A stretch of 64,000 nucleotides of DNA from Escherichia phage EAWsc9: sequence record PQ341120.1. The stretch is one strand, 5' to 3'. The notes below the pieces were generated by a model. That model made no database searches and was not told the DNA's origin. It was given only the letters and a program-made list of their open reading frames with translations. Positions 1-64,000 of the stretch are shown here, piece after piece (positions within the stretch are counted from its first letter, which is position 1; each line of letters starts with the position of its first letter). Position numbers and translations under genes: made by a program.

Positions 1-849
1 CTCGTACAGACCAACAACCTTTCGGTAATCGTCAATCTTCGATTTAATCAGGAATGATTCCTGCTTTAACTTTGTGAGTTCGTGCTCGGGGTCTTCTCCC
101 AAAATTATCTCGGTCAGTCTTGTTGTTGCTTCTTCGATAGTTGCCTTGATTCCACGTGCTTCTGTAGCAAGTTCATCATACATCGTTTGCAGTCGCAACA
201 GATTATCACCTGACAATTTTCTTTGACGGTCTTCGTTGTCCTGATAGATTTTAATCTGTTGAACGATACCATCATGCTGCACATCCATTACCTGGATTTG
301 GCTATTGACTTCGCGGATAAGAGATTTGTTCAGCTTATCCATATCGGCCAGTACAGAAACCTCTAAAAGGTCTTCGACAAGCTTTCTTCTGGCAGGAGTG
401 GATAGGCCCATAAAAGGGGTATATCCAGCTGTGCCGAGTACGACAATTTGTTTGAAACTGGCGTATGACATTCCGATAAGCTGTTCAAATTCCGCTTGGA
501 AGTCTTTACTGCTGGCAGATTCATCAAGACGTTTACCGCCACAAGAGATTTCAAAAACATTGGGTTTTTGCCCGCGTTTGATATAGTATTCTTTTCCATC
601 ATATTCCATCCACAATTCAACGAGCATATCTTTTTTGTTGCTCGAGTTAATCAACTGGCCTTTCTTTACATCACGGAAAGGCTTACCGAACATAGCAAAG
701 GTAACCGCTTCAAGGAACGTAGATTTACCCGCGCCATTCTTGCCGGTGACCAGAGTTTTCTGGACTTTATCCAGTTCAACAGTAATCGGTTTAGCACCAA
801 CCGACATAATATTTTTATAGATAACTTTCTTAAGCTTAAACGTTTTCAT
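1..849 (-). CDS. 46: gp46 recombination endonuclease subunit (Rad50/SbcC-like ATPase), N-terminal part; runs off window start
   Basis: ATG at 849 (revcomp of cat 847-849); translation begins MKTFKLKKVIYKNIMSVG and contains Walker A GKNGAGKST, matching T4 gp46 N-terminus from memory; lies directly downstream of gp47 as in T4. Confidence 0.85.
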   Translation of the reverse strand, partial: MKTFKLKKVIYKNIMSVGAKPITVELDKVQKTLVTGKNGAGKSTFLEAVTFAMFGKPFRDVKKGQLINSSNKKDMLVELWMEYDGKEYYIKRGQKPNVFEISCGGKRLDESASSKDFQAEFEQLIGMSYASFKQIVVLGTAGYTPFMGLSTPARRKLVEDLLEVSVLADMDKLNKSLIREVNSQIQVMDVQHDGIVQQIKIYQDNEDRQRKLSGDNLLRLQTMYDELATEARGIKATIEEATTRLTEIILGEDPEHELTKLKQESFLIKSKIDDYRKVVGLYE

Positions 850-1058
850 GTATTGTTCTCACGAATTGTTTGTTCAGCATATTCTAGCATTTCTTCGGAA
901 GAAGCAAACACGTCGTCAAGTTCCATGGCCCATGAAACACCTTCAGAATATTCAGAAGTGACATACATAGTTCCGGTATACCAAGAACCATCCACGTCCC
1001 ATTCTACATTACCGAACCAGCCATCGCCAATATGAAAATCATGTTTATACATTTTCAT
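846..1058 (-). CDS. hypothetical small protein between genes 47 and 46
   Basis: minus-strand ORF (track 846..1070, 74 aa); start uncertain (MKMYKH at 1058 preferred); W-rich, no recognisable motif. Confidence 0.3.
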   Translation of the reverse strand: MKMYKHDFHIGDGWFGNVEWDVDGSWYTGTMYVTSEYSEGVSWAMELDDVFASSEEMLEYAEQTIRENNT

Positions 1059-1308
1059 CATTATAAGCATCCTTGATGCATGATTCAGCCATATGAATTA
1101 ATGTTTCTGGAGTATCATCTACCATTACATTAAAGCTAAATTCCACAGCCCAATCGGTGACTACATAGACTTTGATAAGTTGACCGGTTTCCCGGTCAGT
1201 GATAGCTTCAAACCAATACTTAATAGTATTCGGTTGATTATCGTCGTCAACAACATCACATTCGCGGATATGCTCAAGTCCCGCTTCATTAAAATCATAA
1301 AGTCTCAC
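1045..1308 (-). CDS. hypothetical acidic protein
   Basis: 87-aa minus ORF; stop overlaps next ORF, start overlaps gp47 stop (coupled); no recognisable motif. Confidence 0.35.
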   Translation of the reverse strand: MRLYDFNEAGLEHIRECDVVDDDNQPNTIKYWFEAITDRETGQLIKVYVVTDWAVEFSFNVMVDDTPETLIHMAESCIKDAYNDENV

Positions 1309-2324
1309 GGTTGCACCTCAAGATATAATTTGTTGGCCAATGCTTTAAGAGCTTTTGATTCTTTCTCATTGGTGTCAGGTAATGCATCAATATATTCTGC
1401 CATCATATCAGTTAAGCGTTTTATGTCTAACTCTTCTTCGGAGTCAGTCGTATCAACACTGTTATCAACCTTATTGACAACACGCAATTCATGTACACGC
1501 TTTTCTAATTCAGATTCGAACTTGGTCAGGTCTTTATCGACTTTTTCTACAATAACACGGACTGATAAGTCTTTGAAGTCGTCGTAGTTAATAGTTTCGT
1601 TTGGATAAAAAATCTTCCGATGCCAGGTGGTTTCATTCGGAATAAATTTCATCTCTTCGGTTTCTGTATCAAATTCCCAGAATCCGCGCGGGTCATTCTC
1701 ATCACCTGCTGTTAATGTCCATGGTGTCCCTATGTACTTAACGTTCGCAGCTTCCGAAATGGTATGGAAGTGCCCAGACCAAACTTGCTTGTACTTCTTA
1801 AGGAAATCGGGCTCAAGTCCGTGGGATTTCAATCCTTTATAGAAATAAAACCCGGTTAATTCCCAGTGACCGATGCAATATTCGGCACCAGAAGTTTTGA
1901 TGTGTTGATGAATGTCAGTCGCGTTCTCGTCACACATCCATGGAATCATATCAATCTGACAACCGTCAAAATCAACAGTCGTTGGCTTGTCGTAGATTTT
2001 AACATGGTCATACTTATTCAGGAGTTCAGTGATAGCATTAGGATGAATCTTATTCTTCAGATTCATGTCATGGTTCCCGACTATCGTGTGCATAGTAATT
2101 CCTGCTTCACGAAGGAGTTCCATAATCTCGCGGCTGAATTCCATTGTCTTATGCGTTACGGCCTTACGGACGTCAAAAATATCACCATATTGAATCCAGA
2201 CTTTAATTCCATTCGCTTTGGAATATGCAATCGCCTGTAAAATACCATCACGTTGAATGTTTTGAGCCCATGGGTCGTCAGCTTTGACACCTAAGTGCCA
2301 ATCACCTAAATTTAAAATTTTCAT
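1305..2324 (-). CDS. 47: gp47 recombination endonuclease subunit (Mre11/SbcD-like phosphoesterase)
   Basis: internal ATG at 2324 gives 339 aa starting MKILNLGDWHLGVK; metallophosphoesterase motifs GDWHLG, GDIFD, GNHD; length and N-terminus match T4 gp47 from memory. Confidence 0.9.
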   Translation of the reverse strand: MKILNLGDWHLGVKADDPWAQNIQRDGILQAIAYSKANGIKVWIQYGDIFDVRKAVTHKTMEFSREIMELLREAGITMHTIVGNHDMNLKNKIHPNAITELLNKYDHVKIYDKPTTVDFDGCQIDMIPWMCDENATDIHQHIKTSGAEYCIGHWELTGFYFYKGLKSHGLEPDFLKKYKQVWSGHFHTISEAANVKYIGTPWTLTAGDENDPRGFWEFDTETEEMKFIPNETTWHRKIFYPNETINYDDFKDLSVRVIVEKVDKDLTKFESELEKRVHELRVVNKVDNSVDTTDSEEELDIKRLTDMMAEYIDALPDTNEKESKALKALANKLYLEVQP

Positions 2325-2850
2325 AAGCCAAGCGCCGTTATCGCAATGCAAAATAAAATTATTGAAATGAACCCGTCAGGAGTAGAAAAGAATCCTATCC
2401 AACAAGCTCGTGTGAATGTGTAGAATGCCATGAATAACACGACATATCCTAAAAATAATACCATATACTCTCCTCAGTTGGTTCATTTTATCATCCCGAA
2501 TATAAAGCAAAAAAGGAAGCACTAGGCTTCCTTTCCAATTAATACACCATACAGAGGTTCATGAGAAGACCTGAACTTGATAGGCTTATAGGTAATAGTA
2601 CCTTCATTTTCTGCTTTAATACGAGCGGCTTCAAATTGAAGTATCATCTCGTTTTTGTCAGATTTAATCTTATCAAAATCCGTCGAATTCGTCATTCATA
2701 TGACCTCTTAAAAATCAGGATGTTCGTCTTGAAATATATTACCCAATCGTTTTAATTCGTCGGAAGTAAGAATATCTACATCATCAATAGTCATAATACA
2801 CCTCTTAAACTTTTTCGTATTCGTCTTTCATTAGCCACCTGTCCATGTTA

Positions 2851-3051
2851 TCATCGCTGCCACCACTTCTTAAGTTGATGTGAATCTACCCAAACCTTGG
2901 CTACAGGCTCAATCCGAAAAATTTCATCGGAATACTGCCCAACCATTTTATATTCGGTTTCAGTCTGCTTGATACAGATATTACCATATGAGCGAAGTCT
3001 GAAAGCGGCTCCGACAAGAAGCCGTTTAAAAGGTTTATTTACTAATGCCAT
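2851..3051 (-). CDS. hypothetical protein
   Basis: 66-aa minus ORF with ATG at 3051. Confidence 0.3.
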   Translation of the reverse strand: MALVNKPFKRLLVGAAFRLRSYGNICIKQTETEYKMVGQYSDEIFRIEPVAKVWVDSHQLKKWWQR

Positions 3052-3346
3052 TTACGATTTCCCAAATTTGTTTGCGAGTAGTTTCCCACATCAACTTAAT
3101 CAGGTCTTCCGTAACTGGTTGGCGGTAAATTCCACGCAGTTTAACTAAAGCATATTTGTATGCTTCAAAATTGTTTTCCAGCACTGCCCCTTGAGCATGC
3201 TTATTCAGTCGTGCAATTTCACGAGCATTCTTTTTCAGAATCTTTGCCGCTTGACTCTGTGCTTCGAGTGCGTTCGCTTCTTCGAGACGTTCCTGTGCTT
3301 CTTCAATCTGCTTATCGGTCAGTTGAGAAATATCTGGAGCTTGCAT
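3035..3346 (-). CDS. hypothetical coiled-coil protein
   Basis: 103-aa minus ORF, charged helical composition. Confidence 0.35.
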   Translation of the reverse strand: MQAPDISQLTDKQIEEAQERLEEANALEAQSQAAKILKKNAREIARLNKHAQGAVLENNFEAYKYALVKLRGIYRQPVTEDLIKLMWETTRKQIWEIVNGISK

Positions 3347-3347
3347 A

Positions 3348-3581
3348 TTAATCCTTGGGAGTTAACTCAATTGTAAAATATAGATTAGCATTATCCACAT
3401 GATAACGGTAATCAACGTTATTATCCGGCGAAGTAAATTCCAGATTCCGGACGTTTAAAGGGTCGATATCAATTGGAAGACCTTTTATGTCTCGCAGATA
3501 AAGTTTAATGAAATATGGGAGCGCAGTAAAGTCTTCCTCGATTTTATCTAAAAAATCGGTAATATCAAATTGATGTTCCAT
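3348..3581 (-). CDS. hypothetical protein
   Basis: minus ORF (track 3348..3599); internal start [11 protein letters not shown] at 3581 reduces overlap with gene 55. Confidence 0.3.
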
Positions 3582-4122
3582 ATAAAAAATCCAAATCACC
3601 TTCTTTATCTTTGGCGCTCTTATCAGACCCTGGCGCTTTAACTAAAGAGGATTCGTACTGTGTCATTTTGTCATAGATGTCCTGGATAAATGTTTCATCA
3701 GCCAGAGCCACCATATCGTCGTCTCGTGAATCATACACGTTATGAACGAAGTAGCTATATTTCTTTGCCATTTCTTTACGTTCTTTTTTGATACGCTGAA
3801 CGAAAGCATTGAAGCAAGCCATTGTTATGTAAGCATGTGGATTATCGTATTTTGTTTCGTCGAAGTTATGAAGACCTTTTATTGCGGCCTCAATTCCGTC
3901 TGCAATCATTTCTTGCTTCCAGGATTGGGTATATCCGGAGAAGTTGAAACGTTTGCTAAGACCTTCGGCTATAAGCATAATTGCCAGACCAATAACATCG
4001 TTCTGGCGAATAATTTTATTCGGGTCGGTGTTCGCATTCAGCTTCTGTTTCCACTCCGAAATAGCTTTCAGAAGCTCTTTATTATTTACATAGTTATTCT
4101 TGGTTAATTTAATTTCGTTCAT
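3565..4122 (-). CDS. 55: gp55 late-transcription sigma factor
   Basis: 185 aa; motif block [39 protein letters not shown] matches T4 gp55 from memory; same length as T4 gp55. Confidence 0.9.
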
Positions 4123-4170
4123 ATCGCCTCGCTTAGTATATGAATATTATATCATCCTTAATACAAAGCA

Positions 4171-4437
4171 TTAGCGAAGTAAACAGTAAGCCTGAAAGAC
4201 CTTCTCCATAATTGCCTTAAATTCATGAATGTCAATATAAGGAATAACCTCGGCATCACTAATGAATTCCATCAGGCGGTCATGTTCGTTGCGGTATTGC
4301 CCTTCATTCAGCATACTGATATGGGACTCCCAAGAGCCATACCCTTCTGCGTGCGGGAAGAATGTTATTTTCATAAATTCATCCACCCAAAACGTTCCCA
4401 GGTCCTGGACGGATATCATTGTATGATTGATGTGCAT
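4171..4437 (-). CDS. hypothetical protein
   Basis: 88-aa minus ORF in the 55-nrdH small-gene block. Confidence 0.35.
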   Translation of the reverse strand: MHINHTMISVQDLGTFWVDEFMKITFFPHAEGYGSWESHISMLNEGQYRNEHDRLMEFISDAEVIPYIDIHEFKAIMEKVFQAYCLLR

Positions 4438-4703
4438 CAGTACACCATCTGAGCAGCTTCTAAAACATCGTCAAGCTTATCAAACTGGTCAACATAATCA
4501 ATCCCACCTACTTCATCTTTGGCATACAACCAATACTGATGGAATTCATATTCAATAATAAAGTGGTCACCTTCAATCTGGAGAACACCAACATCATTAA
4601 ATTGAACTGCATAACCCGCCAGACGTACATCATTCAGGAGTTCTTCTTTCATAGTAATCATTTCCAGGTTTTTCTCATAATGAGAGAGTTTAATTTTAAT
4701 CAT
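4437..4703 (-). CDS. hypothetical protein
   Basis: 88-aa minus ORF, translationally coupled to neighbours. Confidence 0.35.
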   Translation of the reverse strand: MIKIKLSHYEKNLEMITMKEELLNDVRLAGYAVQFNDVGVLQIEGDHFIIEYEFHQYWLYAKDEVGGIDYVDQFDKLDDVLEAAQMVY

Positions 4704-4944
4704 TTAAGTAGTCCAGGAATTCGTCTAATGTCATGCCTTCCGCCCAAGCTATTTTAGGGTCAGGCATTTTCATATAAGTGGTCTTAGAGCTTATAGGAAG
4801 TATCCTGAAATCATAATGACTTCCACGTAGCCTCTTAGCCTCTTTTATAATAGTTTCACTATTAACCATCATAGATGTACGTTGGAAACCAGATAAAGCT
4901 TTAAGGACGATTATGACTGATACACCTTCTGGTAAATTATTCAT
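4696..4944 (-). CDS. hypothetical protein
   Basis: 82-aa minus ORF. Confidence 0.35.
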   Translation of the reverse strand: MNNLPEGVSVIIVLKALSGFQRTSMMVNSETIIKEAKRLRGSHYDFRILPISSKTTYMKMPDPKIAWAEGMTLDEFLDYLND

Positions 4945-5267
4945 TTCGCACCCTTAACAATTTTCAGGTCAACAAAACCTTTCTTGCGCTGGGACTTCAT
5001 ACGCTTGATAGCTTTATCAGAAACTTCTTTGTTTTCGCGCAGAAGCGGCAGACCAAACGCTACTACATCAAATTCGTTCAGGATATACTGGACAAGGCTT
5101 TCACGAATACGCGCTTTACCCATTGTCTGACCTTCTGCAATAATCAGTTTCTGTACATCGCCTTCCCACTGGTCCAGAATCTCAGGGGTAACAAAACCAG
5201 ATTTCATCAGAGTGTTAACTTTAGCAAATGCGAAATTAGCGATGATGTTAGTGATAGATGCAGTCAT
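4941..5267 (-). CDS. hypothetical protein
   Basis: 108-aa minus ORF. Confidence 0.35.
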   Translation of the reverse strand: MTASITNIIANFAFAKVNTLMKSGFVTPEILDQWEGDVQKLIIAEGQTMGKARIRESLVQYILNEFDVVAFGLPLLRENKEVSDKAIKRMKSQRKKGFVDLKIVKGAK

Positions 5268-5339
5268 GATATATTCCTCAGTCTCATTAAATTAAAATTT
5301 TATTATCCTGGGGCCATTATACCATGACCCCGTTGATTT

Positions 5340-5537
5340 TTATTGCGCTTTAGCCGCTTTCCAGCCTTCATACATCATTGCGGCTGATATCAATATTGCT
5401 CCTGAGCAACTTGAATATTTGTGATTCCAAAACCAGTTCAGAAAAACTTCGTCATCAATACCTTGAGCTATCATATTTTCAAAGAACTGACGACGAGATT
5501 CAGCAATTCGCTGTGATAATTTAGATTCAGGATTCAT
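5340..5537 (-). CDS. hypothetical protein
   Basis: 65-aa minus ORF. Confidence 0.3.
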   Translation of the reverse strand: MNPESKLSQRIAESRRQFFENMIAQGIDDEVFLNWFWNHKYSSCSGAILISAAMMYEGWKAAKAQ

Positions 5538-5676
5538 TTAAATTTTCCAGTTACCGTTTTCATCAATAAATTTAATCCAGTCATTTACTGACCACTTAGT
5601 TGTATCGCCTTTTGGAGCAGAATTTAAAGCGTATAATCCTTGTTTAAAAAGCATTCGTTTGATATTCATGTTTTCC

Positions 5677-5970
5677 TCAGCTGTAACGATAGCACTCGTT
5701 TGATTTACGTTTTGCAACAAGATGAGAAGTATTATAATCCAAATCATCCTCAACGTATACATCTTTTTTCAACTGACGAACTTCTTTACGAAGCTGGCGA
5801 TTCATTTCATTCTTAACTTCAGAATCAACACCACGCATACGCTTCCATTTGTCTGAACGGAAGATATTTTCTTCAACTTGTTCCTGACTTACACCATCAG
5901 GTGCCTGACGGCGTCCTGAATAATAAAAATCTTTTACAGACAATTCTTTGCGACGAATAGTTTTACCCAT
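5677..5970 (-). CDS. hypothetical basic protein
   Basis: 97-aa minus ORF, Arg/Lys-rich. Confidence 0.35.
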   Translation of the reverse strand: MGKTIRRKELSVKDFYYSGRRQAPDGVSQEQVEENIFRSDKWKRMRGVDSEVKNEMNRQLRKEVRQLKKDVYVEDDLDYNTSHLVAKRKSNECYRYS

Positions 5971-5972
5971 AG

Positions 5973-6227
5973 TTACCTCAGCAGTTTGTATCCAATAAGA
6001 TTTTTAATGTACTGGATATCTTTGACATCCAAATCCAACTTAAGGTCTTTCAGACGGTCACCCAGGGTCAAAAAGGTTACATGTTTCCAATTCTTCACTG
6101 GGCAACAATAAGTCTTAGAACCATTTGCAATTTCAATATTCTTATCAGTGACGGTGATAAAAATCAGGCGCTCATCATCAAGATTAAGGGTGGCGACATT
6201 TTTCATTGAATGTAATTTCAGGCTCAT
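5973..6227 (-). CDS. hypothetical protein
   Basis: 84-aa minus ORF; ATG overlaps stop of upstream small ORF. Confidence 0.35.
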   Translation of the reverse strand: MSLKLHSMKNVATLNLDDERLIFITVTDKNIEIANGSKTYCCPVKNWKHVTFLTLGDRLKDLKLDLDVKDIQYIKNLIGYKLLR

Positions 6228-6400
6228 AATTTAATTTCCTTAGCTACTGAACAAAATACACCACGGTCACAAATCATTTTAATATTAAGGTCAATTATGG
6301 TATACCACACATCCAGACTAGATATTTCAGTTACTAGAACAGCTTTGCCGTTGATTGAATAATACTGGTTGACTTTAATTTCTTTATCTTGGATAGTCAT
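6224..6400 (-). CDS. hypothetical small protein (below the 60-aa ORF-track cutoff)
   Basis: hand-translated 58-aa ORF MTIQDKEIKVNQYY...; ATG at 6400 preceded by GAGGAAAACATA and an early promoter at 6432-6461. Confidence 0.3.
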   Translation of the reverse strand: MTIQDKEIKVNQYYSINGKAVLVTEISSLDVWYTIIDLNIKMICDRGVFCSVAKEIKL

Positions 6401-6431
6401 TATGTTTTCCTCATCATTAGTTGATGGGATA

Positions 6432-6461
6432 ATGATACACCGTTCAAAGGGGCTTGTACAC
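6432..6461 (-). promoter_or_regulatory. early sigma70-type promoter (-35 GTGTACA, 17-bp spacer, -10 TATCAT)
   Basis: revcomp of plus tgtacac (6455-6461) and atgata (6432-6437); -35 lies in the loop of a GGGG/CCCC hairpin downstream of nrdH. Confidence 0.45.
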
Positions 6462-6466
6462 CCCTT

Positions 6467-6784
6467 TTAATCTTCAATTAAGTCCTGGTCATACCCCAGG
6501 GATATCAGTTTTGTTTTAAAGGCAGGAATATTGGTCATTTTTTCATCATTGACAAAAATCACCGGGTAACGAATGTTAAGGGTAGGATATCCAGCACGCT
6601 TAGCCAGAGACACGATTAAAGGCCTGTCATAAGCGATTTCAGAGCCTTGTTTGTTAAGGACTGAATAGAATGTATAAGGAAGGTTTAAGGAGCCCAGAAG
6701 GCTCCTGACGTGCATACAACCAGGGCATCGACCGACTTCTTCGGGGATACCATAGATTTCAATCTTAGTCGAGTTTTGGCCCAC
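6467..6784 (-). CDS. nrdH: NrdH-like glutaredoxin
   Basis: 105 aa; CPGC redox motif near N-terminus; position between gene 55 and nrdG as in T4. Confidence 0.7.
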   Translation of the reverse strand: MGQNSTKIEIYGIPEEVGRCPGCMHVRSLLGSLNLPYTFYSVLNKQGSEIAYDRPLIVSLAKRAGYPTLNIRYPVIFVNDEKMTNIPAFKTKLISLGYDQDLIED

Positions 6785-7064
6785 AGGAAATCACTCCTTG
6801 GTAGTTCCAGGTTTTAATAACTTCTTCATCGCTGGTGGTTGCATACGGGACATAAACCTGAATAAGGAAACCTGTGTCATCGAAAGAGAAATAAACCGTC
6901 GGTTTGATTCCATGAATCTCAGATAGAGCATAGATATCTTTAAGGTCTTCTTCTTTATCAGCAAAGAATTTCGGGTCCAGGTCACAGTCGTGGAAGTACC
7001 ATTCATCACCGAACTTGTCCCACGCGGTCCAATTAGTAGCTACATATTCTTCAAAACGTTTCAT
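6765..7064 (-). CDS. hypothetical protein
   Basis: 99-aa minus ORF, acidic. Confidence 0.35.
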   Translation of the reverse strand: MKRFEEYVATNWTAWDKFGDEWYFHDCDLDPKFFADKEEDLKDIYALSEIHGIKPTVYFSFDDTGFLIQVYVPYATTSDEEVIKTWNYQGVISCGPKLD

Positions 7065-7300
7065 TCTTTCACCTTCATCATTTTAGTAATAACACTATGG
7101 ACAGCCTGGATTCGTTTGTCGAACTCAGACCCTTCGAGGCCCTTTTCAGTACTCAGGGCACCAATCATCACAAACAGCAATCCAAATGGGATAACCAGGA
7201 TTAAAAGGCACACAATAAACAGGACAAATGTAATATTGGCCAGGATATCAGAAACAGCATTACGAAATTTATTCATATTTACCCTTAATTGATTAACCAA
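7061..7300 (-). CDS. hypothetical small membrane protein
   Basis: 79 aa with a long hydrophobic stretch ITFVLFIVCLLILVIPFGLLFVMIGAL. Confidence 0.35.
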   Translation of the reverse strand: MVNQLRVNMNKFRNAVSDILANITFVLFIVCLLILVIPFGLLFVMIGALSTEKGLEGSEFDKRIQAVHSVITKMMKVKE

Positions 7301-7390
7301 GCATTGATAAGCACTAAACTATACTGCGAATAAAATTCTGGACCAAAATGAAAAATCATATCATTTATAGTATCCATAATATAATTAAAT

Positions 7391-7861
7391 TTAATCATGT
7401 TTCCACACCCCATCGGTATTTGACCAAAGTCGCTGATTATCTGACCCTCGCCACAGTTTTTTGGTCGGAAGATTTTTCTCATACTTCCCATCAATAATAA
7501 CATCAACATATTTAAGCATTTCTAGTTGTTTAATATCTTCAAACTTATATCCTGTCCACATCCAAATGCTTTTATTTGGATAAAGATTTTTAACAGTTTG
7601 AACCACAGAGTGAATAACATCTCGGTTATCAGGATAGAGAGGGTCTCCTCCAGTTATAGTTAATCCTTCTATATAATCATTATTCAAACATTCAATTAAT
7701 TGTTCTAGTGTTTCACCAGTGAATGGAACCCCATTTCTAGCATTCCATGTTGATTTATTATAACACCCTTCGCATTTATGCAAACAACCTGTGACGAAAA
7801 GAACGACCCTGCATCCAGGGCCATTAATAAAATCACAAGGATAAATTCTATCATAATTCAT
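7391..7861 (-). CDS. nrdG: NrdG anaerobic ribonucleotide reductase activating protein (radical SAM)
   Basis: 156 aa; Cys-rich N-terminal segment GCRVVLFVTGCLHKCEGCYN; immediately downstream of and coupled to nrdD. Confidence 0.9.
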   Translation of the reverse strand: MNYDRIYPCDFINGPGCRVVLFVTGCLHKCEGCYNKSTWNARNGVPFTGETLEQLIECLNNDYIEGLTITGGDPLYPDNRDVIHSVVQTVKNLYPNKSIWMWTGYKFEDIKQLEMLKYVDVIIDGKYEKNLPTKKLWRGSDNQRLWSNTDGVWKHD

Positions 7862-9675
7862 TGGTGTTTAACCCTATGCATGATTTCTTTATTTTTGCCG
7901 AGATTAAATCCGCGCTCGTTCGGATTTCCCAAATAACCACAAGTTCTTCTTATTGTGTTCATCTTTTTAGGGTCAGTTTCTCCACAAATAGAACAAACAA
8001 ATCCGTTTTCAGTAGGAGTCATTTCATGGGTACTTCCACACGTAAAACATTTATCTACTGGCATGTTAACACCAAAATAATCTAAATGTTGCGCAGCATA
8101 ATCCCATACAGCCTCAAGACCTTTTAAGTTATTTTTCATATCAGGAAGTTCAACATAAGAAATGTGACCACCTGTCGCAATGAAATGATATGGAGCTTCG
8201 CGGGAAATCTTTTCAAACGGGGTGATATTTTCTTCTACTGAAACATGGAAACTATTAGTGTACCAGCCTTTATCAGTAACATCCTTTACACTTCCATATT
8301 TTTCAGTATCAAGTTTACAGAAGCGATAACAAAGGTTTTCAGCAGGTGTAGAATACAAGCTAAAAGCAAAACCGGTTCTTTCAGTCCACTGCTTAAGACG
8401 AGCATTCATTTTAGTCAAAATTTCCTGTCCAATATCACGACCGACAAGAATATTCAATTCGTGAATACCAATGTATCCCAAAGACACTGAACTTCTACCG
8501 TTTTTAAATAACTCAATTATATCATCATCAGGTTTAAGACGAACCCCGAATGCACCTTCTTGGTAAAGAATAGGAGCAACAGTCGCTTTAACTCCTTTTA
8601 AGGAATTAATTCTACACATCAAAGCTTCAAAACACAAATCCATTCGCTCATTGAACAATTCGATAAATTTCTGTTCATTGAACTGTGTTCCAATATAAGA
8701 ATCTAACGCAATGCGAGGAAGATTCAGTGTTACAACGCCAAGATTATTACGTCCATCAAGAATTTCATTGCCAGTCGAATCTTTCCATAAGCTCAAGAAA
8801 CTACGGCAACCCATTGGAGAAACAGGAATAGATGAACCAGTGATAGCTTTATTATTCTTAACTGAAATAATATCAGGATACATCCTTTTGCTTGCACACT
8901 CTAGAGCAAGCTGCTTAATATCATAGTTCGGGTCGTCTTTATAAAGATTAACACCTTCTTCAACGAACATAACAAGTTTAGGGAAAATAGGAGTTATCCC
9001 ATCACGGCCAAGACCTTTGATACGATTTTTCAGAATTGCTTTCTGAATCATTCGTTCAGTCCAGTCAGTTCCCGTACCAAATGTAATGGTTACAAAAGGC
9101 GTTTGTCCGTTTGAACTAAAGAGAGTATTTACTTCATATTCATAAGCTTGGAATGCATCGTATACGTCTTTTTCTGTTTTAGATTGGGCGTAATTCAATG
9201 CATCAGTGATTTGCCATTTTTCTGCATCTTCAATATGTTTTGCGTATGTACGTTTAACATAAGGAGAAAATACTTTGTCTACATTAGCAAAAGTCGTTCC
9301 ACCATATTGGTGAGAAGCAACCTGTGCAGTAATTTGTGCCATAATTGCAGTAGCAACACCAATTGATTTAGGAGTTTCAATCTGTGCGTTACCAAGCTTA
9401 AATCCGTTCTCAAGCATTCCTTTTAAATCTACTAAACAGCAATTAGTAAATGGAAGAGCAGGGGAATAATCAATATCATGGAAATGAATAATTCCACTTT
9501 CATGTGCTTTCATAATAAAAGACGCAACCATATTTTTGGCAATGTGTTTAGATACAATACCAGCCATAAGGTCCCGTTGAGTTGGAAAAACACGAGAATC
9601 TTTATTAGCATTCTCGTTTAAAAGGTCTTTATTAGTTTTATGAATCAATCCTTCAATTTCGTTTTCAATTGTCAT
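7858..9675 (-). CDS. nrdD: NrdD anaerobic ribonucleoside-triphosphate reductase (class III)
   Basis: 605 aa; C-terminal glycyl-radical motif RTCGYLG and Zn-site cysteines CFTCG...CSICG; uninterrupted reading frame. Confidence 0.92.
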   Translation of the reverse strand: MTIENEIEGLIHKTNKDLLNENANKDSRVFPTQRDLMAGIVSKHIAKNMVASFIMKAHESGIIHFHDIDYSPALPFTNCCLVDLKGMLENGFKLGNAQIETPKSIGVATAIMAQITAQVASHQYGGTTFANVDKVFSPYVKRTYAKHIEDAEKWQITDALNYAQSKTEKDVYDAFQAYEYEVNTLFSSNGQTPFVTITFGTGTDWTERMIQKAILKNRIKGLGRDGITPIFPKLVMFVEEGVNLYKDDPNYDIKQLALECASKRMYPDIISVKNNKAITGSSIPVSPMGCRSFLSLWKDSTGNEILDGRNNLGVVTLNLPRIALDSYIGTQFNEQKFIELFNERMDLCFEALMCRINSLKGVKATVAPILYQEGAFGVRLKPDDDIIELFKNGRSSVSLGYIGIHELNILVGRDIGQEILTKMNARLKQWTERTGFAFSLYSTPAENLCYRFCKLDTEKYGSVKDVTDKGWYTNSFHVSVEENITPFEKISREAPYHFIATGGHISYVELPDMKNNLKGLEAVWDYAAQHLDYFGVNMPVDKCFTCGSTHEMTPTENGFVCSICGETDPKKMNTIRRTCGYLGNPNERGFNLGKNKEIMHRVKHQ

Positions 9676-10145
9676 TTTAAACTCTTTCTAAGCTGCTTCT
9701 TAAATGAAGCCATTAATTGTGTTTTGGTGTCAGATTCATTATAAGTCATACCATTCAAAAGCATTTCCCGAATCATTTCTTCTTTCCCCAGACGACCGAA
9801 CTCTTTGGCTTTGTCTGTTACAAAATTGGGGTGAATATTGTTTTCGGTATAATCAGATTTCAGATAGACAAGCAAACTCTCTAACCATTCCAGGTAGTCA
9901 ACATCGCGACTTTTCAGACCCGAACGGCTGAACTTATGCTTCATTTGTCCTTCTGTCCCATTGCACAGATTGCATAGTAACCCGCGAACCTTACCAGCTT
10001 TTGGCCCGTTCAATTCGTGGTCATGGTCAAGATGGTTGGCCTGAACATCGGAGTCCAAATCACGGTGGCAAATTGGACACTTACCAGCTTGTGCATCATA
10101 AAGTTTTTGTTTTTCTTCTTTGTATAATTTGCCAGTCAACAACAT
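9672..10145 (-). CDS. 49: gp49 endonuclease VII (Holliday-junction resolvase)
   Basis: 157 aa; MLLTGKLYKEEKQK...HLDHDHELNGPKAGKVRGLLCNLCN matches T4 endo VII from memory, same length. Confidence 0.9.
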   Translation of the reverse strand: MLLTGKLYKEEKQKLYDAQAGKCPICHRDLDSDVQANHLDHDHELNGPKAGKVRGLLCNLCNGTEGQMKHKFSRSGLKSRDVDYLEWLESLLVYLKSDYTENNIHPNFVTDKAKEFGRLGKEEMIREMLLNGMTYNESDTKTQLMASFKKQLRKSLK

Positions 10146-10183
10146 AATAAACCCTTACCATTATTAGATAAGGGTATTTATTA
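10146..10183 (-). promoter_or_regulatory. 5' leader hairpin covering the gene 49 ribosome-binding site, with a late-promoter-like AATAAATA box
   Basis: inverted repeat accctta(10151-10157)/taagggt(10169-10175) on the plus strand; on the mRNA the AAGGG Shine-Dalgarno lies in the 3' arm; AATAAATACCC overlaps the 5' arm. Confidence 0.45.
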
Positions 10184-10356
10184 AATCTTATAAAACGCGC
10201 GGTGTAACCGTTTAAATTGACGAATCATCTTTTTAGTAGGACGAGTATACAATCCCACACAGGTGGCCATAAACTGGTCGGTAGGACTTCCTTTAATAAG
10301 AAGTTTCCAGACCTTGTCACCATTTAACTTTTCAGTATAGACTAATGCAGTTTTCA

Positions 10357-10629
10357 TTAAACAATCCTAAAACAAGGATAATGACATTCAACGTTACCAT
10401 TATCAATTATCATATACTCAGTGATACAGGTCCATGACCCTTCAATTTCTATGGTATCAAAAAGGTATTCATCTGTTTCAACAACGTCCCAAACATTACA
10501 TTCAACATCAGGGTCAAAACGTTGTCTTAACGCATGGATAACATCACCATTTTTAAATCCTGCGTCTTGAAGCTCTTTCATAAAACCTGATTGAGCAGCC
10601 GCATGAATATTAACAATTTCTAAAAACAT
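10357..10629 (-). CDS. hypothetical protein
   Basis: 90-aa minus ORF. Confidence 0.35.
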   Translation of the reverse strand: MFLEIVNIHAAAQSGFMKELQDAGFKNGDVIHALRQRFDPDVECNVWDVVETDEYLFDTIEIEGSWTCITEYMIIDNGNVECHYPCFRIV

Positions 10630-10802
10630 TAAAAGGCCTCATCAGCAAAGCGAAGTTGAGCTTCAAGCCAATGGATATAATCCGCCGCGGCAAAAATTAA
10701 AGCAGATTCTTCATCAGGTAACTTACGGGAATCCGACAGTTCATAAAGTGATTTTTCAATCAGGCGGCCTTTATGACGGCCAATTTCAATTTTGGTACTC
10801 AT
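10629..10802 (-). CDS. hypothetical small protein (below ORF-track cutoff)
   Basis: hand-translated 57-aa ORF MSTKIEIGRHKGRLIEK...; RBS TGGAG; TAATG overlap with downstream ORF; early promoter at 10843-10872. Confidence 0.3.
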   Translation of the reverse strand: MSTKIEIGRHKGRLIEKSLYELSDSRKLPDEESALIFAAADYIHWLEAQLRFADEAF

Positions 10803-10842
10803 ATCCAAACTCCATATCGATTAAATCATTGTTTGAAGGTTC

Positions 10843-10872
10843 ATTATAATCTATTTCGGAATCGTTGTAAAC
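10843..10872 (-). promoter_or_regulatory. early sigma70-type promoter (-35 GTTTACA, 17 bp, -10 TATAAT)
   Basis: plus tgtaaac 10866-10872 and attata 10843-10848; exact consensus hexamers with 17-bp spacer. Confidence 0.55.
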
Positions 10873-10919
10873 AGGTTCCTCTGGCTCGACGGTTTCCCAT
10901 CGAGCGGTATACCATGGTT

Positions 10920-11240
10920 TTATAGCGTAATCCATTCTCTGATAGTTTGGGTTACGACACGTTCTTGGAGCTTAACCAGTTCAACAGTCGGGACCATATG
11001 GTCCCAGTCGGTATGATAAGAACCGGTACGAGTTTCGTTTACAGCCACATGCACATTATGTTTTTTGCTGAAATAAATTGCCTGGCGATATTGGTATTTG
11101 CCGGTTTGTGTCCATTCGCCTAATTCAACCGGAACCAGGTAGTCCGAAAATTCAAACTCGTATGATTCAGTAAACGCATCATGGTCTTCAATGATTTCGC
11201 TTAAAACAGCATCAACATCTAATTCATTTTCAATAGTCAT
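10920..11240 (-). CDS. hypothetical acidic protein
   Basis: 106-aa minus ORF. Confidence 0.35.
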   Translation of the reverse strand: MTIENELDVDAVLSEIIEDHDAFTESYEFEFSDYLVPVELGEWTQTGKYQYRQAIYFSKKHNVHVAVNETRTGSYHTDWDHMVPTVELVKLQERVVTQTIREWITL

Positions 11241-11545
11241 TGGTCACTCCAATAGCTTGATACTTCAAAATCAGGCTCGCCGTCGTCCCAGTACCAGGGA
11301 CCCACCGGATGCCAATCGCCATGCTTATCTTCTTCATATTCTATAGATTCAAGCCCAACGTATTGCCATTGGACTTCATAAGCAGTGCCGCCGATTACAA
11401 CAGTGTTCTCACCATACGGGTTAGCCACAGCAAAGTCAATACCTTCTTCCTTTGCCAGGGCGACCATGTATTCGTATAGTTTATATTCCAGGTCGTCTTC
11501 GTTGCCATCACCCAGATAAATTGTTTGTCCGTCTAATTCACTCAT
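11237..11545 (-). CDS. hypothetical acidic protein
   Basis: 102-aa minus ORF, W/Y- and D/E-rich. Confidence 0.35.
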   Translation of the reverse strand: MSELDGQTIYLGDGNEDDLEYKLYEYMVALAKEEGIDFAVANPYGENTVVIGGTAYEVQWQYVGLESIEYEEDKHGDWHPVGPWYWDDGEPDFEVSSYWSDQ

Positions 11546-11730
11546 AATTCCACCATAAATTCAAATAACTGGTCGCGTACACAAGTATCAGTCCAACCCC
11601 ATTCGTTGGCTTCTTCTTTTAACCAATCCGGGAGATTTGCCAATACGGTTTCTTTACTAGGCGCAGGAGTATCAAACTCTCTTGCAAACTCTCTTGCGCA
11701 GGTTTTATAGGCCATATCAAATTCGGTCAT
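11542..11730 (-). CDS. hypothetical protein
   Basis: 62-aa minus ORF. Confidence 0.3.
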   Translation of the reverse strand: MTEFDMAYKTCAREFAREFDTPAPSKETVLANLPDWLKEEANEWGWTDTCVRDQLFEFMVEL

Positions 11731-11890
11731 TTAAAGTTCCAGAATGAAGCACCAACCAGAAATAAAGGCCAACAAATCATAGACGTCAGCCACCAACAAA
11801 AGTCACCTGCACCGAAATCATCTAATTTAGCTAGGGTCTTAGCATAACCAATACCGATGATAAGATACAAAATACCCAACAATAATTCAA

Positions 11891-12154
11891 TCATTTAAAA
11901 TATTCTCGCAGTTCAGTGAATCCGCCAATATGACTTCCGTCAGGAGCAAATACTTGCGGCATGGTCAAACCAATTTGAGATTCGCGACCAAGTGCAGCCA
12001 GGAGTTGGGCAATCTTCTCATCATCAAACACACCTTTTTCTGGCATAACGTTGATGAACTCGTAAGGTTGTTTTTTAACATCCAAAAAACGTTTTGCATT
12101 ATCGCAGAATACACAGCGATGAATAGATGAATCATAACCATATACTTTAAACAT
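11891..12154 (-). CDS. nrdC: NrdC thioredoxin/glutaredoxin
   Basis: 87 aa; MFKVYGYD...CVFCDNAKR with CxxC active site; matches T4 NrdC from memory. Confidence 0.8.
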   Translation of the reverse strand: MFKVYGYDSSIHRCVFCDNAKRFLDVKKQPYEFINVMPEKGVFDDEKIAQLLAALGRESQIGLTMPQVFAPDGSHIGGFTELREYFK

Positions 12155-12155
12155 A

Positions 12156-12413
12156 TTATTCCTTAATTCCTAATACTTGTTTGAAGGTCTCAGTATAATC
12201 GGGGTATTGACCGGTTTGTTCTTTATGTTTGACCATAATACCATAAACTTCTGAACGCATATTATTATATGAACGAGTTAAAGCAGATTTCAATACTGAA
12301 TAACTATCCGGAAGTTTACCGTGTTCTTTATAATAGGCCAGAGTTAATTCACGGACCGCCTTATCAGCAGTCTCAAGATATTCTTTACGCTTTGCCATTT
12401 TCGTCTCGCTCAA
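12156..12413 (-). CDS. hypothetical protein
   Basis: 85-aa minus ORF. Confidence 0.35.
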
Positions 12414-12729
12414 ATTTGTGTTTACAATGTCTGCATTTGTAACGAAGAGTACTAGTCTGCCAATGGACTAACTGGACCTGTTCAGTTCCGCATTCTGGAC
12501 AGTTTGGAACACGTTTAGAAGCACGTTCACGCCGACGAACCATAGCCATTACCATATCCCAATCAGGAACCTGACTATAATCATCACAGCCATGAATCTT
12601 TCCTAACTGCACAAGGTCAGCACCCTCAGCGTTTTCAATAAATTTTAAAAGACCTTTATTAACCCCCGCAGCGGGGGTCCATTCTGGAAATGCAGTTTCT
12701 GCAATATCTTCAGCTAAACGTTGTTTCAT
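12385..12729 (-). CDS. hypothetical protein with C-terminal zinc ribbon
   Basis: 114 aa; CPECG...CRHCKHKF four-Cys arrangement. Confidence 0.4.
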
Positions 12730-13715
12730 TTCAGCAGCTCCAGAGCCTGTTCCAGTTTATCCAGACGATTAGTTGATTCTTCCCAAAGTCGCTTGGCTTT
12801 GGTATAGTCTTCAGTTGCCTTTTTATTAACAGCAAGAGCTTTATTATACGCCATTTCCAGAGCAACAATTTCAGGCGCTTTTTGTTCCACTGGCTCATTA
12901 TTCAGATTATCAATCAGGTCTTCAAGGGTGGTTTCTTGCGGAGCATTCATAATTTCCTCACTTTTCTTTTTATAAATTTCTGCATCAGTTGGTTGTTTTG
13001 CGCATTTAACTTCGCGTAATGTCACCACAATTTTCCAACCTTTCCAACCATGAGTACTGGTGATAGGGTCTACTTTAATTTTTTCAACAGTACGCATATA
13101 ATTAAGGGCACACTGCATCTGTGAAGTAAGCGTACTCGCAGCATCAAAATACTTTTTGACATTTTCTGGAGTAGCCACTGGCGTAAAGAATCCATACTTA
13201 GCTGTAATAATTACCTGGTTTTCACCAGACTCTTTAACCTTGACCATGTGCTCAGCCAAATGGGAGATAGTGCGATAATCGCCACCCATCAGCTTTGTTG
13301 CTGATTTGATGATAGACATTTTGTTATCTCTGAATTCACGAGCCCAGCAATTTGCGAATTCAGAAACAGTATAGCCTTGATTATCAAGGTAGTATTTTTC
13401 AACATCACCAAACCAATGATATCCAATTGTACCTTTACCACGTCTGGATTCAACACCAAACTTATTAAGAAGGTCTTTATTAACTAGGTATGCCAGGACT
13501 CGGGAACCTTTAAAAGTTTTCTTGATATCATCTTTACCGGCACGACTCGCAATAGTCGCAATGTCTTTCTTGAAGCGACCGGATGCAACAATCGTCGAGT
13601 CAATCTGATTTAACCAGTAATTGATAATTAAAAGGATAGCCGATTCACCTATTAATGGTTTTACTTTTGCATCGATAGTGGTGTTAAAGGCCTGGATATA
13701 TTCGTTACGCGTCAT
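12726..13715 (-). CDS. hypothetical protein with C-terminal coiled coil
   Basis: 329 aa; no catalytic motif recognised; leucine-rich heptads at C-terminus. Confidence 0.45.
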   Translation of the reverse strand: MTRNEYIQAFNTTIDAKVKPLIGESAILLIINYWLNQIDSTIVASGRFKKDIATIASRAGKDDIKKTFKGSRVLAYLVNKDLLNKFGVESRRGKGTIGYHWFGDVEKYYLDNQGYTVSEFANCWAREFRDNKMSIIKSATKLMGGDYRTISHLAEHMVKVKESGENQVIITAKYGFFTPVATPENVKKYFDAASTLTSQMQCALNYMRTVEKIKVDPITSTHGWKGWKIVVTLREVKCAKQPTDAEIYKKKSEEIMNAPQETTLEDLIDNLNNEPVEQKAPEIVALEMAYNKALAVNKKATEDYTKAKRLWEESTNRLDKLEQALELLK

Positions 13716-13773
13716 AGTGTTCTCCTCATAAAGTAGGAATTCATTATACTCCCTCCATCCTTGGAAGTAAACA

Positions 13774-14685
13774 TTATTTTAATGCTAAAATCGCCGCCTG
13801 CAATTTATTGCGTTGTTTTTCCATGTTCTTGATGCGATTCAGAACATCCTGGATACCCTTTTTCTCATCTTCAATCAGACCGTTTAAGCGGTTGACTGAT
13901 TCCTGGATAGCATCAGCATGATAGCTCTCAATAGGCTTCATTGGTGGGTTAAAGATTTCAAGAGAGCTGTTTGGCTGGATTTTCCATTGATACATATTTT
14001 TAACTTCCAGTGGTGAAATTTTAGCCTGGTCGTAAGATTTAAACTGACCTGTAACTGCTGGGTTATATGCTGCAGTAGGGGTTTCCATTTCTGGTTCCTT
14101 TTTCTCTTGATAAGGAGCATAAGACAAAAGATATTCTTTAGTTAATTTAATATCAATGACTATAGTTTTAAGGAATTTTTCTGTTTGATGGATATAATTT
14201 GTATCTTCTTCAAACGTGTATGCTTCAACGGCATGACGCATATAAAACAGAGCAATACCCATAACCTCTTTAAAGGTATCACAAAGAGCAACATCACCCT
14301 TAGTAGTTGGCTTGAACTTAATCTGCACGCCATCGTTCTTGATATTAATAATCAAGTTATCGGAGTTAAAATTATAGTTCTTGATGTTAACCGGAGCCTT
14401 GCGAATACGAAGCCCTGCAGCCAGGATTTCCTTAATGCTCTTACGAACTGTGGCACCAAACAAAAACGCAGGGCGGCGGCAGTAATCATTCAGAGAGTTA
14501 ATTCTTACAATACGTTGTCCATACCCCTGGGTGGCAGAACCTGATTTGATTTTACCAAAGTTAACCAGAGAATTCATCGCGATAAGACGGGTTGCACGAC
14601 CTTCACGCTGTTCAAATCGAGAATATTCTTTACGTGTTTTAATTTTCATATCATAATCCAAATAATTTTTCATAGAGTTTAGCAA
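13774..14685 (-). CDS. hypothetical protein with C-terminal coiled coil
   Basis: 303 aa by ORF track; true start may be MKIKTRK at 14649; C-terminal heptad repeats. Confidence 0.45.
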   Translation of the reverse strand: MLNSMKNYLDYDMKIKTRKEYSRFEQREGRATRLIAMNSLVNFGKIKSGSATQGYGQRIVRINSLNDYCRRPAFLFGATVRKSIKEILAAGLRIRKAPVNIKNYNFNSDNLIINIKNDGVQIKFKPTTKGDVALCDTFKEVMGIALFYMRHAVEAYTFEEDTNYIHQTEKFLKTIVIDIKLTKEYLLSYAPYQEKKEPEMETPTAAYNPAVTGQFKSYDQAKISPLEVKNMYQWKIQPNSSLEIFNPPMKPIESYHADAIQESVNRLNGLIEDEKKGIQDVLNRIKNMEKQRNKLQAAILALK

Positions 14686-14866
14686 AAGGCCAGGTCACAC
14701 ACATTATAACAGCGACTACCCAGAATATAGGCCAGCAAAATGTTGTGAACGCCGCATCATACTCGTCCCCACTTTCGTAGGGACTATCAAACTTGTGGAG
14801 CAACAGGGTAGTAATAAAACCTATCACAAGATAACCAAAAATAATACTGATAATCAAAATGGTCAT
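14651..14866 (-). CDS. hypothetical small membrane protein
   Basis: track ORF 14651..14887; ATG at 14866 overlaps upstream stop (TAATATG) and has AAGGA RBS; two hydrophobic helices. Confidence 0.3.
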   Translation of the reverse strand: MTILIISIIFGYLVIGFITTLLLHKFDSPYESGDEYDAAFTTFCWPIFWVVAVIMCVTWPFAKLYEKLFGL

Positions 14867-14867
14867 A

Positions 14868-15713
14868 TTAATCCTTAAGCAATTCAATAACGTTCATCAG
14901 TTTCTGACGTTCGGCTTTCGCTGCATTGTTCAGTCCTGACAGACGGAAAATTTCATCATCTTGTTGCTGGATGGTGATGTTAAGCTCTTCAATCTGTTTA
15001 GTGAAAAGCTCAATTTGCTCTGAATATTTTTCATTGCTTCGCACTGGTACGGGTTCCATTTTAGGAGCTTGTTCTGAATGTTCTTCAGCCAGGTCTTTAA
15101 TTTTATAAAGTTTAATACGTTGACCTACTCCAGTTTCAGCATCACCAAAACTAAGAACGCCGTGTTGTTCTAATTCAGACAGGGCCAAGCGCAGATGGAA
15201 CTTCCAGTTGTCATATTGACAACCACTAAAAGTTGAAATGGTATACTCATTTTCATTTCCGGGGTGGTTAACAATATTAAAGATAATCCAATCACCTGAA
15301 CCGTTAGTCTTAAATGTCATTTGTTTATCAAGACCTTTTGCAAGACGAGCACCAAGGGCCAGTAGACGACGTTGATTAGTATTAAGGTCTTTAACAACTT
15401 CGCCAAATGACATCGCCGGGATTAAACGACCATAAAGGTCGTAGCCTTTGTTATAATTTTTAAGAATAATTTTGGCATTAGCACGAGACAACATACCTGT
15501 TTTACGAAGAGTTTTCATGACTCGGTCTTCTAAGGTAAACGAACCTTTAGTCTTGTCAAAGATTTTAGTGAAGTCATCTTTAACAGTACAAACATTGAAC
15601 TTGTCCCACATCATATATAGGACCTTTTCAACCACTTCTTTAGTGCTTGGAATACGACCGAATTTAACAACTTTTTTAACTTCAGAACGAATTTCATTAA
15701 TTGCTTGCGACAT
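14868..15713 (-). CDS. hypothetical protein with C-terminal coiled coil
   Basis: 281 aa; C-terminal heptad-like tail IEELNITIQQQDDEIFRL... Confidence 0.45.
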   Translation of the reverse strand: MSQAINEIRSEVKKVVKFGRIPSTKEVVEKVLYMMWDKFNVCTVKDDFTKIFDKTKGSFTLEDRVMKTLRKTGMLSRANAKIILKNYNKGYDLYGRLIPAMSFGEVVKDLNTNQRRLLALGARLAKGLDKQMTFKTNGSGDWIIFNIVNHPGNENEYTISTFSGCQYDNWKFHLRLALSELEQHGVLSFGDAETGVGQRIKLYKIKDLAEEHSEQAPKMEPVPVRSNEKYSEQIELFTKQIEELNITIQQQDDEIFRLSGLNNAAKAERQKLMNVIELLKD

Positions 15714-15776
15714 AATAATTTCCTCAATAGATTAATCAAAGGTCAGAACCATTATACCATCCTTGGTATAAAGCGT

Positions 15777-16301
15777 TTATGCGAGAACCGTCTTTAAACG
15801 CTCTTCAAACTTCTGAAGGAGTACCTGGCGCTCTGCTCTTTGTTTGGTATAGGTTTCAATACGCTCTGAAGTGAGATTGTATTGTTCATTAACTGATTCC
15901 CTCATGAATTCAGGAATCTCTTTACATGCTTTGATTTCATTGAACTTATCAAGCACCGCTTGTTGTTCAGCAATCAGACCATCATAATATTGGATATCTG
16001 ATTTGATGTTTTGTACATCAGATTCAGTAGGCATATTTTTCTTCGCTCTTGTCGCCTGATACTCTGCATTAGTCTCTCTTGACCAGAACAAAGAGCGATT
16101 TTTGTTGGTGTTTTTATACACATCAACAATACCTACTGAATCAACAGTCACAATCCAGTTCCAGGCGTTTTTATAAGTTTGACCACCTGATACTGTAATC
16201 TCACCCGCACAAGCAACATCATTAAAGAACTTGCTTTGTGCTTCTGATTTAAAATTACCATTATTGTAATTAATCAGATTAAAGATTGATTTGGCTTCCA
16301 T
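15777..16301 (-). CDS. hypothetical protein
   Basis: internal ATG at 16301 (MEAKSIFNL...) preceded by CTGGAGAATAAA RBS and early promoter cassette. Confidence 0.4.
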   Translation of the reverse strand: MEAKSIFNLINYNNGNFKSEAQSKFFNDVACAGEITVSGGQTYKNAWNWIVTVDSVGIVDVYKNTNKNRSLFWSRETNAEYQATRAKKNMPTESDVQNIKSDIQYYDGLIAEQQAVLDKFNEIKACKEIPEFMRESVNEQYNLTSERIETYTKQRAERQVLLQKFEERLKTVLA

Positions 16302-16337
16302 TTTATTCTCCAGTATTTGGTAACTCAGTATGGGAAC

Positions 16338-16367
16338 ATTATACGCCCATCCCCATACCATGTACAC
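16338..16367 (-). promoter_or_regulatory. early sigma70-type promoter (-35 GTGTACA, 17 bp, -10 TATAAT) with conserved leader
   Basis: plus attata 16338-16343, tgtacac 16361-16367; followed on mRNA by CCCATACTGAGTTACCAAATA...GGAGAATAAAATG. Confidence 0.5.
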
Positions 16368-16369
16368 AT

Positions 16370-16672
16370 TTAATTAAAAGTTCTTTCAGTATTTTCACCA
16401 CTGAACCAGACGCTCTTAACGGCTTGCTGGGCGCGATGTAGCTGCTCTGCCATATAAACACCAAGGGCCTCAGCCTTACGTGTCCTGTGGGCTTCTGCGG
16501 CGACTATTTGCAACTTATCCATCATGATAAGAGCTTTACATTTCTCCTTCAGAGCATATCGCTTCTTCTCTTCTGGAGTTTTGACCATTCCTCTTAACTT
16601 GTGCATTTTCAACTTAAAATGGTCAGCAGATTTCAGACATGCCTCAATCATGTCAAGTTCATACTTTTTCAT
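16370..16672 (-). CDS. hypothetical protein
   Basis: 100-aa minus ORF. Confidence 0.4.
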   Translation of the reverse strand: MKKYELDMIEACLKSADHFKLKMHKLRGMVKTPEEKKRYALKEKCKALIMMDKLQIVAAEAHRTRKAEALGVYMAEQLHRAQQAVKSVWFSGENTERTFN

Positions 16673-16678
16673 AATTCC

Positions 16679-16885
16679 TCACTTGCGACGACGTTTTGGT
16701 AATGGTTTAGGGAAGAACATTGCTTTACCTGCAGGGGTCAAAGTCACACGCAAAGCATTACCAATACCAAGGGATGCTTTAACCAGACCTTTGGCTTTTA
16801 ACTCACCAAATGCTTGACGTTGTTCAGGGTCACGAGTGTTAACCATCAGACCTTTTTCACCAGCAGCTTTGATTAATTCTAACAT
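16679..16885 (-). CDS. hypothetical basic protein
   Basis: 68 aa; ATG at 16885 behind GGAGAATAAA RBS and promoter cassette. Confidence 0.4.
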   Translation of the reverse strand: MLELIKAAGEKGLMVNTRDPEQRQAFGELKAKGLVKASLGIGNALRVTLTPAGKAMFFPKPLPKRRRK

Positions 16886-16926
16886 TTTATTCTCCGTTTG
16901 TTTATTTGGTAACTCAGTATGAAATC

Positions 16927-16956
16927 ATTATGCATCATGACCATCTGGTTGTACAC
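16927..16956 (-). promoter_or_regulatory. early sigma70-type promoter (-35 GTGTACA, 17 bp, -10 CATAAT) with conserved leader
   Basis: plus attatg 16927-16932, tgtacac 16950-16956. Confidence 0.45.
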
Positions 16957-17002
16957 ATATACTAAATAAAAATACTTAATAAAACCATAAAGGAGAAAGT
17001 TT

Positions 17003-17749
17003 ATGATTTTATCCGGAAGAACTGTTGATGAACTCAATGAAAAAGTCCAGGCTGCCTTGGCTAATAATTGGTATTTGTTTGGTTCTACTATGGTGTTGCC
17101 GAATACCCCTACAGATAGCAAAGAGCGTTTTTTCCAAACTATGTCCAGCTCGGAAACTCAGATACCGGGCCCGCCTGGGCCAAAAGGAGACCCGGGTGTA
17201 CCAGGACCAAAAGGAGACCCAGGCGGGGATGGAAAGTCTTCTTATCAGATATGGCTTGACTTGGGAAATACAGGAACTGTTGATGATTTTTTAACTGATA
17301 CAGCAGGAAAGAGGGAAAAATCCGAGGTGTTTTGGAGTGGTATAAACGTTCTATTAACTAATGGTACGACTTCAAACATAATTAGTGTTTTAAAGGGGAT
17401 TCCACCGACTGCAGGGACTCTATCTCCGTTTTTTAGAACCACTGATGATAAGTTGTGGCCATATAACCAAGACAGAAGCCTAATGTTTAAACTCAACCTT
17501 ATTGGTAATTTTGCAGGAGCCTCGCAAGCTCGAAGTATAACATTAAATTTCGTTGGAACCAACGGAAACACTTATATACAGAATCGTCCGGAAAATGCTA
17601 CAGATATTTTGTCTTTTACAACGTTCTTTAGCATTGATAAAGATGGGGCAATGGCAACCAATGGTACAGCTATAACTGTTATGCCAAATGGCGGCAACTT
17701 TACAATAACCTCTGCATTGTTAGTAGCCGAACAAACAGTGACTTCATAA
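17003..17749 (+). CDS. collagen-like repeat protein with tail-fibre-type motif and C-terminal globular domain
   Basis: 248 aa; AAAGGAG RBS 8 nt upstream of ATG; GPPGPKGDPGVPGPKGDPGGDG Gly-X-Y repeats followed by GKSSYQIWLDLGNTGTVDDFL; only convincing plus-strand gene in the early block. Confidence 0.6.
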   Translation: MILSGRTVDELNEKVQAALANNWYLFGSTMVLPNTPTDSKERFFQTMSSSETQIPGPPGPKGDPGVPGPKGDPGGDGKSSYQIWLDLGNTGTVDDFLTDTAGKREKSEVFWSGINVLLTNGTTSNIISVLKGIPPTAGTLSPFFRTTDDKLWPYNQDRSLMFKLNLIGNFAGASQARSITLNFVGTNGNTYIQNRPENATDILSFTTFFSIDKDGAMATNGTAITVMPNGGNFTITSALLVAEQTVTS

Positions 17750-17755
17750 ACAAAA

Positions 17756-17773
17756 AAGGGCCATCCGGCCCTT
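17756..17773 (-). terminator. intrinsic terminator for minus-strand transcripts
   Basis: AAGGGCC-GGAT-GGCCCTT stem-loop followed by TTTTTTG on the minus strand. Confidence 0.5.
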
Positions 17774-17967
17774 AGATTGCACTCCAAAAATTATGGAATC
17801 TTATAGTATTGATAGCCCAGTTAACAAACCCGCGAGTTTGTTTGGGAGTTGGTTTGCATATGTACTTATTGTTGATTCGTCTGCCAGTTTCCCGACAGAC
17901 TGCTTCGAGATACCAGCGCCGACCTTTATTAGGTCTTCCGTATGATAAGAAGACCTTCATTTCTTCA

Positions 17968-18978
17968 TTAACGATAATAGGAATTGTGGTTGTCAAGATA
18001 TACCTCTTCAACAAACTTGTCCCAGAACTTCATGTCTACCTTATCAGGCATACCATTCTTAGCAGCCTGGATGGCCAGAACTTCAACTAAATCGACAGTA
18101 TCTTCAAGAAGTTCTTGAACTTCTTTAAATGGCAATTCACCAGCTTTAATCAGCTTAATGATAGAGGCTTCACGCAATGGGAATACCAAGTCACCCGTTT
18201 GGTAGATTTCCATCAATTGATACCCTGCACGATAAGCATGGCTCAGTGCTTTCCAATCAATACCTTCGTTAGCTTCTGCTTTACGAGCACGTTCACCATA
18301 TTCGGCGTCGAGTTTATTCAGAGATTGCTTGAGCTCGATTAATGACAGAGTAGTTTGGTATTTACGACCGAGGACAGTATAGAACGTTTGAGGACCTGTT
18401 TTCTCATGGTTATGAAATACCCATTCGCAGAACTCGTTTTCAGGGAGTCTGTGTTTGATATCTTCTACCTTAGTACGTCGTTGCTTAGCGGAACCATCTT
18501 CTTGATAGTCAACCCATTGTTCAGGAATCTGGTTAACAATTTCCAATACACCACGCAGTGCAGCCAATCGAGAACCTTTAACACCATATTTGGAAGCTTG
18601 CTTACGGACGTACCCCAAATAGGCTTTCATGTTAGTTGTATAGAACCGTGAACGGTTGTCCTGAATAAACTTCCATACATCTGGTAAATCGGATTTGACT
18701 ATCAGGTCAGCCGGGGTGTGAATCATATCCAGAGCAACGGTTTCGCCATCAGCCGCCAGTTTAAAGAAATATTTCAGACTATAAAGTTCATGGTCAACAT
18801 CATCTTTTGTATTTTTGGTAGCCGTGTTATTCGTGTTCAGGTTGGTATGGTTCATCGCGGTTCCGAGCAGGATATCTCGCGGATGAGGAACAAAGATTTC
18901 TTTAAAATCGACATCAGATTCCGGGGTACTTGTTCCATAAAGATGGCTACCGAAGTAGCCTTTCATAATAGCTTTCAT
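17968..18978 (-). CDS. Pol-beta-superfamily nucleotidyltransferase-fold protein
   Basis: start at 18978 (ATGA overlap with upstream stop) gives 336 aa; N-terminal GS-x10-SDVDF matches the hG[GS]x9-13Dh[DE]h signature. Confidence 0.5.
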   Translation of the reverse strand: MKAIMKGYFGSHLYGTSTPESDVDFKEIFVPHPRDILLGTAMNHTNLNTNNTATKNTKDDVDHELYSLKYFFKLAADGETVALDMIHTPADLIVKSDLPDVWKFIQDNRSRFYTTNMKAYLGYVRKQASKYGVKGSRLAALRGVLEIVNQIPEQWVDYQEDGSAKQRRTKVEDIKHRLPENEFCEWVFHNHEKTGPQTFYTVLGRKYQTTLSLIELKQSLNKLDAEYGERARKAEANEGIDWKALSHAYRAGYQLMEIYQTGDLVFPLREASIIKLIKAGELPFKEVQELLEDTVDLVEVLAIQAAKNGMPDKVDMKFWDKFVEEVYLDNHNSYYR

Positions 18979-19427
18979 TCTTTGTCCTCGAAGTGGATTA
19001 CTGGGCACATCTTAGATTTACGAGCTTTGATATATTGAATGAAAACATTTTCTTTAATTTCCTTTCCTTCACGTTTAGCTTTAATGCGTTCCCATTCTTT
19101 TTCTTCTTTACGTAAATCGTACCAGGCCCATAAATTCATTAGACCATACATTAGACCAAATGCTACCGTCAGAATAAGAGCCAGTGTAGCTAGTCCTAAA
19201 ATAAACCCTAAGCCTAAACCGACCGGGGTGCTTAATACAAAGAAATGCTCTAATACACCTGCACCCGCGACAGTTAATCCAAAAACCATACTACCGATAA
19301 AAACGGCACAAACAAAACAAGCCCAAACCATTTTCCAGAAATAAGCACACAAAGAGTGTGGACGAGAATGACGGTCATAAAAACGGTCGTGGAAACGAGC
19401 GTGCCATGAGTTTGTATTGATAATCAT
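18975..19427 (-). CDS. hypothetical membrane protein
   Basis: 150 aa; two to three hydrophobic helices followed by a charged tail. Confidence 0.4.
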   Translation of the reverse strand: MIINTNSWHARFHDRFYDRHSRPHSLCAYFWKMVWACFVCAVFIGSMVFGLTVAGAGVLEHFFVLSTPVGLGLGFILGLATLALILTVAFGLMYGLMNLWAWYDLRKEEKEWERIKAKREGKEIKENVFIQYIKARKSKMCPVIHFEDKE

Positions 19428-19438
19428 AATAATTTTCC

Positions 19439-19999
19439 TTAAGAGTTCATAGTTGGGATAACAGAGTTCAGATAAGAGACTAAAACTTTTAGCTCGTCCT
19501 TAGTAAATACCACTTCACTTTCGCCGTCATGTCTTTGGACAATAGATAACAGGTCACGGCCGTTATGTTGATGCACAGTTAATTCAGTATTATAATCTAG
19601 TTCCTCTTCATCGCCTTCAAACGTTTCACTAGAGCGAATCAGTGCATCTTGTCCCGGAACTTTCCATTCAACTTCCGGTTTACATTCTTCCTGGAAGAGT
19701 TTGAAAATACAATCAAAGAATTTATCAGAATCGCTAATGCTCAGGCATTCTATACCATTTTCCAGATTAAACCCATTTTCATTTTTATAGATATAAGCGT
19801 ATAGCTCATCGTTAATATCGACAGGAGCACTATTACGTCCATTGAGATAGTCAGCTCTATCCAAAACCATTAAATCATAAAGTGGTTTAATATCTTGGAT
19901 AGTCAGTACGATTTTATCGTCTTCTTGGCAAAGCTCGATTGCGTTATTAACCACTTCAGCAGTCAGTTCGCCAAACAATTCAGTTGTTTCAATAATCAT
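19439..19999 (-). CDS. hypothetical acidic protein
   Basis: 186-aa minus ORF. Confidence 0.4.
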   Translation of the reverse strand: MIIETTELFGELTAEVVNNAIELCQEDDKIVLTIQDIKPLYDLMVLDRADYLNGRNSAPVDINDELYAYIYKNENGFNLENGIECLSISDSDKFFDCIFKLFQEECKPEVEWKVPGQDALIRSSETFEGDEEELDYNTELTVHQHNGRDLLSIVQRHDGESEVVFTKDELKVLVSYLNSVIPTMNS

Positions 20000-20009
20000 T
20001 TTCTGTTCC

Positions 20010-20294
20010 TCAACGGTTATGTTTTAAAATACTATAAAGCGCTTCTACTTGGCTTGCATCCAGGTAAATAACATCATCATCTTGCTCAATGGAAATCCCA
20101 CCGGTATTACCTTTAACAAAATTACATTCGCATACTTCAACTGGGCGGTATACGTCACCAACTGGATGCTCAGGCTCCAGAACAATCACACCATTTTCAG
20201 AATTACCGCTTGGGTCATATAACATTACATTTTCCTCACTAACCACGAAAAGAATAAACCGATTAAAATAGGACCTATAATCATTGTTGACCAA
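20010..20294 (-). CDS. hypothetical protein
   Basis: 94-aa minus ORF. Confidence 0.35.
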   Translation of the reverse strand: MVNNDYRSYFNRFILFVVSEENVMLYDPSGNSENGVIVLEPEHPVGDVYRPVEVCECNFVKGNTGGISIEQDDDVIYLDASQVEALYSILKHNR

Positions 20295-20316
20295 GCCCAG
20301 GGTTCTAAGTAATAAA

Positions 20317-20574
20317 TCATCTCATGCTCCTGTGCCAACAATTTCTTGGTTCACGTTTAAAAATTTCATCATGCATTGATTGACAACCAACACAATATAT
20401 CACACCTTTAATCGCTTGTCTCCGCGCTTCAGGAATTTTTTCGTCGCAGTCAAAACAGAATTCAGCAGACTCCCTTTCAACTGCAACTTGTGCTCGTGCG
20501 TGAACGATAGCGGCTTGGACAACCGCTTCCATCTCTAACTGTTCAGCACCATCTTTTGCAAATCCAACAGCCAT
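20317..20574 (-). CDS. TraR/DksA-family C4 zinc-finger protein
   Basis: 85 aa; CFDCDEKIPEARRQAIKGVIYCVGCQ = CxxC-x17-CxxC; TAATG coupling with upstream ORF. Confidence 0.55.
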   Translation of the reverse strand: MAVGFAKDGAEQLEMEAVVQAAIVHARAQVAVERESAEFCFDCDEKIPEARRQAIKGVIYCVGCQSMHDEIFKREPRNCWHRSMR

Positions 20575-20756
20575 TATTCTTTCAACTCATTCAGATAAGC
20601 AATTAATTCTTCTTTAGAACTATTCAAATCACGCTTGCACTGTTCTATTCCAGAATATGAATAACCTTCACAATATTCAACAGCCAGGTCATTGGATGCA
20701 TTTTCAATGTGCCAGGCGAGTTTGATAATTTTTTCAATCTGTTCAGTAGTTAACAT
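20574..20756 (-). CDS. hypothetical protein
   Basis: 60-aa minus ORF. Confidence 0.3.
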   Translation of the reverse strand: MLTTEQIEKIIKLAWHIENASNDLAVEYCEGYSYSGIEQCKRDLNSSKEELIAYLNELKE

Positions 20757-20994
20757 AATATCACCAGTATTTTTTGATGGTAGAAATTAATTCTTGGACT
20801 TGAGTAGTCTTCAGCTTACACCCACAACCCTTTAAGGTATCTTTAAGGAGCCATGGTTCCTTGAGCTCATCCTTTTCCAGGCGAATTCTATATCCGCGGT
20901 AATCAGCAAATATGCTTCCGTCATCAAATATCTTAATTTCAAGAATATGATTATTGGTTTCATATTCTTGAAACCATGGTATTTGTAAGTTTCA

Positions 20995-21201
20995 TTATTC
21001 CACCACATATGATAATGAGAAAATTGCTGATGAAAGATGGGTAGCATCTTCTTCACACAGTTCAAATGGAGCTTTCTGTAAGAGTTCAACCACTTCTTCA
21101 TCAGTGGCACTGTCCATAAAGATTGCATAATCATTAAGATAGATAACAACCTCATCACCAGTATTAACTGCATCAATCTTGATATTTTTAATTCTCATCA
21201 T
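20995..21201 (-). CDS. hypothetical acidic protein
   Basis: 68 aa; ATG at 21201 behind GAGGAGAAC RBS and promoter 21227-21256. Confidence 0.35.
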   Translation of the reverse strand: MMRIKNIKIDAVNTGDEVVIYLNDYAIFMDSATDEEVVELLQKAPFELCEEDATHLSSAIFSLSYVVE

Positions 21202-21226
21202 GTTCTCCTCAGTAGTTGATGGGATA

Positions 21227-21256
21227 ATAGTACACCCTTTTTATGAGGATGTAAAC
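21227..21256 (-). promoter_or_regulatory. early sigma70-type promoter (-35 GTTTACA, 17 bp, -10 TACTAT)
   Basis: plus tgtaaac 21250-21256 and atagta 21227-21232. Confidence 0.45.
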
Positions 21257-21266
21257 CCCCTAAATG

Positions 21267-21296
21267 AAAAAAGGTCCACCCGAAGGCAGACCTTTT
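21267..21296 (-). terminator. intrinsic terminator
   Basis: minus strand AAAGGTC...GACCTTT stem followed by TTTTCATTT, just downstream of ORF 21300..21683. Confidence 0.5.
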
Positions 21297-21299
21297 GAA

Positions 21300-21683
21300 T
21301 TACTCTAGTGTTAACAGATACTTAGTCTGAAAGAAAACTCCAACGATATCGTCCAGAGTCGATTGAATAGCCTTAGGTACAACTTTATAGACTCTTTCCG
21401 AGCTTTTAATCATTTCATCTAAAAACAAAATTGTATCTTTCGGCAAGTCCGAGGCGGACGGTAATGCAGCTTTGTATTGTTTCCCGCTGTAACCTAACCA
21501 TTGCTCACTGAACTGGTCGAGTGGACCTTGGATTTCTGTGAAGTAGAAATCATAAGCTTTATGGCGGGCGTAACTTTTGGTTTCAAGATGGGCAGATTTA
21601 AAATAAGCCAAAGAGACTAACAACCACCCAATATATGAATCCACCTCAGACCCACGACCCGTTACGAAATCATCAAATTTCAT
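21300..21683 (-). CDS. hypothetical protein
   Basis: 127-aa minus ORF downstream of rI. Confidence 0.4.
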   Translation of the reverse strand: MKFDDFVTGRGSEVDSYIGWLLVSLAYFKSAHLETKSYARHKAYDFYFTEIQGPLDQFSEQWLGYSGKQYKAALPSASDLPKDTILFLDEMIKSSERVYKVVPKAIQSTLDDIVGVFFQTKYLLTLE

Positions 21684-21966
21684 CTTCCAATTTTACCTTC
21701 ATTAATTTAGCGTATTCGACTGCAGCAGCACGGCCATCAATTTGACATGTGATTTCATTTACACATTGGCTCTTATTGTTCCATTCAGTTTTAATAAAAG
21801 CCCAAAATTGTTCGGACTGCTCGACGCTTGGTTCTTTGAATTGCGAATAGATTTGCATCGCACTATCTGCATACTGGGTAAATTTACCATCTGTCGCAGA
21901 GGACATATTTGGGCCTAAACAGCCCATTAGTAATAGACTTAGAGAAAGTCCTCGAATAAGGTCCAT
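21673..21966 (-). CDS. rI: rI lysis-inhibition regulator (membrane/periplasmic)
   Basis: internal ATG at 21966 behind AAGGAG gives 97 aa; signal-anchor LSLSLLLMGCLG; SVEQSEQFWAFIKTEW...GRAAAVEYAKLMKVKLE resembles T4 RI from memory; same length as T4 RI. Confidence 0.65.
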   Translation of the reverse strand: MDLIRGLSLSLLLMGCLGPNMSSATDGKFTQYADSAMQIYSQFKEPSVEQSEQFWAFIKTEWNNKSQCVNEITCQIDGRAAAVEYAKLMKVKLEDEI

Positions 21967-22040
21967 AAAGGACTCCTTATTGTTGGTCATGATTACGCTT
22001 TGCAGCCTTAACATAGCGGAATACTAGTTAGTAACTGTAT

Positions 22041-22316
22041 TTATAATCTTTTAAATTTGAAGCAATACATTGCAAATAAATCAGAAAAATGTCTATCAAC
22101 CCATATTCTTTGCACTGGACTAGTAACAGTCAGCATATAATGTGATTTTTGTAAATTTATTCCATTTTTATTCGGGCATTCTTTATTAACAGAATGGTAC
22201 GTGCTTGCTACTATTTCAATTTCCCTTTCATATCTCTCGCTATCTGTTTGTGTGGGAATAAATGCAATTCCAGCAATAACAAAAATAGAGATATACGTCC
22301 AAACCTTGTATACCAT
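22041..22316 (-). CDS. hypothetical membrane-anchored protein
   Basis: 91 aa; N-terminal hydrophobic helix YISIFVIAGIAFI. Confidence 0.35.
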   Translation of the reverse strand: MVYKVWTYISIFVIAGIAFIPTQTDSERYEREIEIVASTYHSVNKECPNKNGINLQKSHYMLTVTSPVQRIWVDRHFSDLFAMYCFKFKRL

Positions 22317-22323
22317 GCGAACC

Positions 22324-22896
22324 TCAGCTTGTTAATTCGAGCCAATGTTTTCTGCATAAAGATACGTACGATTCATTCCCACCGACTAACACTTGCTCGC
22401 CGTCCTTTACAGCAGCACCGTCGATTACTCTCGCGGTCATGGTTGCTTTCCGGCCGCAATGACAGACGCCCTTTAATTCAACCAGTTTATCCGAAATAGC
22501 CAGAAGTCTGGCTGAACCGGGAAATAATTGACCCCGAAAATCTGTTCTTAACCCGTAACACATAACGGGGATATTGTAATTATCAACCACTTGAGCTAAC
22601 TGGTCAATTTGCTCTGGTAACAAAAATTGAGCTTCATCGACCAGGACACAGTGGATATCCTTTTGAGACTCGGCCCATTTATAGAATTCAAACAGGTTCA
22701 TGTCGGCCGTTACCAGGTTTGCTTCCTGGCTAATACCAATACGTGATTTAATTTCAGATTCCGAGTCCCGATTATCAATAACAGGTTTTAGCAAAAGCAC
22801 GCTCATTCCACGCTCTTTATAGGAATAAGCTGCAGTCAGCAATGAAGCTGTTTTGCCTGCATTCATTGCTGCGTAATGATAAATTAAACTCGCCAT
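22324..22896 (-). CDS. tk: thymidine kinase
   Basis: 190 aa; P-loop NAGKTASLL, VDEAQF, and C-terminal CHCG...C zinc site typical of TK1-family kinases. Confidence 0.9.
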   Translation of the reverse strand: MASLIYHYAAMNAGKTASLLTAAYSYKERGMSVLLLKPVIDNRDSESEIKSRIGISQEANLVTADMNLFEFYKWAESQKDIHCVLVDEAQFLLPEQIDQLAQVVDNYNIPVMCYGLRTDFRGQLFPGSARLLAISDKLVELKGVCHCGRKATMTARVIDGAAVKDGEQVLVGGNESYVSLCRKHWLELTS

Positions 22897-22905
22897 ATCA
22901 CCTTC

Positions 22906-23091
22906 TTAAAGCGTATTCACATAAGCTATTAATTCGTTTTCTTTCGCATCAAATCGATTAGCAAATTCTTCTTGCTGTTCGGGAGATAGCGGGCCATATT
23001 CATCGTAAAAAGCGTTTGCTTCTGCATGCTCTTCTAAAAGCTCATGGATAAGCTCAAACAATCTACTTTTCTGACTAATACTTAAACTCAT
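22906..23091 (-). CDS. hypothetical protein
   Basis: 61-aa minus ORF. Confidence 0.3.
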   Translation of the reverse strand: MSLSISQKSRLFELIHELLEEHAEANAFYDEYGPLSPEQQEEFANRFDAKENELIAYVNTL

Positions 23092-23294
23092 TTCGGTTCA
23101 CCATATCGCACAAATTTAGGATGTTCGCAATAACCAGAATGAAAACCTTCGCCTTTATGGTTAATGCACCCTTTATTGGAACAGTACCACCAGTAATCGA
23201 ATTCGCAATTCATTTCATCATTGCATAAAGCTGCGATTACTGGCCATTCGCATTTTTCACATTTGGCCGTTTTAAGAATTCGGGCTTGGCTCAT
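23088..23294 (-). CDS. hypothetical Cys-rich protein
   Basis: 68 aa with CEKCEW...CNDEMNC...CSNKGC...CEH pattern. Confidence 0.3.
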   Translation of the reverse strand: MSQARILKTAKCEKCEWPVIAALCNDEMNCEFDYWWYCSNKGCINHKGEGFHSGYCEHPKFVRYGEPK

Positions 23295-23453
23295 AATTCA
23301 ATTCCGTCCATAGCCAAAATTCTTTTTCGTTGGGCCTTGAGAGCTTCATTAGCCCGGTCATAATCTTCTTGACTACCGCTAGGCTGTAAAGCCGCTACTT
23401 TTTTGGCCAAGTGAATAAGCTTATCCAAGTTTTCAACAATACGTTCTTGTTCT

Positions 23454-23918
23454 TCATTCAGTCTCATAATCCACCACTATTAAATCAATATCAGGAGTAA
23501 ACATGTCGATTAATTTAGAAACCTTTTCCCAATCTCCACCTGCAATACCACAACCAATGCGAGGAATGTAAATTACCGGTTTAAACAAAAGGGTTTCTGC
23601 TTGTAGATTTAATTCTATCATACAATTTACTAAAGCACCATAATCAAGATTAGGGCCCGGTTCATATTGGGTGTACAAATTATAACACATACCAAACCCA
23701 GTAGGTTTATGTTTAAAAACAATAGACATATCGCCTAATTTATCACGAGAACCATATTCAGTAGTGGTTTTATCTATTTCTAAAACTTTTGGATAAGCCT
23801 TCGCCAACTGTCCAGCTACACCAGAACCCATTGTGTGGAAGCAGTTGCAACCATGAGCAATAATATTGCCTTGAAGAAAGAGGGCGACGATATCGCCCTT
23901 AATATACTGGGTAATCAT
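23454..23918 (-). CDS. macrodomain (ADP-ribose-binding/processing) protein
   Basis: 154 aa; IAHGCNCFHTMGSGVAGQ and IPRIGCGIAGGDW align to the two glycine-rich macrodomain motifs of YmdB/MacroD-type proteins. Confidence 0.55.
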   Translation of the reverse strand: MITQYIKGDIVALFLQGNIIAHGCNCFHTMGSGVAGQLAKAYPKVLEIDKTTTEYGSRDKLGDMSIVFKHKPTGFGMCYNLYTQYEPGPNLDYGALVNCMIELNLQAETLLFKPVIYIPRIGCGIAGGDWEKVSKLIDMFTPDIDLIVVDYETE

Positions 23919-24274
23919 TTAGAGTTCAATCCTCTATTATATGAATCCACTAACCTGTCAACCATACTGGTGCAGGCCGCCTTATATTTTGCACTTGAAA
24001 GAATGCAATCCATTTCAAATAATTTCTTTTCATATTTGTTGGATAATACATTCTTTTTCAAAAGTGTATGTTCAACATCATTTTGACCATCTTTATATGC
24101 CGCGGTGAGCTTGGCGCTGAACTGGATTACACAATCCACATTGCTTGGTGCGCAATAATCTTTAGCCGTCCTCGTTGCATATTCTATGATGCTGTTGTTG
24201 TCATCGCTCTGTACTGAAGCTATTCCTCCCATGCTGAATACTAACCCTATGGCTAAAGTGATAACTCTTACCAT
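23915..24274 (-). CDS. hypothetical secreted/periplasmic protein
   Basis: 119 aa; N-terminal signal-peptide-like segment MVRVITLAIGLVFSMGGIASV; four Cys. Confidence 0.4.
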   Translation of the reverse strand: MVRVITLAIGLVFSMGGIASVQSDDNNSIIEYATRTAKDYCAPSNVDCVIQFSAKLTAAYKDGQNDVEHTLLKKNVLSNKYEKKLFEMDCILSSAKYKAACTSMVDRLVDSYNRGLNSK

Positions 24275-24276
24275 TT

Positions 24277-24819
24277 TTAATCCACCGTTTTTAATAGGCC
24301 TCGTGATTTTAAGTAGTTAGCTTTTTCTAGGACCTGTGAAGCATACGTATTACCAGCTTTCACATTCCATCCTGCGTTATATGATGATAGTGTTTTCCTT
24401 ATATCCCCCTTATGAATATTCAACCAGTATGAAAGCTCAATGTAAGCCCAGCGTGCACTGTTCTCTCTCTTGCTTATCATTTTGATTATTTCTTTATCTG
24501 TCATTGTCCACCCAACCTGTTTCACGCGTTCGCGCACGGTTGGAAGATAATTTTGGAATATACCATATGCATGATGCTTATCTTTATTTAATCCAGTATT
24601 AATCCCAGCAGAACTCTCCTGCCAGGTTAAACCAGCCATGATATATCCCAAACCATTATGTTGGTGCGGATTTTCTTTGTACTTACCATTTTTCTGGAAC
24701 TGTTCTCCAAACGCATAAGCATATTGGAGGTTTTCCATTTGTTCATTACTGAAAGTAGGCTCTACGCTATGGGCAGACATACTAACTGTCAATAGTAAGG
24801 TGGCGATTACTTTTTTCAT
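24277..24819 (-). CDS. secreted lytic transglycosylase (SLT-domain) protein
   Basis: 180 aa; signal peptide MKKVIATLLLTVSMSAHS; SLT motifs WQESS, YGIFQ, SYNAGW. Confidence 0.55.
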   Translation of the reverse strand: MKKVIATLLLTVSMSAHSVEPTFSNEQMENLQYAYAFGEQFQKNGKYKENPHQHNGLGYIMAGLTWQESSAGINTGLNKDKHHAYGIFQNYLPTVRERVKQVGWTMTDKEIIKMISKRENSARWAYIELSYWLNIHKGDIRKTLSSYNAGWNVKAGNTYASQVLEKANYLKSRGLLKTVD

Positions 24820-24829
24820 GAATTCCCCA

Positions 24830-25288
24830 TTAGATATAAATCACTTTTGTGCTAATTTTTCCTTCCAGACGATTAGAGTTAACAAACGCCATACGACAAC
24901 ACATGGTCGGAGACTTCCCAGGAATAGCGGGGTTAACTGTCATTCCTAACCATAGGTTCTTGTCCGTGATTTCCAGACGAAGTGGACGGTAGTTCACATT
25001 CGGGTCAATTTGTGCTTCAACTTCCGGGAGTGGTTTCATCTCCAAGAATTCAACGATTTCTTTTACATGTGGTGTGATTTTTCCAAACAAGTCAAAAACA
25101 TATTGTTCATCAATTTCACGTTGGATTGCACGGTCCAACAGGTGCGGACTGTACTTAATGAAGAATGCTTCAAGGCCTGCTTCTTTACAAGCCTTGTTGA
25201 TAGCATTATTAATTTTGAGGAACTCCGTTTCAAAAATGCGACGAAGTTTATTGCGGCGAATGTAAACACTTGAATCGATAGTAGTCAT
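24830..25288 (-). CDS. regB: RegB site-specific endoribonuclease
   Basis: internal ATG at 25288 behind AAGGAG gives 152 aa; VYIRRNKLRRIFETEF...KYSPHLLDRAIQREIDEQYVF matches T4 RegB from memory. Confidence 0.85.
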   Translation of the reverse strand: MTTIDSSVYIRRNKLRRIFETEFLKINNAINKACKEAGLEAFFIKYSPHLLDRAIQREIDEQYVFDLFGKITPHVKEIVEFLEMKPLPEVEAQIDPNVNYRPLRLEITDKNLWLGMTVNPAIPGKSPTMCCRMAFVNSNRLEGKISTKVIYI

Positions 25289-25344
25289 GATTATCTCCTT
25301 TTGTTTGATGGGATAATCATAACTCATTTCAATCTGCTTGTACA

Positions 25345-25924
<580 letters not shown>

Positions 25925-25928
<4 letters not shown>

Positions 25929-26143
25929 TTCACTTCCTCATCAGATGCAGTATCATATTCTACCAAACGAAGGCCATCATATCCGCCACGAACAGAGATA
26001 TACGTACTCGGATAAACAATTTCTTTACCATTCCATTGGCCACCGTCCCAACATTCCATAAAGCCTTGTTCGCCCTGTTCGTGGAACCAGTCAACAAACA
26101 GCTTCAGAGCTTCTTCAGAACCTTCAATTGTCAATTTAGACAT
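25925..26143 (-). CDS. hypothetical protein
   Basis: 72-aa minus ORF. Confidence 0.3.
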
Positions 26144-26432
26144 ATTTTTTCCAATCAGAAATCATATGAATCTCTTGGTCATAAGTCAAGAGACTACGAG
26201 TAATAATACCCTTACAAGGCCCAGAGATGAACTCGAGAGTAAAGTAAGGAACCTGTTTCATTAATCGGATACTTGGAGCATGACATCTAAAACGAGAGCC
26301 CTTAAAGGGCCCCGACATGAATACATATTCTAATGGATAGAAATAAGCATATTCAAAATTTGTAGTAAGGTCCTCTCTTCGGACCTTACGTGAGAAATAG
26401 CAGAACTCAAAAAGTTCTTCATCAGTCATCAT
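26136..26432 (-). CDS. hypothetical protein
   Basis: 98-aa minus ORF. Confidence 0.35.
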   Translation of the reverse strand: MMTDEELFEFCYFSRKVRREDLTTNFEYAYFYPLEYVFMSGPFKGSRFRCHAPSIRLMKQVPYFTLEFISGPCKGIITRSLLTYDQEIHMISDWKKYV

Positions 26433-26956
26433 TGCATTCCTATCACAAAGAACAGTGGCAGAGGTTTAGAACCTTGGCACATAAATTTATTCATCATTGT
26501 CTGATAAGCTTCATAGAACTTATCCATCGCTGGTAGGCGAATAGGCTCTTCAATAATAATCAATAATCGGGTAACAGATAGTCCACGGTACTTGTGAAAA
26601 TTATCTTCGTCTAAAAATGAACGAACAGTATCATATACAACAAACCCCGGTCGTTCAACATTAAGATGTGGTTGAGCTTTAGAAACCCGTTTTATTATAT
26701 TACAGATTTCTCGTGAGCGATGCGAAGAACTCGACATAACAATCACATCATTACCCTTAGAAACCCAATCCACAGCAAACTGTGCAATGGCACTTGTTTT
26801 ACCTGTTTGTCTTCCGCCGTCAAGTCTAAGAGTACCAAACTCTTGCATTCTTGAAGCGGGTTCATACCAGGCGTATTGGTCTGAATCTAAGCGTTCAATG
26901 GCGCGTTCAGCGAAGGCGTGCATTAAGGTTAGATAAATTGGAGTTAAAAATTTCAT
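26429..26956 (-). CDS. P-loop NTPase-like protein
   Basis: 175 aa; Walker A-like GGRQTGKTS. Confidence 0.4.
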   Translation of the reverse strand: MKFLTPIYLTLMHAFAERAIERLDSDQYAWYEPASRMQEFGTLRLDGGRQTGKTSAIAQFAVDWVSKGNDVIVMSSSSHRSREICNIIKRVSKAQPHLNVERPGFVVYDTVRSFLDEDNFHKYRGLSVTRLLIIIEEPIRLPAMDKFYEAYQTMMNKFMCQGSKPLPLFFVIGMQ

Positions 26957-27105
26957 AGTTGTCTCTTAATTGTGGGGCCGTTCCTTGGCACATTAATTCA
27001 TCCCTTTCTGCATTTACCCATTACCGCACTTGGGCTCGACCTTATTACAGGTTGGTGGGAGTCCCTCACAGAATTGTGAGGTCCAGGTTGCTCCCCATTT
27101 AATTA

Positions 27106-27366
27106 TTACGCTTTACCGCCGGAAACAATACCAAAGGTCTCAAAGTCCCATTCAATATCATCAACATCAACTTTCTTACCAGCAACCACGAATGCGATTT
27201 CGCGACGTTTTGCATAGGTGACAATTTCTTTACCATCACCACCAAAGAAAGAATAACCATTGCGCTTCATGGTGCCAAAGTCTTCAGCATCGCCAGCAAA
27301 GGCGCGAACTTTAAAAGCACCAGTAGGAGCTTTGGCTTCTGTGATAAATTCTTGATAAGTTTTCAT
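27106..27366 (-). CDS. internal-protein-like protein with N-terminal capsid-targeting sequence
   Basis: ATG at 27366 gives 86 aa starting MKTYQEFITEAK; 5' DNA end nearly identical to those of the 40042 and 40353 genes. Confidence 0.55.
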   Translation of the reverse strand: MKTYQEFITEAKAPTGAFKVRAFAGDAEDFGTMKRNGYSFFGGDGKEIVTYAKRREIAFVVAGKKVDVDDIEWDFETFGIVSGGKA

Positions 27367-27414
27367 TTTATATTCCATTGTTTGGTTGATAAAATCATTA
27401 TACAACCTTTTTAG

Positions 27415-27831
27415 TTAAGCGTACACAGCTTTCCCATAGTATTTGTACCAGGTAGGCTTTTGAGAAATTTTCTCATTCAGTCTGGCTTGACTGATTTCAA
27501 TTGACCAGATTGATGGTTGATAATCATTCTTCCATTCATCAGGAATATCAGTTAAATCTTGGGTAGAAATATCTTTTATGTTAAACCCTCGCTTTAAACA
27601 TTCCGCAATAAGTTCTTGATGCCGGTTTTTAAGGAACAAAAGCTTATCATAAAAGAAGGTGACATGACCAGTCCCTAAAAGGAAAGATGATGGGATTTTA
27701 AAGTCAGACACCTTTTTACCATTTTGCACATGCTTACGAACAGCGCCAAAAACGCGAGGAAGTTCACGATATTCAGCCATAAGATGTTGGTCAGCGAGTT
27801 CAGATACCAGGGTTAAATTAATGCGAGTCAT
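27415..27831 (-). CDS. denV: DenV endonuclease V (pyrimidine-dimer DNA glycosylase)
   Basis: 138 aa; [35 protein letters not shown]...[11 protein letters not shown] near-identical to T4 DenV from memory. Confidence 0.92.
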
Positions 27832-27857
27832 GTTTGTTCTCCGTAGTTGATAGGGTC

Positions 27858-27887
27858 ATTATAACCCTATCATTTGGAGATGTACAC
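27858..27887 (-). promoter_or_regulatory. early sigma70-type promoter upstream of denV
   Basis: plus attata 27858-27863 and tgtacac 27881-27887, 17-bp spacer; overlaps palindrome gatagggt...accctatc. Confidence 0.45.
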
Positions 27888-28375
27888 TAATATGCGTCAA
27901 AAGTTCCGGTGCGGAAAGTTTCAATAACTCGTTTAGCCCGGTTCGGAGTCTGGACTTTATACCATCTTGAGTCTGCCAGTTCCTTGGCAGCCGCTTCCCA
28001 TGATTTAGCCTTCAGCAATCGCATACCCTTAGGAAAACCAGCAACACCAGCAACACCCATCTGGAATACCATATTAATGAGTGCACAACGACGAACTTCA
28101 TCAAGTACATCATAAACAGGTTTTAAGACAGGATGTCTCAAGATTCCGGCTTTAGCCTTTTCGACCGAACGGTTAAACAGTGTTTCGGCTTCGTGCTGGG
28201 TTATACGACCATTACAGACGCGACCCATGAGCTTATCGAGCTCGGCGCGAGCAACATCTTTTGATGGGTTCTTAGTTATCAGTTGCCCGATACCAATGGT
28301 CCAATAGCCTTCAGTATCTTTATACAAATCCAACTTACAACCTTCATCTATGCGTAACATTTCGAATATATTCAT
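27887..28375 (-). CDS. e: lysozyme (endolysin, T4 e-type)
   Basis: 162 aa; [12 protein letters not shown]...[13 protein letters not shown] with catalytic E11/D20/T26 context; matches T4 lysozyme from memory. Confidence 0.92.
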
Positions 28376-28403
28376 AATACCCCCTTATATAGGGGTATTT
28401 ATT
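28376..28403 (-). promoter_or_regulatory. 5' leader hairpin covering the e ribosome-binding site, with a late-promoter-like AATAAATA box
   Basis: plus aatacccc(28376-28383)/ggggtatt(28392-28399) inverted repeat directly upstream of the e ATG; AATAAATA on the mRNA strand at 28396-28403. Confidence 0.5.
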
Positions 28404-28860
28404 ATCCGAAAATTTGAGTCATTACCTTGTACATCGATTTGCCCATCACATACTGCCATTGACTCGGTTTAATCAGAGCAAATGCATCGAACTCTGGAAC
28501 CGAACTACCATCCGGAAAGGTATGATAGGCAGAGCATTTACTATGTCTGAACTGCTCATGCTCGACCGGAACCGTGTACAAAAACAGGTGAAGATTTTTG
28601 TTATCTGAATAACGGAACTCACCTAAGTCTTTTAAGAATGCTGGGTCGTATTGGGTAAACCCGGTTTCTTCTTCGGTTTCACGGATAGCCGCTTCAATCG
28701 GGGATTCACCAGCTTCAACATGACCCTTAGGGATGTCCCATTTGTGTGCAGGCATACCTGGTTTACGAGAACCAGTCACACGACCCATGAATAACTCTTT
28801 ATCTTCAGTCATGAAAATAATGCCGGCGGATAATTCTTTCACCTTGTTTTTCTTACTCAT
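28402..28860 (-). CDS. nudE: NudE Nudix hydrolase
   Basis: ATG at 28860 gives 152 aa; Nudix box GHVEAGESPIEAAIRETEEETG. Confidence 0.75.
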   Translation of the reverse strand: MSKKNKVKELSAGIIFMTEDKELFMGRVTGSRKPGMPAHKWDIPKGHVEAGESPIEAAIRETEEETGFTQYDPAFLKDLGEFRYSDNKNLHLFLYTVPVEHEQFRHSKCSAYHTFPDGSSVPEFDAFALIKPSQWQYVMGKSMYKVMTQIFG

Positions 28861-29089
28861 CGTCACGTTTCCATGATTGGTTAAAAATATCACTCATTAA
28901 AAATTCAAGTCTATTTTCCAATGAAGGGCTTTCACTACTAGAAACTTGAACCATATAGTCAGCAATAGGTCGGAACATATCCAAGTCAGTTTCTAAATCA
29001 TCTTTGATTTTCTCTTCTGATGTACCTGTATCATAGGAATACAGATAAGAATCGCATGACTCAGATTTAATATAAATTGCAATACTCAT
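28853..29089 (-). CDS. hypothetical acidic protein
   Basis: 78-aa minus ORF. Confidence 0.3.
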   Translation of the reverse strand: MSIAIYIKSESCDSYLYSYDTGTSEEKIKDDLETDLDMFRPIADYMVQVSSSESPSLENRLEFLMSDIFNQSWKRDDE

Positions 29090-29673
29090 TTACGACATTC
29101 CTCAATAAAGGAGTTCAATGTATTTTTCTTAGTGATATCGTCATATACCTTTTTAACTTTAGAAATACGAAAAGGTACTTCAATAACCATAGTCCATAAA
29201 AATGATGCAATAAGCCCAGCGAGAGCAGTAGAAAAGCACGCACCCATTACAGCTACTGGTGCTTCATTTTTGCCTGTCAAGAAAAACCACAGGAATGGTA
29301 AAAATAAGATTCCAGCCCAGGCATAAAACCTGGAACAAATTAACTTATCAAATTCATCACTCCAGGTACGAAATCCATATTTCTTGCTATAAGAAATTAA
29401 TGGGTCGGGTGTCTGTTCTTTGAGCGGTTCTGGTTGATGCCCATTAATGATGTATCCCATTTTATATTCCTTAATTAAAAGCTCTTTCACATGACGATTG
29501 CATCGCGACCAATCAACATTTTCCACCTTGATTCCTTCATCACCATCATCAAGGTTCGCCCAATATTTTTTGGTAATCATAAATTCGTCTCTTGATACAA
29601 TTATACCTGCATTTTCTGCCCGGCGGATGAAGTTTACATCAACACCCATGCAGCCGGGTTCATAAAGGGCCAT
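29086..29673 (-). CDS. hypothetical membrane protein with C-terminal FIEECRK motif
   Basis: 195 aa; hydrophobic helices in the C-terminal half; ends ...TLNSFIEECRK. Confidence 0.4.
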   Translation of the reverse strand: MALYEPGCMGVDVNFIRRAENAGIIVSRDEFMITKKYWANLDDGDEGIKVENVDWSRCNRHVKELLIKEYKMGYIINGHQPEPLKEQTPDPLISYSKKYGFRTWSDEFDKLICSRFYAWAGILFLPFLWFFLTGKNEAPVAVMGACFSTALAGLIASFLWTMVIEVPFRISKVKKVYDDITKKNTLNSFIEECRK

Positions 29674-30365
29674 TACCAGCCCTCCATGGGGAATTCCAGA
29701 TATACTTGAGCATTAACGCGGATTTCATTGGTAACTTTATTAACACGGTCAGTTTTACGAGATACGCGACCAAACCAACGCCAACCGTTACTAACTGTTT
29801 TTGTTCCAGTATGCCATGTCTGCCAGTTGAATTCACATAATGTGCGGTCAGGAGCTTCTTGAACTAAAAGTTCACCTGCCTTGATTTTTTCCAGAACTTC
29901 CTGGTGCCACTGGCGATAGATAAGTTCGCCATCAGGAATCTGACTGAATTCTGCAGTTCCAAGAGCAAAATTAGTAGGGCAAACAGAAGCGTTAACCAGA
30001 CCCAGGATGTGTTCAGAATGGTAACGAGGGTTATCATAATCAGGTTGTCCTGCTGTAATAAAATGTTGTCCTGCTGGAATATCTGGACGTGGTACATCAT
30101 CATGGTGATACCCAGGGATAGCGGGATACCAACCAGGCATCAACATATGGACGCGAGAATCAAACACCAAATTATCAGGACCATCAGTCCATTCTTTTGG
30201 TAGGTTATCAAGAAAACTGCGCGTGATTGGGCCACCATGCTTATGCGCAAATTCTGGATAGCAGTTAAAGAACATAGGCTCATTTTTGATTTGGTCATTA
30301 CTGATATCTTGAGCAAATTGACCAACTTCACGCATTTGACTATTAAAAGTTTTTGAACTATTCAT
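29673..30365 (-). CDS. hypothetical protein, His-rich
   Basis: 230 aa; several His/Asp clusters (YHHDD, HSEH) that could bind metal; fold not assigned. Confidence 0.4.
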   Translation of the reverse strand: MNSSKTFNSQMREVGQFAQDISNDQIKNEPMFFNCYPEFAHKHGGPITRSFLDNLPKEWTDGPDNLVFDSRVHMLMPGWYPAIPGYHHDDVPRPDIPAGQHFITAGQPDYDNPRYHSEHILGLVNASVCPTNFALGTAEFSQIPDGELIYRQWHQEVLEKIKAGELLVQEAPDRTLCEFNWQTWHTGTKTVSNGWRWFGRVSRKTDRVNKVTNEIRVNAQVYLEFPMEGW

Positions 30366-30424
30366 AATATTTTCCTCATTGATTGTGGGACCATTGTGTC
30401 ATAGTCCCACTTGGATGTACACAC

Positions 30425-31384
30425 TTATTTTTCGAAAGGACGAATTAAATGTTGGTTAGCTTTGAAACGTTTAACATAGTCTTCGTGCCCCAGGGTGTTG
30501 TACATATTAACCACTTCCTGATAATGTTCCCAAGCATACTCGCGGAACCATCCAGAAGTAATGGAGGTGCAGACTTTTTCCAGAGCAATATGGAAGCTCA
30601 CGGATGGAGAGATATTGAACTCATTGGGAACCTGCGAACGCTCCAGAGCGAGTACACATGCTTCTTCATAAACCCCTGCCAGTTTAATAATCTCAGGGAG
30701 TGCTTCAAATTTTTCACGCGAGGTCATAACTTCTGAATCATCCTTCATATAGAACTTATATGCAGGCTTATCAGCAAGCGCCACAGCCTCGTGGATGGAG
30801 TCATGGTCAAGGGTATAGATTGTATCATTAAAGAAAGTTTTCTTGCCCACGTCTAGTTTAGGGTGACTATATGACAATGTTTCTGCCTGGCGCTGCAGCA
30901 TGATTTTATGCAGTTCGTCATTAAGAACAACACCCTTATTGCGAAGGTAATTAATATGACTCATTGTCTTCAGGAAGAATGGATTGTTCTTCAGGTAACG
31001 ATGAGACAGTTTAATTGCCAGACAAATATCAGGAGTCGCCCAATAGAAACCTGTAAGACGGTCTTTCTTAATATGATTTTCAGCGTATTTCAAGAGACGA
31101 TAACTTGAGGTGAAATCTTCATCTTGAAGCTCACCAGTAATTTCTCGTACGTTAGTCAGGGCACGGACAATATAAGCTTCAAAATAGGTTTCTTTTCCAT
31201 TGTACATACATTTAAAAGCTTGGACATCAGGGTTATCCACAGGAACATGAGCACCGAACATACGTGCTTTAAAGTGGTTCCAGGAGCCCTGGTCAGCGAT
31301 AAAGTCCCAATCAGAGTTTTCAATTTTCTGACTTTCAATCAGACCAGCGTTATGTAATGCACGAGAACCAATAACTAACATCAT
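30425..31384 (-). CDS. hypothetical protein with possible nucleotidyltransferase-like N-terminus
   Basis: 319 aa; N-terminal IGSRAL...x17...SDWDF loosely resembles a GS...DxD nucleotidyltransferase signature; weak. Confidence 0.4.
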   Translation of the reverse strand: MMLVIGSRALHNAGLIESQKIENSDWDFIADQGSWNHFKARMFGAHVPVDNPDVQAFKCMYNGKETYFEAYIVRALTNVREITGELQDEDFTSSYRLLKYAENHIKKDRLTGFYWATPDICLAIKLSHRYLKNNPFFLKTMSHINYLRNKGVVLNDELHKIMLQRQAETLSYSHPKLDVGKKTFFNDTIYTLDHDSIHEAVALADKPAYKFYMKDDSEVMTSREKFEALPEIIKLAGVYEEACVLALERSQVPNEFNISPSVSFHIALEKVCTSITSGWFREYAWEHYQEVVNMYNTLGHEDYVKRFKANQHLIRPFEK

Positions 31385-31397
31385 AATATTTTCCTCA

Positions 31398-31565
31398 TTA
31401 GTAAAGACGAGTTACTTCATATTTTCCAATTGCCGATTTTTTCGCTTCAATTCGTGAGGCAGCAAGATTGGCGGCCTCTAGTGAAGAAAATTGAACCACT
31501 TGAGAAGTATTCTGTCTTACTCCACCTTGCGGGTGAGTGACAAAAACAATAAGAATATTATACAT
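31398..31565 (-). CDS. hypothetical small protein (below ORF-track cutoff)
   Basis: hand-translated 55 aa MYNILIVFVTHPQGG...; RBS GAGGAAAATATT identical to the two downstream genes. Confidence 0.3.
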   Translation of the reverse strand: MYNILIVFVTHPQGGVRQNTSQVVQFSSLEAANLAASRIEAKKSAIGKYEVTRLY

Positions 31566-31575
31566 AATATTTTCC

Positions 31576-31776
31576 TCAAATAATACCGTATGCGTAAATA
31601 TCTCTTTTAATGCAGGAAACTACTTCTTCCAAAGAATCACAAACACGTTCTGTGGCGCCTGCGTAATCACCACTGATGGTTACTTTAATGCCATCAGAAA
31701 CTTCCTGGAGATTAACCTCCAGTTGGTTGACTTTGGCTTCGTTCAGAACTTTGATTAATTCGTTTGCGATAGACAT
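31576..31776 (-). CDS. hypothetical protein
   Basis: 66 aa; AGGAGA RBS. Confidence 0.35.
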   Translation of the reverse strand: MSIANELIKVLNEAKVNQLEVNLQEVSDGIKVTISGDYAGATERVCDSLEEVVSCIKRDIYAYGII

Positions 31777-31840
31777 TTTTATTCTCCTGTTCTGATAACG
31801 TGATTGTCATCAGTTGATAGGAGTATAGTAACACAGTTTT

Positions 31841-32170
31841 TTAGACTTGTATACTGCTTCTACAATATTCTAAAAATAATTTATCGTTGTTTACCTTATC
31901 CCAACGACGCCAAGATGGATTCCAGACCAGAGCGTTGTCACCGCAATCATTGAGCTTAAAGTGGTCGTAGTACATAGCTATATGTCTGGTTTCGTCACCA
32001 GAGAACCCCAGTATATGCTCACCGTGGGTATGATACATATGATGATGCATTGAGAGGTCGCATTTGTAAAACATCTCACGTTTACCACGAACGAACAAGA
32101 AGGCTTGCTCATTCATATAGAATTCTTTATCTGTTTTCAAAAGATATTTGAATACCGAATCTTTATGCAT
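31841..32170 (-). CDS. hypothetical His-rich protein
   Basis: ATG at 32170 behind AGGAGG gives 109 aa; SMHHHMYHTHGEH cluster. Confidence 0.35.
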   Translation of the reverse strand: MHKDSVFKYLLKTDKEFYMNEQAFLFVRGKREMFYKCDLSMHHHMYHTHGEHILGFSGDETRHIAMYYDHFKLNDCGDNALVWNPSWRRWDKVNNDKLFLEYCRSSIQV

Positions 32171-32200
32171 AATTCCTCCTACCACATCCTTGTGATTAAA

Positions 32201-32428
32201 TTATTTTCCTAACGAAATACGAGTAGGTTTTTTACCGAAATATTCTTCATAGGAACCATCTAAACGACCCGCTTTAGACCGACAATACGAATCATACTTT
32301 TTGTAATAAGTCAACTCGTTATTATAACGTGGATGTCTATCAGCCATAATAATACTTAATGGCCAACCTTTGGCATAATCACGAAGACCATTTATTTTAC
32401 GAATATATCTTTTCTTTAATTTTAGCAT
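32201..32428 (-). CDS. hypothetical basic protein
   Basis: 75-aa minus ORF. Confidence 0.3.
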   Translation of the reverse strand: MLKLKKRYIRKINGLRDYAKGWPLSIIMADRHPRYNNELTYYKKYDSYCRSKAGRLDGSYEEYFGKKPTRISLGK

Positions 32429-32646
32429 GAGCTCGGGTACCAGATTTTACCGTCGGCGCGGGCAACGAAGGTACGACCAGCTTCTTCGCCGTAACAAGAG
32501 CTATTCAGCCAATCTTCAAGACGAACTTCACCGTCATAATCATCTAGCTCAACACCAAAATCCTGAGCAGAAGCCATATCTTTTACTTTCTTATACAGGG
32601 CAGCCAGTTCAAGAGCAGCTTTTTCTAATTCGTTAATATCAGTCAT
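32422..32646 (-). CDS. small protein, C-terminal W-Y-P-S-S-C tail family member D
   Basis: 74 aa; TAAGGAA RBS; ends ...GKIWYPSSC. Confidence 0.45.
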   Translation of the reverse strand: MTDINELEKAALELAALYKKVKDMASAQDFGVELDDYDGEVRLEDWLNSSCYGEEAGRTFVARADGKIWYPSSC

Positions 32647-32656
32647 TTTTTATTCC

Positions 32657-32854
32657 TTAGCATTCGTAAGAGGAGGACACCCAAGAGGTACCACTAATTG
32701 TAATACAACCATTATAAAGCGTGATATGTCGTTCTAAGTCACGAACACCATCAATGTAGATATCAGCTTCTTCGCGTTCTTCTTTACAAATCTGGATAAC
32801 ATTTTCAATAGCTGCCGCGGCAGTACGGATTGCACAATCTAATTCACGAGACAT
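32657..32854 (-). CDS. small protein, C-terminal W-V-S-S-S-x-x-C tail family member C
   Basis: ATG at 32854 behind AAGGAA gives 65 aa; ends ...SGTSWVSSSYEC. Confidence 0.45.
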   Translation of the reverse strand: MSRELDCAIRTAAAAIENVIQICKEEREEADIYIDGVRDLERHITLYNGCITISGTSWVSSSYEC

Positions 32855-32862
32855 AACATTCC

Positions 32863-33144
32863 TTAACATTCAGCAGAAGAGGACACCCAACCACCATTTT
32901 CCAGGTCAGTTGTATAGTCATGAGTATTAACAATAGCCCATTCAGGATGACCATGTTCTTCCCAATGAGCAAGGTCAGCTTTCAGGGCGCCAGGAGAATA
33001 ATAGTCACCGCCCATACCGCGAGCAGGGTATATATTAAAATGAGTCTCATATTTGTCTGCAATTTCCTCGGCACGACGAATAGCTTTATGGATGTCATTT
33101 ACTGCGTTAGCCAGTTCTTTATTTTTACGGTAATCATTCATCAT
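32863..33144 (-). CDS. small protein, C-terminal W-V-S-S-S-x-x-C tail family member B
   Basis: 93 aa; ends ...NGGWVSSSAEC; shares EEIADKY segment with member A. Confidence 0.45.
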   Translation of the reverse strand: MMNDYRKNKELANAVNDIHKAIRRAEEIADKYETHFNIYPARGMGGDYYSPGALKADLAHWEEHGHPEWAIVNTHDYTTDLENGGWVSSSAEC

Positions 33145-33153
33145 AACGTTTCC

Positions 33154-33444
33154 TTAGCACATTGCCGAAGAGGAGACCCAAGCACCAACTGTAACGACAC
33201 CGTTTTCAACTTCACCGCCGTTGTTTTCAATTTCATCTTTAAACCACTGGGAGCACTCATAACCGACAGGATAATATGTACGGCCTGAACCATAATCACC
33301 GGTACCGAATTGGATACCATATTCATCTGCGATTTCTTCACAGTGTTTTTCAATTTCAGAGGTCTTATTTAGAAGAGAATAGATGGCTTTTTCTGCAGAT
33401 TTCTCATCATAATACTTGGGGATAGCAATTTCAATTTTATTCAT
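33154..33444 (-). CDS. small protein, C-terminal W-V-S-S-S-x-x-C tail family member A
   Basis: 96 aa; ends ...VGAWVSSSAMC; AAGGAA RBS. Confidence 0.45.
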   Translation of the reverse strand: MNKIEIAIPKYYDEKSAEKAIYSLLNKTSEIEKHCEEIADEYGIQFGTGDYGSGRTYYPVGYECSQWFKDEIENNGGEVENGVVTVGAWVSSSAMC

Positions 33445-33794
33445 GATTTACATTCCTTAATAAAGGTTTCAAGGTCATTACGTTTTGTTTTGTCTAGGAA
33501 CTTATTATACTCAGCCATTGCTGAAGCATATCTCTTCCGACTAGGAGCATTCACGGCGTTTGTGTGACAAATATCATACACAACCGGGATAAAATAAGCC
33601 ACAACAGCCGGAGCGATTATCATAAAGAAACCCATCTCAATGGGCATGACTCCCTCGATTGCAGCCATAACCGTGGTCATTACCAGACCAACCAAACCAC
33701 CGAGCATACCGGTGACAATTCCCAATAATAAATTGCCGCCAATATCATATTCAGCCAATTGATAAACATGTGATGCAAGACTAGGCCGTTCCAT
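33441..33794 (-). CDS. hypothetical membrane protein with C-terminal FIKECKS motif
   Basis: ATG at 33794 behind AAGGAGG gives 117 aa; two hydrophobic helices; ends ...LETFIKECKS. Confidence 0.4.
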   Translation of the reverse strand: MERPSLASHVYQLAEYDIGGNLLLGIVTGMLGGLVGLVMTTVMAAIEGVMPIEMGFFMIIAPAVVAYFIPVVYDICHTNAVNAPSRKRYASAMAEYNKFLDKTKRNDLETFIKECKS

Positions 33795-34140
33795 TACGAA
33801 CCTCCTTAATAAATTCTTCGGCACATTTAATTTTGTGCTCTTCTTGTAGGGAAACACATTTTTGTTCCCACTCTTTAACTCGCCCACGATATCCTTTATT
33901 CATATGATTTTGATGCCACACATTTATCAATATCATACTCAGGACCGTAATAAAAGGAGCTGCGATTATTAGCGCCCAGGCAACTCCAACACTAATGATA
34001 TCCATATCCCCGCAAAGCACCATCATTATAACCCCAACGATGCACATGGACAAAGCTCCAAATGGAGGCATAAGGTCTTTATCAATCTTGTCTGCGTATA
34101 CAAATTTTTCTGGTTTACTTGGCAGATATAGCGTTCGCAT
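33781..34140 (-). CDS. hypothetical membrane protein with C-terminal FIKEV motif
   Basis: track ORF 33781..34176; start MRTLYLP at 34140 preferred; hydrophobic helices; ...CAEEFIKEVRNGTA. Confidence 0.35.
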   Translation of the reverse strand: MRTLYLPSKPEKFVYADKIDKDLMPPFGALSMCIVGVIMMVLCGDMDIISVGVAWALIIAAPFITVLSMILINVWHQNHMNKGYRGRVKEWEQKCVSLQEEHKIKCAEEFIKEVRNGTA

Positions 34141-34687
34141 TTTGAACCCCTTTAGCATATTCACGACATTCAGCAATAAAACGATTAAGCTTACGTTTCC
34201 GTTTACGACCCTCTAATGTGTACTCAGCCGCCAAATCAAGAAGCTCATCTTTATCATAATTTTTAATATCAGTATAAGTTGGGCGGCGGTCAACCATTCC
34301 AAAGTGGTCACCATTTTCCAACATCAAATAACACACCAAATGGTCATCATCGTCCGCATTAATAAGCTGCTTATAATCACTTGGTTCATTTAACGCATAC
34401 ACAGAATAACTCAGCCCAGCGAATTCCACTCGTTGAATACCCAGATTTACGTCAATAATTTCCAAGGCATCTGCAAAAGAAAGGTCTTCAGCTAAAGCAA
34501 AAATAAAAGGCAATTTGGTAGTATCGCCGCGACTTGTTGTTCTTCTTAAGAAATCATTGGAATAACCCAAGTCGCGGCGGATTCTATAAAGAACTGTGTT
34601 AGTTTCAGTGGCAAGACCACTACCGCCAAACCATTCCACATTTGATAAAAGATTATCATATAAAGTCATAATTTTCTCCTCTCCCAA
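34115..34687 (-). CDS. hypothetical protein with C-terminal FIAECREY motif
   Basis: 190 aa; ends ...KLNRFIAECREYAKGVQNANAISAK. Confidence 0.4.
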   Translation of the reverse strand: MGEEKIMTLYDNLLSNVEWFGGSGLATETNTVLYRIRRDLGYSNDFLRRTTSRGDTTKLPFIFALAEDLSFADALEIIDVNLGIQRVEFAGLSYSVYALNEPSDYKQLINADDDDHLVCYLMLENGDHFGMVDRRPTYTDIKNYDKDELLDLAAEYTLEGRKRKRKLNRFIAECREYAKGVQNANAISAK

Positions 34688-34711
34688 TTAGGGGGCTTTG
34701 CCCCCTTTATC

Positions 34712-35305
34712 TTACTTAAGTGAATTGATGTATTCTTCAATGTCAGCGGACGTGGTATCCACACCAACCTGTGGACCTTTGAAGGTTTCAACACGCATCA
34801 AGGTGTCTTCAATATCAATCTTAGTCAATGCAGCGATTTCAACAACATCATCTGCAGTCGCAATACCCAGGGCAGATACCTTACGGGTTTCGCGGATGTA
34901 TTCCAGTTTAACAGCTAGTTCCTGACGAGAATCATCCAGCTCTTTAACTTTCAATTTAATTTCATTACGCATTTCAACATAATCGTCTGCCTTCTTACGA
35001 AGTTGTTTAGCAGTGCGACGATACAGGAGACCCAGTTTAGCATGGACCTGGACATCCGCACCATCAGCAATCAGTTTGCGGATTTCACGCTCTTTTGAGG
35101 CGGCAAGTTGGTCTTTTTCATTCGCTAACTCGCGGATGCGTTTTTCTTCATTAACAGACTTAACGTGGGCGGTCTGGAGCTCAGTAATCTTGTCAATCAG
35201 GGTAGACGCCGCTTGAGTATATTGGTCTTCAATAGACAGGTTTTTTGCCATTGCAGTACCCAGTTTGGAGCGGATGAATTCAACAAGTTTCTTTAAAGTA
35301 TTCAT
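34712..35305 (-). CDS. coiled-coil protein, possibly PspA/IM30-like
   Basis: 197 aa, long charged heptad-rich helices; similarity to PspA judged by eye only. Confidence 0.35.
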
Positions 35306-35377
35306 GGTATTTCCTTCAGTTGGTTAATGTTTTATTATCCAGGGAACATACTATCATGTTCCCATTAAAGCACTAAT

Positions 35378-35683
35378 TTAGATTTTGTTTTCCTGCACAC
35401 CATAATAAAGTTCATCAGACACAATATCCAGGATGCGGCGAACATATTCATCATGGTATTGGCAGTCAAAATCAAATGCAACAGTAGTTTCCGCTTCACG
35501 AGTGAATTTAACTTGCACATTCAGGTGATTAACAACGTTAGTTAATTTATCAGTAAAGAACTCTTTTGCTACCGCCTGTTGGACTTGCACTTTAAACTTG
35601 GTGTTGCGAATCATATTTTCAGCAGATGCGAAATTACCAGTTTTATCAAAGTCAACAAGCGCCAGGTTGATGATGAATTTCAT
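35378..35683 (-). CDS. hypothetical protein
   Basis: 101 aa; ATG at 35683 behind CACTGGAGAATAAA leader cassette. Confidence 0.35.
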   Translation of the reverse strand: MKFIINLALVDFDKTGNFASAENMIRNTKFKVQVQQAVAKEFFTDKLTNVVNHLNVQVKFTREAETTVAFDFDCQYHDEYVRRILDIVSDELYYGVQENKI

Positions 35684-35724
35684 TTTATTCTCCAGTGTTT
35701 TATTTGGTAACTCAGTATGGAATC

Positions 35725-35754
35725 ATTATGCCTTAAAGCAGGGGGCTTGTATAC
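35725..35754 (-). promoter_or_regulatory. early sigma70-type promoter (-35 GTATACA, 17 bp, -10 CATAAT) with conserved leader
   Basis: plus attatg 35725-35730 and tgtatac 35748-35754; -35 in loop of GGGGG/CCCCC hairpin. Confidence 0.45.
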
Positions 35755-35766
35755 CCCCTTTTTGAA

Positions 35767-36234
35767 TTAAATTTCAAATTCTTTGCGGAAGTTGGAAGCA
35801 TAAGACTGAACTGATGCTTTGTTGAATCCAAACTCACGCACAATCATATCAATAACAGCTCTGCGAGCAGCACCATTAGACATATTAACAGTTTTGAACA
35901 TATCATAGCATAAATCTTTGTTGCTCATACCGGAGCGTTTAGGTGCCTTACGTTCAGCTTTTGGTTCAGCTTTTGGTTCAGCTTTTGGTTCAGCTTTAGG
36001 AGTAGGTTTAACTTCTGGTTTAACCTGTCCATCATTCAGACCTTTAAAAATTTTACCTGCCAGAGTTGCCAGTTTAGCAGCTTCGCCACGAGTGATACCA
36101 AATACTGCCGGGTTAAATGAAATACCTTCAGCTGCCAGACGTTTGAAGAACATACGTGCTGCGGATTGTGCTTCAGCTTCAGAAGAGTTGTTTAATGCCA
36201 GCTTAACGTACTTAACCAGTTTTGAAGTTTTCAT
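35767..36234 (-). CDS. hypothetical protein with (PKAE)4 tandem repeat and conserved C-terminal domain
   Basis: 155 aa; PKAEPKAEPKAEPKAE encoded by 12-nt direct repeats; C-terminal DGAARRAVID...VQSYASNFRK shared with ORF 36317..36742. Confidence 0.45.
   Translation of the reverse strand: MKTSKLVKYVKLALNNSSEAEAQSAARMFFKRLAAEGISFNPAVFGITRGEAAKLATLAGKIFKGLNDGQVKPEVKPTPKAEPKAEPKAEPKAERKAPKRSGMSNKDLCYDMFKTVNMSNGAARRAVIDMIVREFGFNKASVQSYASNFRKEFEI
35953..36000 (-). repeat. four tandem copies of a 12-nt coding repeat (plus-strand ttcagcttttgg)
   Basis: direct repeats read directly from sequence; encode P-K-A-E on the minus strand. Confidence 0.8.
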
Positions 36235-36316
36235 TTTATTCTCCAGTGTTTTATTTGGTAACTCAGTATGGGATAATTATACACTATCCCACCTGGAAGT
36301 AAAACACTTTTCTCAA

Positions 36317-36742
36317 TTATTTTTGAGCTTTGCGGAAGTTGGAAGCATATGACTGAACAACAGTCTTTTTGATATCATAGGTGTTAACCAGAACATCAAT
36401 CAGGGCGCGGCGAGCTGCACCATCTGCCATATCAATTTCTGCAAATGCCTGGAAGCAAATGTCACGAGCATTACCAGATTTGGACTGGATTTTTTCTTCT
36501 TTAACTTCTTCAATTGGGAATTCAATCATTTCAGCTTGGATTAATTCAATGATAGATTCTTTTGACTGTTTGGTGTTTACCTTCAGTTCAGAATTAAGGG
36601 ACTTAGCGATGGCAACAATCTGGGTTGAAGTCAGATGAATAAGTGCATCTTCACGAATGCAGATTTCACATACTTCGTCGGCAACCATTTTGTTAGTGAT
36701 GCGGGTAACAGAGAATGCAGAAGTCAGGGTCAGGAAGTTCAT
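36317..36742 (-). CDS. hypothetical protein, paralog of 35767..36234 C-terminal domain
   Basis: ATG at 36742 behind TTTGGAGAAATAAA gives 141 aa; C-terminus DGAARRALIDVLVNTYDIKKTVVQSYASNFRK. Confidence 0.45.
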   Translation of the reverse strand: MNFLTLTSAFSVTRITNKMVADEVCEICIREDALIHLTSTQIVAIAKSLNSELKVNTKQSKESIIELIQAEMIEFPIEEVKEEKIQSKSGNARDICFQAFAEIDMADGAARRALIDVLVNTYDIKKTVVQSYASNFRKAQK

Positions 36743-36793
36743 TTTATTTCTCCAAAGTTTTGTTTGATTCAGTGTGTAACTCAGTATGGAATC

Positions 36794-36823
36794 ATTATGC
36801 ATCCAGTCAATTCGGATGTACAC
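36794..36823 (-). promoter_or_regulatory. early sigma70-type promoter with conserved leader
   Basis: plus attatg 36794-36799 and tgtacac 36817-36823, 17-bp spacer. Confidence 0.45.
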
Positions 36824-36841
36824 TACTTTTTGAAGAAATAT

Positions 36842-36868
36842 TAAAAATAAACCCGCCGAAGCGGGTTT
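36842..36868 (-). terminator. intrinsic terminator
   Basis: minus strand AAACCCGC-TTCG-GCGGGTTT followed by ATTTTTA. Confidence 0.55.
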
Positions 36869-36870
36869 GA

Positions 36871-37425
36871 TTAGTTCTTATAAAAGCGGAACGGATTTAT
36901 ATGAAAGGCGAGCATAGCCTTAGGGATTGGTCGGGACAGAAGACTCTTGAGCTTCCAGCCACAATAAACACGCAGATAAAAGGTGATTCCACCGACCTTA
37001 AGATAAGGAACAGAAGCAAAAACACCCCAGGCATTATCCGTCCACATCCAGAGCCAGCCATGGTGAGCTTTGTCTGGGGAGCCGGATTCAACATCAGGAT
37101 TACCTTTATAATGGAATTCTGAATTGCAATCACGACCAAGCTTGTGGTAAGCAAAATTGTATGCTTTATTTCGCCAGAGCCAGGCTACTCGTTGGAAGTA
37201 AACACCTAACGGCCATTTTCGGATTTTTGACCAACGTTCGACATGACCCCGGTCACCATCAATCGGATTGTCATATGTCATCATCCAATCAAATCCGAAC
37301 GGAAGTTTACCAGTCTTTTTATTATGGAATGGAACTACAAATGGAGCCAGGATAACGGCCAGAATCATGGAGATAAAATCCAGCGGAACTAACAGAATCC
37401 AACTCAAATATTTTAACAGTTTCAT
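36871..37425 (-). CDS. hypothetical membrane-anchored protein, Trp-rich
   Basis: ATG at 37425 (AAAGAG RBS) gives 184 aa; N-terminal TM helix LSWILLVPLDFISMILAVILAPFVV; flanked by terminators on both sides. Confidence 0.45.
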   Translation of the reverse strand: MKLLKYLSWILLVPLDFISMILAVILAPFVVPFHNKKTGKLPFGFDWMMTYDNPIDGDRGHVERWSKIRKWPLGVYFQRVAWLWRNKAYNFAYHKLGRDCNSEFHYKGNPDVESGSPDKAHHGWLWMWTDNAWGVFASVPYLKVGGITFYLRVYCGWKLKSLLSRPIPKAMLAFHINPFRFYKN

Positions 37426-37447
37426 ACGTTTCTCTTTAGTTGATTTA

Positions 37448-37477
37448 TAAAAAAGCCCCAACCTTTCGGAAGGGGCT
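37448..37477 (-). terminator. intrinsic terminator followed by late-promoter-like TATAAATC
   Basis: minus strand AGCCCC...GGGGCT stem then TTTTTTATAAATC (plus gatttata 37442-37449). Confidence 0.5.
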
Positions 37478-37514
37478 ATACCTTGTCGGGGTTCCACCTG
37501 CAAGGCAAGTGTTC

Positions 37515-37898
37515 TTATCCGCGAGCGAATGCCATTGCAGCGCGTTCGTTGGCACGGTCGGTGATGTTCAAGAATTTATCACGAGCAATTTCGATTGGGG
37601 CGCCGACCCAGTCAGCAGCACCATTACCCGGAGACTGTTTAGGGCGAACCATATAAGTTGAAACTTTGGAACCAGCTAGTTTGGCACCTGGCGCCGCGGC
37701 ATTTTTAACGTCTTTAGCTTTGATGCCAAACCCAGTTACGATACCCCAAGAAACGCCATTAACTGGTTTCTTGAACATAACACGGTCACCAATTGAAACA
37801 CCGGCTTTTTCTGGAGCCACTAAAGAAAATTTACCAGCTTCAGTCAGTACGGATTCGGTGATGGTATTGCGATTTAAAAATTCTGCATATGTAAGCAT
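37515..37898 (-). CDS. internal-protein-like protein with degenerate capsid-targeting sequence
   Basis: 127 aa starting MLTYAEFLNRNTITE; exact late-promoter box TATAAATA upstream. Confidence 0.5.
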   Translation of the reverse strand: MLTYAEFLNRNTITESVLTEAGKFSLVAPEKAGVSIGDRVMFKKPVNGVSWGIVTGFGIKAKDVKNAAAPGAKLAGSKVSTYMVRPKQSPGNGAADWVGAPIEIARDKFLNITDRANERAAMAFARG

Positions 37899-37920
37899 TT
37901 TGTTTTTCCATTATTAGGGT

Positions 37921-37928
37921 TGTTGTTA
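37921..37928 (-). promoter_or_regulatory. late promoter box TATAAATA
   Basis: plus tatttata = minus TATAAATA, about 25 nt upstream of ATG at 37898. Confidence 0.5.
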
Positions 37929-38131
37929 ATATTTATATTCCATAGTACCGGATGCACCATCCGCTCGGATTTCTCATACTACCGGACGCACCGTCCGCTC
38001 TGGAAAAACTCCGTTAAAAGGGTGCGCCGTTTCAGCTGTGGTAGTAAAGAACCAGAACACAGTAAAACTGTGGGAGGAACTATACTTCAGGGAACTTCAG
38101 TCCGACGACTTACCGGTAGCGACCCGGTTTC

Positions 38132-38371
38132 TCATTCAATTGTAATAGCTAATTTGACTTTAACAACCTTATAATTGGAATCAAGGTCATTGAATTCCAT
38201 AAAATTTGTTGCTAATCTGCGAGTCGGGAAACTTAGATATTTATTATGCTCAGGTGGAGCAGTTAATGCAAACCATGGGACTTGTTTATCATTTTCATCA
38301 AACTCATCAAAGCTATAAACCAGCTCGTTGTTGGTTATATCCATAACTGCATATGATTCACTAATAACCAT
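38132..38371 (-). CDS. hypothetical protein downstream of tRNA genes
   Basis: ATG at 38371 behind GAGGA gives 79 aa; the longer track ORF would overlap tRNA-Arg. Confidence 0.3.
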   Translation of the reverse strand: MVISESYAVMDITNNELVYSFDEFDENDKQVPWFALTAPPEHNKYLSFPTRRLATNFMEFNDLDSNYKVVKVKLAITIE

Positions 38372-38386
38372 AATATCCTCGGTAAT

Positions 38387-38463
38387 TGGTCGGGGTGGTG
38401 GGATTCTAACCCACAACCTACGGTTTAGAAGACCGTTGCTCTATACAATTGAGCTACACCCCG
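38387..38463 (-). tRNA. tRNA-Arg (anticodon UCU)
   Basis: hand-folded cloverleaf: acceptor CGGGGTG/CACCCCG, D stem GCTC/GAGC, anticodon stem ACGGT/ACCGT with loop CTTCTAA, T stem GTGGG/CCCAC, encoded CCA; T loop TTAGAAT and D loop without GG are atypical. Confidence 0.75.
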
Positions 38464-38539
38464 GGTGGCCCCATCCGGACTTGAACCGGAAACCTGCCAG
38501 TTATGAGCCGGATGCTCTAACCAATTGAGCTACAGGGCC
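38464..38539 (-). tRNA. tRNA with anticodon CAU (Ile-lysidine or Met type)
   Basis: hand-folded: acceptor GGCCCTG/TGGGGCC, D arm GCTC-AATTGGTTA-GAGC, anticodon loop CTCATAA, T arm TCCGG-TTCAAGT-CCGGA; one mismatch in anticodon stem; abuts tRNA-Arg. Confidence 0.7.
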
Positions 38540-38544
38540 TAAAA

Positions 38545-38814
38545 TTAAATTACAAATCCAGCGGGAGCATTATCATCTTTAGCCATGTGCTGAATTGTAT
38601 GATAAGTCATTTCTTCTGGTGCAACCAGATAAGCCGCTGCGTTAACCAACGGGATTAATTTGACTTTATTAAATGTTGGACAACCAATTGACATAAAGGT
38701 TTCGCCTGTTGGATGCTGAATTTCGCCAAATTGACACTCATACGAAATAGAGCAACGTTTGGTAGTGGTTGTCTTTGTTTTAGGGTCGTAAAAAGCTAAT
38801 TTTAATACTAACAT
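38545..38814 (-). CDS. hypothetical protein
   Basis: 89-aa minus ORF ending 6 nt before the tRNA pair. Confidence 0.35.
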   Translation of the reverse strand: MLVLKLAFYDPKTKTTTTKRCSISYECQFGEIQHPTGETFMSIGCPTFNKVKLIPLVNAAAYLVAPEEMTYHTIQHMAKDDNAPAGFVI

Positions 38815-38934
38815 AACACCTCAAGTAAAATTAAGTAAAGTAAGTTTGATTAATAGCACATGCTATTATGAAAGGTTCTTTGAGGGAAGAACCTTTGGTA
38901 ATAGAGGGTACTTATTAATAATAACGCGTTTTTA

Positions 38935-39417
38935 TTAAAGCATATCAAGCGCTTTAACAGATGGGATTTGGATTTCTTCTTCGATTATATATAGCTTAAC
39001 ATAAGAAATTACACGCATGAAATCGCCATCATATTCGCAAGCCATACCAAGGAGCTCAGTAAGGGCTTCATTCAAATAGTATGCTTCTTCATCATTATTC
39101 AGCAAGGCTTCTAAGTCTTGGATACCAAGAACTTTATCCAAAAATTCATAAGTCAACTGGCCAGATTTTACGCCAGATGCAATGTGGGCGATAACCAAGT
39201 GTTTAACTACATCCCATTCTGAATTACCACATTTATTGCAGTTATTGCAATGCGAACCATGGAAAAGTTCCAGGATATATTTGTACTGTTGGATTTCTTG
39301 TTCTTCTACACCAAATACCGTTTGGGTTTTATAGTTGTCACCATCATTTTCCCAGGTTTCAATTTCAATCACATAACCTTTAGGGATGGTCTGACCAAAT
39401 TTGATATTCATTCGCAT
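38935..39417 (-). CDS. hypothetical protein
   Basis: 160 aa; CNNCNKCG cluster. Confidence 0.4.
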   Translation of the reverse strand: MRMNIKFGQTIPKGYVIEIETWENDGDNYKTQTVFGVEEQEIQQYKYILELFHGSHCNNCNKCGNSEWDVVKHLVIAHIASGVKSGQLTYEFLDKVLGIQDLEALLNNDEEAYYLNEALTELLGMACEYDGDFMRVISYVKLYIIEEEIQIPSVKALDML

Positions 39418-39797
39418 GTTCCTTCATCAACAATAGTATGCGTATTGGCATTAACAATCTGCCACCAGTCAAAACGGTTGGAACCATAACAAGGCTTCTT
39501 CTCGTTTTCTTTAATGATATCACGCAGTTCATCTTCAGTCGCAGCCTTTGCGATTAAGTCAGCATAACCGCCACGAGGATAATAGCTATCACCAGCAAAG
39601 AGCAAAAAGTTTGTTTTGATATTCTTGAATTCTTCAAGAGTAATAACTGTTCCACCCGGTTGAACAATATCTACATAACTATATCCTAATTTCTGTGCTT
39701 CATTTACCGCTTCGAGCAGGGTGTCGTGTGCCCACCCAATTTGACAATCTGGTTTTTCAGATGGGTTTGCCTGATAATCCGCATACACTTTATACAT
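39408..39797 (-). CDS. hypothetical protein
   Basis: ATG at 39797 behind AAAGGTGAG gives 129 aa. Confidence 0.4.
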   Translation of the reverse strand: MYKVYADYQANPSEKPDCQIGWAHDTLLEAVNEAQKLGYSYVDIVQPGGTVITLEEFKNIKTNFLLFAGDSYYPRGGYADLIAKAATEDELRDIIKENEKKPCYGSNRFDWWQIVNANTHTIVDEGTCE

Positions 39798-39798
39798 T

Positions 39799-39984
39799 TT
39801 ACTCACCTTTGGAGATTTTATCCATAACGAAAGAGATTGAACCAATTAAAAATGCAACTACTAAAGAGATTATATTCTCAGAAGTTGAAAGCATATTCAA
39901 CATAAAGCCAGCAAACATGCTAAAACCAAAAGCGGTAACAGCAACAAGGGCAGTAACATTTCTAATTAATTCGCAACGTTTCAT
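39799..39984 (-). CDS. hypothetical small membrane protein
   Basis: 61 aa, two hydrophobic helices. Confidence 0.3.
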   Translation of the reverse strand: MKRCELIRNVTALVAVTAFGFSMFAGFMLNMLSTSENIISLVVAFLIGSISFVMDKISKGE

Positions 39985-40041
39985 TTTATTCTCCTCAGTA
40001 GTTGATGGGATAATTATACGCTATCCCATTCAAAAGTACAC

Positions 40042-40296
40042 TTATTTTTTAGGGATACGATAGTAACGCATCTCAACATCTTTCTGCTTGTGCCACTTTT
40101 TGATAAGGTCTTCAGAACCTTTAATGGTAACGATGTCATAGCGACCATCATGCGATACTTCAGCACTTAACTGCATGAAGTTGTCTAGTGAACGGCGCAA
40201 TTCCTCATTAGAAAAACTACCACGCGGGGAACCAACATAAGCAAACTCAACTTTTGCATCTGCGGCTTCGTTAATAAATTCTTGATAAGTTTTCAT
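40042..40296 (-). CDS. internal-protein-like protein with capsid-targeting sequence
   Basis: 84 aa starting MKTYQEFINEAADAK. Confidence 0.55.
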   Translation of the reverse strand: MKTYQEFINEAADAKVEFAYVGSPRGSFSNEELRRSLDNFMQLSAEVSHDGRYDIVTIKGSEDLIKKWHKQKDVEMRYYRIPKK

Positions 40297-40352
40297 GTTG
40301 TCTCCAGTAGTTGATGGGATAATTATACTGCAGTTATCCCATCGCGTATACT

Positions 40353-40595
40353 TTATTTTAAGTCTTCCAGACGTTTTTTCATCTTGGTGCCATTCTTAGC
40401 AATTTCGCCAGCATCAGAACAAAGAGCGAGGAGAGCTTTAACTTTACCCTGGTCGCCTTTAAAAGATGATGCATCTACAGAATCAGCAAGTTCTTTGATA
40501 CGTGCAAACAGGCGCTCTGCTTCAGCAAGGGCTTGGCCAAGTTTAACTTCCATACCATGGGAAGATTCTGTTATAAATGTTTGATAAGTTTTCAT
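40353..40595 (-). CDS. internal-protein-like protein with capsid-targeting sequence
   Basis: ATG at 40595 behind GGAGA gives 80 aa starting MKTYQTFITESS. Confidence 0.55.
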   Translation of the reverse strand: MKTYQTFITESSHGMEVKLGQALAEAERLFARIKELADSVDASSFKGDQGKVKALLALCSDAGEIAKNGTKMKKRLEDLK

Positions 40596-40611
40596 GTTGT
40601 CTCCAAGCCAT

Positions 40612-40632
40612 AAAAAGGGGATAATTATCCCC
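40612..40632 (-). terminator. intrinsic terminator between two internal-protein genes
   Basis: palindrome GGGGATAATTATCCCC followed by TTTTTAT on the minus strand. Confidence 0.45.
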
Positions 40633-40640
40633 ATTTGTTA

Positions 40641-40940
40641 TTACATCTTACTACCACGAATTACGCCATAAGCGGCGAAGTCGTCAGTGATATTTTTAGG
40701 GGTGTTCTTACCAGTTTCAATGAAGGCAATGCTTGATTTCTGACTAAAAGAGGTAATTTTGTTATAGTTAGAGTCAAGGAAGGTATAACCATTTTTACGC
40801 AACTGGTCAAAGTCTTCAGCGTCGCCTTTACCTTTGAAGTCAACCCATTTGTAGGTGTTTTTCTTCTGAAGGCCCAGAGGCCAGGTTTTTGCTTCTGCTA
40901 GGTAATTGTTTTCTACCAAAAATTCATGAAAAGTTTGCAT
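40641..40940 (-). CDS. internal-protein-like protein with capsid-targeting sequence
   Basis: 99 aa starting MQTFHEFLVENN; shares GDAEDF...NGY[ST]F block with ORF 27106..27366. Confidence 0.5.
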   Translation of the reverse strand: MQTFHEFLVENNYLAEAKTWPLGLQKKNTYKWVDFKGKGDAEDFDQLRKNGYTFLDSNYNKITSFSQKSSIAFIETGKNTPKNITDDFAAYGVIRGSKM

Positions 40941-40948
40941 TTGAAATC

Positions 40949-41221
40949 CTATTTTAAATAAATTGCATATTTTTTATAACCAGCCGTCTCATGACGGAGA
41001 CCCTTGTCATTGGCAAAACGCTCAATGTTATTAATTTGGTTCTGGTCAAGTTCTGAAATGTCAAACGCGAAAAAGTTGCGTTTGTTGCCAATTGTTATAT
41101 GGTCAGTTAAGTCAATGCTATACAGGTGATTGATATTGTCAATCATAGCTTTGACCGCTTTACTAATTTTTACTTCTTCATTCAGTTGTGACTCGTTGAA
41201 AAATTCATTGAAAGTTTTCAT
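40949..41221 (-). CDS. internal-protein-like protein with capsid-targeting sequence
   Basis: 90 aa starting MKTFNEFFNESQ. Confidence 0.5.
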   Translation of the reverse strand: MKTFNEFFNESQLNEEVKISKAVKAMIDNINHLYSIDLTDHITIGNKRNFFAFDISELDQNQINNIERFANDKGLRHETAGYKKYAIYLK

Positions 41222-41229
41222 AAGAAACC

Positions 41230-41562
41230 TTATTTATAAAGTTTTGCCAGTTCTTTACGTCCGCGAGCAGACATAATAAATTGTTCATCGCCAATTTTAA
41301 AATAAGCCATACCGCCGTCAACAGCGATACCAATTTCTTTAGTACCTTCTTTGCCTTTCCACTTGCCACCAGATTTCAGGACAGCTTCAACTGCAGCTTT
41401 GGAATATTTGGACGTTTGAAAACGTTCATTACCAATCTGAAAGAAAACACCATCTGCATTTTTGGTTAAACCAAATTTCAGAGAGCCTTCACTATCATCA
41501 ATTGATTTGGTCTCATTGATGGCGGATTCGGCTAAAAACTCGTTGTAAGTTTTGATGTTCAT
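41230..41562 (-). CDS. internal-protein-like protein with capsid-targeting sequence
   Basis: 110 aa starting MNIKTYNEFLAESA. Confidence 0.5.
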   Translation of the reverse strand: MNIKTYNEFLAESAINETKSIDDSEGSLKFGLTKNADGVFFQIGNERFQTSKYSKAAVEAVLKSGGKWKGKEGTKEIGIAVDGGMAYFKIGDEQFIMSARGRKELAKLYK

Positions 41563-41597
41563 ATTAACTCCGTTTGTTCATTCGTTGGTGTAGGAAC

Positions 41598-41626
41598 ATA
41601 ATACTGTACCTACACTTATTTGTACA

Positions 41627-41627
<1 letters not shown>
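41598..41627 (-). promoter_or_regulatory. early sigma70-type promoter (-35 GTGTACA, 17 bp, -10 TATTAT) heading the internal-protein array
   Basis: plus ataata 41598-41603 and tgtacac 41621-41627. Confidence 0.45.
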
Positions 41628-42317
<690 letters not shown>

Positions 42318-42318
<1 letters not shown>

Positions 42319-42995
42319 TATATTACCTTATTAATTTTATCAAAAAGTTCTTCGAGTGTGCCATTGTTTTTAATAACAATGTCACTAGCTAGTGGTGGAA
42401 GTCCAGCTTCCGTAATGTGTGTATCGGTAGAATGATTTGCTTCATCGCGTTCTACAAAGATTATTGTAGCACCCATCGCCCGAAGCGAATCAAGTTCGTT
42501 CTTTTGACGAACATCTGGGACAACGTAATATTTATATCCAGAATAGAGGTTGTCAAGATAATCGCACGCAAAAGTTTTAATCCAAAACATGCTGTCGAAC
42601 TCTGTACAAACGATGTCAGTTCCAAGGGTCTGCATGAAACGTCTAACTGTCCAGGGCTCAACATTATTTAGTGTGTGAAATTCAATGATTTTACGAACCA
42701 TATCTGGATTCGGAAGGTCAAGATTGTATTGTTGTTTCAACCATTCAAGAGCATCAACCAGAAGAATATAAGCTTCGGTGTTGTTCATTATCAAGGTTTT
42801 TTCACGGTCATAACCTTGTCCATCAAAATTTTCCAGGGTCAAATTGTGTGGCAGGTCTTGACGAATCCACGCTTTATAAAGCGCTTCTTTAATCGGACCT
42901 GCAAGCTGCCACTTTGTTCCGTTTTGACTAATAACATAATCAGCAGTCGTATCTTTACCACTGCGTTTTTTGCCCACAATCGCAATTAATTTCAT
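42318..42995 (-). CDS. 1: gp1 deoxynucleoside monophosphate kinase
   Basis: 225 aa; P-loop GKKRSGKDT; position between 57A and gene 3. Confidence 0.8.
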
Positions 42996-43591
42996 ACGTT
43001 TCTCATAGATGGATGCATTGACTTAGACCTGATTTCCTGTTGCATTGCTGCATTACTATCAATCTGTGGTCTACCTTCTATTATTATACCATCAATTTCT
43101 ACAGCAAAAGACTTAAAGTTAAAAGTTGCTGTTGCATTGATAGCCGGGTCAGAATCTTCTTTATATGAGTACTGAATCTCTGACAGGTCGGACGGCCATG
43201 CTCCATAGTAATGGATTGACATGACAATTTTGTCCTTGTTGTTATCTAAGATATGAAGCGTGACCGCTTCGGGGCGACCCTTCGGATGCCATGCTTTTGA
43301 TTCGTGTGTGATGTAGTTGTTGAGCGAGAGCATCCATTTATAAATGTCAAGCCATGCTCTTAGGTCTTTGTCACACAGAAAGTTAACAATCAGCGGGTCG
43401 AATTCTATTGTACTACCAGGAAGGCTGGAGCGATTTATACCTTGTGTTCCGCCCGGAACATCCGTCACAGGAATGTGAACTCCAGGGAGGGTAACGTCTT
43501 GAACGTTGAGTTTAAAGGTCTGTGTGAGGTTTGAATCGCTTACCTCTAATATAAAGTTAGTCGTGTTAGTTTGATTATATAAACCTGACAT
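42992..43591 (-). CDS. 3: gp3 tail completion / sheath stabiliser
   Basis: internal ATG at 43591 gives 199 aa and avoids overlap with gp2; assignment by T4 gene order. Confidence 0.65.
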   Translation of the reverse strand: MSGLYNQTNTTNFILEVSDSNLTQTFKLNVQDVTLPGVHIPVTDVPGGTQGINRSSLPGSTIEFDPLIVNFLCDKDLRAWLDIYKWMLSLNNYITHESKAWHPKGRPEAVTLHILDNNKDKIVMSIHYYGAWPSDLSEIQYSYKEDSDPAINATATFNFKSFAVEIDGIIIEGRPQIDSNAAMQQEIRSKSMHPSMRNV

Positions 43592-43676
43592 AATGCACCT
43601 TGTTTGCTTTAAAACAATCAGTGTTATAATGGTTCTAGACCTTTTGTCCTTACCAATAACACTGACCGATAATAGA

Positions 43677-44501
43677 TTATGAATTTCTCCATACTTTCTG
43701 TGAAGAGAATCTTTTGCCTTTCGACATAAATTGTTGCAACGGAAGCATAACAACGTTTGCCCAGTCGCTGGGCTTGATTTCAGTGATAGTACCTTTTATA
43801 TTGCCAGGTATATATGCTTTAATCATCTGGTCAGCCCCTTTAAATCCCTTCACCTTTGACCAATCAATCTTCAGATGAGTCTTGTTCGTAATCGTAGGAG
43901 TATTGGCATATTGCTTAAGAAGTTCCTCAAGGAACTCTTGACGCGCCTTCGGTGGAATATAGTGCAAGTTCAAACCATACATCAAATTGTGCTTACCTAG
44001 CCCAAGATAAATGATTAACGGATATTTGTCCCAGTACGGAAGAGTATCCTTATGCTTTGCATCATAGATATAAGCATAAAGTTTACCTGGTTGAGGTTTA
44101 GCCGTTACGTGGCCACGAACTGATTTCTTAATTGTCTCTGCGAACCATCTGGCGGATTTGGTGTTGCTTGCAGCGCCTTCGTTAGCAATCTTATCTCTTA
44201 TGCTCTTCCTAAAGCTATTCACCATTATCAGCTGGCGTTCAGCCTTCGTAAGTTTACCAGCAGGTTTCTTTTTGAGCTTGGATACTTTATAAGCAGTCTG
44301 AATTCTTGAATGATACCTCGACATGCTTTTGGTAAAGGTCGAATAGTTGATTCCTTTCTCTTCAGCAAACTTCTTCGAGGTCATTCCTTTTTCTTTTGCT
44401 GTATAAAATTCAACCCCTATCTCAACCCATTGTTGTTCGGATTTACTGGGTTTCGGACCTGGTTTATCTGCAGATTCATTGATAAATGTAAAAATACTCA
44501 T
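43677..44501 (-). CDS. 2: gp2 DNA end-protector protein
   Basis: ATG at 44501 gives 274 aa (T4 gp2 length from memory) with ATGA overlap to gp4 stop. Confidence 0.75.
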
Positions 44502-44947
44502 CCTTTCCATCCTAATTTTTTCAGTGAGTTTTCAGTGATTATCCTGAACGTTATACCCATTTTATCTGCGGTAGCTTGCGCAGCTTTCCATTTGTCAGAG
44601 TTAACACTCCAGGTGTACATCTCGTTAATAAATCTCTTTTTACTCGCGGCTGTATTATTAACTGGCTTGGTTGGAGGTCTTGTTTCTTTTAATGGCTTAA
44701 CTTCGAAAAAGAACTGTTGTCCTGTATCAAACTTAACCCAGAAATCCATATAATATCTGCGCTTTTTCCCTTCAGCATTGCAGAAGTATGGAATAATCAC
44801 AGTCTCAGAGCCCCATTGAACAACGTTCGGATGGTTGTCGAGCCATCTCATCAACCAAGCCTCCCAGCTTGACCGGTATTGTATTTTCTTCCAGTCGCCC
44901 TTATATTTTTCTATATTAGTGGGCTTAAATTTCCCGGAGTATGCCAT
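44498..44947 (-). CDS. 4: gp4 head completion protein
   Basis: 149 aa; [18 protein letters not shown]...; position and size as T4 gp4. Confidence 0.8.
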
Positions 44948-44995
44948 ATAGCCTCCTAATAAATATTGATATACTTATTTATAAATGGAGGCTTT

Positions 44996-45598
44996 ATGCT
45001 TTTTTCATTTTTTAACCCAATTGATTATGATGCTAAAACAATCAGAAAAAACTCGGCATCATTAACGAAAGAAGATGTCTTAAGCATCCCAATGACTGAC
45101 ATCTTCAGAAACTATCGTGCGTATTTTGATAAGGTTGCGGTTAATTATACACCGAAAACATATTACATCGCCGGAGCTCCGAGACCTGAAGAACTTGCAT
45201 ATCAGCTCTATGGTAATACTCAACTCTATTGGGTTCTCCTTATGCTTAATAATATCTATGACCCGTATTATGGTTGGATATGTTCACAAGAATCATCATA
45301 TCAGGCATCAATTCAACGCTATTCGAATATAGGTGGTAATCAGGTCCTTTATCATGTAAATGAAGACGGTGAAAAATTCTGGAATCTTGTTTCTTATCCT
45401 GATAATCCATACATATGGTACGATAAAGGTGATAAGAACAAATTATACCCACAGTATGAAGGCCCATTAGCTGCAGTGGATATCTACGAAGATGCTATTC
45501 GCAAAAATGAATATAAACGAGAAATAAAGATAATCGACCCTAATGATATCGAATCATTTATTTCGGCATTAATCCGCGAGATGGAGAAGGCGCTATGA
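44996..45598 (+). CDS. 53: gp53 baseplate wedge protein
   Basis: ATG at 44996 behind TGGAGG gives 200 aa starting MLFSFFNPIDYD; MTDIFRNYRAYF and YPQYEG blocks match T4 gp53 from memory. Confidence 0.85.
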   Translation: MLFSFFNPIDYDAKTIRKNSASLTKEDVLSIPMTDIFRNYRAYFDKVAVNYTPKTYYIAGAPRPEELAYQLYGNTQLYWVLLMLNNIYDPYYGWICSQESSYQASIQRYSNIGGNQVLYHVNEDGEKFWNLVSYPDNPYIWYDKGDKNKLYPQYEGPLAAVDIYEDAIRKNEYKREIKIIDPNDIESFISALIREMEKAL

Positions 45599-47337
45599 TT
45601 AATATGTCAGATAGTGTAAGTTGGTTCGTCGGTGTTGTCGAAGACCGAATGGACCCACTTCAACAAGGTCGTGTTCGCGTCCGGGTATGGGGTATGCATC
45701 CATATGAGAAATCACAAGGGCCTGTAAAAGGTATCAGAACTGAAGACCTGCCATGGATGTCCGTACTGATGCCAACATCATCTGCATCGGTTTCCGGTAT
45801 TCAAACTGCCATGACTGGTATGGTACCAGGGACTCAGGTATATGGTCACTTTTTGGACAAGTGGAAGCTCAATGGATTAGTCCTTGGTACATATGGCTCA
45901 GCATCAAGACAGAAGGCAAACACAACAGAAGGTTTTAGTGACCCCACAGGGCAATATCCGCTTTATGTGGGCAATGATGCTGCTGCGCTTAACCGAGGCG
46001 GTGAGGTCGGTTATGATGACACTTCAAACGTAATACAAGATGCAAACACTGATGTAGGTATTAATCCAGACGGGTTAGATTTAAGCCAAGTTAAGCCTGA
46101 TGATAATCCTAATTTCACAATAGAAAACATGCTTCACCGCGATGAAGGTCTTCGTCTGAAAGTATATTGGGACACTGAAGGTTATCCTACTATAGGTATA
46201 GGACACTTAATTACACCACAACCTATTAGAGATATGAATCAGATAAACAAAATATTATCTAATCAAATAGGCCGTGAAGTTAAAGGTAACCCTGGTGCAA
46301 TATCAATGGACGAGGCTTCTAAGTTATTCCAAGAAGACCTTAAAAAAGTCCAAAATGATATAGGCAGGCATAGCGTTGTAGGTCCGGTTTACAATAAAGA
46401 AAACCGTTCAAGACAAATGGCTCTTGAAAACATGGCTTTCCAAATGGGATTAGGTGGACTTGCTAAATTCCGTGGAATGCTTAGTGCAATGTTAATAGGC
46501 GATTATAAAAAGGCATTTGAAGAAGCTCGTAATTCAGTATGGTTTAACCAAACTAAAGGGCGTGCATCAAGGGTATCAATGATTATCCTTACCGGTAATA
46601 TGGAATCATATGGTATTATGGCTCCCAAAGAAAGGGAATTTAATGGGCGTTCTTATAGGATGATTCAAACCTTTGCAGCCCCTACAAATTCCGACCCGGC
46701 CGACCCGTGGACTCCAGAAGATACGAGGATTCTATTTAAAGAGCCAGAATCAAGTTACAAGGGCGAATATCCTTATGTGCAGACAATGCAAACTGAAGGC
46801 GGGCATATTCAGGAATTCGATAACACTCCAGGACAAGAACGTTATCGATTGATTCATCCGACCGGTTCCTATGAGGAAGTTGCACCAGATGGTCGTAAGA
46901 CTTCGAAGACGGTAGCCGATGGCTATTATATGACCCAGGGTGATTCAAACACTTATGTTGGCGGGAATAATAAAGTCAACGTTGGTGGTGATGAAACCTA
47001 TTACAATATGGCTAACGTTCGTCGTCAGACCGATGGAAACGAAACCATCCATATTCGTGGTAACGAAGAGAAAACTGTAGAAGGTAATGGAACACTCAGA
47101 GTTAAAGGCAACGTTACTGTTATTGTTGAAGGAAATGCTGATGTTACTGTTAAGGGTGATGCGACTACCTTAGTAGAAGGTAATGAAACTCGCACGACTA
47201 ATGGTAATTTAAACTGGACTGTAAATGGTACCGTATCTTGGACTTGTGCAGGTGCTTGGTCCGAGACTATGGCTTCAATGAGTTCTATTGCATCTGGTCA
47301 ATATACTATTGATGGTTCGAGGATTGACATTGGCTAA
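45595..47337 (+). CDS. 5: gp5 baseplate hub/spike with lysozyme domain
   Basis: 580 aa; internal T4-lysozyme-like domain RDEGLRLKVYWDTEGYPTIGIGHLI; C-terminal VxGxxxVxV beta-helix repeats. Confidence 0.92.
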   Translation: MINMSDSVSWFVGVVEDRMDPLQQGRVRVRVWGMHPYEKSQGPVKGIRTEDLPWMSVLMPTSSASVSGIQTAMTGMVPGTQVYGHFLDKWKLNGLVLGTYGSASRQKANTTEGFSDPTGQYPLYVGNDAAALNRGGEVGYDDTSNVIQDANTDVGINPDGLDLSQVKPDDNPNFTIENMLHRDEGLRLKVYWDTEGYPTIGIGHLITPQPIRDMNQINKILSNQIGREVKGNPGAISMDEASKLFQEDLKKVQNDIGRHSVVGPVYNKENRSRQMALENMAFQMGLGGLAKFRGMLSAMLIGDYKKAFEEARNSVWFNQTKGRASRVSMIILTGNMESYGIMAPKEREFNGRSYRMIQTFAAPTNSDPADPWTPEDTRILFKEPESSYKGEYPYVQTMQTEGGHIQEFDNTPGQERYRLIHPTGSYEEVAPDGRKTSKTVADGYYMTQGDSNTYVGGNNKVNVGGDETYYNMANVRRQTDGNETIHIRGNEEKTVEGNGTLRVKGNVTVIVEGNADVTVKGDATTLVEGNETRTTNGNLNWTVNGTVSWTCAGAWSETMASMSSIASGQYTIDGSRIDIG

Positions 47338-47371
47338 TATACTTCCGATGAGCACTGACCTAGGAGACTCC

Positions 47372-47869
47372 ATGGAAGGAGCCTCAATCGATGTTACGTT
47401 TACAGCTCAATTAGAAACAAACGAAACATTAGTCGAAATAAATATAACTGAATATGAGGCCACCCCTGGCGTTAATGTTGAGGGAAATCATCTTTATGGT
47501 GTTTATGAATCCGTGTTCGGATTTGCAGATGATGCACTTAAATATCGGCTTAATGCTGAATTTAAAACTGCTGGTTCATGGGAAGACCTTCCTACCGATA
47601 AGAGTACTCAATTGTATCTCTGGAGGGCCCCATCGAGCCTCCAGAAGGTCTTTTCATACACGGTAACCCTAACCTATGATTTTCAAGAAGAGAGCTCTGG
47701 TGGAGACACAGGGAACTCTGGTGGCAGTAATAGCCGTACAGGTAATGAGACCGACCCACCTCCTGCTCCAGTAAGAAAGACAATGACAAAAGTTTACACA
47801 AAAACTATCGTTGGCAACTGGTCAAGATGGGCCGATAAATTGCGTTCATACGTATACGCGAGGGATTAA
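47372..47869 (+). CDS. 5.1: gp5.1-like protein
   Basis: ATG at 47372 behind AGGAG gives 165 aa; located between gp5 and the PAAR gene; function unknown. Confidence 0.5.
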
Positions 47870-48162
47870 TGGCTGGATTAAGTTTTAATCAATGTGTTAC
47901 AGCAGGCCACGAAGCATGGCCGCCGACTGTAATTAATGCAACTCAAAGTAAAGTATTCACCGGGGGAATTCCAGTATTAGTTGCTGGAGACCCTATTACC
48001 GAGCATACCGAAATTAAAAAACCATATGAAACCCATGGTGGAGTAACACAACCGCGTACATCAAAGGTATTTGTTACTGGTAAGAAAGCTGTTCAAATGG
48101 CAGACCCGATTTCATGTGGTGATACTGTGGCTCAAGCCTCATCAAAAGTCTTTATAAAATAG
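47869..48162 (+). CDS. 5.4: gp5.4 PAAR-repeat spike tip protein
   Basis: 97 aa, same length as T4 gp5.4; PAAR-like [11 protein letters not shown] and SCGDTVA segments. Confidence 0.7.
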
Positions 48163-48170
48163 GAAATAAA

Positions 48171-50117
48171 ATGGTTACTCCTACGAATTACCAATTAACA
48201 AGAACCGTTAACGCTATCCCAAAAGTATTTGTGGGAGCTACGTTTGAAGAAATTAAAAAGAATATCATCGACTGGTTATCAAGCCAGGATGAATTTAAGG
48301 ATTATGATTTCGTAGGTTCGCGAATGAATATCCTGATTGACATGCTTGCATATAATACATTGTATATGCAGCAGTTTGCTAACACGGCGGTTTACGAATC
48401 ATTTATCGGAACTGCAAACTTAAGGTCTTCAGTTGTTCAGGCTGCACAGGATAATGGTTATCTTCCATCTTCTCGCTCAGCTGCAAAGACTTCGGTTATG
48501 TTGACATGTTCTCATGCTCTGCAACCATCGAATATTGAAATCCCACGAGGAACTAAATTCCTGGCCTATGCTCGTGATACATCAGCTGACCCTTATGTTT
48601 TTGTTACCACGGAAAACGTTATCGCGGTTAAAGATATTAACAACCAATATCTTCCGATTGTATCTCTGGCGCAGGGTCGTATTATTCGTACAGAACTTTT
48701 ATATGACCCGAAACAACCTATTCTTATCCGCGACCCGGATATTGACCGCAAAGAAGTTAAGTTATATGTGAATGGTGTTGAGTGGGATGACTGGACGAAC
48801 AAATCAATGGTTCATGCTGGTTCGACTTCCACCATATTTTATATGCGTGAAACAATCGATGGCTATACCGAATTTTTCTTTGGTGAAGGTGAATCCACCA
48901 AATCTGTGGCCGGTGGCGTTATGGAAGCCAACTATATTGGCGGTCTTAAACCCGTGCAAGATTCAACAATTGTTATTGAGTATCTTCGTACTTCCGGGGC
49001 AGATGCAAACGGCGCTGTCGATTTCAGTTATGCTGATACGTTGTCTTATATCACAGTGGATAAGATTACTGAAAACTACAATAATGACCCTGATTATGTC
49101 GGTGCTGATGGTGGTGGTGACCCAGAAGATATCGAACGTATCCGTGAACTGGCTGTTGTTAAACGTGAAGCGCAGATGCGTGCTGTCACCGGAACAGATT
49201 ATGATACCTTCGTATCCGAAAGATTTGGCTCAATCGTGCAAGCTGTGCAGACGTTTACAGACGCTAATAAACCCGGGTATGCGTTTATATCAGTTAAGCC
49301 TAAATCGGGCTTGTATCTCACTGCAGTGCAGCGTGAGGACATCCAGAACTACCTTAGCGAGTTCAACGTATCAACAATTACACCATCGGTAATTTCTCCG
49401 GATTATTTGTTCCTTAAACATAATATCAAAGTGTCTTATGCGCTGAACAAATTGCAAGAATCTGAACAATGGTTGCAAGCACAAATCATTAATCAGATTG
49501 ACCGTTATTATATTGATGAAGTTGAAATCTTTAACAGAAGTTTTGCTAAGTCAAAAATGCTTACATACGTGGATAATACCGACCATAGTATTCTTGGTTC
49601 GTCTGCAACCATTTCGATGGTGCGTGAGGTCCTGAACTTCTTTAAGACTCCGGAATCCGGCATTAAATACTATAACCAGTATGGCAACCGTTCAGTCGAA
49701 TCAAGCGAATTTGAATTTGTTCCGACTACGGGTGAAGCCTATAACGTTCGCATTGTTGCAACTGATAAAGATTCTCGTGGTGATGGCAAAATGGTAATTG
49801 GTCCATTCCGTCCGGGTGATGTTATCGAAAACGTAAACATCCAGCCTTACCTACAAGATGACTTTAATAAAATGGAAGCTCCGGCTGACCAAACAGTTTA
49901 TTACGCAATTGGCGAAATTGACTATTACTCTGACTATATTTTTTGGGATATCGCCGCGATTGGATTGACCTCCGAGCGCTTTGAAGTTCAATCAATCGAA
50001 CTTTATGCAAGTCCCAACCAAGATAATATATACACGCAAGATGGTTCACTGATTGTATTTGAGAATGACCTTCGTCCGCAATATACAAAGATTGACCTTG
50101 AACCGATTACACTATAA
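48171..50117 (+). CDS. 6: gp6 baseplate wedge protein
   Basis: 648 aa; position and size as T4 gp6. Confidence 0.85.
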   Translation: MVTPTNYQLTRTVNAIPKVFVGATFEEIKKNIIDWLSSQDEFKDYDFVGSRMNILIDMLAYNTLYMQQFANTAVYESFIGTANLRSSVVQAAQDNGYLPSSRSAAKTSVMLTCSHALQPSNIEIPRGTKFLAYARDTSADPYVFVTTENVIAVKDINNQYLPIVSLAQGRIIRTELLYDPKQPILIRDPDIDRKEVKLYVNGVEWDDWTNKSMVHAGSTSTIFYMRETIDGYTEFFFGEGESTKSVAGGVMEANYIGGLKPVQDSTIVIEYLRTSGADANGAVDFSYADTLSYITVDKITENYNNDPDYVGADGGGDPEDIERIRELAVVKREAQMRAVTGTDYDTFVSERFGSIVQAVQTFTDANKPGYAFISVKPKSGLYLTAVQREDIQNYLSEFNVSTITPSVISPDYLFLKHNIKVSYALNKLQESEQWLQAQIINQIDRYYIDEVEIFNRSFAKSKMLTYVDNTDHSILGSSATISMVREVLNFFKTPESGIKYYNQYGNRSVESSEFEFVPTTGEAYNVRIVATDKDSRGDGKMVIGPFRPGDVIENVNIQPYLQDDFNKMEAPADQTVYYAIGEIDYYSDYIFWDIAAIGLTSERFEVQSIELYASPNQDNIYTQDGSLIVFENDLRPQYTKIDLEPITL

Positions 50118-50136
50118 GCCTCTTCGGAGGCTTTTT
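50118..50136 (+). terminator. stem-loop plus T-run between gp6 and gp7 (possible attenuator)
   Basis: GCCTC-TTCG-GAGGC followed by TTTTT immediately after gp6 stop. Confidence 0.4.
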
Positions 50137-50145
50137 AAGGAAACC

Positions 50146-53100
50146 ATGATGAGTGTTAAAGCCCCTTATGTAACCAGCTTACGGATTGATAAACTATCTG
50201 CTAACCAGGTTAGCATAAAATGGGATAATGTTGGCGCCAACTTTTATTATTTTGTTGAGATTGCTACGACAAAAGAAAATGGTGTTGCTATTCCAGAAGA
50301 AAATCTGTTATGGAGGAATTTAGGTTATACTCCAGACAATGAATGGTTCGAACAAGATTTTATTCGTCCAGTATCATTTTACAAAATGCGTGTTGCTGTT
50401 GCAGCAATGGGTTTTGAACAATCTGATTGGGTTTATACCGAAGAATTTGAAACCTTTGCAACTAACGCATACACATTTGAGCACATGCGTGAATTTACAT
50501 TAACAAATAAATTCATCGAAGAAAAATTTACAAACAATAACCAAGCTTATATCAACTTTAATAATGATGCAATTATGGCATCGCTGATGTCTGAAGATTT
50601 TAGCTTTACTCCTGCGTATTCTCATTTGTCTTCAATTTCAAACTATGTATTAAAAGAAGACCAATATCACGAAATTCAGGGTAGTATTCAGCCGGTGTGT
50701 AATGATGTTAATCGTACAATGATTGCTGAACTTGGTGGCGTACTGTATTTGTTTGAACGATTCCAGACAACTGTCAAAGTCTCCAATGATAAAGGGCAGA
50801 ACTGGTATTATGTAAAATTGTTTAATGACCGTATCGGTAACCCGGTATCGCGCACAATTTATTATCAATCAGATACGACAACTTACGTACTCGGGTATGA
50901 CCGAATTTTTTACGGCCGCAAATCAAGTGACATAAGATGGTCTGCTGATGATGTTCGATTCAGTTCCCAGGATATAACATTTGCAAAAATTGGTTCGGAT
51001 ATCAATCTTGGATTTGATATTGAAATATTTGGCACATACGCAAGACTTCCTGCTTATATCTCGACAATTGCTGAAGCAATCACTACGACCGATTCCATGA
51101 TTTACGTTGCCGGGCGCGACCGCGTGTACAAAGCTAAATCTTCTGATGCTCCAATTGATAATGACCCCAACTCCCCAACATTCGGTGAAAAATTATTTGA
51201 AGCTGGATATAGCACAATAAGTGGTAACCCAAAAGCTGTTTGTTATAAGATGGATTCAATTGACGGTGAAGTATTTGCATTAATCACGGGGGAAGTAAAA
51301 GAAGAGCGACAAGACCCGACTAAACCTGAAAACGTTGTCGATTCGTTATCTAAGGGCGTTTATAAATTAAATGCTGACACCGATACATGGACACGAGTTT
51401 TTGGTAACACAGAGGATGAACGTCGACGTATTGAACATGGTTACACAAGCATGTCAACCGACGGAATTGAACTTTTTATCAGTTCAAGCAACTTCCGTTA
51501 TTCCGTAGAGCCGGATACTGAACTCCCTGCTAAGTATCCTGAAGAAGTTAATGAAGCAGTCAAATATGTGTATGACGAACAATGGATACATGACAAGCAT
51601 TATTTGATGATGAGTTTTAGGTCGAATAAAGATTCAGGTTGGGAAGAGTTTAAACCTGGTCGTATGTCATATTACGCTGAACCGTTCTTTAACTGGTCTC
51701 GTCGTGATGATACTCGTTGTTGGATTACCACATCAGACAGAGCTCTGGTTGTATATAATGACATGCTATATCAAAAGATTATCGATACCTTTGGTGGTTC
51801 ATCGCCTGAACGTATTGTACACGAATACTGGAATAAAGGTCAAGTAAAAGTTACTTCTCCTAACATCGAATTCAATGGCTTTAAAAAATACGCCTCGGGT
51901 ATTATGTTACACAAAAATACTGGAGAGCTTATTGGTTATTTTGAATTTGACTATCGTAAACGTGATGAAGTTAGATTAATCTGGAAACCGAAAGAAGTTA
52001 TGTTCACTGCAGAATTACAGAACCAGGAACATGATATTCCATGGACCCCAGATAATGACGAACAAGAGAAAGACCCAGACTTGCGTCCTCTTTTAACAAA
52101 GATGGTTCCGGATAGTTATTTGCTCCAGGATAGCAACTTCGAAAAATTCTGTGAATATTATTTGCAGTTTATCAGTGATGGCTCTGGTACCTATTATAAC
52201 AACCTTTTGAACTTGATTCGCAACCAGTACCCGCGCGAGGAAGATGCATGGGAATACCTTTGGAGCGAAATGTACAAAAGAAATATATATTTGTCAAAGA
52301 CCAAGCGTGACGAAGTAGTTCGTTTCTTTGAAGCAAGACAGTCTGATTTTTGGGCCACTAAGGGTACTGAAGCATCCTATAAGTTTTTGTTCAAATTGTT
52401 ATATAATGAAGACGTTGAAATCGATATTGAATCCAAGAACGGAACCGAGTATGACATAATCGTCGAATCTGATAACATCAGCGAAGATATTGTTGGACAA
52501 ACAATTTACACACCAACTGGTCGCAGTAACGTTACTTATATGGAACGTGACTACAAACAGGGTAAATTGAGATGGCGTATCACGATTCATAACTTACTTG
52601 GTCGCTTTATTGTTGGGCAAGAAATTAAATCCGAAAGGACTTCCTTTGAAGGTATGATTGTTCAGGGTGTTCGTGGGAAAGAATTACTTAGCAACAACAT
52701 CGATTATATCAACCGAAATCGTTCTTACTATGTAATGACCATTAAATCAAGTCTCCCAACATCTCGTTATCGTAATGACGTATTGCGATTTGTTCATCCG
52801 GTTGGATTTGGATTCGTTGGAATTACATTATTGACAATGTTTGTTAATGCTGGTCTGTCATTAAAACATACAGAAACTATTATCAATAAACTGAACAACT
52901 ATCGTTGGTCGTCTGGTATTCCGTCAGAATGGTGCGACCGTATCGCAGTTATTGGGGCCGATGGAAACATTGAGCATAGTCCTGTTACAGGTGAAGCAGT
53001 ATATAATATTGCTCCTAATGCAGGTTTACCATTCCCATTACCAGCAGATTACGATGCCGAAAACGATTTTTCGGATTTTCATGGGACTCTCCCGTCTGAA

Positions 53101-53244
53101 CGTCGTAAAAAATACAGTCCATTGTTTGACCAGTCTGCCGTGACTTTTGCTAACTGGCGCAATTTGGTTAATCAACGTCTTAAGGATGATATTGGTAATC
53201 CACGCGACCCGAAAGACCCCACACAGGTAAAGGTAAATGAATAA
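50146..53244 (+). CDS. 7: gp7 baseplate wedge protein
   Basis: internal ATG at 50146 (AAGGAAACC upstream) gives 1032 aa, the T4 gp7 length from memory. Confidence 0.85.
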   Translation: MMSVKAPYVTSLRIDKLSANQVSIKWDNVGANFYYFVEIATTKENGVAIPEENLLWRNLGYTPDNEWFEQDFIRPVSFYKMRVAVAAMGFEQSDWVYTEEFETFATNAYTFEHMREFTLTNKFIEEKFTNNNQAYINFNNDAIMASLMSEDFSFTPAYSHLSSISNYVLKEDQYHEIQGSIQPVCNDVNRTMIAELGGVLYLFERFQTTVKVSNDKGQNWYYVKLFNDRIGNPVSRTIYYQSDTTTYVLGYDRIFYGRKSSDIRWSADDVRFSSQDITFAKIGSDINLGFDIEIFGTYARLPAYISTIAEAITTTDSMIYVAGRDRVYKAKSSDAPIDNDPNSPTFGEKLFEAGYSTISGNPKAVCYKMDSIDGEVFALITGEVKEERQDPTKPENVVDSLSKGVYKLNADTDTWTRVFGNTEDERRRIEHGYTSMSTDGIELFISSSNFRYSVEPDTELPAKYPEEVNEAVKYVYDEQWIHDKHYLMMSFRSNKDSGWEEFKPGRMSYYAEPFFNWSRRDDTRCWITTSDRALVVYNDMLYQKIIDTFGGSSPERIVHEYWNKGQVKVTSPNIEFNGFKKYASGIMLHKNTGELIGYFEFDYRKRDEVRLIWKPKEVMFTAELQNQEHDIPWTPDNDEQEKDPDLRPLLTKMVPDSYLLQDSNFEKFCEYYLQFISDGSGTYYNNLLNLIRNQYPREEDAWEYLWSEMYKRNIYLSKTKRDEVVRFFEARQSDFWATKGTEASYKFLFKLLYNEDVEIDIESKNGTEYDIIVESDNISEDIVGQTIYTPTGRSNVTYMERDYKQGKLRWRITIHNLLGRFIVGQEIKSERTSFEGMIVQGVRGKELLSNNIDYINRNRSYYVMTIKSSLPTSRYRNDVLRFVHPVGFGFVGITLLTMFVNAGLSLKHTETIINKLNNYRWSSGIPSEWCDRIAVIGADGNIEHSPVTGEAVYNIAPNAGLPFPLPADYDAENDFSDFHGTLPSERRKKYSPLFDQSAVTFANWRNLVNQRLKDDIGNPRDPKDPTQVKVNE

Positions 53245-54241
53245 TTCATCTGTAGTTTATCGTTCGATAATTACCTCGAAATTTCGAACTGAAAAAATGT
53301 ATAACTTTTATAAAATGATTGGTAATGAGCCCGACCAAAATACGATGTATGTAACATTCGGTCGTGCTGAACCCTGGGCTTCGAATGAGAATGACCCAGG
53401 GTTCGCCCCTCCTTATCCGGTTGATACAGCACAAGGTGTTGAAGATACTTGGACCAATATGATGGGGGCAGTCAAAGTTTATAAATCAATGCTTGATTGT
53501 GTTGTCCCACGTAAAGACTGGGGCGATATCAGATATCCTAATCCGCTTAACTTCCAGGTAGGGGAAATTGTTGTAGCTAACAGTGCTCCATATAACCGAA
53601 CTGATGTTGGTAAAGGTTGGATGGTTTATCGTTGTGTAGATGTTCCTGATGTTGGGACTTGCTCCATTTATTCCATTATCAATAAAGAAGAGTGCTTAAA
53701 ACTCGGTGGTAAATGGACGGCGGAATATAACTCGACGAGAGCTCCAGCAGGGACTGGCGACACTGAAGGACGAGTTGATATGGGCGATGGTTATCTCTGG
53801 GAATATTTGTATGAGATTCCGCCTGATGTATCCATCAACCGTTGTACTAACGAATATATTGTTGTTCCATGGCCTGAAGAAATCGAAGAAGACCCATCAC
53901 GTTGGGGTTACAAAGACAATATCAGCTGGCAACAAGATGATTTCGGTTTAATATATAGAATCAAAGGATATACAATCAGATTTAAAGCATTTATGGATTC
54001 CATTTACTTCCCAGAATTCAGTCTCCCGGGAAACAAAGGCTTCCGACAGCTGTCGATTATATCCAACCCACTTGAAGTTAAAGTGCATCCTAATGACCCA
54101 AATATCAAAGCAATCAAAGAATACTACGATGCAATTGATTTGGACCGTCATTCTGGGGAAATGATTTATATGGAAAACCGCCCACCAATTATTCGTGCAA
54201 TGGACCAGACAGAAGAAGTTAACATTATTTTTGAATTCTAA
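53237..54241 (+). CDS. 8: gp8 baseplate wedge protein
   Basis: 334 aa, same as T4 gp8; start overlaps gp7 stop. Confidence 0.85.
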   Translation: MNNSSVVYRSIITSKFRTEKMYNFYKMIGNEPDQNTMYVTFGRAEPWASNENDPGFAPPYPVDTAQGVEDTWTNMMGAVKVYKSMLDCVVPRKDWGDIRYPNPLNFQVGEIVVANSAPYNRTDVGKGWMVYRCVDVPDVGTCSIYSIINKEECLKLGGKWTAEYNSTRAPAGTGDTEGRVDMGDGYLWEYLYEIPPDVSINRCTNEYIVVPWPEEIEEDPSRWGYKDNISWQQDDFGLIYRIKGYTIRFKAFMDSIYFPEFSLPGNKGFRQLSIISNPLEVKVHPNDPNIKAIKEYYDAIDLDRHSGEMIYMENRPPIIRAMDQTEEVNIIFEF

Positions 54242-54243
54242 CT

Positions 54244-54267
54244 AGGGACCTTCGGGTCCCTTTTTTA
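54244..54267 (+). terminator. intrinsic terminator after gp8
   Basis: AGGGACC-TTCG-GGTCCCT followed by TTTTTTATT. Confidence 0.6.
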
Positions 54268-54270
54268 TTC

Positions 54271-54278
54271 TATAAATA
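54271..54278 (+). promoter_or_regulatory. late promoter box TATAAATA upstream of gp9
   Basis: exact TATAAATA about 28 nt upstream of gp9 ATG. Confidence 0.55.
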
Positions 54279-54305
54279 TAGCTATATCAATAACGAGGCT
54301 TACCT

Positions 54306-55175
54306 ATGATTAATCAAACCCCAAAATTATTAGTAGACATCGGCGAGATTGGTAACGCCAGCACCGGTGATATTCTATATGAAGGCGGTCGTAAACTGAA
54401 CGTGGATTTAGACAGTTTGTATAATACATTCGGCGACCAGCGTCTGTACTCTGTGAACAATGGAGAAAACTCCCAGGTACTTCATGCGACTGGCTACTAT
54501 CAAAAAGCCACAAATATCATCGAATGGAACTCGACTGTTGCTCTCGGTTCTATGCGAGACGTCAATACTTCCGAAGGTGTTATCACTGCAAGAATTGCAA
54601 AAGGTAAAGCAGGCGAAGGTGTTATCTTTATTAACTCCAATGGTTCATTATCCACCTCGATGCCTCTGGAAGTTGAACTACAAGGCACGGATTCATTCCT
54701 GACCGCTGCAACGAACAAAATGAAATTTACTCAGCCTTATACAAAAATTACATTGTGGTGTATTGACGATGCTAACGGCGTAGGGACCTGGGACTACAAA
54801 ATTGAAAGTATGTTTGGTAACCAATCTGTATTGCTCGACAAAACATACAATATGAGCTCGGTTGTTCGTGATATTCCAATCGCTTACCGCGCAGATTATA
54901 AAACTATCAAATTGATGCTCACGGCTATTTCAACAGACGAAACTAAATACAAAGCATCAGAAATGTTACTTTACATCGACCTTAAGGACCGCAAGGTATA
55001 TAGCACAGAATACGCTGTAATCAGACGTGGACAAGCTAACGACGATGATGAGATATATGCTATCGATTTTAGAATTGATAACCAGGACATCATACAGGCG
55101 GCTATAAGCTCACCCACTGCCATGAAGCTCGCTATTAAAGTAATTTCCGCCCAAACAATCGGAGTACCGGTATAA
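54306..55175 (+). CDS. 9: gp9 baseplate wedge / long-tail-fibre socket
   Basis: 289 aa; GEIGNASTGDILY and HATGYYQK blocks match T4 gp9 from memory. Confidence 0.88.
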   Translation: MINQTPKLLVDIGEIGNASTGDILYEGGRKLNVDLDSLYNTFGDQRLYSVNNGENSQVLHATGYYQKATNIIEWNSTVALGSMRDVNTSEGVITARIAKGKAGEGVIFINSNGSLSTSMPLEVELQGTDSFLTAATNKMKFTQPYTKITLWCIDDANGVGTWDYKIESMFGNQSVLLDKTYNMSSVVRDIPIAYRADYKTIKLMLTAISTDETKYKASEMLLYIDLKDRKVYSTEYAVIRRGQANDDDEIYAIDFRIDNQDIIQAAISSPTAMKLAIKVISAQTIGVPV

Positions 55176-56986
55176 TGAAACAGAATTTAAAAATTGGCAA
55201 TATGGTTGATGATGGTACGGGTGATTACCTTCGTCTCGGCGGTCAAAAAATAAATAATAACTTTGATGACCTTTATTATCAGCTAGGGGACGGTGAAAAT
55301 CCCCATGCAGCTGGTGCATGGAAAACTTGGACTACGCAAGAAGGCACCGAGTTGTCCGCTGTTATGGGCCGAAGCTATACCATCGATACATCAGCCGGTG
55401 CAGTTCGAGTCGTCCTCCCGAAAGGAACAACACAAGAATATAATTATGTAATTCGTTTGCGTGATGTGTTTGCTACCTGGCAAATCAACCCGGTGACAAT
55501 TGTTCCTGCAGTCGGGGATACGATTAAAGGCTCACCGAATCCAGTAGAAATTAAACGCAACTTAGCCGACCTTGAACTTGTATATTGTTCACCGGGTCGT
55601 TGGGAATATATCGATAATAAACAAGTCGATAAAATTTCAAATAACGACGTTGCCACAGTTGCATCCCAACAGTTTATTGCCACCGAAGGACAAACTGACT
55701 TTATCAATGTGTTTGGTGCTATTCCATATAGCATATCGAACTTAGAAGTCAAACATCGTGGTAACGACCTGTTTTATGGTAAAGATGATATTTTCGACCC
55801 GGTGAATGCTGAATTTGGTTCCCCTGGTGCAAACCCTGGTGAAATCGTTGCGCTTGATGGTAAAAGCATCCGTCTGAAAATGCCATGTGCTGAAGGTGAT
55901 ACTGTTATCATCCGAACATTTAATGATGGTATTGCTCAATGGCGTAGTTCGTATAATCGTCGTGATATACTTGTTCGTAGTCAAGACAGGACCAAAGAAA
56001 CAACAATTAATGGTTCTTTGATTGTTACAGATTTGACAACCAAACACACCTTTACAATTGAAGAACTTGGTATTTCTCCTGGTAGCCCAATTAACCCAAA
56101 CGCATGTCAGGTATTCATTAACAGTATTTTGCAACATCAAGCTGGTACTGCGGGAACTCCAGTATTTTATTGTGAAGGTGCACAAGGTTCTACTGCTGCA
56201 GAATGTAGTGCAAATGGTGGTAGCTGGTCTGAATCAAACCAGGATTATTTGCTGCAATTTGATGATGATAACCGTATCGAAGGCATTAGCATTTACCGTG
56301 AATTTGAAGATGGTGATATTCTGTCGGTCATTTGGTACAATAACGATATCGGTACAACTATGACCATGGATGAAATCCGTGATGAGACTGATACTCTTTA
56401 TGTTTCTCAGGGAAATACGTTGAGCCTAACCGGTCGTGTGCGTATTACAGATTTTGATAATCCGTTTGCACCAAACGTTGAGCCAGTCGGTCTTCAGGAA
56501 GTTGTTCCATCTTCTGTTGGCGCTATCTTTGAATTATTCTATCCGGTCGGTACAATTTACGAAAATACTGTTAACCCAAATAACCCGGTTACTTATATGG
56601 GATTTGGTTCATGGAAACGTTTGAAAGAACGTGTAATTGTTGCCTGGTCAGACGACCCTGCCTCAAACTTCCATACAAACAATAATGACCTGGATTCTGG
56701 TGGTAACCCACAAGCGACAGCAGGTGGTACAGGTGGTAGCGTTGAAGTTCATATTAAAGATATAAACGTACCTAAACTTGAAACTGATGAGAAGGTTTTA
56801 GTTGTTGATGATAATGGCCCGATTGTTGTCGGTGGTTGTCAGGTAGACCCGGATGCACAAGGTCCAGCCTATACCAAATACAGAGAAGACAAAGCCACCA
56901 TTAACCAGGCGCAAGACCCTCAAGCTCAACCGGTTTATACAATGCCTCCATATTTGATTGCTCATCGCTGGGTAAGGATTGCTTAA
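55175..56986 (+). CDS. 10: gp10 baseplate wedge protein
   Basis: 603 aa; TAATG coupling to gp9; size as T4 gp10. Confidence 0.85.
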   Translation: MKQNLKIGNMVDDGTGDYLRLGGQKINNNFDDLYYQLGDGENPHAAGAWKTWTTQEGTELSAVMGRSYTIDTSAGAVRVVLPKGTTQEYNYVIRLRDVFATWQINPVTIVPAVGDTIKGSPNPVEIKRNLADLELVYCSPGRWEYIDNKQVDKISNNDVATVASQQFIATEGQTDFINVFGAIPYSISNLEVKHRGNDLFYGKDDIFDPVNAEFGSPGANPGEIVALDGKSIRLKMPCAEGDTVIIRTFNDGIAQWRSSYNRRDILVRSQDRTKETTINGSLIVTDLTTKHTFTIEELGISPGSPINPNACQVFINSILQHQAGTAGTPVFYCEGAQGSTAAECSANGGSWSESNQDYLLQFDDDNRIEGISIYREFEDGDILSVIWYNNDIGTTMTMDEIRDETDTLYVSQGNTLSLTGRVRITDFDNPFAPNVEPVGLQEVVPSSVGAIFELFYPVGTIYENTVNPNNPVTYMGFGSWKRLKERVIVAWSDDPASNFHTNNNDLDSGGNPQATAGGTGGSVEVHIKDINVPKLETDEKVLVVDDNGPIVVGGCQVDPDAQGPAYTKYREDKATINQAQDPQAQPVYTMPPYLIAHRWVRIA

Positions 56987-57651
56987 TGAAAACATTAACG
57001 AATAAAAAGGCTGGAGTAATTTCCCGCCTTGCTAGTTGCTTAGAATTTCAAAATACATCAAAAAATATTACGGCTGTCATGGGTCAACGAGCAATCGGCG
57101 GCCCATCTGCAACACAAACAACCGAGGGTATTTTTTATCCAACAGTTCAGAGCGCAATAGATGATATTGCGTTTCGATATGAGCTTCCGGTTGGCAGTGT
57201 AATTACTAATACGAATAACCTTTCTCCTGCGGCAATCAGTCAGTCGGATAAAATTAAATTTACCGGGTCTATTTCTGGTGCTGGAGTTGGTGATACTGTT
57301 TTATTTTTCATTTTTGGTATTCCAGTTGAGGTTATTGTCGGGGATTCGGCTGTATTAGTTGCTTCCAAGGTTAACGATGCTTTGTTAGCGGCTGTTGCTG
57401 ATAGTTTAATTGTGTCAAGCTCTGCAATTGATAGTGTAGACCAGTCTATATTAAATATTACATATAACGATTATCAAAACCATAATTTTGCACCTTTTGC
57501 TCAATATGGTTGTACGCTTAGCCAGACTATTATACAACAACCGCGCGGTGGTTATGGTTCCTGGGAATATCTTGGAACTTCAACCCAGACATTATCAGGT
57601 GGCACAGCAGATGGCGCAATTTCACTTTACCATTATAAGCGAGTATCGTAA
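56986..57651 (+). CDS. 11: gp11 baseplate wedge / short-fibre attachment
   Basis: 221 aa; size and position as T4 gp11. Confidence 0.85.
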   Translation: MKTLTNKKAGVISRLASCLEFQNTSKNITAVMGQRAIGGPSATQTTEGIFYPTVQSAIDDIAFRYELPVGSVITNTNNLSPAAISQSDKIKFTGSISGAGVGDTVLFFIFGIPVEVIVGDSAVLVASKVNDALLAAVADSLIVSSSAIDSVDQSILNITYNDYQNHNFAPFAQYGCTLSQTIIQQPRGGYGSWEYLGTSTQTLSGGTADGAISLYHYKRVS

Positions 57652-59201
57652 TGACAACGACTAACACGCTAAAACACATTAGCGATAAATCCGAATATAA
57701 AACATTCGACCCGACGGGAACAGCTTTCCCGTCGACTGTTACCAACGTGCAAGAGGCTTTAGGGTCTCTTAATAAAATTGCGTTAGATGGATATATCCCA
57801 GCCTCATCCGAAACGACCGCAGGACTCATCAGGCTAGCCACCACACAAGAAGTTATTGATGGTATTAGTCCAGACTCTGCTGTCACCCCAGCGACCTTAA
57901 AAGCTCGTTTAGACATTCCTACGCAAGCTACAGAAACTTATGTAGGTATTACCCGTTATGCAACCAATGCCGAAGCAATTGCCGGGACAGTAACCGATGC
58001 AGCTATTGTTCCATCTTCATTAAAAGCAACAATTGATAATGTTTTTACTGTTCGTGTTGGTACTGAAAATAACCTGGGTGTTCTTCGTATTAGTACCGAG
58101 GATGCAGCTTTAGCTGGCACAGATGACACAACCGCTATGTCTCCGTTGAAAGTTGCTCTGGCAATTGGCAAAGCAACAGCGGCGCTTCCAACTTATTCAA
58201 CTGCCACACAAACTGTTTCTGGTTTAGTACGAATTGCTACAAATGCTGAAGTGCAAGCAGGAACCCTGGGTGACGGTGTAGCAATTTCTCCAGCAGGTTT
58301 AAATGCTCGTACAGCAACACAAGACCGCGCTGGGATTATTCGTCTTGGTAATCAGTCAGAGATTAATAACAGTGCTGATGGTGTTGCGGTAACTGGCGCA
58401 ACTCTTAATGGTCGTGGAGCCACAACCGATAATCGCGGCGTCGTTAGATTAACTACTCAGGCTGGGGTTGCTCCTGGTGGTGATGGTGCCGGTGCACTGG
58501 CTTGGAATGCTGATGTAATCAACACTCGCGGTGGTCAACGAATTAATGGAAGTCTTTCTTTAGATTATATTTCCACCGGCAATTTTGATTCCAATACAGC
58601 TCATATGGGCGGTCAATTACTTTCTACACAGCGTTATGCTTCTGAACGGGTTCCGGTTGGAACGGTGATGATGTTCGCAGGTGATAGTGCTCCTCCTGGC
58701 TGGATTATGTGTCACGGCGGCACCGTTAATGGTGACCAATTCCCTGACTATCGAAATACTGTTGGAACTCGTTTCGGTGGCGATTGGACCAACGTCGGTA
58801 TTCCTGATATGCGTGGTTTGTTTGTTCGTGGTGCTGGTACCGGTGGACATATTCTGAATAACCGCGGTCAAGATGGTTATGGCAAAGACCGTTTGGGTGT
58901 TGGTTGTGATGGTTCATGGGTCGGTGGTGTACAAGCTCAGCAAATGTCATATCATAAACACGCGGGTGGTTGGGGTGAATACCAACGTAACGAAGCTCCA
59001 TTTGGTGCATCAGTTTATCAAGGTTATCTGGGTACAAGAAAATATGCAGACTGGGATAACGCTTCATATTTTACTAACGATGGATTTGAACTCGGTGGCG
59101 GCAGAGATGCTTTAGGTACGTTAAACCGTGAAGGTCTTATTGGTTATGAAACTCGCCCATGGAATATGTCTTTAAACTATATTATCAAAATTCATTACTA
59201 A
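57651..59201 (+). CDS. 12: gp12 short tail fibre
   Basis: 516 aa; repeat-rich N-terminal region and C-terminal receptor-binding region with WIMCHGG and HKHAGG segments. Confidence 0.9.
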   Translation: MTTTNTLKHISDKSEYKTFDPTGTAFPSTVTNVQEALGSLNKIALDGYIPASSETTAGLIRLATTQEVIDGISPDSAVTPATLKARLDIPTQATETYVGITRYATNAEAIAGTVTDAAIVPSSLKATIDNVFTVRVGTENNLGVLRISTEDAALAGTDDTTAMSPLKVALAIGKATAALPTYSTATQTVSGLVRIATNAEVQAGTLGDGVAISPAGLNARTATQDRAGIIRLGNQSEINNSADGVAVTGATLNGRGATTDNRGVVRLTTQAGVAPGGDGAGALAWNADVINTRGGQRINGSLSLDYISTGNFDSNTAHMGGQLLSTQRYASERVPVGTVMMFAGDSAPPGWIMCHGGTVNGDQFPDYRNTVGTRFGGDWTNVGIPDMRGLFVRGAGTGGHILNNRGQDGYGKDRLGVGCDGSWVGGVQAQQMSYHKHAGGWGEYQRNEAPFGASVYQGYLGTRKYADWDNASYFTNDGFELGGGRDALGTLNREGLIGYETRPWNMSLNYIIKIHY

Positions 59202-59209
59202 GGACCAAA

Positions 59210-60835
59210 ATGATTAATAAACTCAGTCTCAAAGAACTGCCGTATAGCATCGGTATTCCAGACGAAGGTCAACAGAGAATTCGTTGGATACAAAACGGCG
59301 ATTGTATGACTGCGGCCAGTACCAAATATGGTCATGATGGTAATTTGAACGCCGCTGCAGTTGGCGTTCAAACAAACGTAGATACACTCGACGACAACTC
59401 AAATGCATCTAAAGAAAAAATAAACGAAATTATTGATAACGTCAATAATATTCAGGAAGCTTTGAATATAACAACTAACACGGAAGTTGTTAAACAAATT
59501 GAAAAAAACCGTACGGATATTCTTGACCTTGATGAACGTCAATTTAATACCGAATTGTTATCAAGCGAAACATCTGAAGACCTTAAAAAGTTAAAAGAAG
59601 ATGTTGGTGTTTATGACCCGTTAACCGATTCATATTATCGCACAGTTCGTAATGACCTCGTATGGATTAAAAATGAATTAGGCCAGTATGTCGACCAAGA
59701 TATAAATGGTCTCCAGGTTATCGGCAATCCGTCAAAAGGCATGAAACGCCGCATCATCGATAACAGTTCGGCTATTGTTGCCCATGGAGTTCGTATTAAG
59801 ACTCTTGAAGATAACTATCATGATTCTGATGTTGGTTCTCTTAACGTAAAAGTAATTAAAATTCGTGAAGAATTAGGTGAGTCTACTTTAGCAACAGGTA
59901 AACCGGCTGTATTTGTTCGACTGAATACTCTTGATGGTAAAGCAGTTGAAATTGACGAAGATATTGCCAACATTCAAGAAGCTATTGGTTTTGGTACCGG
60001 ACTTGCAATTACAACTCGCGTTGAAAATCTTGGTGGACGTGTTTCGGTCAATGAAACAGATATTGCGAATATCAAACCAAGACTTGCTAAGGTTGAAGCT
60101 GATATCGGCACCGCTCTGGAACCGTTAACAATTAATGGTCGAATCAGTGCTTTGCGCTCGGATGTTAATGGCTTACAGGTTGTTGTTGGTCAGGATTCAA
60201 GCTCTGGTTTACGCGGAACCACTGCATGGCTTTCTCAGAGAATCGGTACAGAGCAATCTCCGGAGCCAAACACTATCACGTATAAGTTGAATGCGACCAC
60301 TACACTGGCTAACGAAACTGCATCAGGCCTTCAGGATGTACAGGCCGAAATCGGTACAAATAACACTGGTATGAAAGGCTCTATTTTGACTTTAACTAGC
60401 CAGATGAATGGTACAAACCCTAACGGTGCTACCGTGGCTGAACGTGGTGTTCTTCCGGTTGTAATTAACTTGGATATGCTGATGGCGTCCAAGCTGAACG
60501 ACGCACCATTGGACAATAAGTTATATGGTCGCAAGCAAGGAAACTGGACTGAAATTATCGATACCAAAACCGAGATTGATGCAATTAAACTCGATACTGC
60601 AAAAATTGCACCATTAACCACTCGCGTGACAACCCTTGAAGGTACAGTAACTCCGCTCCCTGGTCGCCTGGATGCGGCTGAGGCGAAGATAACTACTTTA
60701 GAAGGTAAAGTATCAGCCTTAGAAACAGAGCTCGCCAAAAGGCCTCCTGTCGCTCCTGCAGCTGATGGTCTCCCTTATGTGCTCGTTGATAACGCATGGG
60801 TTCTTTTGTCTACATTTGTGACTGTTGGACCATAA
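59210..60835 (+). CDS. wac: fibritin (whisker) Wac
   Basis: ATG at 59210 behind AAGGA gives 541 aa; N-terminal LPYSIGIPDEGQQRIRWIQNGD and foldon-like C-terminus ...VLVDNAWVLLSTFV match T4 fibritin from memory. Confidence 0.88.
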   Translation: MINKLSLKELPYSIGIPDEGQQRIRWIQNGDCMTAASTKYGHDGNLNAAAVGVQTNVDTLDDNSNASKEKINEIIDNVNNIQEALNITTNTEVVKQIEKNRTDILDLDERQFNTELLSSETSEDLKKLKEDVGVYDPLTDSYYRTVRNDLVWIKNELGQYVDQDINGLQVIGNPSKGMKRRIIDNSSAIVAHGVRIKTLEDNYHDSDVGSLNVKVIKIREELGESTLATGKPAVFVRLNTLDGKAVEIDEDIANIQEAIGFGTGLAITTRVENLGGRVSVNETDIANIKPRLAKVEADIGTALEPLTINGRISALRSDVNGLQVVVGQDSSSGLRGTTAWLSQRIGTEQSPEPNTITYKLNATTTLANETASGLQDVQAEIGTNNTGMKGSILTLTSQMNGTNPNGATVAERGVLPVVINLDMLMASKLNDAPLDNKLYGRKQGNWTEIIDTKTEIDAIKLDTAKIAPLTTRVTTLEGTVTPLPGRLDAAEAKITTLEGKVSALETELAKRPPVAPAADGLPYVLVDNAWVLLSTFVTVGP

Positions 60836-60836
60836 C

Positions 60837-60858
60837 AAAAGGGCTTCGGCCCTTTTTT
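60837..60858 (+). terminator. intrinsic terminator after wac
   Basis: GGGC-TTCG-GCCC followed by TTTTTT. Confidence 0.6.
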
Positions 60859-60860
60859 CG

Positions 60861-60868
60861 TATAAATA
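60861..60868 (+). promoter_or_regulatory. late promoter box TATAAATA upstream of gp13
   Basis: exact TATAAATA 19 nt upstream of gp13 ATG. Confidence 0.55.
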
Positions 60869-60886
60869 CAGTAAAGAGGAAAACAT

Positions 60887-61825
60887 ATGGCAACTGAATC
60901 ATACAACCCGAAACAATTAAAAGATGCAATCCTTCGACGTCTTGGTGCTCCAATTACGAATATCGAAGTTACGACCGAACAGGTCTATGATTGCATCCAA
61001 CGTGCATTAGAATTATATGGCGAATATCATTATAATGGTTATAACAAAGGTTATCAGGCTTTTTATATCGGTCATGATGACGTTTCACAACAGAAATTTC
61101 GCGATGGTGTTTTCGATTTAAAAGGCCGTAATATTTTTGCAGTAACGCAGATTATTCGTACTAACGTCGGTTCATTAACTTCGATGGATGGTCAAGCTAC
61201 ATATCCATGGTTCACAGATTTTGTTCTGGGACTGGCCGGGATTAACGGTGGAATGGGTAGCTCATGTAACAGCTTTGGTCCAAATGCTTTTGGTGCAGAC
61301 CTTGGTTATTTTACACAGCTTATGCAATACCGTTCAATGATGCAAGACCTGATGGTTCCGCTGCCAGATTACTGGTATAATGACGATACCGAACAACTTA
61401 AAATTATGGGCAACTTCCGCCAGGGAGATGTGATTGTAATTGAAGTTTATACCAAATCGTATAACGGTGTGGATTCAATGGTAGGCAATACAGCTGGCTA
61501 TGGTTTTGCTTCGGCTGATTGTGATAATCCGTGGAATGCAGGCGCACAGTGGGATAACCCGGCGCGCAGAATAAGCGGTATGAGAGCCGGTGAGGACCTT
61601 GGACTTCAAGATGGTGCATACAACAACCGTTGGGTGAAAGACTATGCCACAGCGCTCGTTAAGGAAGTTAACGGCAACGTATTGGCTAAACACCAGGGGA
61701 TGATGATGCCAGGTGGTACCACGGTTGATGGTGTTCGTTTAATTGAAGAAGCTCGTATGGAAAAAGAACGTCTCCGCGAAGAACTTGACCTGCTGGATGC
61801 ACCGACTCCTATATTGGTGGGCTAA
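60887..61825 (+). CDS. 13: gp13 neck protein
   Basis: 312 aa; AAGAGGA RBS; position and size as T4 gp13. Confidence 0.85.
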
Positions 61826-62610
61826 TGGCTACTTATGACGCAAGATTATTCGCCCGGCTCGAAGACGGGACCGGGTATGACAATACCAATGCTACAGAGA
61901 TATTGAACCCTTATGTAAACTTTATGCATCATGAAAATACCCAGACTTTAGCCGATGCTATTGTTGCTGAAAGTATTCAGATGCGCGGAATGTCTCTCTA
62001 TTATATCCCAAGACAATTCGTTAAACCGGATTTATTATTCGGTGAAGACCTCCAGAGTAAATTTGATAAAGCATGGAAATTTGCTGGATATCTGGATACG
62101 TTCGATGCATATCAGGGTGATGGTTCTATCTTTAGTAAATTCGGTATGACTGTGAACGATGAAATTACAATATCGATTAACCCTAATCTGTTTAAACACC
62201 AATGCAACGGAACTGAACCTATCGCCGGGGATTTGATTTATTTCCCTCTCGATAACAGTCTGTTCGAAATTACGTGGGTGCAGCCTTATGACCCATTCTA
62301 TCAGGTAGGTCAAAATGCTATCCGTAAAATCACCGCGAGCAAATACATTTACTCCGGAGAAGAGCTTAAACCCGAATTGCAACGGAATGAAGGTATTAAT
62401 ATTTCAGAATTCAGCGAGCTCGATTTACAACCAATCCACAATATTGATGGCCTTACAGATATCAGCGATATCCCTTATGCTGAATCCAATGAGATTAACG
62501 CAGAAGCATCTGAATATGTTAAACCATATTTTGTGCAGAATGGTCGTGGACTTGAGGCTCCTCCGAAGGCAAAACAGGATAGCTTTGACGATAGTTTCTT
62601 TGATGAATAA
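61825..62610 (+). CDS. 14: gp14 neck protein
   Basis: 261 aa; TAATG coupling to gp13. Confidence 0.85.
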
Positions 62611-62653
62611 ATACATTTATTAATGCGCCCGAACTGGGCGCCTGGAGGTTACT

Positions 62654-63529
62654 TTGTTTGGGCATTTTTATAATTCGTCTCTGCGTCGCTATATCGTTTT
62701 AATGGGCGATTTATTTTCCCATGTACAAGTGGCCAGAACCAGAGAAGACACTGGACTTAAATATATTAAGGTCCCTATTTCTTATGCTTCAAAAGAAAAA
62801 TTCATGATGCAGCTTGGAAAATGGACCGCTATTCAGAATACACCGACTCCTGACATGTCACCACAAGAACGTGCTGCTCAGAAGGCTAAAATCGAGACCG
62901 TATTGCCCCGTATGAACCTACATATGGTTGACTTGATGTATAATGGGCAATATAAAACGGCTCTCCAGAATCACACACAAGCGCGATTTGCTAATAACGA
63001 CCCTCGCAAGCAGATATCTCAATATTCTCCTGTGCCGGTCAAAATGATTTTCGAGCTTGGAATATATACAAGGCATCAAGATGATATGTTCCAGATTATC
63101 GAACAAATCATGCCTTACTTCCAGCCACATTTTAATACAACCATCACTGAACTTTACACGAATGAAATTACGTTCGAACGTGATATAAGAATCGTATTAC
63201 AGTCCATAGCAATGGATGAGCAAATTGAAGGTGATGCAATGACTCGTCGTAGACTCGAATGGTCCATTATGTTCGAAGTTAACGGTTGGTTATATCCACC
63301 GGTCAAGGAAGTAGCCGGGGAAATCCGTACTATCTATCTTGACTTCTTTGCAAATTCCAGAGAGCTTGCACCGGAGGGCAATTTCGAATCTGTTGACTCG
63401 GAAGCTGTTCCACGAGACGTCGACCAAGAAGACTGGCAAGGTGAATCTGTTCAAACATATTCGCAGGATATTCCTGTACCGGTTGACCCAGCGCCGCCAG
63501 CCCCAAGAAAAAATAGGGTACCACTATGA
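62654..63529 (+). CDS. 15: gp15 tail sheath stabiliser / tail terminator
   Basis: 291 aa; [22 protein letters not shown] matches T4 gp15 N-terminus from memory; apparent TTG start 5 nt after GGAGG. Confidence 0.85.
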
Positions 63530-64000
63530 GTGAACTTGATATTAACAAATTGATGGATATAACAGACCTCCCCGGAATTGCCGGGGAGGAAGTTACTGCA
63601 TACGAACCTCTCGTATTAAAAGAAGTCGAAAGCAATCCAAATAACCGTACGCCAGACCTTGAGGATGACTATTCTGTTGTTCGTAAAAACTTGCACTTCC
63701 AACAGCAGATGTTGATGGATGCAGGTAAGATATTCCTTGAAGCAGCTAAGAACGCCGAATCGCCGCGGCATATGGAAGTCTTTGCAACTCTTATGGGGCA
63801 AATGACTACCACGAACAAAGAGCTGTTAAAACTTCATAAAGAAATGAAAGAAATCACCGCTGAACAAATCGGCACAAAAGGTGGTACACCATCACAGACA
63901 AATATTGAAAATGCAACTATTTTCATGGGGTCTCCTGCTGATTTGATGGATGAGGTTGGTGACTCATACGAAGCTCAGGAAAGACAAGAGAAAATAATTA
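63526..64000 (+). CDS. 16: gp16 terminase small subunit, N-terminal part; runs off window end
   Basis: ATG at 63526 overlapping gp15 stop (ATGA); [22 protein letters not shown]...RTPDLEDDY matches T4 gp16 from memory. Confidence 0.85.

Follow-up and report, generated by a model that had tools for sequence, protein, structure and literature searches.

A paralogous gene pair with a predicted homeodomain-like C-terminal domain and PeSL-like promoter cassettes in the hyperplastic region of a Gaprivervirus genome

Two adjacent genes on the minus strand of Escherichia phage EAWsc9, designated A and B, carry one common C-terminal domain behind unrelated N-terminal halves, and we give about an even chance (probability roughly 0.5) to the reading that they encode an accessory pair of early nucleic-acid-binding proteins with one common reading head. 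The analysis covered a 64,000-nt stretch of the genome (record PQ341120.1), referred to as the window, and followed up a preliminary description of the locus. The minus-strand orientation, the conservation of the module in other lineages, a third paralogue next to motA and the match to a published type of promoter cassette were all absent from that description.

Results

Genes A and B lie in the hyperplastic region of a T4-like genome

The window belongs to a Gaprivervirus (T4-like) genome of the SP18/VR7 group, with identity to its relatives of up to 98%. The A/B locus sits in the Gaprivervirus hyperplastic region, flanked by e.6 on one side and by tRNA genes on the other. Gene B (36317–36742, minus strand) starts with an ATG at 36742 and encodes a 141-aa orthologue of SP18gp148/VR7ORF147c, which matches the HMM of phrog_9997 over its full length (E=1.7e-69; residues 1–141 on profile positions 3–143 of 145) and has 19 homologues. 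Gene A (35767–36234, minus strand) encodes a 155-aa orthologue of SP18gp147, which also gives a full-length match, to phrog_18416 (E=3.2e-89; residues 1–155 on profile positions 1–147 of 147); a collection of 15 billion proteins holds no copy of this exact 155-aa allele. The neighbouring gene downstream of A (35378–35683, minus strand; 101 aa, SP18gp146/RB49p198-like, phrog_7474) provides the context and does not contain the C-terminal domain of A and B. Upstream of B, a GC-rich stem-loop, AAACCCGC-TTCG-GCGGGTTT (36848–36869), is bordered by T-runs on both strands; by its sequence, it is a putative terminator-like end of the upstream DUF7338 gene and forms the upstream edge of the B module.

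Searches of A, B and the neighbouring gene with Pfam, NCBIfam and PADLOC yielded nothing above threshold, and Rfam detected no known RNA family within 35300–37000. Weak matches to Trypan_PARP (a low-complexity Pfam match on A, E=0.012), PBP_like and the CT847 effector were dismissed as low-complexity or chance. Apart from their status as an uncharacterised, mobile module, A and B are typical of the variable regions in these phages.

The common C-terminal domain is predicted to form a three-helix bundle

A and B align in BLASTP with 36/86 identities (E=7e-20), and a profile of the domain detects exactly two copies in the six-frame translation of the window, those in A and B (E~1e-29), with the next match at E=0.5. 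These results bear out the earlier proposal of a paralogous pair with a common C-terminal domain; the domain, previously put at ~45 aa, is present, and its size is corrected to ~50 folded residues. The A copy (35770–35925, minus strand; residues 104–155) comprises helices at residues 105–113, 121–135 and 139–153, and the B copy (36320–36472, minus strand; residues 91–141) comprises helices at residues 92–100, 108–122 and 126–140. AlphaFold predicts the three helices in both copies, with pLDDT values of 81–93 (A) and 85–88 (B). The columns C, F, R, V, Q, S, Y, S, N and R are invariant across the A and B families, and the C and F are spaced i/i+4 in helix 1. Helix 3 carries the motif VQSYASN[FY]RK, the polar face of which is nearly invariant; helical periodicity would place the invariant Q, S, S, N and R opposite the hydrophobic V, Y, A and F. 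The charge of the domain is +2 in both proteins.

In a profile search against PDB sequences, homeodomains account for five of the six matches and a TetR-type DNA-binding regulator for the other. The best match is the homeodomain 2da3 (E=0.0034), followed by the TetR-type regulator (0.11) and the LMX1A/Lhx4 homeodomains (0.15–0.2). The homeodomain alignments cover helix 2-turn-helix 3 and put the invariant N and R on N51 and R53 and the Y on W48, although even the best of them is marginal (E=0.0034). Alignment to eight homeodomains with hhalign recovers the same register (P=6e-4), with a probability of only 28%. The model of the shared domain superposes on solved homeodomains as a three-helix bundle with helix 2-turn-helix 3 geometry, and it looks like the known homeodomain-like fold, which many DNA-binding domains of bacteria and phages likewise adopt. 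By these marginal alignments, the core positions appear to correspond (C/L16, F20, V45 and Y/W48) and the putative equivalents of N51 and R53 are invariant. The family has A in place of F49 and S in place of Q50, and the long basic N-terminal arm of homeodomains is missing. In the B-type proteins of Rosemountvirus and Loughboroughvirus, the N of the motif is replaced by Y (VVQSYMSYYR). Unlike homeodomains, the family is confined to virulent phages, with 13 clusters among 1.84 billion representative proteins. The likeness to the BEN domain (Drosophila Bsg25A/Elba, BEND6, BANP, NACC1) is one of fold only; BEN domains are about twice as long, their sequence identity to the shared domain is 4–14% and they give no sequence-level match.

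Pfam searches with 15 isolated C-terminal domains returned no homeodomain (PF00046) or HTH family even at E≤10, and the full A and B proteins matched no curated HTH or homeodomain model in Pfam or NCBIfam. Membership of a well-characterised family, which the preliminary description had named as an outcome that would count against it, is thus not seen at the sequence level in these two databases, though the predicted fold is a known, homeodomain-like one. Foldseek against BFVD found only homologues of unknown function and exposed the stand-alone paralogue VR7ORF277c. A and B both cross-match phrog_17275, the stand-alone domain, through their C-terminal domain; phrog_18416, phrog_9997 and phrog_17275 are all labelled 'unknown function' in PHROG and are not linked to one another there.

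Unrelated N-terminal halves and a variable spacer precede the common domain

The N-terminal halves, which had been described as different, are unrelated. That of B (36515–36742, minus strand; residues 1–76) is predicted to contain three short strands plus helices, and the most conserved B-specific residues fall in a helix-extended loop-helix segment (residues 39–74). A SAP or HeH (Rho_N-like) motif was considered as a candidate for this segment; for the B N-terminal domain, Pfam returned nothing and the PDB profile search no match. The N-terminal domain of A (36031–36234, minus strand; residues 1–68) is helical in the AlphaFold model (helices 3–15, 19–36 and 49–58) and basic, with a pI of ~10. 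Protein A is strongly basic (net charge +11 to +13) in all lineages and always opposite in net charge to B, which is slightly acidic overall (pI 5.5).

Positions 12–35 of the 40-position profile of DUF2786 (PF10979), a helical motif of ~40 residues that begins numerous phage and plasmid proteins, align with the N-terminus of A (KLALNNSSEAEAQSAARMFFKRL). At 14.2 bits (E=0.044), protein A misses the cut-off of 23.9 bits; sub-threshold matches occur in 5 of 10 A-type N-terminal domains (best E=0.014). Literature searches on DUF2786 brought up nothing on its function, and the likeness gives no mechanistic clue for A. In the PDB profile search, the domain obtained insignificant matches only (T7 Gp2, E=0.46).

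The two domains of A are connected by a Pro/Lys/Ala/Glu-rich spacer (35926–36030, minus strand; residues 69–103), which is predicted to be disordered and contains a 12-nt tandem repeat (35953–36000, minus strand) of four units encoding (PKAE)4 (residues 79–94). Tandem Repeats Finder (TRF) reports a period of 12, 3.8 copies and a 100% match. The earlier claim of four exact 12-nt units is right in its coordinates and at the peptide level, where all four PKAE units are exact, and wrong at the DNA level, where CCAAAAGCTGAA (coding strand) occurs in three exact copies and one unit has a synonymous difference (CCT...). The suggestion that the tract is a flexible linker agrees with pLDDT values below 50 at residues 70–99 and with A orthologues in other phages, where the same place is occupied by P/K/A/E-rich, non-repetitive spacers of differing length and sequence; the (PKAE)n tract is, in the model, a disordered spacer. 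The TonB EP/KP region and the procyclin EP repeats are similarly low-complexity, charge-balanced, proline-rich tandem units between folded domains. This likeness to the A spacer is one of composition without homology, and the tract in A has just 1–4 units. When IMG/VR was scanned with protein A, three true loci were obtained; the other 47 matches were to low-complexity P/K/A/E spacers and were discarded.

The copy number, which had been expected to be variable, does vary: in a comparison of 22 relatives, four units are present here, two in 19 relatives and one in two, in frame throughout. In the closest relative, ECML-359, gene A differs by one synonymous change, yet it has a single PKAE unit. 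The unit count may change through replication slippage or unequal recombination.

PeSL-like cassettes precede A, B and the downstream gene

As had been proposed, A and B each have their own copy of an early promoter and leader, and the same unit precedes the next gene; the three copies form a 52-nt repeat family (100/96/69% identity). The cassette before B (36743–36822, minus strand) has a putative TGTACA-17-CATAAT promoter (36822–36794), the leader box CCATACTGAGTTAC (36776–36789) and a GGAG Shine-Dalgarno sequence (36750–36753). The cassette before A (36235–36303, minus strand) has TTTACT-16-TATAAT (36303–36276), which agrees with the consensus at 10/12 positions, a leader box at 36258–36271 and GGAG at 36241–36244; no stem-loop occurs between B and the A promoter. 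The cassette before the 35378–35683 gene (35684–35759, minus strand) has TATACA-17-CATAAT (35753–35725) and a leader box at 35707–35720, and a G5-loop-C5 stem-loop (35740–35759) overlaps its -35 element. This third cassette marks the downstream edge of the A module.

At up to two mismatches, the core box matches at seven places in the window compared with 0.3 expected. Five of them are minus-strand cassettes (16320, 16909, 35707, 36258 and 36776), and those at 39214 and 46529 are not cassettes. Each Gaprivervirus genome has 9–14 detectable cassette places. In 11/22 relatives, B and A are separated by an inserted 98-aa gene; the 35378–35683-type downstream gene is missing in RZ, DK-13 and VR7, and contig L070 has another gene in its place. 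At the breakpoints of these insertions, deletions and replacements, the sequence changes type exactly at the leader box, and the A leader of both this window and ECML-359 has taken on the downstream type by conversion.

These features recall the promoter-early stem-loop (PeSL) cassettes of T4-type phages (Arbiol et al., 2010, PMC2839356; Comeau et al., 2014, PMC4122927), and the A and B cassettes appear, by their sequence, to match this published type of mobile regulatory element. Both are short conserved sigma70-type early promoter units that are repeated in hyperplastic regions before small ORFan genes, and both act as breakpoints of gene gain, loss and replacement between close relatives. 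Some PeSL units bear a Gn-loop-Cn stem-loop; of the cassettes here, the one before the 35378–35683 gene has a stem-loop (35740–35759) that fits the description in PMC4122927, and another stem-loop lies upstream of the B cassette (36848–36869). In contrast to PeSLs, the A cassette is without a stem-loop, and conservation here reaches ~40 nt past the promoter into the leader that would be transcribed (CCATACTGAGTTACCAAATAAA...GGAG). T4 early promoters are sigma70-type, and RegB cleaves some T4 early mRNAs within the Shine-Dalgarno sequence (PMC2988021).

The module recurs across phage lineages under purifying selection

Outside Gaprivervirus, the A+B pair recurs in other T4-like genera and in unrelated ~46-kb phages; the genomes that retain both genes include a second T4-like contig, those of Morganella phage MP1 and Erwinia phage RF1, and ~45-kb metagenomic phages. 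In Erwinia phage RF1, B and A flank a 167-aa ORF; its HNH-like appearance by eye had no support from Pfam, and the assignment was dropped. In the genomes recovered, A-type genes were always accompanied by a B-type gene, and B-type genes stand alone in ~60 phage records, from Rosemountvirus, Loughboroughvirus and Acinetobacter phages. Every Gaprivervirus also has a third, stand-alone paralogue 3 bp upstream of motA, near ndd and asiA. The recurrence of the module across lineages, the B-alone phages, the copy upstream of motA, and purifying selection with occasional truncation are new here. The hosts of the family are Escherichia, Morganella, Erwinia, Salmonella and Acinetobacter; an exhaustive HMM search of 1.84 billion representatives revealed no distant bacterial relatives, so a prophage or host origin is not supported.

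It is conceivable that A and B act on each other, with the common domain as a dimerisation module that forms hetero-oligomers, perhaps including the stand-alone copy, and with one paralogue modulating or antagonising the other. The pair stays together in five lineages with A never found without B, the net charges are opposite in every lineage, the F/Y position of the motif is identical in A and B in 5/5 genomes, and stand-alone domain copies exist (P0032, P0036 and SP18gp274). However, B-type genes occur alone, VR7 and Yersinia phage P8 each retain a single intact member, and the invariant residues are polar and lie on one helix face, which would be unusual for a dimer core. We consider this interaction improbable.

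Recent duplication or gene conversion in a region prone to recombination could also have left A and B alike as a mere by-product, in which case the ORFs, or at least the repeat, would have no selected function. The cassette-bounded indels between relatives and the leader conversion in two isolates mark the region as recombinogenic; a 31-nt stretch at the 3´ ends of A and B is 97% identical in the window; and VR7 has a truncated A, Yersinia phage P8 a truncated B. These truncations indicate that neither gene is essential. On the other side, dN/dS across 21 relatives is 0.03–0.22 for A and 0.03–0.25 for B, and both genes are under purifying selection. Both families persist in distant phages at 35–60% identity with an intact motif, and in five genomes the helix-3 motif is conserved with synonymous codon differences; general gene conversion was ruled out as the source of the 31-nt stretch, given that the same motif has several synonymous differences in four other genomes. 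Outside the motif, the A and B domains are only ~50% identical in protein sequence, and the duplication must therefore be old. All repeat variants are, moreover, in frame. The selection and conservation data largely refute the by-product explanation, which we find barely credible.

Discussion

In the nucleic-acid-binding reading, each of A and B would be expressed from a sigma70-type early promoter and leader cassette of its own; it is the promoter consensus that suggests early timing. The proteins would be modular, with differing N-terminal domains (basic, DUF2786-like and helical in A; acidic and beta-plus-helix in B), a spacer and one common homeodomain-like domain of ~50 residues. Helix 3 is most likely the recognition helix and would lead A, B and the motA-adjacent paralogue to the same ligand, which is most probably nucleic acid, during early infection, in host take-over or in the regulation of early expression. 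On this reading, A and B would bind nucleic acid and have a common target. Pointing to a common target are the co-retention of A with B, the absence of A without B, the F/Y match in 5/5 genomes and the location of the motA-adjacent paralogue in a take-over/transcription region. Against nucleic acid as the ligand stand the marginal homeodomain similarity, the pI of 5.5 of B, the charge of only +2 of the domain and the N-to-Y replacement in Rosemountvirus and Loughboroughvirus.

Some of these observations would also suit a protein-protein docking module, the invariant helix of which binds a conserved host protein (e.g. RNA polymerase or another core machine) or a phage partner, with the N-terminal domains exerting different effects (take-over, or a counter-defence 'monkey-wrench'). 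Small early T4 proteins often work by binding host proteins (AsiA, Alt and ModA; PMC2988021), and the third paralogue lies amid asiA, motA and ndd. B is acidic; proteins that do not bind DNA match the helical fold at similar Z; an invariant surface across so broad a spread of hosts would fit a universally conserved host target; and some isolates do without an intact A or B, as is usual for accessory genes involved in take-over or anti-defence. This docking function is nevertheless rather unlikely in our estimate: the PDB-sequence profile matches are homeodomains and a TetR-type regulator, the homeodomain register preserves two key DNA-contact residues, A is strongly basic, and A and B have no similarity to known defence or anti-defence models in PADLOC.

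Returning to nucleic acid as the ligand, T-even-type DNA has modified cytosines, which would limit major-groove reading to A/T-rich phage sites or host DNA. A more specific version of this reading, which we regard as a long shot, is that A, B and the copy upstream of motA would be phage-specific, sequence-specific DNA-binding regulators, the common helix of which reads one site (e.g. in the leader/spacer of the early-promoter cassettes, or in host promoters) and switches off or re-programmes early transcription. They would then be candidates for the early-promoter shut-off factor of T4-like phages and would travel between unrelated virulent phages on a promoter-plus-gene module. Early shut-off in T4 is explained neither by deletion of modA nor by loss of AsiA (PMC2988021).

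The A/B locus offers a clear view of cassette-mediated (PeSL-type) shuffling of modules in nature, and the same module has been exchanged between T4-like phages and unrelated 46–53-kb virulent phages. The repeat in A provides a coding 12-nt repeat whose copy number shifts faster than point mutations accumulate, and three unlinked PHROGs of 'unknown function' can be brought together in annotation as a single domain family. Should the common domain be a DNA-reading head, A and B would belong to a small phage-restricted family of early regulators with three paralogues per Gaprivervirus genome, one of them next to motA. Such a family, if real, would give a handle on the role of accessory early genes in hyperplastic regions and might bear on the shut-off of early transcription.

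Two paralogous genes joined by a C-terminal domain

Genes B (36317-36742, minus strand, 141 aa) and A (35767-36234, minus strand, 155 aa) are followed by a small gene downstream of A (35378-35683, minus strand, 101 aa). The preliminary description of the A/B pair was confirmed, but its strand (all genes lie on the minus strand) and its details needed correction. The 1.7 kb around the locus matches 34 sequenced Escherichia, Shigella and Yersinia phages at 90-98% identity, of which those with an assigned genus belong to Gaprivervirus (Straboviridae, T4-like); the closest is ECML-359 (98.2%). In phage SP18, e.6 and the tRNA genes flank the equivalent locus, whose three genes (SP18gp146-148) are annotated "hypothetical protein".

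BLASTP aligns A and B through their C-terminal parts only (36/86 identities, E=7e-20). An HMM of the domain, searched against the six-frame translation of the 64-kb window, recovers the A and B copies alone (E~1e-29; next match E=0.5), which bears out the view that the pair shares a C-terminal domain while the N-terminal halves differ. Searches of A, B and the shared domain against Pfam and NCBIfam, together with a PADLOC scan, returned nothing above threshold and thus no sequence-level match of the domain to a well-characterised family. In PHROGs, A belongs to phrog_18416 and B to phrog_9997, and the C-terminus of each cross-matches phrog_17275; none of the three families has an assigned function. 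When 1.84 billion representative proteins were searched exhaustively with an HMM, 13 clusters reached E<=1e-10 and no further credible match appeared, which indicates a tiny, phage-restricted family. Stand-alone versions of 69-74 aa are among the matches.

AlphaFold predicts a three-helix fold common to A (residues 105-113, 121-135 and 139-153; block pLDDT 81-93) and B (residues 92-100, 108-122 and 126-140; block pLDDT 85-88), with an invariant polar helix face. Across 15 aligned domains, the invariant columns are C, F (i, i+4), R and V-Q-S-Y-x-S-N-x-R. By helical periodicity, helix 3 places the invariant polar Q, S, S, N, R and K on one face and the hydrophobic V, Y, A and F on the opposite one. 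Exposed polar residues that stay invariant in paralogues with otherwise ~50% identity point to a conserved surface for ligand binding.

Independently of the AlphaFold models, the best match of the domain profile among PDB sequences is the homeodomain of ZFHX3 (2da3, E=0.0034), followed by the TetR-type regulator IcaR (0.11) and the LMX1A/Lhx4 homeodomains (0.15-0.2). The alignment pairs '...R..id.Lv...gl.krVVQSYASNfRk' of the domain with '...R..ld.ia...GL.KRVVQVWFQNtRa' of the homeodomain matches, and hhalign against eight homeodomains leaves the register unchanged (P=6e-4, probability 28%). In this register the invariant N and R correspond to homeodomain N51 and R53, and the Y to W48. The domain resembles the three-helix reader type of homeodomain and BEN proteins, and is by this resemblance a putative reader. 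Our preferred reading, with a probability of about 0.5, is that it is a homeodomain-like nucleic-acid-reading head, which early in infection would direct the differing N-terminal modules to one shared target. The A/B proteins do not reach the Pfam homeodomain/HTH thresholds. Alternatively, the domain might serve protein docking, with a conserved host or phage protein as the target; given the homeodomain register, we hold this to be less likely.

The N-terminal domain of A consists of three helices and is strongly basic. Sub-threshold matches to DUF2786 occur in 5 of 10 A family members (best E=0.014); A of the window scores 14.2 bits, below the cut-off of 23.9 bits. The N-terminal domain of B comprises three short strands and helices; among the B-specific segments, conservation is highest in S.N.EL.VN.KQSK, the loop of a helix-extended loop-helix. 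All lineages have a basic A (net +11 to +13, pI ~10) and a B that ranges from neutral to acidic (pI 5.5-6.6), with a charge of +2 on the shared domain of each protein.

A mobile module with a third paralogue beside motA

B-type and A-type genes occur together in five settings: Gaprivervirus; a second T4-like metagenomic contig (L070), which is syntenic with the window (DUF7338 gene, B, A, small gene, e.6 homologue); Morganella phage MP1 (Gualtarvirus), in the order A, one gene, B; Erwinia phage RF1 (46 kb); and ~45-kb metagenomic phages with Terminase_6/Phage_portal_3 genes. In the ~45-kb phages (L071, 5001-6266) and RF1 (L074, 4704-6176), B, one unrelated ORF (small in the ~45-kb phages) and A form a short operon that is divergent from the flanking genes and near the terminase and portal genes. 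By tblastn, every genome found with an A-type gene has a B-type gene too. B-type genes stand alone in Acinetobacter phages ZZ1 and 133 and in Rosemountvirus and Loughboroughvirus, where they lie near the start of a small-ORF operon after a large intergenic region.

The F/Y position of SN[F/Y]RK is identical in A and B in all five genomes with both, which is weak evidence because these represent perhaps three independent lineages. Hetero-oligomerisation of A and B through the shared domain, with which this match and the restriction of A to B-bearing genomes would agree, appears unlikely to us; B also occurs alone.

A Foldseek search of BFVD revealed a stand-alone domain copy, VR7ORF277c (71 aa), which is SP18gp274 in SP18 (phrog_17275; L079 2501-2716, or SP18 164095-164310, outside the window). 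tblastn finds this third paralogue in 33 of 33 complete Gaprivervirus genomes. In SP18 it lies between gene 52 and motA, ending 3 bp before motA, with ndd, arn and asiA nearby. B, with or without A, is a conserved, mobile module with a third paralogue at motA. We give little credence to A, B and the stand-alone copy being an autoregulatory or early shut-off DNA-binding family.

Promoter/leader cassettes

B, A and the downstream gene each follow a copy of a 52-nt direct repeat, which is 69%, 96% and 100% identical, respectively, to the reference. Its elements are a sigma70-type promoter (TGTACA-17-CATAAT before B, TTTACT-16-TATAAT before A, TATACA-17-CATAAT before the downstream gene), the leader box CCATACTGAGTTAC and, 7-8 nt ahead of the ATG, GGAG as the Shine-Dalgarno sequence; each gene does stand behind its own promoter and leader cassette, as first proposed. 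Early promoters of T4 are strong and of the sigma70 class, and some T4 early mRNAs are cleaved by the RegB nuclease inside the Shine-Dalgarno sequence (PMC2988021). The promoter type suggests that A and B would be expressed early.

With up to 2 mismatches, the box has 7 matches in the window versus 0.3 expected, five in full cassettes (16320, 16909, 35707, 36258, 36776) and two without (39214, 46529). The copies at 16320-16333 and 16909-16922 (minus strand) precede unrelated small genes. By BLAST, the 51-nt cassette recurs at 9-14 places in each complete Gaprivervirus genome, and Morganella and Providencia phages have 1-4 such places. Conservation across genera extends to about 20 nt of the transcribed leader; the box CCATACTGAGTTA(C/A)C precedes A, B and neighbouring genes in MP1 and L070.

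These units match the published concept of PeSLs, short cassettes of a sigma70-type early promoter and a stem-loop that occur in hyperplastic regions of T4-type phages and bring about modular shuffling (PMC2839356, PMC4122927). A G5-loop-C5 stem-loop of the kind reported there for RB49/phi1 lies at 35740-35759; the A cassette is without one. The leader box is the point where sequence types switch among relatives. In 11 of the relatives' 22 loci, B and A are separated by an inserted 98-aa gene that brings its own cassette, and the downstream gene is absent from RZ, DK-13 and VR7.

The 3' part of the A leader (36235-36260, minus strand) reads AAATAAAACACTGGAGAATAAA, exactly as in the leader of the downstream gene, and among the relatives occurs in ECML-359 only; the other 21 relatives carry AAATAAACAAACGGGATAATAAA. 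The Shine-Dalgarno sequence of A is likewise GGAG in these two phages and GGGA in the other 21. The pattern suggests a short gene conversion between cassettes, with GGGA altered to GGAG.

The B promoter spacer (36794-36822, minus strand) contains AATTGA, at an equal distance from the -35 in Gaprivervirus, L070 (2724-2878) and the unrelated RF1 (L074, 4525-4703); ZZ1 has GGTTGA in its place (L078, 1807-1994). In the window, AATTGA also supplies the -35-like element of TTGACT-16-CATACT, a promoter-like site that overlaps the first. An operator, a second promoter or shared ancestry could each account for it.

A variable spacer in A and selection on both genes

The (PKAE)4 repeat (35953-36000, minus strand) encodes residues 79-94 of A; TRF reports 35952-35997 (period 12 nt, 3.8 copies, 100% match). 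The four exact repeats described earlier hold for the peptide, but the DNA has three exact units (CCA AAA GCT GAA) preceded by one synonymous variant (CCT AAA GCT GAA). Residues 70-99 have pLDDT <50 between well-predicted domains, and A orthologues of other phages have here a non-repetitive Pro/Lys/Ala/Glu-rich spacer of other length, which supports the proposed flexible linker.

PK[AT]E units were counted in 22 extracted related loci. The window alone has four, 19 relatives have two (three of them with PKTE units), ECML-359 and TH54 have one, and the VR7 gene is broken; an adjacent 12-nt KPEV unit is additionally lost in TH40. The suspected slippage-prone variation in copy number is thus seen among isolates, and every spacer-length variant keeps the reading frame. 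A of ECML-359 differs from that of the window by one synonymous substitution, yet has 1 unit versus 4, which indicates that point mutation is slower than the change in copy number. A search of 15 billion sequences did not find the exact 155-aa protein; its cluster members have 143, 147 or 164 aa, and the 164-aa form results when the 147-aa protein is given an upstream start, an ATG within the promoter. The spacer of A is variable and disordered.

Pairwise dN/dS between the window and 21 relatives is 0.03-0.22 for A and 0.03-0.25 for B, and the variable codons are more often synonymous-only than amino-acid-changing (28:13 in A, 27:8 in B). Both families are retained in metagenomic phages at 45-60% identity. 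VR7 retains a truncated A of 68 aa, and Yersinia phage P8 a truncated B of 40 aa, so each gene is dispensable. Such losses would suit a non-functional by-product of recombination, a very improbable origin that the selection data contradict. A and B are two selected, modular paralogous genes behind early-type promoters.

Other features of the window

The DUF7338 gene upstream of B (36871-37431, minus strand) and the downstream e.6 homologue (34712-35305, minus strand) are labelled 'holin' and 'host specificity protein', respectively, in some records (P8, UPEC07) and 'hypothetical' in others; the former labels look like unsupported automatic annotation. The directly abutting tRNA-Arg(TCT) and tRNA-Met(CAT) (38387-38539, minus strand) are the only two tRNA genes found at this place. 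SP18 has Arg, Asn and Met there, and tRNA-Asn thus appears to be missing from the window isolate. At 32652-33181, a 33-nt unit, ATTCCTTAGCATTCGTAAGAGGAGGACACCCAA, occurs three times (70-100% identical, 206-291 nt spacing), probably as conserved ends of tandem small paralogous genes of the e.x region. A 248-aa ORF on the strand opposite to its neighbours (17003-17749, plus strand) has a collagen-like Gly-X-Y run (GPPGPKGDPGVPGPKGDPGGDG).

A tandem array of five small genes (40042-41562, minus strand; 84-110 aa) adjoins 57B, and repeat family D1 represents their conserved 5' ends. The products start with MKTYQEFINE, (MGIIIPFLWLGDN)MKTYQTFITE, MQTFHEFLVE, MKTFNEFFNE and MNIKTYNEFLAE, resembling the T4 internal-protein capsid-targeting sequence, MKTYQEFIAE. 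The array may be an expanded internal-protein array.

Implications

With its ORFan early genes, regulatory cassettes and low-complexity linker, the locus is ordinary for a T4-like hyperplastic region. Modestly new, and absent from annotation, are a domain family previously unlinked, a two-gene module conserved across unrelated virulent phages, and a third copy of the domain beside motA.

What the first reader, a model, noticed from the sequence alone, without database searches (positions are those of the whole stretch)
37515..37928. Isolated internal-protein-like gene with a degenerate targeting sequence and an exact late promoter
The 127-aa ORF begins MLTYAEFLNRNTITE, a variant of the MKTYQEFI targeting sequence that retains an I-T-E cleavage context. 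It has an exact TATAAATA box on the mRNA strand at 37921-37928 and is followed by a hairpin terminator at 37448-37477. Late expression fits a packaged protein. The gene lies between the tRNA region and a separate membrane-protein unit, apart from the main array.
Basis: seen in the sequence. Interest (0 to 1): 0.5.

Follow-up and report, generated by a model that had tools for sequence, protein, structure and literature searches.

The report
New packaged internal head protein gene
A small, strongly conserved gene in a T4-like (Gaprivervirus) phage carries the N-terminal tag that T4 uses to load proteins into its capsid for injection, which makes it a likely new injected, possibly anti-defence, protein sitting where related phages keep the small RNA rnaC.

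Summary
The window comes from a VR20-like Gaprivervirus, a T4-type phage. The 127-aa ORF (37515-37898, minus strand) is a real gene: 23 of 23 nucleotide differences from VR20 are synonymous.

**N-terminus.** MLTYAEFLNRNTITE matches the T4 capsid-targeting sequence at the two residues needed for targeting (Y4, F7). It lacks E10 but keeps TITE|S. T4 IPI has the same layout (MKTFKEF...TITE|A; mature IPI* = residues 20-95, PDB 2JUB). The sequence is therefore IPI-type rather than degenerate.

**Homologues.** Only three distant homologues exist (38-41% overall identity), all from T4-like metagenome contigs. Each carries a targeting-like N-terminus, an [IL]xE site, an xATAAATA box 28-34 nt upstream of the ATG, and a terminator.

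**Promoter and terminator.** The exact TATAAATA lies at 37930-37937, not 37921-37928 as reported.

**Locus.** The cassette replaces rnaC exactly, creating a third Ip locus.

**Protein.** The mature form is about 11.7 kDa with pI about 10. Its predicted SH3-like barrel matches no Pfam, PHROG or PDB family.

**Verdict.** This is probably a new family of packaged, injected internal proteins. It is a new member of a known kind, and packaging is untested experimentally.

The parts
37515..37898 (-). ORF127, 127 aa plus stop: candidate internal head protein of a new family
   Evidence: Purifying selection: 23/23 differences synonymous vs VR20, 9/9 vs UPEC07, 9 of 10 vs pEC-M719. Found in only 15 phage records, all >=99% identical.
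37869..37898 (-). Codons 1-10, MLTYAEFLNR: capsid-targeting-like segment. Y4 and F7 are kept, L8 replaces I8, R10 replaces E10.
   Evidence: Roles of residues 4, 7 (targeting) and 8, 10 (processing) from PMC9026906. AF2 predicts a helix over residues 4-10.
37854..37862 (-). Codons 13-15, I-T-E: predicted prohead-protease (gp21) cleavage site. Mature N-terminus would be S16.
   Evidence: gp21 motif L/I-X-E (PMC9026906). T4 IPI is cleaved after the identical TITE. Lies in the low-confidence linker, residues 13-21.
37839..37847 (-). Codons 18-20, L-T-E: alternative or second cleavage site. Mature N-terminus would be A21.
   Evidence: These are the only two [IL]xE motifs in the protein. Homologues P0003 and P0005 also have two sites.
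37518..37853 (-). Predicted mature protein, residues 16-127: 11.7 kDa, pI 10.1. SH3-like beta-barrel (about residues 36-112) plus a C-terminal helix (115-126).
37930..37937 (-). Exact T4-type late promoter box TATAAATA. Predicted start about 37924, leader 26 nt.
   Evidence: Homologous cassettes carry AATAAATA, GATAAATA and AATAAATA 28-34 nt before their ATG. Box position -13..-6, with a variable first T, from PMC1524935.
37907..37909 (-). Weak Shine-Dalgarno GGA, 8 nt before the ATG
   Evidence: read
37938..38020 (-). 83-nt leader that belongs to the cassette. It is absent from phages that carry rnaC.
   Evidence: It is 94-100% conserved in the ORF127-bearing phages. It is partly similar to the upstream region of the L006 homologue.
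37980..38000 (-). Leader repeat 1, GAGCGGACGGTGCGTCCGGTA: hairpin with a 6-bp stem and GUG loop
   Evidence: VR20 carries a compensatory A-U to G-C change.
37946..37966 (-). Leader repeat 2, GAGCGGATGGTGCATCCGGTA: the same hairpin with a C-G to U-A compensatory difference from repeat 1
38001..38009 (-). GUUUUUCCA, a perfect complement of the SD region UGGAAAAAC (37902-37910). Possible 5' arm of a helix that hides the ribosome-binding site in read-through transcripts.
   Evidence: The helix is in the MFE fold of 38020-37860 but not when rnaD is included. This is inference only.
38021..38132 (-). rnaD (species 2 RNA) homologue retained immediately upstream. It marks the left boundary of the replacement.
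   Evidence: 95.5% identity to the annotated T2L rnaD
37448..37514 (-). Two hairpins and a T run ending the unit. The first hairpin spans 37507-37479; the intrinsic terminator stem spans 37477-37454 with Ts to 37449. Phages carrying rnaC have the same sequence after rnaC.
   Evidence: -27.3 kcal/mol, z = -3.0. Homology to T2L, T4 and RZ resumes at 37513.

Best explanation
ORF127 most likely encodes a new family of T4-type internal head (Ip) proteins. The proposed pathway has five steps.

1. The gene is transcribed late from its own TATAAATA promoter (start about 37924) and ends at the resident terminator.
2. The N-terminal helix MLTYAEFL, with Y4 and F7, binds the precursor to the gp22 scaffolding core while the prohead assembles.
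3. The prohead protease gp21 cannot cut after residue 10, which is Arg rather than Glu. It cuts instead after I13-T14-E15, and possibly also after L18-T19-E20. T4 IPI is cut the same way, after TITE19.
4. The basic mature protein of about 11-12 kDa, with an SH3-like fold, stays in the DNA-filled head and is injected with the genome.
5. In the cell it most likely neutralises a host defence that acts on incoming modified DNA. This is by analogy with T4 Ip1, Ip2 and Ip3, which each inhibit a different GmrSD type IV restriction enzyme.

Shown here: the gene is real and constrained; the targeting and cleavage motifs are present; they are conserved in distant homologues; the promoter and terminator are present; the locus structure is as described. 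Inferred: transcription timing, packaging, the cleavage site, injection and the anti-defence role. The stated confidence applies to steps 1-4 (a packaged, processed internal protein); the anti-defence role in step 5 is less certain, roughly 0.4.
For: Real gene: differences from VR20, UPEC07 and pEC-M719 are 23/0, 9/0 and 9/1 synonymous/non-synonymous. No upstream start codon is possible.

Targeting motif: M.T[YF].EF occurs 5 times against 0.01-0.02 expected. All 7 hits of the looser motif are N-termini of small minus-strand ORFs. Four of the five array ORFs hit 'internal head/virion protein' PHROGs, and the fifth hits a family of unknown function.

Published requirements: the first 10 residues of IPIII suffice for targeting. 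Residues 4 and 7 govern targeting and residues 8 and 10 govern processing. Asp10 blocks processing but not targeting. gp21 cuts after L/I-X-E (PMC9026906).

T4 precedent: IPI is MKTFKEFTSTTTPVSTITE|ATLTSE. It has no E10, and mature IPI* equals residues 20-95 of the precursor (PDB 2JUB).

Distant homologues: P0003, P0004 and P0005 are 38-41% identical overall (42-47% over the best-aligned stretches). They start MYTFKEFLVESELDLITEA, MKSFKEFMLSEK and MLTYNEFLEEKSGNNLTEA. They lie in T4-like contigs, two of them just after tRNA genes.

N-terminal constraint: fragment P0002 has 7 substitutions in residues 25-53 and none in residues 1-24.

Expression signals: all four cassettes have xATAAATA 28-34 nt before the ATG and a hairpin terminator after the stop.

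Structure and charge: AF2 predicts helix 4-10, a disordered 13-21 linker that holds both cleavage motifs, then a compact domain. The mature protein has pI 10.1-10.3.

Function by analogy: Ip1-3 share only the leader and each inhibits a distinct GmrSD (PMC12373910).
Against: There is no experimental evidence of packaging. No virion proteomics for any of the 15 phages was found.

Arg at position 10 has not been tested in T4. A longer, charged spacer (NRNT) could weaken binding to the core.

The gene lies outside the two canonical Ip loci.

The Shine-Dalgarno sequence is weak (GGA).

The anti-defence role rests on analogy alone. The SH3-like fold is generic.
Confidence: 0.67

Rival explanations
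1. ORF127 is a late-expressed protein that is not packaged. Its N-terminus is a relic of descent from, or recombination with, an ip gene. Losing E10 and gaining a charged spacer destroyed core binding or release, and the SH3-like body acts in the cytoplasm, for example by binding nucleic acid late in infection.
For: R10 replaces the Glu found in all six other targeting-sequence ORFs of the window. The gene lies outside the Ip loci. The SH3-like, KOW and Tudor folds often bind nucleic acids.
Against: T4 IPI also lacks E10 and is packaged and processed at TITE. Targeting depends on residues 4 and 7, both of which are kept (PMC9026906). The N-terminal 24 residues are invariant where the body varies. 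The targeting sequence plus [IL]xE is kept in homologues only 38-41% identical overall, which a relic would not predict.
Confidence: 0.17
2. ORF127 is packaged but acts as a structural or DNA-condensing head component. It would serve as a basic counter-ion or packing protein rather than as an inhibitor of a host defence.
For: The mature protein has pI about 10 with 11 Lys. Lysines of T4 internal proteins contact DNA phosphates (PMC3012670). The fold class includes DNA- and RNA-binding domains.
Against: The gene is present in only 15 of about 745 related phage records, and close relatives such as RZ and CJ20 lack it. It is therefore accessory, like the anti-restriction Ips. All three T4 Ips turned out to be specific GmrSD inhibitors (PMC12373910).
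Confidence: 0.15
3. The ORF, or its resemblance to the targeting sequence, is a chance feature of non-coding DNA downstream of rnaD.
For: There is no Pfam or PHROG family. TATAAATA is not enriched in the window overall.
Against: The 23:0 synonymous to non-synonymous ratio. Homologues with E-values of 1e-13 to 1e-14. The motif is expected 0.01-0.02 times per window.
Confidence: 0.01

Closest known systems
T4 internal protein I (Ip1/IPI; mature form IPI*, PDB 2JUB), an injected inhibitor of GmrSD(CT596)
   Same: The propeptide layout is the same: M-x-T-[F/Y]-x-E-F, no Glu at position 10, a short spacer, then T-I-T-E followed by A or S and x-L-T. Both are small basic accessory proteins in a T-even-type phage.
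   Different: The mature domains show no convincing relationship. BLASTP gives E = 1.1, hhalign gives 52.6% over the N-terminal 44 columns only, and 2JUB is not among the top structural matches. The spacer is 5 residues rather than 9. The locus differs. T4 ipI is preceded by an early-type promoter and no TATAAATA in the 90 nt read, whereas ORF127 has its own late box.
T4 IPII and IPIII, and the VR7/VR20-type Ip array (Ip6, Ip9 and others) in this window
   Same: They share the N-terminal targeting core (MKTYQEFI.. against MLTYAEFL..). All are small proteins in the same phage. The predicted mechanism of core targeting and gp21 processing is the same.
   Different: Those proteins have [ILF]-x-E ending at residue 10 (residue 12 in the ORF that starts MNIKTYNEFLAE). 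ORF127 has L-N-R there and must use E15 or E20. Four of the five array proteins hit 'internal head/virion protein' PHROGs (the fifth hits a family of unknown function); ORF127 and its homologues hit none. The array genes lack a well-placed late box of their own.
Late-only translation of T4 genes e, soc, 49 and I-TevI, where the ribosome-binding site is hidden in long early transcripts
   Same: A 9-bp perfect helix (38009-38001 with 37910-37902) would hide the SD region in read-through RNA. The late promoter lies inside the enclosed loop, so late transcripts lack the 5' arm. Analogous helices are predicted for the L006 and L007 cassettes (PMC3014915).
   Different: This rests on prediction only. 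The helix drops out of the MFE fold when rnaD is left attached, and there is no covariation to test because both arms are invariant in the available phages.
rnaC (species 1 RNA) of T-even phages
   Same: It occupies exactly the same genomic slot, between the rnaD 3' end and the conserved hairpin-plus-terminator.
   Different: rnaC is a 139-140-nt stable non-coding RNA of unknown function. Here it is replaced by a 507-nt protein-coding cassette with no detectable sequence similarity to it.

Membership tests
T4-type internal head proteins (Ip; packaged through a capsid targeting sequence) | N-terminal targeting sequence M-x-T-[Y/F]-x-E-F with the targeting-critical residues 4 (Y/F) and 7 (F) | tested here: met
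   MLTYAEF, with Y4 and F7. Residue roles from PMC9026906.
T4-type internal head proteins (Ip; packaged through a capsid targeting sequence) | gp21 cleavage motif L/I-X-E closing a 10-20-residue propeptide | tested here: met
   ITE at 13-15 and LTE at 18-20, the only such motifs in the protein. Both lie in a predicted disordered linker. T4 IPI is cut after TITE19.
T4-type internal head proteins (Ip; packaged through a capsid targeting sequence) | Glu at position 10 (IPII/IPIII-type processing site) | tested here: not met
   Residue 10 is Arg. This feature is not universal, because T4 IPI has Thr10.
T4-type internal head proteins (Ip; packaged through a capsid targeting sequence) | Protein available when proheads assemble (late transcription) | tested here: met
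   At sequence level only. An exact TATAAATA ends 31 nt before the ATG, and the ATAAATA core is invariant in the 3 distant homologues at 28-34 nt. Actual transcripts cannot be tested here.
T4-type internal head proteins (Ip; packaged through a capsid targeting sequence) | Host phage uses targeting-sequence-dependent packaging (has other Ips) | tested here: met
   There are six other targeting-sequence ORFs in the window. Four of the five array ORFs hit 'internal head/virion protein' PHROGs.
T4-type internal head proteins (Ip; packaged through a capsid targeting sequence) | Physical presence of the processed protein in virions and injection into the host | not testable with these tools
   No proteomics for these phages was found.
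T4-type internal head proteins (Ip; packaged through a capsid targeting sequence) | Location in one of the two known Ip loci (57B-trna.4, or near e/denV). This is typical rather than defining. | tested here: not met
   The gene lies at the rnaC position, downstream of tRNA-Arg and rnaD.
IPI/Ip1 family (GmrSD inhibitor, PDB 2JUB) | Sequence or fold homology of the mature domain | tested here: not met
SH3-like small beta-barrels (KOW, Tudor, PWWP class) | Five-stranded barrel topology, or a sequence-family match | tested here: inconclusive

The most novel reading that the evidence does not exclude
ORF127 founds a third Ip locus in T-even-type phages. On this reading it is an injected inhibitor with a fold not yet seen among Ips. 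It would be aimed at a GmrSD or other DNA-sensing defence variant that none of Ip1-10 covers. It was captured as a self-contained late cassette that displaced the conserved but enigmatic rnaC. Its translation would be confined to late transcripts by a long-range helix that hides its ribosome-binding site.
Probability: 0.3. Interest if true: 0.6.

Novelty: new member of a known kind. Interest (0 to 1): 0.42.

Why it matters
All three T4 internal proteins are now known to be specific inhibitors of different GmrSD type IV restriction enzymes (PMC12373910). Five further active GmrSD groups have no known inhibitor. New targeting-sequence-bearing families are therefore the obvious place to look.

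This gene is annotated only as 'hypothetical protein' in all 15 records. It is absent from Pfam and PHROGs, and it lies outside the two loci where ip genes are normally sought.

It also shows that the IPI-type long propeptide (no E10, cleavage at TITE) recurs in an unrelated protein family. That helps define the real sequence requirements of capsid targeting, which is used to engineer T4 as a protein-delivery vehicle.

Finally, the 15 phages lack rnaC at its usual site. They could therefore serve as natural material for asking what that RNA does, once its absence from the rest of their genomes is confirmed.

Tried and rejected
**No informative match**
- Pfam and PHROG scans of ORF127 and its homologues gave no hits.
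- A PDB sequence search with the family profile gave nothing below E = 0.26.
- An Rfam search of 37300-38700 found only the two tRNAs and sub-threshold noise.
- Scans of IMG/VR and metagenome contigs with the family profile returned only identical copies.

**Poor or non-specific results**
- Single-sequence AlphaFold was useless (pLDDT 36). The run was repeated with the 6-sequence alignment.
- BFVD returned only the protein itself, from VR20.
- A 15-mer from the leader scanned against IMG/VR gave more than 120 non-specific hits in unrelated contigs and was dropped.

**Ideas tested and not supported**
- Recent foreign origin was suggested by the raised GC (0.47 against 0.40). It is not supported, because GC3 (0.37) is typical of the neighbours. 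The excess reflects Ala/Gly/Pro content.
- Recent recombination with the local ip genes' targeting-sequence DNA is not supported, because codon choices differ throughout.
- Homology of the mature domain to IPI* is not supported.
- Depletion of internal [IL]xE sites as a signature of packaging is not consistent across the family. P0003 and P0004 have an internal LKE.

**Unavailable sources**
- No Gaprivervirus virion proteomics was found.
- Repoila et al. 1994 and the two IPI papers are not held in the library.

Full report
**What the window is.** The region 36800-38500 matches T4-type coliphages of the genus Gaprivervirus at 90-98% identity (ECML-359, pEC-M719-6WT.2, UPEC07, VR20). On the minus strand, using the VR20 annotation, the gene order is:
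- gp2, gp3, gp1, 57A, 57B;
- a five-gene internal-protein array;
- Trna.4, Trna.3 and two ORFs;
- tRNA-Met and tRNA-Arg;
- a 79-aa ORF;
- the 127-aa ORF;
- a 184-aa ORF with a hydrophobic N-terminus.

**Checking the observation.** The ORF is exactly as described: 37515..37898 on the minus strand, 127 aa, starting MLTYAEFLNRNTITE. An in-frame TAA four codons upstream rules out an earlier start.

The exact TATAAATA exists on the coding strand, but at 37930-37937 rather than 37921-37928. With the box at -13..-6 (PMC1524935), the predicted late start is about 37924. The box ends 31 nt before the ATG.

The terminator is real. The stem spans 37477-37454 and is followed by a T run. Together with an upstream hairpin it folds at -27.3 kcal/mol, z = -3.0. 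The consensus scanner missed it because of an internal loop.

TATAAATA is not over-represented in the window (7 observed, 5.7 expected). The N-terminal motif is. M.T[YF].EF occurs 5 times against 0.01-0.02 in shuffles. A looser form occurs 7 times in six frames, every time at the N-terminus of a small minus-strand ORF.

**It is a real, constrained gene.** Against VR20 the ORF has 23 nucleotide differences, all synonymous. Against UPEC07 it has 9, all synonymous. Against pEC-M719 it has 9 synonymous and 1 conservative change.

The protein is found in only 15 phage records, all at least 99% identical, and in one cluster among 5.8 billion proteins. An exhaustive HMMER search of 1.84 billion representatives found one fragment and two distant homologues. 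A profile search added a third. Pfam, PHROGs and PDB sequences give nothing.

**The N-terminus is IPI-type, not degenerate.** Published work on T4 IPIII (PMC9026906) establishes four points:
- The first 10 residues suffice for capsid targeting.
- Residues 4 and 7 carry the targeting information.
- Residues 8 and 10 govern processing, and Asp10 blocks cleavage without blocking targeting.
- gp21 cuts after L/I-X-E.

ORF127 keeps Y4 and F7, has L8, and has Arg at position 10. The other six targeting-sequence ORFs of the window all close their leader with [ILF]-x-E, ending at residue 10 (residue 12 in the one that starts MNIKTYNEFLAE).

I translated the T4 genes themselves. IPII and IPIII begin MKTYQEFIAE. 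IPI begins MKTFKEFTSTTTPVSTITE-ATLTSEV. The solved mature IPI* (PDB 2JUB, 76 residues) corresponds to residues 20-95 of the precursor. T4's own IPI therefore lacks E10 and is cut after T-I-T-E.

ORF127 reads MLTYAEF-LNRN-TITE-SVLTEA, which is the same architecture with a shorter spacer. The protein has only two [IL]xE motifs, ITE at 13-15 and LTE at 18-20. Both fall in the one segment that AlphaFold leaves disordered (residues 13-21), between an N-terminal helix (4-10) and the folded body.

**Distant homologues tell the same story.** P0003, P0005 and P0004 are 38-41% identical to ORF127 overall (42-47% over the best-aligned stretches). Their N-termini are:
- P0003 (202 aa): MYTFKEFLVESELDLITEA...
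- P0005 (134 aa): MLTYNEFLEEKSGNNLTEA...
- P0004 (125 aa): MKSFKEFMLSEK...

The targeting core and an [IL]xE site, often two, are retained while the bodies have diverged strongly. P0003 has also gained an extra insert of about 80 residues.

Their contigs carry T4-family Pfam domains. In two of them the gene again sits just downstream of tRNA genes. Each gene is preceded by xATAAATA 28-34 nt before the ATG and followed by a hairpin terminator. PMC1524935 reports that the first T of the late box is poorly conserved among T4-like phages.

Fragment P0002 has 7 substitutions in residues 25-53 and none in residues 1-24.

**Locus structure.** Gapriverviruses that lack the gene (RZ, CJ20), as well as T2L and T4, carry rnaD then rnaC at this site.

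In the window, rnaD is retained (38132-38021, 95.5% identical to T2L). Homology resumes at 37513, at the first base after the annotated 3' end of rnaC. The 507 nt in between (38020-37514) consist of an 83-nt leader, the late promoter and ORF127 through its stop codon. They replace the 6-nt spacer plus rnaC.

The terminator is therefore the resident one. rnaC is otherwise very conserved: 740 records carry it and 681 of them are at least 95% identical. It is not found anywhere in the window. Silas et al. describe two Ip loci in T-even phages, so this would be a third.

Foldseek against the PDB finds nothing better than E = 0.06. Against viral models it finds only the VR20 protein itself. IPI* does not appear in either list. 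hhalign of the family against IPI aligns only the leader and about 30 following residues, at 52.6% probability.

The mature protein would be 11.1-11.7 kDa with pI 10.1-10.3, like other small basic Ips. GC is raised (0.47), but GC3 is ordinary (0.37).

**Mechanism and function.** I conclude that ORF127 is a late-made precursor. It is most likely carried into the prohead core by its targeting sequence, trimmed by gp21 at E15 or E20, and injected with the DNA.

Its target is unknown. Ip1, Ip2 and Ip3 share only the leader, and each blocks one GmrSD variant (PMC12373910). The most likely role is therefore inhibition of a host defence acting on incoming modified DNA. Packaging, cleavage, injection and target are inferences.

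**A secondary, weaker inference.** The leader contains GUUUUUCCA (38009-38001), a perfect complement of the SD region UGGAAAAAC (37910-37902). The MFE fold of 38020-37860 uses this helix. It encloses two tandem hairpin repeats and the late promoter, so only late transcripts would expose the ribosome-binding site. T4 genes e, soc, 49 and I-TevI work this way (PMC3014915).

The helix is lost from the MFE fold if rnaD stays attached. Analogous helices are predicted for two of the three homologous cassettes.

**Verdict.** The finding is a new family within a known kind, the targeting-sequence-bearing internal proteins. It sits at a new locus that displaced rnaC. Interest is moderate.

Noticed in passing
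window 37514-38020 (minus strand), compared with L010 (T2L) 1806-1951, L011 (T4) and L009 (RZ): rnaC (species 1 RNA) is conserved at >=95% identity in about 680 T-even records but is missing from the window. Its slot, to the base, is occupied by the ORF127 cassette, while rnaD and the hairpin and terminator that follow rnaC are kept. These phages may be natural rnaC-null variants.
   Followed up: partly
window 37980-38000 and 37946-37966 (minus strand): There are two direct 21-nt repeats, GAGCGGAYGGTGCRTCCGGTA, 34 nt apart. Each forms a 6-bp hairpin with a GUG loop. The copies differ by a compensatory C-G to U-A change, and VR20 has a compensatory A-U to G-C change in copy 1. There is no Rfam match, and the motif occurs nowhere else in the window. 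Its function is unknown.
   Followed up: partly
window 38001-38009 with 37902-37910 (minus strand); L006 about 2902-2970; L007 about 557-617: A 9-bp perfect complement to the SD region lies upstream of the late promoter. It could block translation from read-through early or middle transcripts, as in T4 e, soc and 49. The fold depends on context, and no covariation is available to test it.
   Followed up: partly
window 27106-27366 (minus strand): A sixth canonical targeting-sequence ORF (MKTYQEFITEAKAPT..., 86 aa from the ATG at 27366) lies directly downstream of denV, which itself follows lysozyme e. This is the second Ip locus of this phage.
   Followed up: no
window 35767-36234 and 36317-36742 (minus strand): Two adjacent ORFs are paralogues, 42% identical over the C-terminal 86 residues (...GAARRA[VL]ID..VQSYASNFRK). 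The first carries a short tandem KAEP repeat. Function unknown.
   Followed up: partly
window 37442-37449 (minus strand): TATAAATC, one mismatch from the late box, overlaps the end of the terminator T run. It ends 16 nt before the ATG (37425) of the 184-aa ORF with a hydrophobic N-terminus (PHROG 2143, unknown function; labelled 'holin' in some records without visible support).
   Followed up: no
window 41231-41238 (minus strand): The only other TATAAATA near the Ip array is formed by the last codons (..L-Y-K-stop) of the first array gene. It ends 9 nt before the next ATG, which is too close to serve that gene. The array genes seem to lack late promoters of their own.
   Followed up: no
window 38021-38132 compared with L002 (UPEC07) and L003 (VR20): rnaD exists in two sequence variants among ORF127-bearing phages. 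The window and pEC-M719 carry the T2L type. UPEC07 and VR20 differ through its central part (about 77% identity over the whole rnaD), although the flanks are near-identical. This suggests mosaic recombination inside the small RNA gene.
   Followed up: no

Follow-up and report, generated by a model that had tools for sequence, protein, structure and literature searches.

A conserved pair of covarying hairpins between rnaD and a late gene in the tRNA cluster of a Gaprivervirus phage

We examined the tRNA cluster region of Escherichia phage EAWsc9 (sequence record PQ341120.1) in a stretch of 64,000 nt, hereafter the window, and focused on an interval that an initial annotation, made from the letters of the sequence, had flagged as structured and non-coding. 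The source phage is T4-like and belongs to the genus Gaprivervirus, with ECML-359, pEC-M719-6WT.2 and the VR20 group as the closest records. All the genes around the flagged interval were found on the minus strand, in the 5'->3' order tRNA-Met, tRNA-Arg, a 79-aa ORF (ORF79), rnaD, a hairpin spacer, a late promoter, a 127-aa ORF and a terminator. The flagged interval itself (38135-37938, minus strand) comprises two unrelated features, namely rnaD and the structured hairpin spacer. The features of the locus were the following:

38539-38464, minus strand: tRNA-Met(CAU), detected by ARAGORN (Rfam tRNA, 62-74 bits for both tRNAs)
38463-38387, minus strand: tRNA-Arg(UCU), detected by ARAGORN (Rfam tRNA, same range of bits)
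38371-38132, minus strand: 79-aa ORF from the ORF list, matching phrog_33509 over its full length (E=4.5e-57)
38135-38021, minus strand: rnaD ortholog, assigned from blastn, the T4 annotation, alignments and a consensus fold
38020-38001, minus strand: linker CUUUUAACGGAGUUUUUCCA, read from the sequence, containing GUUUUUCCA at 38009-38001
37997-37983, minus strand: hairpin H1, CGGACG-GUG-CGUCCG, within the repeat unit 37975-38000 (-9.3 kcal/mol)
37963-37949, minus strand: hairpin H2, CGGAUG-GUG-CAUCCG, within the repeat unit 37941-37966 (-7.9 kcal/mol)
37937-37930, minus strand: late promoter TATAAATA, from the sequence and a motif scan, invariant in 13 relatives
37898-37515, minus strand: 127-aa ORF, internal-head-protein-like, from the ORF list and its N-terminal motif
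37476-37449, minus strand: rho-independent terminator AGCCCCUUCCGAAAGGUUGGGGC plus U6, from the sequence (-16 kcal/mol)

The tRNA pair represents the upstream stable-RNA genes of the same transcription unit. The flagged interval had been described as adjoining this pair; it does lie in the tRNA cluster, but the 79-aa ORF (38371-38132) intervenes between the two. The stop codon of this ORF overlaps the 5' end of rnaD, and the ORF is carried as a 240-nt CDS in the annotation of relatives. T2L also has an ORF between tRNA-Arg and rnaD, and no relationship was detectable between the 79-aa ORF and T2L trna.2. The motif TATAAATA is the T4-type late promoter motif, which is gp55-dependent. The initial annotation had placed the late promoter at 37921-37928, which was wrong by 9 nt: the motif lies at 37937-37930 on the minus strand, 11 nt after H2 and 31 nt upstream of the ATG of the 127-aa ORF. 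The terminator at 37476-37449 was the first canonical terminator downstream of the tRNAs, and it is common to T2L, HX01 and JS98, following rnaC in T2L and HX01 and the preceding ORF in JS98.

No convincing ORF had been seen within the flagged interval, and we reached the same view. A plus-strand ORF of 84 aa (37920-38174) is broken among close relatives by 1-nt indels and by the replacement of a 50-nt block in the rnaD core; it is listed as a CDS in some GenBank records, and one record has a shorter plus-strand CDS. We also considered mini-ORFs and rejected them, as the AUG following each hairpin is too far from any SD and the frames are not conserved.

The blastn search with the interval matched 741 phage records, and all but 15 of them matched only over 38021-38132. 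The T2L tRNA-cluster record showed 95.5% identity over 38021-38132, and the match overlapped its "rnaD, species II RNA" annotation. In the T4 annotation rnaD adjoins rnaC, and the copy in the window aligned end to end with T4 rnaD; its ends were set by equivalence to that annotation (AUGAGAAACC...GGCGCACC). The 45 nt at the 5' end and the 25 nt at the 3' end were near-identical to both T4 and T2L, and the central domain was of the T2L type. In fact, this central domain occurs as two unalignable alleles, T2-like and T4-like, both of which cut across genera. The consensus fold comprised a conserved 5' hairpin and a closing stem between the region that follows this hairpin and the 3' end, with one covarying pair (A-U to U-A). 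Given its homology to annotated T4/T2 rnaD and its position in the tRNA cluster, on the same strand and distal to tRNA-Arg, 38135-38021 (minus strand) is, by sequence, an ortholog of T4/T2 rnaD (species 2 RNA), and it would be derived from the tRNA operon transcript. This part of the locus is thus already known and routine. In many GenBank records of these phages, rnaD lacks an annotation or is covered by spurious CDSs. According to the T4 literature, no function has been assigned to rnaC or rnaD (PMC3014915, PMC9697503), and accumulation as a small stable RNA has been demonstrated for T4 rnaD only (PMC9697503).

The initial annotation had proposed a small RNA analogous to T4 species 1 and 2. 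This proposal held for the tRNA-proximal 115 nt (38135-38021), which are the rnaD homolog, and failed for the hairpins, which lie 3' of the rnaD end. It had also pointed to a covariance-model search; we searched Rfam with the whole neighbourhood and with the 216-nt interval alone under lax filters (E<=10), and apart from one chance miRNA match, neither rnaD nor the hairpins matched any family.

We found that homology with T4/T2 ends at the last base of rnaD and picks up again at AACACTTGCC, beyond the 127-aa ORF stop codon, and that rnaC fills this gap in T2L. Therefore, rnaC has been replaced in Gaprivervirus by the linker, H1, H2, the late promoter and the 127-aa ORF. This exchange removed not only rnaC but also the direct link to its terminator, which in Gaprivervirus leaves the hairpins as the sole structures that separate rnaD from the late gene. 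The spacer had no alignable similarity to T4 or T2L rnaC (including the tRNA-like 3' half of rnaC), nor to rnaD. As judged from these alignments, the hairpins are not part of rnaD, and they do not replace rnaC by homology.

The spacer could in principle encode a small stable RNA of its own, about 85 nt long, standing in place of rnaC (species 1), since it holds the rnaC position directly 3' of rnaD and is non-coding, conserved and structured. We regard this as highly improbable: besides the missing similarity to rnaC, there is no terminator or defined 3' end, the sequence running straight into the late promoter, and the fold of the whole spacer is not unusually stable. Moreover, Kosakonia phage 305 has an rnaC-like RNA in addition to the hairpins, and in every hairpin-bearing Kanagawavirus examined the hairpins come after a terminator.

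The hairpin spacer (38020-37938, minus strand, 83 nt) contains two 26-nt direct repeats (37941-37966 and 37975-38000) with a spacing of 34 nt and 88% identity, and each repeat folds into a 6-bp stem with a GUG triloop. The two tandem hairpins that had been described in plus-strand letters were present, CGGATG-CAC-CATCCG at 37949-37963 and CGGACG-CAC-CGTCCG at 37983-37997. The genes of this region lie on the minus strand, and in sense-strand RNA the upstream hairpin (H1) is therefore CGGACG-GUG-CGUCCG and the other (H2) is CGGAUG-GUG-CAUCCG. A degenerate version of the hairpin motif was expected 0.12 times per 64 kb and was seen twice, while a covariance model built from the hairpin units scored 39.7 and 38.4 bits at the two sites and 11 bits at the next best position of the 64-kb window. 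Likewise, the hairpins were restricted to one locus (two units) in the window, in the whole VR20 genome and in the complete CIP9 contig.

The A/G plus T/C difference between the two hairpins, noted as compensatory in the initial annotation, is a true compensatory pair, and the structure also passed the comparison with related genomes, which add further double-sided changes. Pairing within the stems was kept in all cells, both in the pooled set of nine distinct units (54/54) and in the orthologous two-hairpin alignment (84/84). Five of the six stem pairs had double-sided changes, a level of covariation that none of 500 shuffles reached, and in slid-alignment controls the pairing collapsed to 13-56%. 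In particular, H1 showed an A-U to G-C double change in 7 relatives, and 3 of its 6 pairs covary in comparison with Kanagawavirus; H2 showed a G.U variant in TH44 and TH40, as well as C-G to U-A and U-A to C-G changes in Kanagawavirus. The stems found in Gaprivervirus were CGGACG, CGGGCG, CGGAUG and CGGGUG, and those in Kanagawavirus CAAGCG/CGCUUG and UGGACG/CGUCCA. The GUG loop, the closing G-C, the 5' GAG and the 3' G were invariant across the 9 distinct units from the two genera. Judged by this covariation, the hairpin pair is a real, locus-specific RNA structure under selection.

The only one-sided changes were A to G in H2 of TH44 and TH40 and C to U in the metagenome contig QZMC01000025, which leave a G.U pair if the sense strand folds but an A.C mismatch if the antisense strand does. 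The predicted stability of these wobble variants was -7.3 and -5.5 kcal/mol for the sense strand versus about -2 kcal/mol for the antisense strand. Formation of the hairpins as structures is thus shown by covariation, and the wobble pairs suggest that they form in sense-strand RNA, a strand call that relies on two wobble events and would arise about 1 time in 4 by chance alone. The stems are modest (-5.5 to -11.4 kcal/mol), and the fold of the whole spacer was no more stable than that of shuffled sequence (z = -1.2). Two extensions of the structure were examined and set aside: extended outer stems were predicted for H1 in the window and for H2 in Kanagawavirus and are not conserved between the genera, and pairing of the rnaD 3' end with H1 was nominally unusual and absent in Kanagawavirus.

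We then looked at the distribution of the hairpins. The pair was restricted to two genera, with 15 Gaprivervirus phage records and eight Kanagawavirus records plus an additional viral contig and two contigs from metagenomes, and in the Gaprivervirus records and in Kanagawavirus it was accompanied by the late promoter and an internal-protein-like gene. With blastn, the spacer matched only Gaprivervirus and Kosakonia phage 305, the latter at low stringency. Further carriers, Kanagawavirus or Kanagawavirus-like, were the Enterobacter phages IME523, Q7622 and CIP9 as well as a contig from IMG/VR and another from a metagenome. The first two-hairpin pattern that we applied to IMG/VR was over-degenerate and recovered 120 Gly-rich/collagen-like repeats, so we turned to an R/Y-constrained pattern anchored on the late promoter. 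This second pattern recovered only VR20, CIP9, one Kanagawavirus-like viral contig and one Gaprivervirus and one Kanagawavirus-like metagenome contig, in addition to two chance matches (L146 and L152). In Kanagawavirus and Kanagawavirus-like carriers the order was terminator, hairpin, hairpin, (G)ATAAATA and an ORF starting MLNFNEF, and the rest could not be aligned with the window. The two genera share the spacing of the tandem hairpins (34-35 nt) and the start of the cassette gene (M-L-x-[YF]-x-E-F), and the distance from H2 to the late promoter was 11 nt in the window and 8 nt in Kanagawavirus. Among Gaprivervirus, the cassette forms an island of conservation, with pairwise identities of 0.94-0.99 versus 0.72-0.86 in the flanks.

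PeSL stem-loops, which lie beside promoters in T4-type phages, attenuate transcription and mark points of cassette exchange (PMC2839356, PMC4122927). Two Kanagawavirus genomes without the cassette, PEi20 and ZX14, have terminator-GGGTATCT/AGG, followed by a PeSL-type early promoter and an e.7-like gene. The corresponding arrangement in IME523 and Kosakonia phage 305 is terminator-GGGTATCT/GAGC(H1)...H2-late promoter-gene-terminator2-GGCATCT/AGG, followed by the same early promoter as in PEi20 and ZX14. The cassette junction in Kanagawavirus is the first base of the conserved GAG flank of H1. Genuine PeSL-type early promoters adjoin the cassette in this genus.

This junction bears on a purely DNA-level role, in which the palindromes would serve as recombination handles or single-stranded DNA hairpins mobilising the late-gene cassette, as proposed for PeSLs, with no role in RNA. 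In favour of such handles are the Kanagawavirus boundary at the first base of the H1 unit and a 22-nt block (CCAGAGCGGACGGTGCGTCCGG) that is identical between H1 of the window and H2 of Kosakonia phage 305 in otherwise unalignable surroundings; the near-identity island among Gaprivervirus is consistent with recent spread, and PeSL crossovers have been mapped inside a stem-loop (PMC2839356). However, exchange driven by homology needs identity and not pairing, yet here the pairing was kept while the sequence changed. Each genome has a single copy of the module, hence no second partner in cis; the motif that is repeated at the junctions is terminator-GGNATCT and not the hairpin; and the wobble variants favour one strand. 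Overall, we consider a role confined to DNA unlikely.

The module is not kept by all relatives. Winklervirus and EcS1 have kept the flanking sequence, but their only unit is degenerate and has lost the ability to fold, so some relatives can do without the structure. In HX01 (Mosigvirus), JS98 (Dhakavirus), PG7 (Karamvirus) and Potts1 (Marfavirus), a canonical terminator ends 1-8 nt ahead of a late promoter and GUG hairpins are absent; this promoter serves homologs of the 218-aa internal-protein-like ORF of Kosakonia phage 305. Within the window, two further late promoters are each preceded, at 4-9 nt, by a UUCG hairpin.

The 127-aa ORF behind the hairpins starts with MLTYAEFL and has LTE/AG further in. 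Its N-terminal motif, M-x-x-[FY]-x-E-F, is common to T4 IPI, IPII and IPIII and to 4 other ORFs of the window, and through this motif the ORF resembles the T4 internal head proteins. In T4 this motif serves the internal head proteins as their capsid-targeting sequence, with a role in targeting and cleavage. Internal proteins of T4 are injected with the DNA, and some of them counteract host defences. The 127-aa protein was 100% identical in 15/15 Gaprivervirus records (99.2% in one) and absent from every other phage record, and it had no Pfam or PHROG family. The regions upstream of T4 ipI, ipII and ipIII contained PeSL-type early promoters and no GUG hairpins.

Translation of this ORF could be silenced in the manner known for T4 e, soc and 49. 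In read-through transcripts, GUUUUUCCA would pair with the SD region UGGAAAAAC, with H1 and H2 as junction arms closing a 90-nt loop, and late transcripts would start within the loop and stay translatable. T4 provides documented cases of RBS sequestration in e, soc, 49 and I-TevI (PMC3014915). The prediction draws on an exact 9-nt complementarity between GUUUUUCCA (38009-38001) and the SD region (37910-37902), a length reached by 14 of 5000 shuffles, on the location of the late promoter between the two pairing arms, and on the minimum free energy structure of a short read-through construct starting from the rnaD 3' end, which was exactly this junction, though only in that construct. Moreover, the VR20 SD was predicted to be fully paired, and the sole substitution in the SD arm (C to U in YenP8) keeps a G.U pair. 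However, the mean probability of being unpaired over the 17-nt RBS window was 0.53-0.65 in read-through RNA versus 0.60 in late RNA (window, TH54 and TH55), and VR20 alone showed a clear difference in predicted SD accessibility. The bases involved are also claimed by a competing local stem (CGGAGUUUUUC/GAGAAAUCCG), and length changes in the U-run (TH54) and the A-run (TH55 and MN01) are uncompensated. Kanagawavirus has the hairpins but no such anti-SD, so sequestration of the SD cannot be the conserved role of the hairpins. We consider it unlikely that a silencer of this type operates here.

We searched for transcription signals around the hairpins. A terminator scan from the tRNAs to 37476 returned one match, inside rnaD (38072-38058), and nothing terminator-like from the end of rnaD to the late gene. 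Both hairpins lack a U tract downstream (tails GUAGUAUG and GUACUAUG) and are not called by the scan, which makes classical intrinsic termination unlikely. In Kanagawavirus a terminator-like hairpin lies immediately upstream, so a pure terminator role would be redundant there. We found by eye no MotA-box middle promoter and no sigma-70 promoter with TAGTAT/TACTAT as -10, and a boxA-like CUUUUAAC was dismissed because it is not conserved and is disrupted by indels in relatives.

Our preferred reading, which we hold tentatively, is that the hairpins are boundary stem-loops that would attenuate or stabilise the ends of the tRNA/rnaD transcripts and insulate the late gene. In this model, H1 and H2 would form the 5' border of a portable late-gene cassette made up of hairpin, hairpin, TATAAATA and an internal-head-protein-like gene. 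Because the late start lies downstream of both hairpins, only transcripts from the upstream tRNA/ORF79/rnaD unit contain them. The hairpins may attenuate read-through of these transcripts, may give the untranslated stable-RNA transcript a structured, exonuclease-resistant trailer, or both, and the internal-protein gene would then be expressed essentially from its own late promoter. We infer this boundary role because the hairpins occupy the position taken by the operon terminator in other Tevenvirinae (1-11 nt before the late promoter), and by analogy with PeSLs. Counting against the boundary reading are the loss of the fold in Winklervirus and EcS1, the stability of the spacer (z = -1.2) and the modest stems.

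The invariant elements of the units (GUG loop, closing G-C, 5' GAG and 3' G) stay fixed while almost all other stem positions vary, which points to sequence-specific recognition, something that a passive barrier would not need. The hairpins could then be recognition sites for an RNA-binding protein or endoribonuclease, of phage or host, that processes the 3' trailer of rnaD or controls the downstream mRNA. The initial annotation had likewise named protein-binding or processing sites as its alternative to a small RNA. In addition to the invariance of these elements in 9 units in which 5 of the 6 stem pairs change, this reading is favoured by the two tandem sites at a spacing of 34-35 nt in both genera and by the need for a cut hereabouts to release rnaD from its precursor, because no terminator follows rnaD. 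But it has no candidate factor and no known motif fits, there being no RegB GGAG site within the units and no Rfam family; the invariance could reflect the recent common ancestry of a small mobile module; and the fold is lost in Winklervirus and EcS1. We therefore judge specific recognition to be rather unlikely, albeit conceivable. A more far-reaching version, to which we attach a low probability, is that the GUG hairpins with the invariant GAG would represent a novel cis-regulatory RNA motif of phages, recognised by its own protein or nuclease, which would link the 3' processing of the tRNA/rnaD transcript with expression of an internal protein that is injected, or else an RNA decoy against a host defence ribonuclease. 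Type III antitoxin-like tandem repeats (ToxI-type) were also considered, as a decoy, and found no support: there are only two repeats where several of about 34-45 nt would be expected, no Rfam match apart from the chance miRNA one and nothing in E. coli genomes.

If the boundary role is true, the PeSL idea of mobile regulatory cassettes would extend from early to late genes, and it would account for the insertion of a late gene behind a stable-RNA operon with strong transcription and yet no mis-expression of that gene. The module has no Rfam family and no description was found in the literature searched, and it represents a small but clean covarying RNA structure in a T4-like phage. For studies of RNA 3'-end formation in T4-type infections, a hairpin of 15 nt for which nature supplies compensatory variants would also be a simple system.

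Finally, we compared the locus with known systems. With the rnaD-rnaC pair of T4/T2, the window shares rnaD, on the same strand and downstream of tRNA-Arg, as well as the terminator region that follows in T2L; rnaC is absent from the window, and the hairpin spacer, the late promoter and the 127-aa ORF, unrelated in sequence, are in its place. The terminators that precede late promoters in other Tevenvirinae have GC-rich stems and the same position relative to the late promoter and the stable-RNA cluster, whereas the hairpins described here are two tandem short stems with a triloop, lack a U tract and are not called by the scan. The T4 e/soc/49/I-TevI system has in common with the locus an upstream 9-mer complementary to the SD and a late promoter between the arms; here, in contrast, the loop is of about 90 nt and contains two extra hairpins, and the prediction is neither robust nor conserved in Kanagawavirus. 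The REP/BIME elements of E. coli are also tandem GC-rich palindromic units in untranslated intercistronic regions, and a barrier to 3' exonucleases would be a possible role in common, but the stems of the hairpin module are much shorter and its GTAG-like tetranucleotide is on the wrong side. An origin from host REP was rejected, as the hairpin sequence had no match in 5,426 E. coli genomes.

The closest likeness is to PeSLs (Arbiol et al. 2010; Comeau et al. 2014). As in PeSLs, stem-loops lie beside a promoter at the indel or replacement boundary of variable genes, at the border of a cassette in a hyperplastic region, and the proposed role would also be shared, namely blocking transcriptional spill-over from upstream while carrying the gene's own promoter. 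In contrast to PeSLs, there is no sigma-70-like early promoter (-35 of the GTTTAC type) in 37930-38020, and the late promoter TATAAATA is found instead; furthermore, PeSLs occur in dozens per genome with polyG/polyC stems, whereas the hairpin module is present in one copy per genome, with short stems and a fixed GUG triloop. The hairpin module is thus perhaps best seen, by analogy, as a late-promoter counterpart of the PeSL idea.

Across 13 Gaprivervirus genomes, the block formed by the hairpins, the late promoter and the 127-aa ORF (window 37511-37990) showed an identity of 0.94-0.99, while the genes flanking it on both sides reached only 0.72-0.86. The 127-aa protein was essentially invariant in the genus. 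Because the conservation of the block is far above that of its flanks and its protein hardly varies, the data are consistent with a recent sweep of this cassette through Gaprivervirus. Other features noted in the window were the following:

41221, 40940, 40296, 37898 and 27366, all minus strand: ORFs with an M-x-x-[FY]-x-E-F start (N-terminal motif)
38139-38166, minus strand: sigma-70-like promoter match TTGTTA-16-TACAAT (promoter scan)
38049-38100, minus strand: central domain of rnaD, the ortholog of T4/T2 species 2 RNA (compared with L011, L015 and L001)
38021-38028 versus 37983-37992, minus strand: rnaD 3' end and its complement in the first GUG-triloop hairpin, H1 (sequence complementarity)
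37441-37448, minus strand: UAUAAAUC, late-promoter-like with one mismatch (sequence)

The internal-protein-like motif M-x-x-[FY]-x-E-F was found at the N-terminus of five window ORFs of 84-127 aa, three of them grouped at 40.3-41.2 kb; no GUG hairpins were present upstream of the four other than 37898.

The core of rnaD occurred as two mutually unalignable alleles, a T2L-type with a short CACAGUUUUACUGUG hairpin and a T4-type with a long, AU-rich hairpin. Both alleles were contained in Tequatrovirus as well as in Gaprivervirus, and the 5' and 3' ends of rnaD were near-identical despite the differing cores, which suggests that an internal RNA domain was swapped via recombination. The last 8 nt of rnaD, GGCGCACC, were complementary to the loop and 3' arm of H1 (GGUGCGYC); this complementarity was equalled in ~1.4% of shuffles and the pairing was present in some predicted folds, and none was seen in Kanagawavirus. 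On the other side, the sigma-70-like match lay within the 3' end of a 79-aa ORF and ended 4 nt upstream of the rnaD 5' end; TH40 lacked the segment holding it.

Three hypothetical-protein CDSs have been annotated in GenBank, on either strand, across rnaD and the hairpin spacer (WMU95760.1 in OQ845958, XAO54395.1 in PP693301 and QQG31067.1 in MW233709). These are very likely spurious, since indels among relatives break their frame.

The UAUAAAUC motif was located directly 3' of the terminator U-run, sharing the last U of the run as its own first U, and preceded a 185-aa ORF (phrog_2143). In HX01 and JS98, an exact TATAAATA followed the homologous terminator; the gene that it drives is homologous to the internal-protein-like gene of the Kanagawavirus type.

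Three features were located in the comparison sequences:

L016 (Kosakonia phage 305) 2262-2430: unannotated structured RNA
L016 2531-2560 and equivalent positions in L138, L141 and L143: inverted repeat GAAUAUGA/UCAUAUUC
L001 ~330-345, L149 1240-1250, L150 1240-1250, L138 1540-1555 and 2318-2330: junction motif

The Kosakonia phage RNA combined an rnaD-like 5' end (GAAACCCUGGUUGGUACCCAGG) with a tRNA-like T-arm (GUGGGUUCGAGCCCCAU), and ARAGORN made no tRNA call for it; an end resembling the 3' end of rnaC (T4/T2 species 1 RNA) was found upstream, at about 2110-2157. In Kanagawavirus, Winklervirus and EcS1, the two arms of the 8-bp inverted repeat flanked the late start site and the 3' arm adjoined the Shine-Dalgarno sequence, so that the stem would form in read-through RNA only. 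CBH8 carried a change compatible with G.U. Finally, 'terminator + GG(G/C)ATCT | AGG' was found repeatedly at cassette junctions of T2L and Kanagawavirus, immediately 5' of early promoters of the PeSL type (the promoter-early stem-loop cassette of T4-type phages), and looks like the real short-homology exchange point.
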